Source: Nitrososphaerota archaeon (GTDB lineage: Archaea; Thermoproteota; Nitrososphaeria; Nitrososphaerales; UBA57). Taken from it: a stretch of 32,000 nucleotides of DNA. Location: the NCBI GenBank assembly GCA_002713205.1, contig PAVW01000009.1, forward strand, positions 1 through 32,000. Reading direction: 5' to 3'. The position numbers were made by a program, and so were the translations under genes. How positions within the stretch are numbered: position 1 is the first letter of the stretch; the number at the start of each line of letters is the position of its first letter. The notes below the pieces were generated by a model. That model worked only from the letters and a program-made list of their open reading frames with translations. It made no database searches and was not told the origin of the DNA. Shown piece by piece: positions 1 through 32,000 of the stretch.

Positions 1-28
1 AAATAATATGAAATGACGGAATAGAATC

Positions 29-208
29 ATGTCTGACCAACTGGAAATTCCAAATTGCACATCTTGTAGCAGGCCTATTTTACCTGGTAGCCTTTCAGTG
101 AAATTTCTTTGCCCTGCTTGTAATGAAACAATTATTTGGAGATGTCCAAAATGTCGCACATTTACTAGAACTTATTCTTGTTCTGATTGTGGATTTCAAG
201 GTCCCTAA
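29..208 (+). CDS. Small Zn-ribbon protein (COG2888-like, translation-associated)
   Basis: ATG at 29 and TAA at 206-208 give 59 aa, which is below the ORF-track cutoff. My own translation is MSDQLEIPNCTSCSRPILPGSLSVKFLCPACNETIIWRCPKCRTFTRTYSCSDCGFQGP. It has four CxxC pairs (CTSC, CPAC, CPKC, CSDC). It lies directly 5' of aEF-1beta, the conserved archaeal neighbourhood for this family. Confidence 0.6.
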   Translation: MSDQLEIPNCTSCSRPILPGSLSVKFLCPACNETIIWRCPKCRTFTRTYSCSDCGFQGP

Positions 209-219
209 AGTGATGAAAT

Positions 220-501
220 TTGGGCTATGTCATTGCTCGATTAAAATTATTACCAAAAGAACCTGGTATTACTGGGGATAAATTACATGATGCTATTCAA
301 GCAAATCTTCCAAATGATATGTCAATTAGGCAAATGAAGGACGAACCAATTGCATTTGGTCTCTTTGCCATATTTGTTGATATTTATTTTGAAGAAAAAG
401 ATGGTGCTATGAACACTCTGGAATCTTCTATAGATAAAATCGATCAAATTAGTCAATTTGAAACTGTAGCTGTTAGTAAAGCATCTACAAAAATTGGTTA
501 A
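220..501 (+). CDS. ef1b: Translation elongation factor aEF-1 beta
   Basis: The 93 aa size and the N-terminus MGYVIARLKLLPKEP fit archaeal EF-1beta. TGA at 214-216 closes the frame upstream, so TTG at 220 is the only possible start. Confidence 0.8.
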   Translation: MGYVIARLKLLPKEPGITGDKLHDAIQANLPNDMSIRQMKDEPIAFGLFAIFVDIYFEEKDGAMNTLESSIDKIDQISQFETVAVSKASTKIG

Positions 502-1783
502 ATTGCCAACAGATTATGATGTCATAGTTGTGGGTGCAGGCCCTGCAGGATCTGCAGCTGCTTATAGCTTGGCTAAAACCGGTCATCATGTTCTAATGCT
601 TGAAAGAGGCAAGGAACCCGGTTCTAAAAATGTATATGGTGGCAGAATATACCCTTATTCTCTTTCAGAACTCATTCCAGAATTTCTTGACGATGTACCT
701 ATTCAAAGACATGTGTCAAAGGAAAGTATTATGTTTATGACTGAAAAGTCTAGTTTTCAAACATCTTTTTCTTCAAATAATCCAACCAATCATGGTTTCA
801 CTGCTTTTCGTTCTGAATTTGATAAATGGTTAGCTAATAAGGCGATTGAAGCTGGCGCTGAATTATTTACTGAAATAAAAGTTGATGATCTTATTATTGC
901 GGATAATGTTGTTTCAGGAATTAAAAGTGGTGATGATGAAATCACATCTAAACTTGTTATTGCAGCTGATGGTGCGACATCTATTCTAGCAAAACAGGCT
1001 GGACTTCGAAATGATTTTTCTCCTGATTCTTTTTCAGTTGGGATTAAAGAAGTTATTGAACTTCCTGAACATATTATTAATGATAGATTTGGTGTTCGGG
1101 ATAATAATGGCGCTGCTTTAGTTTGCGTTGGCTATCCTACAAAGTATGTGAGAGGCGGCGCATTCATTTATACTAATAAATCCTCGTTATCTTTAGGATT
1201 AGTAATAGAAGGTATTGATCTAGTATCTCATCAAATTCAAGTTGCATCACTTATTAACGATTTCAAAAATCATCCTGATATACTAAACCTAATTGATAAT
1301 GGCAATGTTATTGAGTATAGTGCTCATTTAGTTCCTAAAGCAGGTTATTCAATGTTACCAAAACTCTATAATAATGGTATTTTGGTTTGTGGTGATGCAG
1401 CAGGATTATTATTAAATAATGGTTATACCTTTCGTGGAGTAGATCTTGCTATTTCTTCAGGTATTGCTGCTGCTGAAACTTTTAATATAGCTAACAAAAA
1501 TAACAATTTCTCTAATTCTACCTTATCAATGTATGAAAATTTTCTTTTTAAAAGAAACGTATTGTCAGATCTCAAAAAATTTCAAAAAACTCCTAAATAT
1601 ATGAAAAATCCAAGATTATATTCAGAATACCCTAAATTGATTTGCAATATTTTTGAAAATTTATATAATATTGATGGAAATCAACAAAAATTAATTCGTG
1701 AAATTGTACGCCAATCTACTAAAGGAAATATATCTAGTTTACAATTGATACTTGATTTGATTCGTGGAGCTAACGCTCTTTAA
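494..1783 (+). CDS. fixC: FixC-type flavoprotein (ETF:quinone oxidoreductase / geranylgeranyl-reductase family)
   Basis: It has the N-terminal FAD fold DVIVVGAGPAGSAAA and an internal GDAAGLLLN motif, and is 429 aa. It sits next to etfBA. The TTG start overlaps the ef1b stop by 8 nt. Confidence 0.8.
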   Translation: MVKLPTDYDVIVVGAGPAGSAAAYSLAKTGHHVLMLERGKEPGSKNVYGGRIYPYSLSELIPEFLDDVPIQRHVSKESIMFMTEKSSFQTSFSSNNPTNHGFTAFRSEFDKWLANKAIEAGAELFTEIKVDDLIIADNVVSGIKSGDDEITSKLVIAADGATSILAKQAGLRNDFSPDSFSVGIKEVIELPEHIINDRFGVRDNNGAALVCVGYPTKYVRGGAFIYTNKSSLSLGLVIEGIDLVSHQIQVASLINDFKNHPDILNLIDNGNVIEYSAHLVPKAGYSMLPKLYNNGILVCGDAAGLLLNNGYTFRGVDLAISSGIAAAETFNIANKNNNFSNSTLSMYENFLFKRNVLSDLKKFQKTPKYMKNPRLYSEYPKLICNIFENLYNIDGNQQKLIREIVRQSTKGNISSLQLILDLIRGANAL

Positions 1784-2787
1784 TTTTTAACTTTTAATTT
1801 TTTAGTTAACTCAGGAACTATTTCAAATAAGTCTCCCACTATTCCATAATCTGAAAATTTGAATATTGGGGCATTTTTATCTTTATTTATAGCTACAATA
1901 CATTTTGAATTTATCATTCCAACTTGATGTTGAACTGCTCCTGATATTCCACAAGCTATGTACAAATTTGGTGATACAATTTTACCCGTTTGACCTACTT
2001 GTTCTGAATGAGGTCGCCATCCTGCATCAACTACTGCCCTTGAAGCTCCTACTGCTGCATTTAGGGTATTTGCTAGTTCTTCGATAATGTTGAAATTTTT
2101 TGGATCTTTCATTCCTCTTCCACCAGATACTATTATTGAAGCTTCTGATACATCCAATGTTTTCCTTTCTGGAAAAATAGTTTCCTTAAGAACTGGTAGG
2201 TGTTGTATGACATTCTCTGAAACGTTGCTGGATATGGATTTAATTTTTGGTTCATTCACTGATTGTTTTTTTATATTAAAAGAATTAATTTTAAGTGAAA
2301 TTACTTTCGGATTATTAGTTTTTAATATTACTGTTTCAATAATTTTTCCTGCATAAATTGGACGTTTTACTTCTAATCCTTCTGGCTTAACTGAAATAGA
2401 TATGCAGTCGGTTGCAATGCTATATTCATTATTTACTGCTATTCTTGGCGCTAAATCTTTTCCCACAGATGTTCCTGAAAATATGATTATTTCAGGCTTA
2501 ATAATTTCAATGACTGATGATATGGCCATTGTATATATCTCAGGAGAATATCCTGATAACAATGTTATTCTTCCATCTTTATTTGTATTTGTTGAACATA
2601 TAAACAGAGAATTTATCCCATATTCTTTTAATTTTTCAACATTATTGTTATTTATTTCTCCTATCACTATTGCATTGTTATCTTGCTTTTTTTCCGTTGC
2701 AATTTTCTTAGCTTCGGTTAGTACTTCTAATGAACTATTTGTTACCTCGTCGTTTTTTAATTCTAATACTGATAATATTCCTGTCAA
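1780..2787 (-). CDS. etfA: Electron transfer flavoprotein alpha subunit
   Basis: It is 335 aa with the C-terminal ETF-alpha FAD-binding signature PNLYIACGISGAVQHQVGM. The TTG start lies 8 nt after the etfB stop. Confidence 0.9.
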   Translation of the reverse strand: MTGILSVLELKNDEVTNSSLEVLTEAKKIATEKKQDNNAIVIGEINNNNVEKLKEYGINSLFICSTNTNKDGRITLLSGYSPEIYTMAISSVIEIIKPEIIIFSGTSVGKDLAPRIAVNNEYSIATDCISISVKPEGLEVKRPIYAGKIIETVILKTNNPKVISLKINSFNIKKQSVNEPKIKSISSNVSENVIQHLPVLKETIFPERKTLDVSEASIIVSGGRGMKDPKNFNIIEELANTLNAAVGASRAVVDAGWRPHSEQVGQTGKIVSPNLYIACGISGAVQHQVGMINSKCIVAINKDKNAPIFKFSDYGIVGDLFEIVPELTKKLKVKN

Positions 2788-2795
2788 AATTTCAC

Positions 2796-3551
2796 CTAAA
2801 TTATTTTTCTCTCTTCTCGTAAAATTCTAACTAATTCGGATACTGCCTCTTTGCCTTCTCCAATTATTTTTCCTTCTTTTCTCACTGGCGGATATTCTAA
2901 TTTAATTAGTTCTATATCATCGTTTATTTGTTCAACTATATCTATCGATTCTATTGTCTTTTTTTTTGCAGCCATTAAATTTCTTAATGAAGGATATCGT
3001 AATTCATTTTTACCTTTTTCTTGTGTAATAATTATGGGTAATTTGCTTTCAAATATTTGAATTGCACCCTCGATTTCTCTATGAGCAGTAATCGTATTAT
3101 TATTTATTTTAAATTCAGTACAATTCGAAATACATGGTATTTGATTAATTTCTCCAATCATAATGCCAATTTGATTATTATCTTGGTCTACTGATTTTTT
3201 ACCAAATAATATTAAATCATACCTTTCTTTTTTTATTTCATTAGCCAGTATTTTTGCAACCACAAAAGAGTTTTTTATATCTTCATTAGTTTTTAGATGA
3301 ATTGCATTATCTGCCCCAATTGCTATAATTTTTGTTAATGATTGTTTTACTCTTTCAGGTCCAAGTGACATAACAGTGATTGTTGTATTTGGATCATTTT
3401 CTTTTAATCTTAAAGCTTCTTCTATTGCATATTCGTCATATGGGTTGATCTCATATTTTATACTAGTTTGTTCGATTGTTTTTTTATTTTCGGAAATTTT
3501 TATTTTAGTTGCCGTATCGGGTACTTGTTTAATACAGATTAGTATCTTCAA
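2796..3551 (-). CDS. etfB: Electron transfer flavoprotein beta subunit
   Basis: It is 251 aa. The canonical ETF-beta N-terminus MKILICIKQVPD begins exactly on a TTG codon (plus-strand caa at 3549-3551). Confidence 0.9.
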   Translation of the reverse strand: MKILICIKQVPDTATKIKISENKKTIEQTSIKYEINPYDEYAIEEALRLKENDPNTTITVMSLGPERVKQSLTKIIAIGADNAIHLKTNEDIKNSFVVAKILANEIKKERYDLILFGKKSVDQDNNQIGIMIGEINQIPCISNCTEFKINNNTITAHREIEGAIQIFESKLPIIITQEKGKNELRYPSLRNLMAAKKKTIESIDIVEQINDDIELIKLEYPPVRKEGKIIGEGKEAVSELVRILREERKII

Positions 3552-3629
3552 TTCAAATTTTCTAATATTCTTTAGAATTTAGCATTTTCGATATTGTTTT
3601 ATTTGTTATTTGATAATTAATAGTAAATA

Positions 3630-4997
3630 TTGAACATTAATAGTAAATTATTTGGTACTAATGGCATTCGGTTTATTCCAGGAGATGATTATGATCTTGA
3701 ATTTATTCTTAACATTGGTTTATCTATAGGTACATTTTTTCGTGGAGTTAATGTCGTAATTGGATGTGATGGACGTCGTTCTAGCCCTTCTTTGGTCAAT
3801 GCTATTTCTGCTGGTTTAATGGAATCTGGTAAGAACGTCTTTGTTGCTGGTATGGTTCCTACACCTGCCCTTCAATTAATTACACAGAATTCTAAATTTG
3901 ATGGCGGTATTGTTATTACTGCTTCTCATAATCCACCTCAATATAATGGCATTAAAGTAATTTCTGCTAATGGTATTGAAATTTCAAGAAAAGATGAATC
4001 TTTGATTGAGGAGATATATTTTAATCATAAATACAACCGGAAAAATTGGAATGGGGTTGGTCAAATACATACTTATTCATCAACATTAGATAATTATATT
4101 GATTCAATAATCAATAATGTAAATTCTAATTTAATTAAAAATCGTAAACTCAAAATAGTTATTGATTCTGGTAATGGAATGCAATCTTTGAGTGCTCCAA
4201 TTTTGACTGAATTGTTAGGTTGCACTGTAGTAACTTTGAATAGTCATATCGATGGTAATTTTTCAGGACGTGGAGGTGAACCTACTCCTACAACTTTGGA
4301 TTTACTTTCTCAATCTGTAATTGAGCATAATGCAGATCTTGGTGTTGGTTATGATGGCGATGGTGACAGAAGTATTTTTTGTGATGAAAATGGTCATGTC
4401 TTTTGGGGTGATAAATCTGGAACTCTCATTGCCCAACATTTAATTAATAAAGGTGTGAATTCTCCTATAGTTACTACTATTGCTACATCACAATTAATTG
4501 ATCATGTGGCTTCGGATAATCATGTTGATGTTTATAGGACTAAAGTTGGAAGTGTTGACGTTTCTTATAAAATGAAGGAACTTGATTCTGTTTTTGGGTT
4601 TGAAGAAAATGGTGGCTGTCTTTATAGTCCTCATATTGCAGTTAGAGATGGTGGCATGGCTACTGCTTTGATGTTGGAAGTGTTGTCTTCATCAGAAAAA
4701 TCATTATCTGCACGTATAGAAATACTGCCTAAATTTTATCAATTAAAAACTAAATTTTCTTGCCCTGTAGAATCGCGATCTTCTATTATTGATGAAATGT
4801 CTTCCGTATTGAATGAAAAGATTGATACTACTGACGGTCTTAAAATTTGGTGGGATGAATCTAGTTGGTCCCTAATTCGGCCAAGTGGAACTGAACCTAT
4901 TATTCGGTTATTTAGTGAATCTGACAATGAATCTCAACTCGAAAGCATTACAAAGCGCTGTTCTATACTTATCGAAGATTTGATAAATAATTTATAA
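3630..4997 (+). CDS. Phosphohexomutase (phosphoglucosamine/phosphomannomutase family), paralog 1
   Basis: It has the active-site phosphoserine loop TASHNPPQYNGIK, the Mg site GYDGDGDRS and the sugar loop GFEENGG. It is 455 aa with a TTG start. Confidence 0.85.
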   Translation: MNINSKLFGTNGIRFIPGDDYDLEFILNIGLSIGTFFRGVNVVIGCDGRRSSPSLVNAISAGLMESGKNVFVAGMVPTPALQLITQNSKFDGGIVITASHNPPQYNGIKVISANGIEISRKDESLIEEIYFNHKYNRKNWNGVGQIHTYSSTLDNYIDSIINNVNSNLIKNRKLKIVIDSGNGMQSLSAPILTELLGCTVVTLNSHIDGNFSGRGGEPTPTTLDLLSQSVIEHNADLGVGYDGDGDRSIFCDENGHVFWGDKSGTLIAQHLINKGVNSPIVTTIATSQLIDHVASDNHVDVYRTKVGSVDVSYKMKELDSVFGFEENGGCLYSPHIAVRDGGMATALMLEVLSSSEKSLSARIEILPKFYQLKTKFSCPVESRSSIIDEMSSVLNEKIDTTDGLKIWWDESSWSLIRPSGTEPIIRLFSESDNESQLESITKRCSILIEDLINNL

Positions 4998-5033
4998 TTC
5001 CTTTTTTTCATCGAAACAAATTACTTCAAAGTA

Positions 5034-6335
5034 TTAATTTAGCAATTTATTTATTAATTGTACATATTCTTCAATTAATTTATTTACTTCATTTTTACTT
5101 TTAGCTTCTGCTGATAGTCTTATGCATTTCTCTGTATTCGATGGTCTGATTAAAACCCAACTTTCATTTGTTTTTTTTATTTTTATACCGTCAATTAATA
5201 TGATTCCTTTTTTTGCTGAAAAATATTCTTTGATTATCTTGAAATTTTTTGGATCTGTTTTTATTTTAGTTCGATTTTGATTAAATTTCTCTATATCTGA
5301 AAATATATTATTTAAACTATTGAATTTTTTAACTAAATATGTCGTCATTAGAGCAAGTAATATTCCATCTCTGCACAAATTAAATTCAGGATATATGAAT
5401 CCTCCACTGCTTCCTTCACCTCCTAATTCACATTTTTCGTTTATGATTTCATCCAATACATTTCCTTCCCCTACTTTGGTTGTTATGATTTTACATTGTA
5501 TTTTGTTTAGATATTGTATAATTGATAATGAACTATCAATACTTATTGCAGCTTTCTTAAGGCCCTTTTTTTGTTCAATATATTTAATTCCCGCTAATAA
5601 AGAAAAATCAGGTTGTATTTTCACTCCTTTTTCATTCATTATTACTAATCTGTCTACATCTGCATCAAATGCAAATCCTATATCGCATTTATTTCTTAAT
5701 ACTAGATTTGATAATTCTTCAAGAGGATCTTCTACTGGGTCAATAATTCTATTAAATATGCCTGAGTGTTCGTTTACGGCATATACTTCACATCCTAGTT
5801 TCGTGAAAATCTCTTTTACAAAAACACTACCGGCTCCTCCGCCTAAATCTATTCCCACTTTTAATCCTGTAAATTTCTCATCTTTGAATTGTTTTATAAT
5901 ATCAGAGTAGTAACAACTTTTTATTTCTGATATTGTTCCTAAAAATGAATCTTTTTTAATTATTTCTTTTCTTTCATTTAATTCATTTGGTTTAATTATT
6001 CTTCCCGGTTTTATTATGAGTTTCAGACCATTCCACTCTTTTGGATTATGGGATGATGTTATGATTACTCCTCCATCTAAATTATTCATTTTTACATGCC
6101 GAAATACAGATGGTGTAGATGTAATTCCTAAATCTTGAATTTCACAATTTTCTGCTAATAAGACCGATATTACTGCTTGATGAATCATATTTGAAGTGTT
6201 TCTGGTATCTCTGCCTATCGCACATGTTTTTATTTCTAGTGATTGCACAAATTTTTGAATTACATTTATAATATCACTATTATTGAGATTCTCACTGATT
6301 ATGCCTCGAAGCCCAGAAACTGTTAATTCTGCCAT
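5034..6335 (-). CDS. Phosphohexomutase family protein, paralog 2
   Basis: It has TSSHNPKEWNGLK, FDADVDRL and GGEGSSGG loops and is 433 aa. It is convergent with paralog 1. Confidence 0.8.
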   Translation of the reverse strand: MAELTVSGLRGIISENLNNSDIINVIQKFVQSLEIKTCAIGRDTRNTSNMIHQAVISVLLAENCEIQDLGITSTPSVFRHVKMNNLDGGVIITSSHNPKEWNGLKLIIKPGRIIKPNELNERKEIIKKDSFLGTISEIKSCYYSDIIKQFKDEKFTGLKVGIDLGGGAGSVFVKEIFTKLGCEVYAVNEHSGIFNRIIDPVEDPLEELSNLVLRNKCDIGFAFDADVDRLVIMNEKGVKIQPDFSLLAGIKYIEQKKGLKKAAISIDSSLSIIQYLNKIQCKIITTKVGEGNVLDEIINEKCELGGEGSSGGFIYPEFNLCRDGILLALMTTYLVKKFNSLNNIFSDIEKFNQNRTKIKTDPKNFKIIKEYFSAKKGIILIDGIKIKKTNESWVLIRPSNTEKCIRLSAEAKSKNEVNKLIEEYVQLINKLLN

Positions 6336-6398
6336 GAAATTACTATGATGTTAGTTTTTTAACTTTTTATCCTTTTTAATTAAAATATAGTAACGTTT

Positions 6399-6875
6399 TT
6401 GGTTTATTACATACAAACTACTATTGATAAAATGAATAATTTGTCAAACAAGTATTATATTCGTTATTTCTCCATATTTTTTGGACTTTTATTTCTTCTT
6501 GGATTTATATTCCTGATTGCTAGAGTTCAACGTGGATATTCTGCGATAATATTGAGCATTTCTGCTATCTTATTATTTGTATATTGGTCTAATGAGATAA
6601 AAAAGAATATGCGCAACCTTCCCTATCTAGGGGTTTTAAATAAACAAAAGAAATTTGGATATGAATTTATTTCAAATAATGACGAAATTCTTTTTATAGC
6701 TAACATTCCTGGTGATCATGAAACTATTTCTTCTTCTATAAATGGTAATACTTTGTTTCTGAAAAGCAAATCTGGACTAAATGAAAAAATCAACCTTTCT
6801 CAGACTCTTATAATCCTTGATTCTAACTTTGTTAACGGCATATTGAATATTAAACTGAAAAAATCCCAAACTTAA
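6399..6875 (+). CDS. Membrane-anchored protein with a possible Hsp20/alpha-crystallin-like C-terminal domain
   Basis: It has two N-terminal hydrophobic helices. The C-terminal stretch (...ILFIANIPGDHETISSSINGNTLFLKS...NGILNIKLKK) resembles the ACD beta-sandwich ending. The start is either TTG at 6399 or ATG at 6432. The functional call is tentative. Confidence 0.4.
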   Translation: MVYYIQTTIDKMNNLSNKYYIRYFSIFFGLLFLLGFIFLIARVQRGYSAIILSISAILLFVYWSNEIKKNMRNLPYLGVLNKQKKFGYEFISNNDEILFIANIPGDHETISSSINGNTLFLKSKSGLNEKINLSQTLIILDSNFVNGILNIKLKKSQT

Positions 6876-6897
6876 TTATTTGTTTTTTGTTTAATAA

Positions 6898-7797
6898 ATG
6901 AAAAAATTAAAATTTCAACAACAATTTAATTTAAATTATTCATTAAATTGCGGTCAAACATTCAATTGGACAAATCAAGATGATTGTTGGTATGGTGTTA
7001 TTAAAAATGACGTGTATTGTTTAAAACAAGATGATAATGTCATTTATATAGATAGTACTGATTCTGATTGCATTAATACTATGAAAAAATATTTTCGATA
7101 TCAAGATAATTATGAATTAATTATATCTTGCATTTCTCTTGATCCATTTATTCAAACTGCAATTCAAAATTTTAGTGGACTTAGACTGATTAGGCAAGAT
7201 CCTTGGGAATGCACTCTCTCATATTTGTGTGCTTCTAATACTAATATATCAAATATACGTAAAATGCTTGATAATTTAAGTAAAAAATTTGGAAATAGAT
7301 TAACTTTTCACGACAAACAGTTTTTTACAATTCCTAGTCCTTCTACTTTATCTAATGCCTATCTCTCTGATTTAATAAAGTGTAAAGTCGGTTATCGCGC
7401 TAAATATATTAAACGTTCTGCTGTTTTTATTGATCAGAATTCTTATATATTCGATGAATTAAAAATTATGAATCTTATCAATGCACGAAAAAAACTATCA
7501 GATTCCTGTGAAATGTTTGGTGTAGGTCCTAAAATTGCAGATTGCATTCTTTTATTTTCTCATGATATGTTGGATTCTTTTCCAATTGATACACGAATAT
7601 TACAAACAATAAAACAGTATTATAGATATTTACTTGATCCAGAAATGTATAAAATTCAAAACGATAAATCTACTTTAACATCATATCAATACGAATACTT
7701 ATCTAAAATTATGATCGATTATTTTGGACCATATGCAGGATATGCACAAGAATTTCTTTATTGTCAATATGGGTTGTCTGACAAATTTACTCGATAA
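6898..7797 (+). CDS. ogg: 8-oxoguanine DNA glycosylase / AP lyase (OGG1-type, HhH-GPD)
   Basis: CASNTNISNIRKMLDNL matches the OGG1 SSNNNIARI region. The HhH motif is FGVGPKIADCILLF and the catalytic Asp region is PIDTRI. It is 299 aa. Confidence 0.85.
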   Translation: MKKLKFQQQFNLNYSLNCGQTFNWTNQDDCWYGVIKNDVYCLKQDDNVIYIDSTDSDCINTMKKYFRYQDNYELIISCISLDPFIQTAIQNFSGLRLIRQDPWECTLSYLCASNTNISNIRKMLDNLSKKFGNRLTFHDKQFFTIPSPSTLSNAYLSDLIKCKVGYRAKYIKRSAVFIDQNSYIFDELKIMNLINARKKLSDSCEMFGVGPKIADCILLFSHDMLDSFPIDTRILQTIKQYYRYLLDPEMYKIQNDKSTLTSYQYEYLSKIMIDYFGPYAGYAQEFLYCQYGLSDKFTR

Positions 7798-8308
7798 AAA
7801 ACATCTCTATTATTGATCCAGTAATAAGAAATGCAAAACTCATTGCTATAATGATTATCGTTCTAATTGCCTCGTTTCTTATTTGCTTTTTTAACAATGC
7901 TAAGAAAATAAATATTCCTTGAGTAATATTTGCTGCGTATGTGATGAATTCTAACCAAAAGAATGGTGTTAATGCTGTTACCACATATACTAAAGTCCCA
8001 GATAGGTTTTCTATACTTGCCATAGCAGCAAAAACCATACCTGTCTGATAAATTGTTATTATTGCAAATAATAATCCTATAATTGGTATAATCATAATTA
8101 ATGCAATTATAATATTATTCGAGAAAATTGAAATTGCGTTAATATCTTTTGGTATTATTTGATTAACTTGATATAGAATATTATTTATTTCATTTTGTTC
8201 TAATGAAATGCTTGATCCTATTAACCCTATAAAAACTAATAAAAATAAATTGAAAAAAAATAGATTTCTCCATTGTTTGGGGAAGAATTGTTTTAACCAA
8301 TTTTTCAT
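7787..8308 (-). CDS. Integral membrane protein, SpoIIM/DUF95-like
   Basis: It is 173 aa and multi-pass hydrophobic. The segment IFSNNIIIALIMIIPIIGLLFAIITIYQTGMVFA resembles the SpoIIM-family core. The family call comes from memory of the motif only. Confidence 0.4.
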   Translation of the reverse strand: MKNWLKQFFPKQWRNLFFFNLFLLVFIGLIGSSISLEQNEINNILYQVNQIIPKDINAISIFSNNIIIALIMIIPIIGLLFAIITIYQTGMVFAAMASIENLSGTLVYVVTALTPFFWLEFITYAANITQGIFIFLALLKKQIRNEAIRTIIIIAMSFAFLITGSIIEMFFIE

Positions 8309-8321
8309 TTTTTGATTATTG

Positions 8322-8600
8322 CTAGTAGACTATTATAAACAATAATGTTGCTGTTCCTATGCAAGTTAGTAAAGTTGCTACCACTGCTGCTGATAATCCT
8401 TTTGGTGCTGGGGTTCCACCTTTAAGTAATCCTCCTGGAATTAATAGTAATCCTAATACTAATACAAACATTGCAGTAGCATGTAAACCCTGAATAAAGG
8501 TTTCAGCCGGAAAAAGAAAATTTGTCTCAAATGATATCCATAATCCTAGTAAACCTGCTAGTGTAAATGATATCCCTGGAAGAAGTACTTCCCAATCCAT
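8322..8600 (-). CDS. Small membrane protein (about 3 TM), unknown function
   Basis: This 92 aa ORF has locally higher GC than its flanks and three clear hydrophobic helices. I recognise no motif. Confidence 0.55.
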   Translation of the reverse strand: MDWEVLLPGISFTLAGLLGLWISFETNFLFPAETFIQGLHATAMFVLVLGLLLIPGGLLKGGTPAPKGLSAAVVATLLTCIGTATLLFIIVY

Positions 8601-8636
8601 ATCAAGTTATTTGTTATCAATTATTAAAAAGCTTTA

Positions 8637-9608
8637 TTATTTTGTAATTTTTGTATTTTCAATTATACAGCCCTCTTCAAACAGAGTTTTAACATTTTTT
8701 AATGATAAAAATGCTGTAAATATAAGTAGTCCTACAGTGATTATAATAAATATTTTTTGATAATATAAACTGACTAGTGTTATACTAGATATAGCAAATG
8801 TTCCTGGTAATATACTTGCAATAAATAAACCGGCACAAGTAGGACACCCTGTGAATAATCCTGTTATTGCTGCTATGCTCAAAAACCATTTTGTATTTCT
8901 TTTTGGTCTATTGTTGATTGCAAATGAAATTAACATTATATTAATTCCAACTAAAATTGAAACAAAAAGTAGAATCAAAAATGTTAATGGTATTAACATT
9001 AGTCCGATGTGCTCTGTGATATAAATTGCCATATTGGGATATTGTCCAAAATTTCCACAACAATATATGATCTTTATTGAAGGAATATTTGTAAAATATG
9101 TTTGAGAAAATAATGCATTTGGCTGATAAATTACTATACCTGATATTAGACTAAAAATTATTGAATAACTAATTGAAGTAATGATAAATGTTTGTCTGTA
9201 TTTTTTTGTTGTAAATAAATGATATAACATGGATTTTATATTTAAATTAATAACTTTGTTTTTGAATTGAATATTTTCCCCAACAAATAATTTAGTTATG
9301 TATATAGTTATCATCATTAAACCTAATAATAAAGAAAATACATAGAACAGTGCGATGTACCTAAACATATTTGTTACATTTCCAAAATAATAATTTGTAC
9401 TAATAAATTGATATATCATTGATGATATGATAATTGTTAAACATCCAATTAGTAACCATAAATCTTCTATTTTCAAATAAATAACTTGATTCGAAATAAT
9501 ATAAAAAATTACGTAAAAATTAATTAATAAACAAAAAATAGGTGTACTAATGCCAAAAAATTGGTTGGATCCATTTAATTTTACTTTTGCCTTGTCTTTT
9601 CTACTCAC
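8637..9608 (-). CDS. Polytopic membrane protein with CC and CPTC cysteine pairs, unknown function
   Basis: It is 323 aa with a GTG start at 9608 and many hydrophobic helices. It contains IYCCGNFGQYPN and an intramembrane GCPTCAGLF motif. Confidence 0.6.
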   Translation of the reverse strand: MSRKDKAKVKLNGSNQFFGISTPIFCLLINFYVIFYIISNQVIYLKIEDLWLLIGCLTIIISSMIYQFISTNYYFGNVTNMFRYIALFYVFSLLLGLMMITIYITKLFVGENIQFKNKVINLNIKSMLYHLFTTKKYRQTFIITSISYSIIFSLISGIVIYQPNALFSQTYFTNIPSIKIIYCCGNFGQYPNMAIYITEHIGLMLIPLTFLILLFVSILVGINIMLISFAINNRPKRNTKWFLSIAAITGLFTGCPTCAGLFIASILPGTFAISSITLVSLYYQKIFIIITVGLLIFTAFLSLKNVKTLFEEGCIIENTKITK

Positions 9609-9754
9609 AGGATTAATTTTCCCGTTTCCTGCTTTAGATAGTGAGAATCTACTTGTTCAAGCCCTTAGACTTGGATTGATTTTATTAGGACTATATCTCT
9701 TATTGGGGATTTTCAAACGCCGAAAGGTTAGACTTTGATATTGTTTTAAATTTA

Positions 9755-10333
9755 TTACTTGAAAATATTAGTTTGTTTTACTGCTAAATATATTATATAT
9801 CCAATTATTATGATCAATAATTGTGATAGAAATGCTAACGAAGTTATTGTAATCATTGATTCACCTGTTGCATTATACCCTACAAAAGCTATCCATAACG
9901 ATGTAATTATTACAAATAATAATGGCCCAATTAAATTCAACGACGATTTAAATTGACGAATAAAAAATAATCCTAAAAAGGTGAAAACAGGAGAATAAAG
10001 ATCAATTGATCCGATGTGAGATGTTGTTGCAATGACTAGATGACCTAATGTTATTCCTAAAATGCCTGCCAAACCGAAAAATACTATCAATGGTGAAAGT
10101 ACAAAACCAGGAATAATTGTTAATAATATTTGAATTGATGAATTTGAGATTATTTGTCCTGATGGATCTAACATGTTTAAAATATTTGCTGGAAATATAT
10201 CTAGTATAGACATTTCAGGTAATCCTAAACTACCTGCTGCTGTTATACCAGCTGTGATTACAAATAATCCAAATCTTGCTGTAGTGAATTTTCCTTGCAA
10301 TGGATTTTGTCGAGAGTTTGTATTTGATGACAT
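9755..10333 (-). CDS. Membrane protein, unknown function, translationally coupled to the coxIII-like gene
   Basis: I trimmed the ORF-track entry 9755..10399. ATG at 10333-10331 overlaps the coxIII-like TAA in a TAATG junction, giving 192 aa (MSSNTNSRQNPLQ...) with about 5 hydrophobic helices. Confidence 0.55.
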   Translation of the reverse strand: MSSNTNSRQNPLQGKFTTARFGLFVITAGITAAGSLGLPEMSILDIFPANILNMLDPSGQIISNSSIQILLTIIPGFVLSPLIVFFGLAGILGITLGHLVIATTSHIGSIDLYSPVFTFLGLFFIRQFKSSLNLIGPLLFVIITSLWIAFVGYNATGESMITITSLAFLSQLLIIIIGYIIYLAVKQTNIFK

Positions 10334-11232
10334 TATGCTGCTAGCACCTGGAAATATGATAGACCATCTTGCCATAGAAACGCAAATAGGAATAACCATA
10401 CAATATGCACAAAGTGCCAGTAAGTTCCTGCCGCTTCTAGAAAACCGTGATTCTCTTTATCGAATTGACCTCTAAACGCTCTTATCGTTACAACAATATT
10501 TGCCAAAACTCCTGCTATTACATGACATCCATGTATTCCTGTTAACAGGAAAAATGATGCACCAAATAATCCACTTTGTACAGTTAATTCTCCAGAAGAT
10601 AATAAATGCGGCCATTCATAACCCATTTGTATTACTGCAAAACCAGCTCCTAGTATAACTGCCCCTAAGAAACCAAATTTAACTGCAGTATTGTTACCTT
10701 TTTTAACACCTGCTGTTGACCATTCAATCATTATACTGCTCAATATTAGAAGTCCTGTTTGAATACTTGGTATTAATACATCAAGATGAGGTGTTCCTGC
10801 TGGTGGCCATGATAGAGCTTGTGAACGCAAATAGAAATATGCTACAAATGCACCGCCAAAGAATGCAATCTCTGACAATAAAAATAGCGCAGTAGGAAAA
10901 CCAACATCGCCAATTTCATGAAATTTGCCAGGCGTTCCACCTGCTTTTACCATTGCCTCTGCATCTTTTGTTATTTTTGGCCAACGAGGAATTTCACCAC
11001 GCAGAAAAATTAAGATTAATAAAATAAATACTAATACCATGGCAGCGCCAATTGTTAGTGAAAAACCCTTTAACATGAAAATTATACCTGTAGCTACTAA
11101 AATACCTGCGCCCAAACCAATTACAGCAGGCATGTATGAATGAATTTCATCAGGATTAACATGATGTTCGAATTCATTCTCATGTTCTTTTTCTGACATT
11201 TTCTGTTTCAAAAAAAACATCAACATGGCCAT
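10333..11232 (-). CDS. Heme-copper oxidase subunit III-like protein with N-terminal extension
   Basis: The C-terminal motifs TGIHGCHVIAGV and AAGTYWHFVHIVWLFLF match the subunit III pattern (YWHFVDVVWLFL). The start is uncertain; an alternative in-frame ATG gives MSEKEHENEF. Confidence 0.75.
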   Translation of the reverse strand: MAMLMFFLKQKMSEKEHENEFEHHVNPDEIHSYMPAVIGLGAGILVATGIIFMLKGFSLTIGAAMVLVFILLILIFLRGEIPRWPKITKDAEAMVKAGGTPGKFHEIGDVGFPTALFLLSEIAFFGGAFVAYFYLRSQALSWPPAGTPHLDVLIPSIQTGLLILSSIMIEWSTAGVKKGNNTAVKFGFLGAVILGAGFAVIQMGYEWPHLLSSGELTVQSGLFGASFFLLTGIHGCHVIAGVLANIVVTIRAFRGQFDKENHGFLEAAGTYWHFVHIVWLFLFAFLWQDGLSYFQVLAA

Positions 11233-11316
11233 TTATTAACTTTAAGTATTTATTGACAACTGGTATTAAATTCAGTAAATATACTTATACTCTTGATTTG
11301 GTAGTTTTATATTAGA

Positions 11317-11619
11317 ATGTCTACCTCTGGATATATTTCTGATTTGGACTCATTTAAAAAACGGGAAATATCTGATAAAGTAACAAAGTACCGGAACTTT
11401 TCAATAATTATTGCAGTTTTTGTTCATATATTTGCATTCATTACAGGGATTATTCTTTTAGTTGTTTTTTCGTACCCATTTATGACTTTAATTATTTTTC
11501 ATGGAACTATGCAGCTCTTGTCATACATTCATATTTATTTTGGTCCAAAAATTTATGAAAAACGTTTGAGACGTAAGGTATTGAAACCTGATTTAATTAT
11601 GCTTAATCGTAATGTGTAG
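11317..11619 (+). CDS. Small two-TM membrane protein, unknown function
   Basis: This 100 aa ORF is divergent from the coxIII-like gene and lies upstream of the oxidase genes. It has two hydrophobic helices. Confidence 0.45.
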   Translation: MSTSGYISDLDSFKKREISDKVTKYRNFSIIIAVFVHIFAFITGIILLVVFSYPFMTLIIFHGTMQLLSYIHIYFGPKIYEKRLRRKVLKPDLIMLNRNV

Positions 11620-11687
11620 TCGAATCACATGTTCTCATAATTGGTAATGGTCAGTAATCCTAATATAATAAGCTGTGGAACTAAATC

Positions 11688-11954
11688 ATGACTAAAATGG
11701 GCTTACTTACTACTTTTGACAGATTAGTCTGGGCATTTACGATCATTTTCACTTTTATCGTTCTATATATAATGGGAGGCGGTGTTGGTATATCTTGGTA
11801 TCCTGATCAAATTTCTCCACGAGCAATTGAAATAAAACAATATTTTGATGTTGTCTATTTAGCAGGAACGTTTGTTTCTGCATTATTTATTGGCACTTTC
11901 TTTTTTATCTTATTTAGATTTTGGGATAGAACCCAGCCATCAGGAATAGAGTGA
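11688..11954 (+). CDS. Small two-TM membrane protein, candidate accessory oxidase subunit
   Basis: It is 88 aa and ends 4 nt before the coxII start. It has two hydrophobic helices. The role is inferred from position only. Confidence 0.5.
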   Translation: MTKMGLLTTFDRLVWAFTIIFTFIVLYIMGGGVGISWYPDQISPRAIEIKQYFDVVYLAGTFVSALFIGTFFFILFRFWDRTQPSGIE

Positions 11955-11958
11955 TAAT

Positions 11959-12387
11959 ATGAATACATTGGAAAAATTAGAATGGGCAACAATAGTAGGT
12001 GCTGCAATATTGCTATTTGGATTATCTTTTATGGCTATACCTCTTCTAGAGGAAATTGATAATGTCCAATATTATGGTCAAGATCCAGACTATACTGTTA
12101 AAGTAACTTCCTTTCAATGGGGCTGGGTATTCACTTATGCGGATGGTCACGAATCAGGAGAATTGATAGTAGGTGTTGGAGATATAGTTAGATTAGAAAT
12201 GGAAAGTGAAGACGTTATACATAGTTTTTATGTGAGAGAACTGGGATTTAAGGCTGATATAATTCCAGGAAAAACTCGAATTCATTTAATAAAAGCTGAA
12301 GTACCAGGGGAATACTGGATACAATGTGCAGAATTTTGTGGCGCTTATCATGGCGGTATGAGAACTAGATTGGTAGTGGAGGCTTAA
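11959..12387 (+). CDS. coxB: Heme-copper oxidase subunit II (CuA cupredoxin domain, single N-terminal TM)
   Basis: It carries the CuA ligand pattern HSFYV ... CAEFCGAYHGGM. It is 142 aa with one N-terminal helix. Confidence 0.9.
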   Translation: MNTLEKLEWATIVGAAILLFGLSFMAIPLLEEIDNVQYYGQDPDYTVKVTSFQWGWVFTYADGHESGELIVGVGDIVRLEMESEDVIHSFYVRELGFKADIIPGKTRIHLIKAEVPGEYWIQCAEFCGAYHGGMRTRLVVEA

Positions 12388-12390
12388 TAA

Positions 12391-13923
12391 ATGGAAATCG
12401 AAGAAGTAAAAAAAGAACAGGCCATTACTAAAGAACATGCGCCTTTCTATTCTAGCTGGAAAAGTGTTCTCTTTACAACTCATCATACTGACATAGGTAT
12501 TCTATATCTAACTTTTGCTTTCTTCTTTTTCTTCTTAGGTGGTGCATCTTCTCTGATAGTAAGATATGCTCTAACAAGTGAGGGTTCAGTTAGTCCTGAA
12601 GCATATGCTGGTGCGTTTACTTTACATGGTGTCAGCATGCTCTTCTTATTTATCATTCCTGCTTGGGCTGGATTTGGTAACTGGTTAGTTCCAAAATATA
12701 TTGGAGCTAAAGATATGTATTTTCCTAAACTTAATGCTCTTGGTTTCTGGTTATTGCCTCCTGCAGGTTTATTAATTTACCTTGGCATGCCTAATGTTGG
12801 ATGGACTATGTATGCTCCACTCTCTGTATATTCAGCTGGTTGGGGTATGGATCTGACAATCTTAGGACTTCATTTGATCGGGACTTCTTCTATTATAGGT
12901 GCCATTAATTTTATTGTAACAATTATGAAAATGAAAGCGCCTGGTGTGACATATAGAAACATGCCATTAATGGTTTGGACTCAGTTTACAACTGCTTTCT
13001 TACAAGCATTAGCAACTCCTGTTCTTGCTATAGTACTCACATTATTATTATTAGATAGAAATCTAGGAACTGGTTTTTTCCGTCCAGAATTAGGCGGAGA
13101 TCCTCTTCTATGGCAACATTTATTCTGGTTCTATTCTCATCCTGCTGTCTATATATTTGTTCTTCCAGGTATGGGTCTTGTTTCTCAAATACTGCCAAGT
13201 ATGTCAAGGCAAAAGATCTTTGGTTATAGTTCTATTGCTATATCAACCGCACTTATAGGATTCCTTGGGTTTGGTGTTTGGGCACATCATATGTGGATTA
13301 CCGGAATATCAGTGAGTGCTAGAATACCTTTTATGTTTATGACTATGGCAATAGCAGTTCCTTCCGGTGTTAAAATTTTTAATTGGATTGCTACCATGTA
13401 TGGTGGCAAATTAAAATTTAGTACTCCGATGCTTTTTTGTCTCAGTTTTATTCTCAGTTTTATCTTTCAAGGAGTTTCAGGTGTTTTCTTAGCAAATATA
13501 CCTCTTGACTATCAACTTCATGATACATATTTCGTTGTAAGTCATCTTCACTATGTATTATTTGGCGCATCTGCTCAAGCTGCATTTGCAGGAATCTATT
13601 ATTATTTTCCATATATGACTGGCCGAAAGTATAATGAAACTTTAGGAATGGCCCATTTCTTGTTAACTTCTGCGGGACTTTATACATTATTCACTTCTAT
13701 GTTATTCTTAGGTCTTCAAGGAATGCCAAGAAGAACTTATACATATCTTCCAGAATTTTTCACATGGAACGTTGCGGCTACCTTTGGAGCAGTGTTGATA
13801 GCTGTTGGTGCACTAGTATTTGGATATAATATATTGTCAAGTTGGTATAGAGGTCCTCCAGTTGCCAATAAAGAAGATCCTTGGAATCTTTCAAAATATG
13901 GTCTAAGAGAATGGCCAGAATAG
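12391..13923 (+). CDS. coxA: Heme-copper oxidase subunit I, A2-type
   Basis: It is 510 aa with FGNWLVP, WFYSHPAVYIFVLPGMG, WAHHMWITG and SHLHYV. YSHPAV replaces the A1-type GHPEV. Confidence 0.95.
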   Translation: MEIEEVKKEQAITKEHAPFYSSWKSVLFTTHHTDIGILYLTFAFFFFFLGGASSLIVRYALTSEGSVSPEAYAGAFTLHGVSMLFLFIIPAWAGFGNWLVPKYIGAKDMYFPKLNALGFWLLPPAGLLIYLGMPNVGWTMYAPLSVYSAGWGMDLTILGLHLIGTSSIIGAINFIVTIMKMKAPGVTYRNMPLMVWTQFTTAFLQALATPVLAIVLTLLLLDRNLGTGFFRPELGGDPLLWQHLFWFYSHPAVYIFVLPGMGLVSQILPSMSRQKIFGYSSIAISTALIGFLGFGVWAHHMWITGISVSARIPFMFMTMAIAVPSGVKIFNWIATMYGGKLKFSTPMLFCLSFILSFIFQGVSGVFLANIPLDYQLHDTYFVVSHLHYVLFGASAQAAFAGIYYYFPYMTGRKYNETLGMAHFLLTSAGLYTLFTSMLFLGLQGMPRRTYTYLPEFFTWNVAATFGAVLIAVGALVFGYNILSSWYRGPPVANKEDPWNLSKYGLREWPE

Positions 13924-13932
13924 TATTGTATT

Positions 13933-14373
13933 ATGAATGCTTTTCAAATATTGACAGTACTTTCTTCAATTGGTGTGTATTTTCTTATTGTATTAGGTGG
14001 AATAACTACTCAAACCGGTTCAGGAATGGCATGTCCTGATTGGCCATTGTGTTTCGGTGAATTATTACCAAATCTTACTACGACTGTATTGATTGAAATG
14101 AGCCATAGATATATGGCCATGATTGTAGGTCTGTTAATCACTTCTACTTTTATTTTAGCTGTTAGAAATTATAGAAATTCAAAAATCCTCTTGTTTTCTT
14201 CTGCAATGTCTTTTCTTCTAGTTGGAATACAAGGATACATTGGTATGTTGACAGTTACTAGTATCCTTGATCCTGCAATAGTTACATTGCACTTGGCTTT
14301 ATCTACTGCATTATTTGGGTTTTCATTAATAACTGCAATTCTAGCTTTGAAAACTACATATAATGTTTCATAG
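13933..14373 (+). CDS. ctaA: Heme A synthase, compact four-helix archaeal variant
   Basis: It is 146 aa with the CPDWPLCFG cysteine pair and the MSHRYMA histidine motif typical of CtaA/Cox15. Its size matches the compact variant described for Aeropyrum pernix. Confidence 0.75.
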   Translation: MNAFQILTVLSSIGVYFLIVLGGITTQTGSGMACPDWPLCFGELLPNLTTTVLIEMSHRYMAMIVGLLITSTFILAVRNYRNSKILLFSSAMSFLLVGIQGYIGMLTVTSILDPAIVTLHLALSTALFGFSLITAILALKTTYNVS

Positions 14374-14378
14374 ATATA

Positions 14379-15050
14379 ATGAAATCTATTTTGAATATCT
14401 TCGACACTTATTCCTTGCGAGATGGCATATTAAAAATTATTTTTGCAAACATTCTAGTTCTACTTTTACTTACTCCAACTCTCGAACAATTTGAGACGAG
14501 AAGTTTATTTTATCATATGATGATAGAACATTTTCTTTTCATTTTTTCTGGTTACATTTTCATTTCTGGGTTTGATTCTTTAATTGTATCATTTAAACAC
14601 TTCAATCTACAATATAGCAAAAAAATTATAAAATATTATTCTCGCTTTCTAGCTCTAAATAATCGTTTTAATCCATTTGGAATTGTATCAACTGCATTAT
14701 TTTTAATTACAATATTTTATTGGCATGTACCATCTAATTTTGATATAGCCACTACAAATGCAACTTTTCATATATTGATGCATTTATCTCTGATTATTTC
14801 TGGCACATTGATATTTTGCAGTTTTAAAATGATATCAAATACTCAATCAATCTTTCTGATTCTTTCTATCGATAAAATTCTGGGAATATTAGGATTTTTC
14901 CTTGCAGGGGGCGATTCAATAATTTATAATGCATATTTGCTTTCTGATCATATAACTAGTGGATTTTGGATGATTATTATGATGATGGGAATTGATGCAA
15001 TTTGTATTTCATTTTTAATTTTGGCGTACTTTAGATTGCCCCATAAATGA
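14379..15050 (+). CDS. CtaG-like (caa3-type) oxidase assembly membrane protein
   Basis: It is 223 aa and polytopic. YHMMIEHFLFIFSG and YWHVPSNFDIATTNATFHILMHLSLIISG resemble the Caa3_CtaG family His/Met motifs. It lies between ctaA and ctaB. Confidence 0.55.
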   Translation: MKSILNIFDTYSLRDGILKIIFANILVLLLLTPTLEQFETRSLFYHMMIEHFLFIFSGYIFISGFDSLIVSFKHFNLQYSKKIIKYYSRFLALNNRFNPFGIVSTALFLITIFYWHVPSNFDIATTNATFHILMHLSLIISGTLIFCSFKMISNTQSIFLILSIDKILGILGFFLAGGDSIIYNAYLLSDHITSGFWMIIMMMGIDAICISFLILAYFRLPHK

Positions 15051-15089
15051 TGATTACATTTAAAAGGAGTTAATATATGTAACTGAATA

Positions 15090-15287
15090 ATGATGAATAT
15101 ATTACATTTGTTCTATACATTTATTGGATTGATATCGAATTCAGTTGAAAATGAGGTTCATTATGACGATAAATATAAACCTGTTAAAAAACTCATATTA
15201 TCTATTGTAATTATTACTTTTCTAGTTGGATTATCCTATGTTCTTATACAGACATTCGTAATTTCTGCTGCTGATGCCCCTGAATAA
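15090..15287 (+). CDS. Small single-TM protein in the oxidase/heme cluster
   Basis: This 65 aa ORF has one hydrophobic helix (LILSIVIITFLVGLSYVLIQTFVI). Support comes from position only. Confidence 0.35.
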   Translation: MMNILHLFYTFIGLISNSVENEVHYDDKYKPVKKLILSIVIITFLVGLSYVLIQTFVISAADAPE

Positions 15288-15340
15288 ATATTGATTTTAT
15301 AATAATTAGGCCAAATTTTATATTCAATAACTATATATTT

Positions 15341-16273
15341 TTGAACATTATGTCTTTTGATATTCCATCTAAATCTGGCATTAGAACTAGATTATTTCCA
15401 TATTATCAAATTTCTAAACCGTCTATAATTTTTCTACTTGATTTTGTAGCTATCTCTACATTATTAATTGCATATTTGGATACTAATTATACCACAAATC
15501 CTCTTACATTCAGCGTAATTATGGGATTATTTCTTGCAGGAACGTTTTCTTCTGCTGGTTCAGCAGCACTGAATTGTTATTTTGATCGTGATATTGATGC
15601 TAAAATGGAAAGGACAAAAAATCGTGTTACTGCAACTGGTCAACTTTCACCTTCAAATACTCTAAATTTTGGAATTATTATGATTATTCTATCTGTAATT
15701 ATTTCATCTATATTTCTTAATTTATTAACTACAGGAATGATCTTGTTAGGTTCATTTTTCTATATCTTTGTTTATACTATATGGCTTAAGAGAAAGACTA
15801 CTTGGAATATTGTTATTGGAGGCTTTGCAGGTAGTGCCGCTGCATTTGCAGGATGGACTGCAATAACTGGACAATTAGAAATTATTGCAATTCTAATGGG
15901 ACTTTTAGTTTTCATATGGACTCCTTCACATTTTTGGGCTTTAGCAGTATTGAAAGATGACGATTATACAGAAGCTGGAATTCCGATGCTTCCTGTTGTT
16001 GTTGGTAAAGTTAAAGCTGTGCGTTATACTGTAATCAACACACTTTTATTAATTCCATTCTCATTAGTTTTTATTTTATTTGATTATGGTTATGTATACC
16101 TTATAATTTCTGTTATTCTTGGAATGCTGTTACTATATAGTAATATAAAATTACTTCAAAATCCCCATGATAAATCTATAGCTCTCAAAGCATTCAAATA
16201 TTCTAGTCCATATCTTGCGATAATCTTTGTTGCTTTGATATTGGATCTTTTGTTTAGGTTTCCTATTTTTTAG
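15341..16273 (+). CDS. ctaB: Protoheme IX farnesyltransferase (heme O synthase)
   Basis: It has the UbiA-family Asp-rich motif NCYFDRDIDAKMERTKNR and is polytopic. The start is TTG at 15341 or ATG at 15350. Confidence 0.9.
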   Translation: MNIMSFDIPSKSGIRTRLFPYYQISKPSIIFLLDFVAISTLLIAYLDTNYTTNPLTFSVIMGLFLAGTFSSAGSAALNCYFDRDIDAKMERTKNRVTATGQLSPSNTLNFGIIMIILSVIISSIFLNLLTTGMILLGSFFYIFVYTIWLKRKTTWNIVIGGFAGSAAAFAGWTAITGQLEIIAILMGLLVFIWTPSHFWALAVLKDDDYTEAGIPMLPVVVGKVKAVRYTVINTLLLIPFSLVFILFDYGYVYLIISVILGMLLLYSNIKLLQNPHDKSIALKAFKYSSPYLAIIFVALILDLLFRFPIF

Positions 16274-16770
16274 TTTTTAGATTTTACTGGTATTTCTTTT
16301 TCTAAAGTTTCTTTGTGTTTTTCTTCAACTGCATTTTTAACTTCTTGTAAACTAACATTCATTCCCTTAATTACATATTTTCTTAAACGTAGTTTATCAA
16401 TTATTATTCCAATTATGAAATATGGTAATACGTAGTCTACTTCAAATGTTACTTTTGTCGCATTGTTAATTTCTTCAAATTTTACAGTAATTACATTCTT
16501 TTTAAATGGACCGTTCAATGCTTTTGAGACAATTTTCTTATTTTTTGTCACTTCACAGGTTATACTATCCCATTGCATGGGCCTTCCTCCAAATTCACCT
16601 ATTATTCTCATTACAGTTCCAACTCCCCAACCTTCAGTAACTTTAATTGGTATAACTTTCATTTTTGCTTCTTCTGGGAAATGACCTGCAATATGTTCAG
16701 GCCTAGCATAATACATAAAAACTTGTTCAATAGGTGCATTCATTATAATGCTTTTCGTTACTATAGACAT
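16270..16770 (-). CDS. SRPBCC/START-like (polyketide cyclase-dehydrase fold) protein
   Basis: It is 166 aa. The N-terminal pattern IIMNAPIEQVFMYYARPEHIAGHFP is typical of SRPBCC proteins. Its 3' end has a 4-nt convergent overlap with ctaB. Confidence 0.5.
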   Translation of the reverse strand: MSIVTKSIIMNAPIEQVFMYYARPEHIAGHFPEEAKMKVIPIKVTEGWGVGTVMRIIGEFGGRPMQWDSITCEVTKNKKIVSKALNGPFKKNVITVKFEEINNATKVTFEVDYVLPYFIIGIIIDKLRLRKYVIKGMNVSLQEVKNAVEEKHKETLEKEIPVKSKN

Positions 16771-16836
16771 GTTATCATTTTATTATTGATTTGAATATAT
16801 ACTTATACATTTCTGTTATTCCAGTTTTTAAAAATG

Positions 16837-17061
16837 TTATTCTTCAATTAGCTGTAACCCATCTATTTTCCCGGACTCAGATTCAAAATTTACTTTATAA
16901 ATATATGATTTCTTATTGTCTTTTTGACGCGCAATAAAAATTATAGTCCAAATTAAATTTTTTTCATTTATTTGTATGTCCTTGAGTTCTTTCCATTCAA
17001 TATAGCCAAATCTGTTAATATATTTTTTTACAAGTTTGACAATATGATTTTTTTCTCTCAT
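16837..17061 (-). CDS. Hypothetical small protein
   Basis: This 74 aa ORF shares orientation with the adjacent PCD gene. I recognise no motif. Confidence 0.35.
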   Translation of the reverse strand: MREKNHIVKLVKKYINRFGYIEWKELKDIQINEKNLIWTIIFIARQKDNKKSYIYKVNFESESGKIDGLQLIEE

Positions 17062-17072
17062 TCTATTATTTT

Positions 17073-17384
17073 TTACATTCTTTGTTCTATATCATTTATG
17101 ATTTTTGCTAATTTAAAATCAAAATTACTTATACCATTTACATCATGAGTTGTGAGTTCTATTTTTACTTTATTATATATATTAAACCATTCTGGATGAT
17201 GATTCATTTTTTCGACTTCCATTGCTATTCTAGTCATAAATGTAAAAGCATCTTCAAAATCACGAAATTCAAAAGTTTTAGTTAATTTATTTTTATTTAT
17301 TGTCCAGCCTTTTACTTTAATTAACTCGTTTTTTATCTCATTTTCACTTAATTTATTATAATTTTCTTCCATGTTATTTGTCAT
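17073..17384 (-). CDS. Pterin-4-alpha-carbinolamine dehydratase (PCD/DCoH)
   Basis: It is 103 aa with the diagnostic [11 protein letters not shown] motif and TTHD. Confidence 0.85.
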
Positions 17385-17435
17385 TAAATATGTTTTAATT
17401 GATTATCTTATTAAGTTCAACTAAAACGATAGTTA

Positions 17436-17449
17436 TTTATTAAATATTA
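17436..17449 (+). promoter_or_regulatory. Candidate TATA box/BRE for the tRNA gene
   Basis: TTTATTAAATATTA is centred about 30 nt upstream of tRNA position 1. This is weak evidence in a roughly 70% AT background. Confidence 0.25.
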
Positions 17450-17483
17450 TTGATAGTTAAATTCAGTCCCGCGACCCGCGGTA

Positions 17484-17506
17484 TGATATTTTATGATATC
17501 CCGTAG
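17484..17506 (+). other. tRNA intron 1 (23 nt, position 9/10)
   Basis: BHB geometry:
- Central helix: G17478-G17481 pairs with C17501-U17504 (one G-U pair).
- 5' bulge: UAU 17482-17484.
- 3' bulge: AGG 17505-17507.
- Inner hairpin: GAUAU/AUAUC.
- Cleavage after the second bulge nucleotide on both strands joins UA to GCUC. Confidence 0.8.
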
Positions 17507-17520
17507 GCTCAGCTTGGTAG

Positions 17521-17534
17521 AAATGTTTGCCAAA
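17521..17534 (+). other. tRNA intron 2 (14 nt, position 22/23, D-arm)
   Basis: BHB geometry:
- Central helix: U17515-U17518 pairs with G17529-A17532 (one G-U pair).
- Bulges: AGA 17519-17521 and AAA 17533-17535.
- The inner helix is only 2 bp.
- Splicing restores the D-stem 3' strand GAGC. Confidence 0.7.
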
Positions 17535-17549
17535 AGCTTCCGGCTGTAG

Positions 17550-17592
17550 TGGTAGGCCTTGGCTTGCCTGAACAGCCTGCCAAGCCACAGGA
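17550..17592 (+). other. tRNA intron 3 (43 nt, canonical position 37/38)
   Basis: Textbook hBHBh' geometry:
- Central helix: C32-U35 (17544-17547) pairs with 17587-17590.
- Bulges: AGU 17548-17550 and GAA 17591-17593.
- Distal helices: GG/CC plus CUUGGC/GCCAAG, closing a 15-nt loop. Confidence 0.9.
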
Positions 17593-17608
17593 ACCGGACT
17601 GTCGTCGG

Positions 17609-17630
17609 TGAGTTATATTAACTCGATGAA
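17609..17630 (+). other. tRNA intron 4 (22 nt, position 53/54, T-arm)
   Basis: BHB geometry:
- Central helix: C17603-C17606 pairs with G17625-G17628 (one G-U pair).
- Bulges: GGU 17607-17609 and AAU 17629-17631.
- Inner hairpin: GAGUU/AACUC with a 5-nt loop. Confidence 0.8.
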
Positions 17631-17636
17631 TTCAAA

Positions 17637-17658
17637 TTGGTTCAAAAAACCATGAATG
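17637..17658 (+). other. tRNA intron 5 (22 nt, position 59/60, T-loop)
   Basis: BHB geometry:
- Central helix: U17631-A17634 pairs with U17653-A17656.
- Bulges: AAU 17635-17637 and UGU 17657-17659.
- Inner hairpin: UGGUU/AACCA with a 5-nt loop.
- Splicing yields the T-loop UUCAAAU. Confidence 0.8.
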
Positions 17659-17754
17659 TCCGACCCGCGGGACCATATTTATTTAAAAATTTAATTAAAA
17701 AATAAAAATATATATGTGTGTGACGGAAACAATCTATAATTAACGGTATAAAAA

Positions 17755-19056
17755 ATGGCAGCTAAACCACATCTTAATTTAATTGTTGCAGGTCATGTAG
17801 ATCAGGGTAAATCTACTATAATTGGTCATCTTTTGGTAGAGCTTAAAGTAATTGATGAACGAACTATTCAGAAATTTGCAGAAGAATCTGAAAAAACTGG
17901 TAAAGGTGATACTTTCAAATACGCTTGGGTTATGGATAATCTCAAAGATGAGCGAGAACGAGGAGTTACAATTGATTTAGCTTTTCAGAGATTCGAATCA
18001 AAAAAATATGATTTTACTTTAATTGATGCTCCTGGACACAGAGATTTTATTAAAAATATGATTACAGGTGCATCTGAAGCTGATTGTGCTATTCTTGTAG
18101 TTTCTGCTAAACCAGGTGAAACTGAAATTGCTATTGGTGTTGGTGGACAGTCAAGAGAACATTGCTTTTTATTAAAAACTCTTGGCGTTAAACAAATGAT
18201 AGTTGCTCTTAATAAAATGGATGATCCTCAAGTTAAATATTCCGAAGAAAGATTTAATGAAGTTAAATCTCAGGTATCTGATTTACTAAAACAAGTTGGT
18301 TTTTCTCCTGATAAAACTCCGATATTACCAGTTTCTGGTTGGAAGGGAGATAACTTAATTGCTAAAGGTAATTTAACTTGGAGCAAAGACCCAACAATTT
18401 ATGAAGCCCTTGATTCTTTTGAAATTGAAGCTCCTCCTATTGATAAACCTTTACGTTTACCTTTACAGGATGTATATTCTATTACTGGTGTAGGAACTGT
18501 TCCCGTTGGACGTGTAGAAACTGGAATGTTTAAAGTTGGCGACACAATTTCCATTAATCCTGGCAATCATTCTGCTGAAGTTAAATCTATAGAAACTCAT
18601 CACACTCCGATTCAAGAAGCAAAGGCAGGAGACAATATTGGTTTTAATTTACGAGGTATTGATAAAGGTACAATTAGACGAGGAGATGTAATTGGTTCTA
18701 AAGATAATCCCCCTACAGTAGTTAAGGAGATAACTGCACAAATAATAGTTGTTCATCATCCTACTGCAATAGCCCCTGGTTATACTCCTGTAATACATGC
18801 CCATACTGCACAAGCTGCTGCTACAATTACAGAGCTTATTTCTAAATTGGATCCACGATCAGGCGGTGTTCTAGAAGAAAAACCAAAATCTTTGAAAACA
18901 GGTGATGCTGCAATTGTAAAAATTCAACCATTACGTCCTTTATGTCTTGAAACATTCAAAGAATTTCCTGAATTAGGACGATTTGCTCTTCGGGATATGG
19001 GTACGACTATTGCTGCAGGCGTTGTTAAAGAAATTAATGCCGAATGGACTGACTAA
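17755..19056 (+). CDS. tuf: Translation elongation factor aEF-1 alpha
   Basis: It has GHVDQGKST (G1), DAPGHRDF (G3) and NKMD (G4), is 433 aa, and has an archaeal/eukaryal-type sequence throughout. Confidence 0.97.
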   Translation: MAAKPHLNLIVAGHVDQGKSTIIGHLLVELKVIDERTIQKFAEESEKTGKGDTFKYAWVMDNLKDERERGVTIDLAFQRFESKKYDFTLIDAPGHRDFIKNMITGASEADCAILVVSAKPGETEIAIGVGGQSREHCFLLKTLGVKQMIVALNKMDDPQVKYSEERFNEVKSQVSDLLKQVGFSPDKTPILPVSGWKGDNLIAKGNLTWSKDPTIYEALDSFEIEAPPIDKPLRLPLQDVYSITGVGTVPVGRVETGMFKVGDTISINPGNHSAEVKSIETHHTPIQEAKAGDNIGFNLRGIDKGTIRRGDVIGSKDNPPTVVKEITAQIIVVHHPTAIAPGYTPVIHAHTAQAAATITELISKLDPRSGGVLEEKPKSLKTGDAAIVKIQPLRPLCLETFKEFPELGRFALRDMGTTIAAGVVKEINAEWTD

Positions 19057-19129
19057 ACAATATTTTTCATTTTCTATAAAATATATTATTAATATTTGAG
19101 TAATATTTATTAATTACTAAATTGTTATT

Positions 19130-20191
19130 TTGCTGCAGATGACATCAATAAGTTTACAATCAATTTCAAAATCATTTGATAATAATAAAAATTTTGCAGT
19201 TAATGATATCACTCTCAAAATTCTCGATAAAGAATTTTTAGTTATTTTGGGTGAATCTGGAAGTGGAAAATCATCTTTATTACGTTTAATTGCAGGTCTT
19301 GAAGAACCTACATTACCTGGCGATATACTCTTTGATTCTAAAAATATGAAAGAGGTACCACCTCGTAATCGTGATGTTTCTATGGTGTTTCAATCATATG
19401 CACTATTTCCTAATATGACTGTTTTTGATAATATTGCTTTTCCTTTAGTTGCTTCTGAAAGTAATAAATTAGATGTTGATACTGAAGTTAAACGAATCTC
19501 CTCTTTACTGAAGATAGAAGATCTTTTAGAAAGAAAACCATCTACACTTAGTGGTGGTGAACAACAGCGTGTGGGTCTTGGACGTGCAATTATAAAACAA
19601 CCTAAAGTTTTCTTAATGGATGAGCCACTGTCTAATCTTGATGCAGCCTTACGTGCTGAATTACGTACTGAAATTAAGAAACTCCACAATAAATTACAAG
19701 TAACTACTGTATATGTTACTCATGATCAGACTGAAGCAATGACTATGGCTGATCGAATTGCTATCCTTAAAGACGGTAAAATAATCCAAGTAGGAACTCC
19801 TGAAGAGATTTATAATAATCCTGCACATTCTTCGACTGCTGAATTTATTGGTTCTCCACCAATGAATTTAATTAAAGTTCAGGCAGATAATAATATATTA
19901 ACTGTTGGTTCTCAAAAGATTGCTTTCAGCAATTCTGCATCTGGTTCTATTGTTATGGGTCTGCGACCTGAAAATATAACTGTTGTAGGAAATAACGGAA
20001 AACTTTCTGGTACTGTATCATTCTTTGAATATCTTGGTGATAGTAAAATAATTAATCTAACTATCGAAGACGAACTAATTAAAATCAAAGTGTCTGATAC
20101 TACTGGTATATCAATAGGTGACAAACTATCTATTGATTTCAATGTTGAAGATATTCGTTTGTTTCATGTAAATGGAAATTCTATGAAGTGA
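19130..20191 (+). CDS. ABC transporter ATP-binding protein (MalK/UgpC-like with C-terminal regulatory/TOBE-like domain)
   Basis: It has Walker A GESGSGKSS, the signature LSGGEQQR, Walker B VFLMDEPLS and the H-loop VTHD. The start is TTG at 19130 or ATG at 19139. Confidence 0.9.
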   Translation: MLQMTSISLQSISKSFDNNKNFAVNDITLKILDKEFLVILGESGSGKSSLLRLIAGLEEPTLPGDILFDSKNMKEVPPRNRDVSMVFQSYALFPNMTVFDNIAFPLVASESNKLDVDTEVKRISSLLKIEDLLERKPSTLSGGEQQRVGLGRAIIKQPKVFLMDEPLSNLDAALRAELRTEIKKLHNKLQVTTVYVTHDQTEAMTMADRIAILKDGKIIQVGTPEEIYNNPAHSSTAEFIGSPPMNLIKVQADNNILTVGSQKIAFSNSASGSIVMGLRPENITVVGNNGKLSGTVSFFEYLGDSKIINLTIEDELIKIKVSDTTGISIGDKLSIDFNVEDIRLFHVNGNSMK

Positions 20192-20195
20192 TTTA

Positions 20196-21077
20196 ATGAA
20201 AACACCATATGGATTTTTAATTCCTACTTTATTTCTTATTTTTTTAGTAGGAATTGGTCCTGTTTTACAATCGTTTCTTCTTAGTTTGTCAGAATTTTCT
20301 TTATTAAATCCATCTATGAGTCCTGTTGGCTTTCATAATTATATTGCTTTATTAACTGATTCTATTTTTTGGAATGCTATTCAAGTAACTCTCTTTTTGG
20401 TAATTGGTTCTGTCTTACTTGAACTAATTGTAGGTATATTTCTGGCATTACTTATAACTAATTCTGGCTCAAGAAGCAGACGTGTGTTTTCATCAATTTT
20501 TGTCATTCCAATAGCTATTGCTCCAATTGTTACTGGCATTCTTTGGTCTCCTAATTCTGTCTTTGATGATCTCAATACTTTGCTTTATTATGGTTTATCT
20601 CTTGGAGCCTATATCGATACATCCATTCCTAGTACCTATTACTCTTTAATTATGATTTCTGATGCATACATTTGGGCTCCTTTGTTTATGCTTGTAACTG
20701 TTGCTATAATACACTCTATTCCAAAGGAACTCTATGAGGCTGCAGACGTGATGGGTGCTTCAGCATGGACTAAGTTTCAAAAAATTACTTTTCCTGCAAT
20801 CATATCTTCTCCCATTATAGTTGTGACTCTGCTTCTTAGAACTGCAGACGCATTCAGAATGTTTGAAGTTCCATATGCTTGGAGTTTTTGGCTTGGTCAA
20901 GATTCCATTCTTGGTTCACCTGTTGATACCGTTAGTGTATTAATGTGGAAAATGTTTTCATCTACGTTATACGACTTTCCTATCGCTCAAATTACAGCTA
21001 TGGCTATTGTTTTGCTTATTATTACCTTGGCTACTTGTTCATTAGTCTTAAGGAGATATTCTAATGTATTGGAGTGA
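20196..21077 (+). CDS. ABC transporter permease (CUT1/MalF-UgpA-like)
   Basis: It is a 293 aa polytopic protein with the EAA loop YEAADVMGASAWTKFQKITFPAI. Confidence 0.85.
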   Translation: MKTPYGFLIPTLFLIFLVGIGPVLQSFLLSLSEFSLLNPSMSPVGFHNYIALLTDSIFWNAIQVTLFLVIGSVLLELIVGIFLALLITNSGSRSRRVFSSIFVIPIAIAPIVTGILWSPNSVFDDLNTLLYYGLSLGAYIDTSIPSTYYSLIMISDAYIWAPLFMLVTVAIIHSIPKELYEAADVMGASAWTKFQKITFPAIISSPIIVVTLLLRTADAFRMFEVPYAWSFWLGQDSILGSPVDTVSVLMWKMFSSTLYDFPIAQITAMAIVLLIITLATCSLVLRRYSNVLE

Positions 21078-21083
21078 TTTGTT

Positions 21084-21959
21084 TTGAGTCAATTTAAAAA
21101 AAATAACACACGATATATTCGCTATATGCTTTTACTAGCTGCATCTCTTTGGGTTTTATGGCCAATTTCAATTATGATCGAAGAAGGATTTCGTGTAGAC
21201 ATAGGACCTTTATTTTCAGGTCGCGGTGCAAGTTTTATCGGTGAATTTTTTCAAGGCCAAGGCGGAATAAGATTTTCTACTATTGAATATGTTAAAGCAT
21301 TAAGAATTGAGGCATATCCTCGTTTATTAATTAATAGTGTTATTATTGCTGGCAGCAGTGTGTTAGTTGCTGCACTAGCAGGAGTGCCTGCTGCATTCAC
21401 ATTGGCTTTGTATAATTTTCGTGGGAAACCATTTATTACTTATTCTTTGTTAGCCTTGAGAACTATATCTCCATTTGCTGTACTACTTCCATTTTTCCTT
21501 ATTTATGGCAGACTGGGTCTCTTTGATACTTATCGCGGGATGGCTATTGTTTATTTAATAATTAATCTTCCTGTTTTGACTTTAATGATGAGAGGTTTCT
21601 TTAAAGATATTCCTAAGGAAATATATGAAGCTGCATTTATTTCCGGCGCATCTAATTCGTATGTACTTAGAAGAGTTGCATTGCCTTTGGCTCTGCCTGG
21701 TCTTGCAGCTGCTGCAGTTTTTGCATTTGTTGGTACTTGGAATGAATTCTTTTACGCATTGTTTTTAACTGGTACAGTTACTAAAACTGTTTCACGTGGA
21801 GTATGGTCTGGTTTTTCTGAATCTATTGAATCATTTAAAATACTAGAATTTGATGAGCTTAATGCAGGTGGAACTCTAGCAATTATTCCTGCAGTTATTT
21901 TGGCTCTCGCCGTTCAGAAATACTTAGCAAGAGGGCTAACTCTTGGAGCTGCCAAGTAG
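21084..21959 (+). CDS. ABC transporter permease (CUT1/MalG-UgpE-like)
   Basis: It is 291 aa with the EAA loop YEAAFISGASNSYVLRRVALPLALPG followed by WNEFFYALFL. It has a TTG start. Confidence 0.85.
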   Translation: MSQFKKNNTRYIRYMLLLAASLWVLWPISIMIEEGFRVDIGPLFSGRGASFIGEFFQGQGGIRFSTIEYVKALRIEAYPRLLINSVIIAGSSVLVAALAGVPAAFTLALYNFRGKPFITYSLLALRTISPFAVLLPFFLIYGRLGLFDTYRGMAIVYLIINLPVLTLMMRGFFKDIPKEIYEAAFISGASNSYVLRRVALPLALPGLAAAAVFAFVGTWNEFFYALFLTGTVTKTVSRGVWSGFSESIESFKILEFDELNAGGTLAIIPAVILALAVQKYLARGLTLGAAK

Positions 21960-23365
21960 TGCCCAATATTAACAAAAATTATATTGCTGTAGTTCTAGTA
22001 GCTGTTCTTTTTTTAGGAACTATAGCTTCATATTTTGCATTAGATCAACCAGATTCTGAAGAAATTATTCTTCCAGATGATAGAAATGCATTGATAGCTC
22101 TTGCACAAGAATATGAAACTTTGAATGTATTTGTTGACAAGGAAATTTATAATGAACAATTTTTTAATTTTGTTAGTGAGGATTTTTTAGAAAAATATGG
22201 AATTAATTTAATTATCACTACAGGTCATTGGTCTGGTGTACAAACACAATTAATTAATGAAAAAGTATCTGGTAGAAATATTGGTTCATATGACTTGATA
22301 ATTCTAAATGATGAGGCTACTGCTAGAATAACTGAAAAAAAATTATTGTATTCTGAAACTAGTAATTTTATTGATAATCCAGACACTACACACATACTTC
22401 AATCAAAAATTTCAGGTGTTGTTAACGATGGATCTGTAATAACATTATGGTTTGATACATATGTCTTTATGTATAATTCTGATGAATTTTATAAATTTGA
22501 AAACGTTTACTGTTTACTTGAATTAGTTGGCGAAGAAGAAGATGATGATGATGATGACGGAAGTGAAAGCGGAGAGGACGCAAGTGAAAGCGGAGAGGAT
22601 GAAGCAAGTGAAGATGATGACGATGACGACGAATCACGTTGTTTAGATGATGACGATGGCGCAAGTGAAAGCGGAGAGGATGGCGCAAGTGAAAGCGGAG
22701 AGGATGATGCAAGTGAAGATGATGACGATGAAGAAGTTGAAGGACTATTATTTCCTAATCCTGTAGAAAGTAATGCAGGTGCTGCTCTAGTTGTTAATGC
22801 TGTTTTGTATTATAGTGATTCTAATTACTACAATGGATATGATAATTCTCTTGAATCTGAATGGCCAGAACTTTTAAATTTTGAAATTGAAGACGAACCT
22901 GAAATGGAGGAAATGGACGAACTCTTTGGGGAAATTGAACCTGAAATAATAATTGATTCTATTCTTGAAGCCTTTGATGAAGAAGAAGTTCTAGTCGGTT
23001 ATTTCCGATATGGTTCTATTTTGTTAGAATCTCTTGAAATGAATATTGATGATGAAATTGAGATTTATATTGCACATGAAGGAAGTATGAAATCTAATGT
23101 TCATTCTTCTATTCCATTTAATGCAGAAAACAAAGCTGGCGCAATTTTGCTTATTAATGAAATTCTTGGCGATGAAATTCAGACTCAAATAGCGTATTTT
23201 TATGGAAGTTTTCCCTCTGCTAATATTGATCTTTTTGATAATATTTTCGATGATACTCAATTCTGGATTCCTAGCGATGAAATCATTTCACAGCTATTTG
23301 ATTGGCCACATTATAAATATAAGATAAATATTCTTAATATGTGGCGAGTCTTATTTGAGGGTTAA
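21959..23365 (+). CDS. Membrane-anchored, highly acidic protein; candidate solute-binding component of the ABC transporter
   Basis: The GTG start overlaps the permease stop (TAGTG). It has an N-terminal hydrophobic anchor (YIAVVLVAVLFLGTIASYF) and is 468 aa. The binding-protein role is inferred from operon position and vague SBP-like segments only. Confidence 0.4.
   Translation: MPNINKNYIAVVLVAVLFLGTIASYFALDQPDSEEIILPDDRNALIALAQEYETLNVFVDKEIYNEQFFNFVSEDFLEKYGINLIITTGHWSGVQTQLINEKVSGRNIGSYDLIILNDEATARITEKKLLYSETSNFIDNPDTTHILQSKISGVVNDGSVITLWFDTYVFMYNSDEFYKFENVYCLLELVGEEEDDDDDDGSESGEDASESGEDEASEDDDDDDESRCLDDDDGASESGEDGASESGEDDASEDDDDEEVEGLLFPNPVESNAGAALVVNAVLYYSDSNYYNGYDNSLESEWPELLNFEIEDEPEMEEMDELFGEIEPEIIIDSILEAFDEEEVLVGYFRYGSILLESLEMNIDDEIEIYIAHEGSMKSNVHSSIPFNAENKAGAILLINEILGDEIQTQIAYFYGSFPSANIDLFDNIFDDTQFWIPSDEIISQLFDWPHYKYKINILNMWRVLFEG
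22531..22740 (+). repeat. In-frame polyacidic tandem/nested repeat (SESGED units flanked by poly-D/E)
   Basis: The 17-nt core agtgaaagcggagagga occurs four times exactly, starting at 22562, 22583, 22664 and 22688. The spacings are 21 and 24 nt, inside a higher-order duplication of about 102 nt. It encodes GSESGEDASESGEDEASEDDDDDDE and GASESGEDGASESGEDDASEDDDDEE. Confidence 0.9.
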
Positions 23366-23368
23366 ACT

Positions 23369-23812
23369 ATGATTGATTCTATAATTACTTTTTTTACTAA
23401 TTTTTTAAATAAATTCAATAAAAAAAATGTTACAGTTTTATTTTTATTGCTTGTATTTTTATCTGTTTATTCTCTACGAGCAAATGCAATGAACTTGAGT
23501 AGTGAATACGCTTCCGATTTGGAATCTGATATCCAAAATATTCCACAAGATCAACTTTACAATACAACCTTTCTTACTGATGTACCAGTATCAGTTTTGA
23601 CGATTGAAGGAAATGGAAAATCCATTGTTGTAACATATGTGACACTTGTTAACTTAATTTCAGGTGAATTTGTAATAGACCTTAGTAATAATAATGAATT
23701 TAATTCCATTGTTGTGGAACATTATTTCTTGCCAGGTACCTATGAAGTGTCTGTTACTATTGAAAATGATGTTTTATTCTTATCGTATGCACGTGATATC
23801 CGAGTAAATTAA
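23369..23812 (+). CDS. Hypothetical membrane-anchored/secreted protein, last gene of the ABC operon
   Basis: It is 147 aa and starts 3 nt after the preceding stop. It has an N-terminal hydrophobic segment (VTVLFLLLVFLSVYSL). I recognise no motif. Confidence 0.45.
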   Translation: MIDSIITFFTNFLNKFNKKNVTVLFLLLVFLSVYSLRANAMNLSSEYASDLESDIQNIPQDQLYNTTFLTDVPVSVLTIEGNGKSIVVTYVTLVNLISGEFVIDLSNNNEFNSIVVEHYFLPGTYEVSVTIENDVLFLSYARDIRVN

Positions 23813-23844
23813 CAACACTTTGTTGGATTTTCATAATTCATTAG

Positions 23845-24246
23845 CTATTTTTTAACACTTTTGTTAATATGGTCTATTATAGTTTCCATTGAAGTACCTG
23901 GTCCAAAATTGCCAGATATGCCTTGATTCTCTAGTTCATTTTTATCTTCTTCTGGTATTATTCCTCCTCCTATTATTGCTATATCATTGATGCCTTTACT
24001 TTCTAGCTGTTTCTTTACTTCTGGAAATGCTGTTAAATGTGCTCCATTATGTGAACTTAGGGCTATTGCATCCACATCTTCATCTATTGCTATTTGCGCT
24101 ACTTTTTGCGGTGTTGGAAGAAGACCGCTATATATCACTTCCATCCCTGCATCTCTTAATGCTCTGCAAAGAACTAGTACTCCTCTGTCATGGGCATCTA
24201 ATCCTGGTTTTGCCACTAAAATTCTTATTTTCTTTTTTGACGACAT
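23845..24246 (-). CDS. Methylmalonyl-CoA mutase, small subunit (cobalamin-binding domain)
   Basis: It is 133 aa with the B12-binding DxHxxG motif (GLDAHDRGV). It lies directly downstream of the catalytic subunit. Confidence 0.9.
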   Translation of the reverse strand: MSSKKKIRILVAKPGLDAHDRGVLVLCRALRDAGMEVIYSGLLPTPQKVAQIAIDEDVDAIALSSHNGAHLTAFPEVKKQLESKGINDIAIIGGGIIPEEDKNELENQGISGNFGPGTSMETIIDHINKSVKK

Positions 24247-24267
24247 TTAATTTCACAAATCAATTCA

Positions 24268-26010
24268 TTAAAATATAGATGGCTCAGTCCATTCACCAAA
24301 CACATCTCTCCCAATATCTATAATTTCTTGTAATGTGGCATATGAATTTACTGCTTCTATAGTAGGATACATACAATTTTCATTTTCATTTGAATAGGCT
24401 TTTCTTAAACGTTCTAATGATTCTTTTACTTTGTTATTGTTTCTCTCATTTTTTATTTTTTTCAATCTTTTAATTTGAATTTCTTGTGCTTTGAGATCTA
24501 CTCTTAAAGTATCTATTGGTTTATCCTCTTTTTCATTATATTTATTTACACCTACAATGATATCTTGATCTTTTTCAATTTTTAATTGTGTTTTATATGC
24601 AGTTTCTGCTATTTCTTTTTGCAAATATCCATTTTTAATTGCATTAACTACGCCGCCCATTGAATCAATTTTATCAAAGTATTGATAAGCTTGTTCTTCC
24701 ATTTTATCTGTTAACCATTCTATATAGTATGATCCGCCTAATGGATCTGCTGTAGCTGTTACTCCCGTTTCTTCTGCTATTATTTGCTGTGTTCGCAGAG
24801 CTATTTTTACGGCATCTTCTGTTGGTAGTGCCCATGCTTCATCATATGAATTTGTATGTAATGATTGCGTTCCTCCTAAAACCCCTGCCAATGCCTCTAT
24901 TGTGGTTCGAATAATGTTATTCATTGGTTGTTGCCAGGTTAGTGACGCACCCGATGTTTGTGTATGAAATCTTAATAATAATGATCTTTTATCTTTAACT
25001 CCGTATTTTTCTTTTAATACAGTTGCCCAAATTCTTCTGGCCGCTCTAAATTTTGCTATTTCCTCACAAAAATTCATACAACAATTAAAGAAAAACGATA
25101 AACGCGGTGCAAATTTTTCAATTTTTAATCCTGCTTGTTGTCCTAATTCAAGATAAGTAAATCCATTTGCTAATGTAAATGCCAATTCTTGAACTGCATT
25201 TGATCCTGCTTCTCTAATGTGATATCCACTTATGCTAATATAATTCCAATTTGGCATTTCTTTTGTACAATATTCCATCATATCTTTAATTATTCTCATG
25301 TGCGCATCAGGTGGATATGCCCACTCTTTTTGTGCGATGTATTCTTTGAGAATATCCGTTTGCACTGTTCCTCTTAATGTATTTATTTGTATGTTATTCT
25401 TTTTTGCCACAGTAGCATACATTGCAGTGAGTACAGATGCAGGGGCATTTATTGTCATAGAAGTACTTACTTTATCTAATGGAATTCCATCTAGCAATAT
25501 CTCCATGTCTTTTAATGATGATATATTACAACCACATTTACCTACTTCACCCGCACATCTCTCATTATCCGCATCATATCCATACAACGTAGGCATGTCA
25601 AATGCAATACTTAGGCCTGTTTGACCCTGTTTGACAAGATATTTCAATCTTTTATTTGTATCATTTGGTGTACCAAATCCTGAAAACATTCTCATTGTCC
25701 ATTTTTTACCTCTATACATATCAGGGTAAGGGCCTCTAGTGAATGGATAAGAACCAGGAAAATATTGATTAGAATAATCAGCTGAATCTAGTGGCGTGTA
25801 AATTGTTTTTATTTCATCATCGAAGGTTGTATTTTGATTAGTAGACTGGTTAGATTTATTCACCCATGGCTCCAAAATATTTTTTTCCCATTCTGAAAGC
25901 TGATTTTTTAATTTTTCAAATGACTCATTATTTATAGTACTGTTATTTACTTGATTCTTTTTTCTATTTTCCTCTAGTTTGTATTTCCAATAATTGTTTA
26001 TTTTGAGCAA
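24268..26010 (-). CDS. Methylmalonyl-CoA mutase, large catalytic subunit
   Basis: It is 580 aa with YTPLD...FTRGPYPDMYRGKKWTMRMFSGFG and RFHTQTSG regions typical of the MCM TIM-barrel domain. The only available start for the conserved N-terminus is TTG at 26010. Confidence 0.9.
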   Translation of the reverse strand: MLKINNYWKYKLEENRKKNQVNNSTINNESFEKLKNQLSEWEKNILEPWVNKSNQSTNQNTTFDDEIKTIYTPLDSADYSNQYFPGSYPFTRGPYPDMYRGKKWTMRMFSGFGTPNDTNKRLKYLVKQGQTGLSIAFDMPTLYGYDADNERCAGEVGKCGCNISSLKDMEILLDGIPLDKVSTSMTINAPASVLTAMYATVAKKNNIQINTLRGTVQTDILKEYIAQKEWAYPPDAHMRIIKDMMEYCTKEMPNWNYISISGYHIREAGSNAVQELAFTLANGFTYLELGQQAGLKIEKFAPRLSFFFNCCMNFCEEIAKFRAARRIWATVLKEKYGVKDKRSLLLRFHTQTSGASLTWQQPMNNIIRTTIEALAGVLGGTQSLHTNSYDEAWALPTEDAVKIALRTQQIIAEETGVTATADPLGGSYYIEWLTDKMEEQAYQYFDKIDSMGGVVNAIKNGYLQKEIAETAYKTQLKIEKDQDIIVGVNKYNEKEDKPIDTLRVDLKAQEIQIKRLKKIKNERNNNKVKESLERLRKAYSNENENCMYPTIEAVNSYATLQEIIDIGRDVFGEWTEPSIF

Positions 26011-26141
26011 ATTGACCTTAATTTATAGTCATATTTTACGTTAATTAATTTTTGGAATAAATAAAAAAAAATTCGTCAAATATCTAACTTCTTACACATA
26101 AAATGTAATAATAAATACTTTGTATACAATAACAGGAAGCC

Positions 26142-27095
26142 TTGAGTAAACAGGACTTGATTAATTCTATACTTTCAGGCGATCATCGAGGATTAGCAAA
26201 AAGTATTTCAATGATTGAAGATGACGATCCTGATATTATCGATATTTTATCTAAAATTTATCATAAAACAGGACGTGCATTTGTTATTGGTATAACTGGA
26301 GCTCCAGGAACTGGTAAGAGTACTTTGATAAATAAGCTGATATCGACTTTTCGGAAACAAGATAAAAAGATCGGTGTCATTGCAGTTGATCCTACTAGTC
26401 CTTTAACTGGTGGTGCTCTGTTAGGGGACCGACTAAGAATGAGTGATCATTATTTGGATCCAGATGTTTACATTCGTAGTATGGCTTCTAGAAATAAACT
26501 CGGTGGGTTATCTAAAGCTACAAGGCGAAGCGTTTCTATATTGGATGCTTCTGGTCTTGATATTATTATTGTGGAAAGTGTAGGTACAGGTCAATCCGAA
26601 GTTGATATTCTTAAAATAACTGATGCTGTAGTTGTTGTTTTAATGCCTGAACTTGGTGATGATATACAAATCATTAAAGCAGGAATTATGGAAATTGGTG
26701 ATATATTTGTTGTTAATAAATCTGATTTACCGGGTTCTGATAAAATGACTAGTAAATTAATTCATGGCATTGCCAATTTAAAAAAAGATGGTTGGACTCC
26801 TCAAATTATCCAAACACAATCATTGACTGGAGTTGGAATTGATAAGTTGATTGATTCAATTAATTTTCGTCAAAATTTTCTTAAAAATTCAAAAAATTCT
26901 TTACAAATTCAAAGACAGAAAATAAAAAATCAAATTACAGAAACTATAATGTCTGATATTCAAGAATTATTTCAAAATCAGATATTTGATCATTTAGAAA
27001 TGAATGCTTTTGTAGATCAAGTTATGAACAAAGAAATTGACCCTGAATTAGCCGCAAAACGTTTATTATTGGATTTTAAAAAACGTATTGTTTAA
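26142..27095 (+). CDS. meaB: MeaB/ArgK-type G3E GTPase (MCM chaperone)
   Basis: It has the P-loop GITGAPGTGKST plus VESVGTGQSE and VVNKSD. It is 317 aa with a TTG start and is divergent from the MCM genes. Confidence 0.9.
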   Translation: MSKQDLINSILSGDHRGLAKSISMIEDDDPDIIDILSKIYHKTGRAFVIGITGAPGTGKSTLINKLISTFRKQDKKIGVIAVDPTSPLTGGALLGDRLRMSDHYLDPDVYIRSMASRNKLGGLSKATRRSVSILDASGLDIIIVESVGTGQSEVDILKITDAVVVVLMPELGDDIQIIKAGIMEIGDIFVVNKSDLPGSDKMTSKLIHGIANLKKDGWTPQIIQTQSLTGVGIDKLIDSINFRQNFLKNSKNSLQIQRQKIKNQITETIMSDIQELFQNQIFDHLEMNAFVDQVMNKEIDPELAAKRLLLDFKKRIV

Positions 27096-27826
27096 TCGCC
27101 TCTAGTTAGAATTCTAGAAAGCAATGCCGTTATCTCTGCTATTCCTTGATGAGTCATTGACGATACTGGAATTAGTTCCTCAAATAAATCTGCTTCTAAT
27201 AAATTACTTGCTATTCTGCTTGTTAAATCATGCATTTCCCCGTCTTTCGGTAAATTATTGAATATTTCTGTTGGATCTTCAGCCCATTTTAACAAATTTT
27301 CATCATTAATCAAGTCTTGTTTAGATAATACACAAATTTGTGGTATTTTGAGTTGAAGTTTAATTGAACTTGCTAATAATGCTATTGAAACAAAATTTTC
27401 AGGTTTAGATATTAATGTTGAATCACACAAAAAAATATTTGCTCTTCCTTGATCATTTATATTTTGTACAAAATATGGGCCGCTCGTTCTAAATGCAAAT
27501 AGTTCAATTTGCCCCGGCGTATCAAAAAATACATAATCTGGATTATATGTTTGAATAGTATCGTTTATTTCATCTATTTTTGACGTAATTAAATCGGCCG
27601 CTAAAATTACTGCTCCATTTGGCCCTAAATTATATTTTTCCATAATTTCGTTTATGCTAATAAAATCTCTAATATCTATATCTGCTGAATAGGGTAAATT
27701 ATTAACTCCTGGGTCTAAATTTACTGCAATTACCTCTTTCTCATTTTGTATAAATGAATCTGTTAATATTGAAGTTAATTGACTTTTTCCCGAACCAGCC
27801 GTCCCAGTTAAAAAAATTGAATTCAT
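27092..27826 (-). CDS. GPN-loop GTPase
   Basis: It has the P-loop GTAGSGKS, the GPN motif LGPNGA and FDTPGQIELF. It is 244 aa. Its 3' end has a 4-nt convergent overlap with meaB. Confidence 0.85.
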   Translation of the reverse strand: MNSIFLTGTAGSGKSQLTSILTDSFIQNEKEVIAVNLDPGVNNLPYSADIDIRDFISINEIMEKYNLGPNGAVILAADLITSKIDEINDTIQTYNPDYVFFDTPGQIELFAFRTSGPYFVQNINDQGRANIFLCDSTLISKPENFVSIALLASSIKLQLKIPQICVLSKQDLINDENLLKWAEDPTEIFNNLPKDGEMHDLTSRIASNLLEADLFEELIPVSSMTHQGIAEITALLSRILTRGD

Positions 27827-27899
27827 TATAATTTTATTAGATTTAACTTCTATAAATATTAAACAAAAAGGTTAACAATTTTGTATATTTATTTGTTTT

Positions 27900-28700
27900 A
27901 TGAGTTCTCCAAATAATTTCAATATTATTAGTGTTGGAAATGAATTACTTAATGGACATACACTTAATACAAATTTACACATTCTTTGTAAATCAATTGA
28001 AAATATAGGTGGTTTTGTTTCACGTGCATATATTGTTAAAGATGATTTTGCTGAAATTTCTTTTGCATTAAACAATTCCATTTCTGATGATTCATTTTGG
28101 ATAATTTTTTCAGGTGGATTGGGTCCTACTTATGATGATATTACTATTGAAGCAATTAGTAAATCATTAGATTTACCTTTAAAAATTAATAATGATGCTT
28201 TAGATATGATAAAAGCTTATTACGATAAACTTTTAAAAACTAAAATTATTTCAAATTATAATTTAACTACGACTAGAAAAAAAATGGCATTATTTCCAAT
28301 TGGTGGGATTCCTTTAAAAAATAATATTGGAACTGCACCTGGGATGTTGTTATCTAATTCTAATAAAAAGATAATTTGTTTACCCGGCGTTCCTGTTGAA
28401 ATGCAAGATATTTTAAATTGTGAAGTTATTCCTTTGATTAAATCAAAGATTATTAAAAAATTTAAAAAAGAAATTATTGTTTCTTTAAATGGTTTTACTG
28501 AATCTGATATATCGCCAATTTTGGAGTTACTTAATTTTAAATATCCTGATGTTTATATCAAATCTCATCCTAAAGGATTTAACGAAGGGATCTCTGAAAT
28601 TCAATTAGTGATTTCATCTGTTACAAATAGTTTATCAAATTCTTCTGATCGAGTTAATGAAGTTCTTAACCTTTGGAATGAAATGATTAAAAAAAATTAA
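27900..28700 (+). CDS. CinA-like / MoCF-biosynthesis-domain protein (COG1058-type)
   Basis: It has IISVGNELLNGHTLNTN and GGLGPTYDDIT motifs and is 266 aa. Confidence 0.75.
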   Translation: MSSPNNFNIISVGNELLNGHTLNTNLHILCKSIENIGGFVSRAYIVKDDFAEISFALNNSISDDSFWIIFSGGLGPTYDDITIEAISKSLDLPLKINNDALDMIKAYYDKLLKTKIISNYNLTTTRKKMALFPIGGIPLKNNIGTAPGMLLSNSNKKIICLPGVPVEMQDILNCEVIPLIKSKIIKKFKKEIIVSLNGFTESDISPILELLNFKYPDVYIKSHPKGFNEGISEIQLVISSVTNSLSNSSDRVNEVLNLWNEMIKKN

Positions 28701-28708
28701 TTATAATT

Positions 28709-28915
28709 TTATTTTTTTGAAAGCCACCATTGTAAATAATCATTATCTCGTCGTGAATCTTCTTTTTCTTTATATTTTTCATCTTGTCTTTTTTCTCTTA
28801 ATTTTACTATTTCATCTTTATTTACAAATATTCCACAGTTTTTACAAAAATATTTTCTTGTTGAATAATCAAATGTTAATTCTTTTTCACATTCTGGACA
28901 ATTAATCGCTGACAT
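28709..28915 (-). CDS. Small Zn-ribbon protein with a basic/acidic tail
   Basis: It is 68 aa with CPEC...CKNC (a single zinc ribbon) followed by a charged C-terminal helix. Confidence 0.55.
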   Translation of the reverse strand: MSAINCPECEKELTFDYSTRKYFCKNCGIFVNKDEIVKLREKRQDEKYKEKEDSRRDNDYLQWWLSKK

Positions 28916-29083
28916 AATTATGCTTTATTTAATAATTATTAAAATTAATATATTTGTATTTGATTTTTTTTTTGATTGTTTTATTGATTTTATGCTTTAT
29001 CAACAAATATTTACTATTTTATATATTATTTGTCTAATTGTAGATTAATTTGGTATATTTCTGTATAAACGTAATATTAATAT

Positions 29084-30286
29084 ATGACTATTTTGAACGA
29101 TTGTTCTATGGATGCTGGAAATATTACGTGGCTCTTAGTAGCCTCTGCATTAGTTATGTTTATGACTCCAGGTTTAGCATTTTTTTATGGCGGCCTAGTC
29201 AGAACAAAAAACGTGTTATCAATTATGATGCATTGTTTTACAATATTAGCAGTAGTAAGCATTACTTGGATACTTTGGGGTTATAGTCTTGCTTTTGGTT
29301 CATCTACTGCTGGACTTATTGGAAGTCTCGAGCACTTAGGGTTGAATGGAGTAGTAGGTGCTGAAGCTCAAACATTTATGATATTCCAAATGATGTTCGC
29401 TATTATAACTCCTGCTTTAATTGTTGGAGCGATTGCGGACAGATTCAAATTTAGCAGTTTGATTGCTTTTGTTATAATCTGGTCTACCTTTGTTTATTCT
29501 CCAATCGCTCATTGGGTTTGGGCTGAAGGTGGTTGGTTGTTTAATATGGGCGCATTAGATTTTGCTGGTGGAACAGTAGTTCATATCAGTTCAGGTTTTT
29601 CTGCTTTAGTGGCAGCTATTGTTATTGGTAAACGATCGGGGAAAATTACTGGCGAGCCTCATAATGTTCCTTATGTGTTGTTAGGCACTGCAATATTGTG
29701 GTTTGGTTGGTTTGGTTTTAATGCTGGTAGTGCATTAGCAGCAAATGATCAAGCAGTTAGCGCATTTCTTGTTACAAATACTGCAGCAGCTGCAGGAGCA
29801 CTAATGATGATGTTTTTGAGCTATCGTTCAACTGGGAAACCTAGTGTTGTTATGTTCGCTGTTGGGGCAGTAGCAGGATTAGTTGCTATAACTCCAGCTT
29901 CGGGTTTCGTTGGTCCTATGGCTGCCATATTAATTGGCGCTGGCGTTGGTTTGATTTCACACTTTACAATTCAATTTAAGAATAGTAAAGGGTGGGACGA
30001 TGCATTAGATGTCTGGGCTGTTCATGGAATGGGCGGTCTTTGGGGTGCATTAGCTACTGGATTATTCGCATCAGCAGCTATTGGTGGTACTGATGGTGTA
30101 TTTATGGGAGGATCTATTTCTGTACTTACTACTCAAATCATTGCAATAGTCGCAACAATTGCATATGCGGGAATATTGACATTTGTCATTCTCAAAATAT
30201 TAGACCAAACTCTTGGTCTTAGAATTAAGTCCGCTGATGAAGAGAATATAGATAAAGTACTTCATGGCGAAGCAGCATACACTTAA
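29084..30286 (+). CDS. amt: Ammonium transporter (Amt/MEP family)
   Basis: It has AFFYGGLVR, DFAGGTVVHISSG and WAVHGMGGLWGALATG (twin-His family motifs). It is 400 aa. An alternative start is ATG at 29108. Confidence 0.95.
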   Translation: MTILNDCSMDAGNITWLLVASALVMFMTPGLAFFYGGLVRTKNVLSIMMHCFTILAVVSITWILWGYSLAFGSSTAGLIGSLEHLGLNGVVGAEAQTFMIFQMMFAIITPALIVGAIADRFKFSSLIAFVIIWSTFVYSPIAHWVWAEGGWLFNMGALDFAGGTVVHISSGFSALVAAIVIGKRSGKITGEPHNVPYVLLGTAILWFGWFGFNAGSALAANDQAVSAFLVTNTAAAAGALMMMFLSYRSTGKPSVVMFAVGAVAGLVAITPASGFVGPMAAILIGAGVGLISHFTIQFKNSKGWDDALDVWAVHGMGGLWGALATGLFASAAIGGTDGVFMGGSISVLTTQIIAIVATIAYAGILTFVILKILDQTLGLRIKSADEENIDKVLHGEAAYT

Positions 30287-30324
30287 AAAAATGGGTATAA
30301 TAATACCCATTTTTCCTTTTTTTT
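30287..30324 (+). terminator. Hairpin plus oligo-T terminator after amt
   Basis: A perfect 12-bp inverted repeat AAAAATGGGTAT (30287-30298) / ATACCCATTTTT (30303-30314) closes a 4-nt loop. It is followed by CC and a T8 run (30317-30324). Confidence 0.6.
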
Positions 30325-30370
30325 ATGTTATGGTTATTAACTAATAGTTTCTTCTTTTATCTGAGTTTAA

Positions 30371-31258
30371 TTGTCTGATTGGTTGGTTCTAGCTGGTCCT
30401 GCATCTAAAGACTTGTCATATTCTCTCTCTAAATCACTTGATCTTGATATTATTGAAGTTGAATCAAAATCATTTCCAGATGGAGAAAGAAAAGTACGTT
30501 TTCAATGTGATGTTAAAAATAAGAATATCATATTTGTTCAAAGTTTACATCCGCCTATCGACACACATTTAATGCAGTTATTATTTACTATTCATAAACT
30601 TACTGATGAAGGGGCCAGAGTTTTTGCTTGTATTCCTTATCTTGCTTATGCTAGACAGGATTTAGAATTTCAAAAAGGCGAAGTAATTAGTCTTGGTGTA
30701 TTGTCAAGATTATTCAGGTCTGTTGGAGTTAGTTCTCTTGTTACGGTCGATATTCATAGCAGTCAAGGTTTGGGTTATTTTTCTTTTCCAACTTATAGTG
30801 TTTCTGCTATGCCAATGCTTGCAAATTATGCTAAAAATAATTTAAAGTTAGATTCTCCTGTTGCCGTATCGCCTGATTTTGGGGGATCTGCTAGAGTGGA
30901 AGCTTTTGCTAAAATTATGGATATTCCAAATATATCTCTAAAAAAATCTCGTAATCGAAATACTGGCGAAGTAATTATGGAAGAAAGTAATATAGAAGTT
31001 ACTGATCGTGATATTTTGTTAATTGATGATATGATTACTACTGGTAATAGTATTGTAAAGGCTGCAAAGTATCTTAAGAAATTTAATATTGGTAAAATAT
31101 ATGCGCTTTGTAGCCATGCAGTCTTGATTGATAACGCATCTTCAATAATTCAAGATGCCGGTGTAGAAGAAATAATTGCTACCAATACTATTCCTTGTAA
31201 TGTGAGTAAAGTTGACATCACTCCAATTCTTACAGAACACTTTAAAACAATCAGATAA
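30371..31258 (+). CDS. prs: Ribose-phosphate pyrophosphokinase (PRPP synthetase)
   Basis: It has FPDGE near the N-terminus and the PRPP-binding loop LLIDDMITTGNSI. It is 295 aa with a TTG start. Confidence 0.9.
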   Translation: MSDWLVLAGPASKDLSYSLSKSLDLDIIEVESKSFPDGERKVRFQCDVKNKNIIFVQSLHPPIDTHLMQLLFTIHKLTDEGARVFACIPYLAYARQDLEFQKGEVISLGVLSRLFRSVGVSSLVTVDIHSSQGLGYFSFPTYSVSAMPMLANYAKNNLKLDSPVAVSPDFGGSARVEAFAKIMDIPNISLKKSRNRNTGEVIMEESNIEVTDRDILLIDDMITTGNSIVKAAKYLKKFNIGKIYALCSHAVLIDNASSIIQDAGVEEIIATNTIPCNVSKVDITPILTEHFKTIR

Positions 31259-32000
31259 AGAACTCACTAAAGTCTTCTTTATTTTTTCTGGTGATTTTCC
31301 TAAACTAGGTTATAGTGAACTTAAAGCTATTTTAGAAATATATAATATTGATTATAAAGTTCTTTGTATAGAAAATCAATTTTGTTTAATTTCATTTAAA
31401 AACTTTAATGAAAAATATTTAATATTTTTTAAACGATTGGCTTATTGTAAAACTTTTGCACAATTGATTTTATCTTTTTCTGAAGATGAATCTGAATCAT
31501 TTATGACTTTCTCAATACATGATCTTTTTAATTCTGCAAAATCATTTGCTGTTAGACGCATTAGCGTTAATACTAAGAAATTAAATATTAATTATGAATC
31601 GATTATTGGTTCTAAGATTAAACAATTATATCCTAAATTTATTGTAAATTTAAATGATCCAGAACTTATTTTCATTATATTCTGTATTAATGATAGTATT
31701 TTTGTAGGTTTAGAATTGTATGATCATTCAAATAGATGGAATGATAGAAGGCCTCGTTCAAGACCTTTTTTTCTTCCATTTTCTTTATATCCTAAACTTT
31801 CTCGAGCATTAGTTAATTTAAGTCGTATAAAAGAAGAACAGATGCTGATTGATCCATTTTGCGGAACCGGTAGCATTGGTATAGAATCGTGTATGATGAA
31901 TGTTAATTTTATTGGTATTGAACTTAAACATTGGATTTGCATTGGCGCTTCAAAAAATTTTTCACACTTTAATCTTAAAAACTGGTTTATTTCTCAGGCA
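31212..32000 (+). CDS. THUMP-domain tRNA (guanine-N2) methyltransferase, Trm11/Trm-G10-like (3' end outside the window)
   Basis: My own translation is ...VFFIFSGDFPKLGYSELKAILEIY...RRPRSRPFFLPFSLYPKLSRALVNLS...LIDPFCGTGSIGIE.... DPFCGTGS is the SAM-binding motif. It is absent from the ORF track because the frame runs off the window. The only canonical in-frame start is TTG at 31212, which overlaps prs by 47 nt, so the true start is unresolved. Confidence 0.7.
   Translation, partial: MTSLQFLQNTLKQSDKELTKVFFIFSGDFPKLGYSELKAILEIYNIDYKVLCIENQFCLISFKNFNEKYLIFFKRLAYCKTFAQLILSFSEDESESFMTFSIHDLFNSAKSFAVRRISVNTKKLNINYESIIGSKIKQLYPKFIVNLNDPELIFIIFCINDSIFVGLELYDHSNRWNDRRPRSRPFFLPFSLYPKLSRALVNLSRIKEEQMLIDPFCGTGSIGIESCMMNVNFIGIELKHWICIGASKNFSHFNLKNWFISQA

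Follow-up and report, generated by a model that had tools for sequence, protein, structure and literature searches.

The segment at positions 17475 to 17675 of the window, the 32,000-nucleotide stretch of DNA that was analyzed, is very probably a functional gene for tRNA-Tyr(GUA) that belongs to a marine Nitrososphaerota (Thaumarchaeota) archaeon, is interrupted by five introns, and is processed as proposed below, judging from the sequence and its comparison with related loci. Its 201 nt, on the plus strand, comprise six exons (9+14+15+16+6+17 = 77 nt) and five introns (23+14+43+22+22 = 124 nt), whose coordinates are collected in Table 1. The sequence and coordinates given in the first-pass annotation were exact, and the exon and intron lengths sum to 201 nt as it had claimed. 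The six exons follow one another in order on that strand within those 201 nt, unlike the arrangement of a split or permuted gene.

Table 1. Features of the five-intron tRNA-Tyr(GUA) locus (window coordinates)
Feature	Coordinates	Strand	Evidence or comment
TATA-like box TTATTTAT, preceded by purine-rich AAACGATAG	17433..17440	+	putative archaeal promoter
5′ leader GTCCCGCG(A)	17466..17474	+	near-copy of exon 1, complementary to the tRNA 3′ end (17666-17673)
Exon 1, tRNA positions 1-9, CCCGCGGTA	17475..17483	+	invariant across 8 syntenic loci
Intron 1, 23 nt, 9/10	17484..17506	+	central GCGG/CCGT; inner 6 bp GATATT/GATATC; relaxed HBh'
Exon 2, positions 10-22	17507..17520	+	spliced product; orthologue comparison
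Intron 2, 14 nt, 22/23	17521..17534	+	central TGGT/GCCA with a short closing loop (BHL-like)
Exon 3, positions 23-37, anticodon GTA	17535..17549	+	spliced product; orthologue comparison
Intron 3, 43 nt, canonical 37/38	17550..17592	+	strict hBHBh'; central CTGT/ACAG; outer helix is the anticodon stem
Exon 4, positions 38-53	17593..17608	+	spliced product; orthologue comparison
Intron 4, 22 nt, 53/54	17609..17630	+	central CGTC/GATG; inner GAGTTA/TAACTC; no outer helix
Exon 5, 6-nt micro-exon TTCAAA, positions 54-59	17631..17636	+	invariant in 45 loci except L052
Intron 5, 22 nt, 59/60	17637..17658	+	central TTCA/TGAA; inner TGGTT/AACCA
Exon 6, positions 60-76, A73 and encoded CCA	17659..17675	+	spliced product; orthologue comparison
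T-rich tract TATTTATTTAAAAATTTAATT	17676..17696	+	putative archaeal terminator; termination inferred

Joining the exons yields a 77-mer that ARAGORN identified as tRNA-Tyr(gta), with no mismatch in any of the four stems, which confirms the intact cloverleaf drawn in the first-pass annotation, and all 7 distinct spliced products of 45 related loci received the same call. Archaeal tRNA-Tyr is recognized by its GUA anticodon, the C1-G72 pair and A73. Direct reading of the spliced sequence found each of these elements, together with G37, a short 5-nt variable loop (class I) and the universal U8, A14, G18G19, U33 and U54U55C56; the CCA end is encoded within the gene. In contrast, ARAGORN called no tRNA in the unspliced window, nor did it find a tRNA-Tyr gene in any of 27 related loci (0/27). 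Rfam searches, at the gathering threshold on the window and then at an E-value of ≤10 on positions 17350 to 17800, returned no tRNA and chance hits only. The locus had been described as the sole GC-rich noncoding island, and indeed the stretch from 17385 to 17754 is alone among the intergenic stretches in reaching ≥55% GC in a 60-nt window, with a maximum of 0.63 compared with peaks of ≤0.45 elsewhere; the window as a whole has 30.9% GC.

The same exact geometry had been ascribed to all five splice junctions. We defined the central helix as the four exon nucleotides that precede the last two of the exon, paired with the four intron nucleotides that precede the last two of the intron. All five junctions have 4/4 such pairs in the canonical register, in which each cut falls two nucleotides into a 3-nt bulge and the two bulges are on opposite strands, including one G-U pair in each of three of the five helices, and the published cut register of the canonical bulge-helix-bulge (BHB) motif is the same as that found here. 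When the introns were shuffled, the probability of obtaining 4/4 pairs was 0.032, 0.070, 0.039, 0.0064, and 0.018 for introns 1 to 5, respectively; the product of these values is approximately 1e-8, and requiring the inner helices as well reduces it much further. The inner helix, which delimits the 5′ bulge, has 6, 6, and 5 bp in introns 1, 4, and 5, respectively, but only 2 bp in intron 2 and 3 bp in intron 3. The outer helix, which delimits the 3′ bulge, is present for intron 3 and offset for intron 2 (AGC(T)/(A)GCT, 3 to 4 bp); for intron 5 it is the T stem, which exists only after removal of intron 4, and introns 1 and 4 have none in any splicing state. Only the 37/38 junction thus conforms from the outset to the strict hBHBh' motif, with outer and inner helices of ≥2 bp, and the 59/60 junction conforms only once the 53/54 intron has been removed. 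As their flanking helices are missing, short, offset, or dependent on the splicing state, the other junctions count as relaxed, those at 9/10, 22/23, and 53/54 matching the accepted classes HBh'/BHL. The claim of identical geometry therefore stands for the 4-bp central helix and the cut register, but is too strong for the flanking helices, which in the full precursor are strict at 37/38 only.

Thermodynamics alone does not prove these motifs, because a fold that contains all of them has a free energy of −66.0 kcal/mol, 14 kcal/mol above the minimum (MFE, −80.3 kcal/mol). The unconstrained MFE fold shows the leader helix and motifs 1 and 2, without motifs 3 to 5. In the ensemble of the full precursor, the central helix has a probability of 0.94 for intron 1, and of 0.01, 0.19, and 0.29 for introns 3, 4, and 5, respectively. 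By partition function, removal of intron 4 raises the probability of the intron 5 inner helix from 0.35 to 0.87. On the comparative evidence, it is covariation rather than thermodynamics that establishes the motifs.

We collected orthologues by synteny with the EF-1α gene, an approach that is workable down to approximately 72 to 81% EF-1α identity; in the relatives at 70 to 73% identity that were tried, the tRNA did not adjoin EF-1α. Across 8 syntenic loci, 0/77 exon columns and 35/124 intron columns are variable (Fisher p = 9e-9), and the flanks diverge as the introns do. This exon invariance over deep divergence indicates strong purifying selection, and together with a covarying T stem it differs from the relaxed constraint of a pseudogene. 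In 13 distinct sequences, 95.5% of the cells in the central and inner helices at 9/10, 53/54, and 59/60 are paired, compared with 30 to 41% when the partner is slid, although cross-locus counts for the central helix lean towards the model because splice-site registration rewarded that helix; the inner helices were unused in registration. In the same sequences, 11 pairs are altered on both sides by compensatory changes. The covariation score is 0.393, against 0.205 ± 0.017 after shuffling, and 0/500 shuffles reach the observed value. In intron 4 of the orthologues, 98% of cells are paired and covariation is seen in each of the four inner pairs, and the intron follows changes of the exon T stem across lineages (CGTC/GACG, CGCT/GGCG, CGCC/GGCG). 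Intron 2 varies from 13 to 19 nt while its central helix is retained in 5/5 distinct sequences, and intron 3 holds a hairpin that covaries and, on its 3′ side, a conserved motif, CAGCCTRYCAAGC. The orthologue alignment suggested in the first-pass annotation thus gave conserved exons against variable introns, with covarying junction helices.

The Nitrososphaerota tRNA-Tyr loci that we compared (n = 45) carry three, four, or five introns, at seven positions in all. Five introns are present in 27/45, in two layouts that differ only in having an intron at 22/23 or at 30/31; a six-intron gene with both gave 0 matches in the metagenome collection. One locus, L052, has the layout of the window with entirely different intron sequences and an EF-1α that is only 72% identical, and it carries the sole change of exon 5 among the 45 loci, one A-to-T substitution. 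As far as these sequences reach, the five-intron tRNA-Tyr has been conserved across a broad group of Nitrososphaerota and is not a one-off. The central claim of the first-pass annotation, five BHB-type introns in a single tRNA-Tyr(GUA) gene, is borne out by splice geometry, exon conservation, covariation, and this recurrence.

The gene could be functional and yet redundant, with a second, less interrupted tRNA-Tyr decoding routinely and the five-intron copy being regulatory or on its way to loss. Duplicate tRNA genes do occur occasionally in archaeal genomes. However, a pattern scan of 13 related thaumarchaeal genomes, which allowed 0 to 30 nt at 53/54 and 59/60 and would have matched a copy devoid of those introns, returned a single match per genome, each with ≥3 introns when parsed; none of the matches encoded this mature sequence without introns. 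The total invariance of the exons also argues against redundancy, as does the example of the archaeon Thermofilum pendens, in which tRNA-Tyr is described as encoded by a single copy. We thus consider redundancy unlikely; the five-intron locus may be the sole tRNA-Tyr(GUA) gene of its lineage, since the scan of the related genomes gave no intron-free copy of that mature sequence.

Another possibility is that the gene is real but that its T arm is parsed differently, with a 32-nt intron at 51/52 and a 12-nt intron at 59/60, or with one insertion removed without EndA. What permits this parse is a GGTTCAAA copy of positions 52 to 59 within intron 5; the parse also has five introns, and it scores equally in a spliced alignment that lacks a structural term. 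Nevertheless, it forms just 2/4 of the central pairs and lacks an inner helix, the GGTTCAAA copy is missing from other clades, in which the 53/54 and 59/60 parse alone exists, and the helices of the latter parse covary. We judge this reading very unlikely, and the 51/52 and 59/60 parse was rejected as devoid of a motif and confined to the clade of the window. Finally, a decaying pseudogene with accumulated insertions and fortuitous BHB motifs, which would fit the failure of ARAGORN and Rfam to detect the unspliced tRNA and the incomplete set of motifs in the MFE fold, is strongly disfavored to the point of being hardly credible, given invariant exons amid diverging introns and flanks, compensatory changes in the junction helices, a layout kept across lineages whose EF-1α is only ~72% identical, a promoter-like box at a fixed distance, and the ~1e-8 probability of fortuitous geometry.

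For the five-intron gene with introns at 9/10, 22/23, 37/38, 53/54, and 59/60, we infer the following pathway. Transcription would start from a TATA-type promoter that lies ~25 nt ahead of a short leader; an (A/C)GATAGTTATTTAT block or close variant lies ~25 nt upstream of the leader/tRNA 5′ end, at a fixed distance, in unrelated loci. Each intron of the precursor would present a central helix and bulges recognized by EndA, whose cuts would fall two nucleotides into each bulge, and the exons would be joined by an RtcB-type ligase. A broad-specificity (αβ)2 EndA would be required for the relaxed motifs, since 37/38 alone is strict. Thaumarchaeota have been assigned an (αβ)2 EndA, which, like the ε2 form, cuts relaxed motifs, in agreement with the broad-specificity enzyme expected in the first-pass annotation; among the 30 larger window ORFs, which were scanned, there was no match to the EndA, RtcB, or RNase P families. 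Splicing would be at least partly ordered, because exon 5 has only 6 nt and the outer helix of intron 5 forms after removal of intron 4, and the partition function favors removal of intron 4 before intron 5.

The leader may serve as a built-in anti-acceptor decoy of exon 1. In the modeled fold, its pairing with the 3′ acceptor strand would expose nucleotides 4 to 7 for the intron 1 motif and probably tether the 9-nt exon 1, and RNase P would remove the leader afterwards. The helix between the leader and the tRNA 3′ end has 8 bp in the MFE fold. Whatever the splicing state, its probability is 0.97 and that of the acceptor stem ~0. A (G)GTCCCGCG motif is found in 42/42 loci with the 9/10 intron or a relic of it, whereas the 3/3 loci that lack both have no separate leader element. 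This distribution, 42/42 versus 0/3, might reflect a need for the anti-acceptor or tether in 9/10 splicing. A BHB motif at the leader/tRNA 5′ boundary, which would put EndA in place of RNase P, was sought by hand inspection and showed no consistent geometry.

In a sister marine clade, mature tRNA positions 1 to 10, including the spliced exon 1-exon 2 junction, are inserted at the 3′ splice site of the 9/10 intron, and the old exon and intron remain as a leader element, still covarying. The 9/10 intron may have been made dispensable in this clade by an RNA-mediated bypass, because the insert is what recombination with a cDNA copied from the spliced tRNA would be expected to leave. If this is true, the bypass would directly document that an archaeon lost a tRNA intron by an RNA-mediated route. 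On this reading of leader and bypass, which we consider less likely than not, the five-intron gene would be a co-evolved folding and splicing system, beyond its high number of introns, and its relatives may preserve a mechanism of intron loss.

With five introns and a 6-nt exon, the locus exceeds the three introns so far known for one tRNA gene, and it places this load in mesophilic Nitrososphaerota from many marine and other metagenomes rather than in hyperthermophilic Thermoproteales. It also sets a lower limit on what is demanded of EndA and the ligase, which would have to deal with motifs of relaxed form, with introns removed in order, and with a micro-exon. Since ARAGORN missed the gene in the window and in the 27 related loci, and Rfam missed it in the window, an essential tRNA may be reported missing from such genomes, which affects statements on tRNA complement and completeness. 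The 45 loci, among which the fifth intron has two alternative positions and one intron is bypassed, form a natural series for intron evolution, and models of tRNA intron gain and loss are therefore directly testable.

In the literature searched, the reported archaeal maximum is three introns per tRNA gene. Table S7 of tRNAscan-SE 2.0, which covers 217 genomes, lists 16 three-intron genes, all in Thermoproteales, and ≤2 introns per gene in 11 thaumarchaeal genomes, so the maximum given in the first-pass annotation agrees with both sources. We found no report of a tRNA gene with four or five introns within the searchable literature. Within those bounds, five introns are two above the reported maximum. 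The noncanonical introns of Thaumarchaeota in tRNAscan-SE 2.0 come from the same phylum and share the relaxed motif kind and the presumed enzyme, but number ≤2 per gene.

The multi-intron tRNA genes of Thermoproteales (Pyrobaculum, Thermofilum, Caldivirga) can also have introns so crowded that the next motif forms only once one of them is gone. However, they reach at most three introns, compared with five and a 6-nt exon in the thaumarchaeal tRNA-Tyr, and the host here is a mesophilic, AT-rich marine thaumarchaeon. Moreover, the introns of Thermoproteales are recently expanded, whereas the five-intron layout is stable over deep divergence. The permuted tRNA-Tyr(GUA) of T. pendens is the same isoacceptor and has a BHB junction at 59/60 in the T loop, beside a canonical intron; in the red alga Cyanidioschyzon merolae, permuted tRNAs likewise have a BHB junction at 59/60. 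In both cases the gene segments are in circularly permuted order, in contrast with the collinear, single-strand exons described here. Split and tri-split tRNAs (Nanoarchaeum equitans, Staphylothermus, Caldivirga maquilingensis) are similarly assembled from short pieces via BHB-like junctions, and one known split-tRNA junction, 30/31, is also used by the sister five-intron layout. Their pieces come from separate loci and are joined in trans, whereas a single cis transcript is predicted for the five-intron gene. Finally, nuclear tRNA genes of C. merolae with ectopic and multiple introns contain as many as three of the BHB type, located in the D arm, at position 37/38, and within the T loop, and the order of their removal was shown experimentally to follow motif stability. 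That system is eukaryotic, stops at three introns, and has neither a micro-exon nor a leader decoy.

The first-pass annotation had proposed a tRNA-Tyr(GUA) gene with five introns at 17475-17675, and the sequence that it gave was read identically in the window. Taking out the five introns leaves exons of 9, 14, 15, 16, 6, and 17 nt, which join into a 77-mer, CCCGCGGTAGCTCAGCTTGGTAGAGCTTCCGGCTGTAGACCGGACTGTCGTCGGTTCAAATCCGACCCGCGGGACCA. ARAGORN called this spliced product tRNA-Tyr(gta) with four perfect stems, bearing out the proposed cloverleaf. Direct reading of the sequence showed C1-G72, A73, G37, and a 5-nt variable loop, together with the universal U8, A14, G18G19, U33, and U54U55C56. The locus had also been singled out as the only GC-rich intergenic island. 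It alone among intergenic regions reaches at least 55% GC over 60 nt, with a peak of 0.63 versus at most 0.45 in the others, in a window of 30.9% GC overall. On this sequence evidence, the locus is very probably a functional five-intron tRNA-Tyr gene.

Features of the tRNA-Tyr locus and its surroundings, with splice-site pairing (P, shuffling probability of a 4/4 central helix)
Feature	Coordinates	Strand	tRNA position	Central helix	Inner helix	P(4/4)
TTATTTAT box	17433-17440					
Leader, GTCCCGCG-A	17466-17474	+				
Intron 1	17484-17506	+	9/10	GCGG/CCGT	6 bp	0.032
Intron 2	17521-17534	+	22/23	TGGT/GCCA	2 bp	0.070
Intron 3	17550-17592	+	37/38	CTGT/ACAG	3 bp	0.039
Intron 4	17609-17630	+	53/54	CGTC/GATG	6 bp	0.0064
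Intron 5	17637-17658	+	59/60	TTCA/TGAA	5 bp	0.018
GGTTCAAA copy in intron 5	17639-17646	+				
3′ end facing the leader	17666-17673	+	67-75			
EF-1alpha gene	17755-19056					
Aerobic gene context	494-3551, 9755-16273					

In the canonical archaeal bulge-helix-bulge (BHB) motif, two 3-nt bulges are each cut after nucleotide 2; the helix between them is formed by the sixth- to third-last nucleotides of the exon and the sixth- to third-last of the intron. The register used here agrees with this published description, and the central helix was fully paired in it at all five junctions; the five shuffling probabilities multiply to ~1e-8. The "same exact geometry" claimed for every intron holds for the 4-bp central helix and the register, but not for the flanking helices, which are unequal. 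A full outer helix is present only at 37/38, where it is the anticodon stem. At 59/60 it is the T stem, which forms only after removal of intron 4; 22/23 has an offset outer helix of 3-4 bp and is in essence a bulge-helix-loop, and 9/10 and 53/54 are without an outer helix. These four motifs fit the relaxed HBh′/BHL classes already known from non-canonical introns. The fold containing all BHB motifs lies 14 kcal/mol above the predicted minimum free energy (MFE), and motifs 3 to 5 have low probability in the predicted ensemble.

The first-pass annotation had suggested looking for exon conservation and BHB covariation in orthologous loci, and both were observed. In an alignment of eight syntenic loci (order dehydratase - tRNA - EF-1alpha), none of the 77 exon columns varied, versus 35 of 124 intron columns (Fisher p = 9e-9). 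Covariation was analyzed in cassettes comprising the central helix and the first four inner pairs of the introns at 9/10, 53/54, and 59/60, with 13 distinct rows. Standard pairs filled 95.5% of the cells, versus 30-41% when the 3′ partner was slid by 1-3 columns, and 11 of 24 cassette pairs were altered on both sides. Covariation scored 0.393 versus 0.205 +/- 0.017 after shuffling (0/500 shuffles as high). The inner helices, which played no part in splice-site placement, were 90-100% paired, with covarying pairs in 4/4 positions at 53/54, 4/4 at 59/60, and 2/4 at 9/10. Intron 4 follows exon changes within the T stem (CGTC/GACG, CGCT/GGCG, CGCC/GGCG).

Pattern scanning, with each species represented by one genome, identified 13 Nitrososphaerota tRNA-Tyr loci, and a metagenome scan 23 additional ones. 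We parsed 45 loci, the window included, by a spliced alignment rewarding the central helix only. Five introns were present in 27 of them, in two layouts that are alike except for the fifth intron: 11 loci share the window's 22/23 intron, and 16 have one at 30/31 (L025 from UBA141, L031, L032, L035, L037, L039, L040, L042-L045, L047, L048, L050, L051, and L053). Thirteen loci have introns at 22/23, 37/38, 53/54, and 59/60, one at 9/10, 37/38, 53/54, and 59/60, and four have three-intron sets. All seven distinct spliced products were called tRNA-Tyr(gta). A search for a six-intron gene with both 22/23 and 30/31 found none. In L015, a further intron position, 15/16, is used. Locus L052 has the window's layout and its tRNA-EF-1alpha synteny, although all five introns differ in sequence and length (22, 19, 44, 29, and 27 nt) and EF-1alpha identity is down to 72%; hence, the layout is old.

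The architecture of the canonical 37/38 intron is conserved in all 45 loci. A covarying hairpin directly follows its 5′ splice site, and the sequence of its 3′ motif, CAGCCTRYCAAGC, is kept in all lineages; within this motif, exon G30-G34 has its complement in CAGCC, and the D-loop GCTTGG in CCAAGC. Ensemble prediction favors the internal ACAGCC of this intron over the splice-site ACAG. In the window clade, intron 5 repeats mature positions 52-59 exactly, giving an alternative T-arm parse of equal score without the BHB motif; the other clades lack the copy.

The 13 four-intron marine loci belong to a sister clade that bypasses the 9/10 intron (L008, positions 2660-2725, and L016, L017, L018, L022, L023, L024, L030, L033, L036, L038, L041, and L046; in each, upstream of the tRNA 5′ end). 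Their 5′ region reads CCCGCGGTA, an intron-1-like segment, G, CCCGCGGTA, and GCTC. Relative to the window, they carry a 10-nt insertion corresponding to mature positions 1-10, i.e., the spliced exon 1-exon 2 junction sitting at the old 3′ splice site. EF-1alpha of L052 is 72% identical to that of the window clade and 71% to that of the L008-type clade, the two being 81% identical to each other; by these sequence identities L052 is the outgroup to both. As it has an intact 9/10 intron, the insertion is derived. The old exon 1 and intron survive as a leader, in which the upstream pseudo-exon has diverged yet keeps pairing with the intron relic (GCGG/CCGC, GTGG/CCAC, ACGG/CCGT), so that the central helix still covaries. 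The simplest, albeit unproven, reading is that the insertion had an RNA-mediated (cDNA) origin, resembling a footprint of cDNA-mediated intron loss.

In the window, the leader immediately upstream of exon 1 is a near-copy of this exon and is complementary to the tRNA 3′ end. The resulting helix is found in the MFE fold, and its predicted probability is about 0.97 versus ~0 for the acceptor stem in every splicing state. (G)GTCCCGCG was present in 42/42 loci with a 9/10 intron or its relic (shared with the window by L001-L008, L016-L018, L020-L025, and L030-L053) and, as a separate leader element, in 0/3 without that intron, a count over phylogenetically related loci and thus weaker evidence than its raw value. 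The 9/10 motif needs nucleotides 4-7, which the acceptor stem would otherwise occupy. Plausible roles for the leader are those of an anti-acceptor and of a tether holding the 9-nt exon 1.

Transcription would start ~25 nt downstream of the conserved TTATTTAT box; in unrelated loci, the leader or the tRNA 5′ end lies at the same spacing. Cleavage at the ten bulge sites would fall to the splicing endonuclease EndA, of which a broad-specificity (alpha-beta)2 form is reported for Thaumarchaeota, exon joining to an RtcB-type ligase, and leader removal to RNase P. Intron 4 is predicted to be removed before intron 5, because simultaneous cutting of both would release exon 5, of only 6 nt, and because the helix probabilities favor that order. 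Removal of intron 4 raises the inner-helix probability of intron 5 from 0.35 to 0.87 and adds an outer helix, whereas removing intron 5 first lowers the helix probabilities of intron 4.

EF-1alpha, the neighbor of the tRNA gene, is identical to that of a "Thaumarchaeota archaeon" genome bin. Its relatives cluster at 97, 95, 94, and 81% identity, versus about 70-73% for named Nitrososphaerales and Nitrosocaldaceae, and the contigs carrying it come from marine metagenomes. Further neighbors are pterin-4a-carbinolamine dehydratase, ETF, methylmalonyl-CoA mutase with MeaB, an ammonium transporter, heme O synthase, and cytochrome oxidase subunits. This is an aerobic gene context, in which the oxidase cluster comprises COX3, COX2, COX1, CtaA, CtaG, and heme O synthase, and ETF alpha and beta are accompanied by ETF-QO. 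A sugar-type ABC transporter immediately follows EF-1alpha, and there are no amo genes within the window.

ARAGORN detected no tRNA in the unspliced window and recovered the tRNA-Tyr gene in none of 27 related loci (L005 to L053, with 3-5 introns each). Automatic annotation of these genomes is therefore likely to list tRNA-Tyr as missing. Rfam gave no match in the window at gathering thresholds, and only chance matches at E-values up to 10.

The maximum of three introns per archaeal tRNA gene, given in the first-pass annotation, agrees with reviews and with the tRNAscan-SE 2.0 paper, whose Table S7 has 16 three-intron genes among 10,372 tRNA genes of 217 genomes, all 16 in Thermoproteales, and at most two introns per gene in 11 Thaumarchaeota. 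We found no report of a four- or five-intron tRNA gene in full-text searches of open-access papers and preprints. What should surprise specialists is the number of introns and the conservation, and the series of three-, four-, and five-intron orthologues with a bypassed intron permits direct tests of how tRNA introns are gained and lost. BHB junctions at 59/60 and 30/31 are already known from permuted and split tRNAs, among them the permuted tRNA-Tyr of Thermofilum pendens and, in Nanoarchaeum and Staphylothermus, the split tRNA-Lys genes, whose 30/31 junction is that of the second five-intron layout. No new mechanism is demonstrated: the chemistry and the motif are those of known multi-intron tRNA genes, from which this gene differs by its unprecedented intron load, its micro-exon, its phylum and lifestyle, and its deep conservation.
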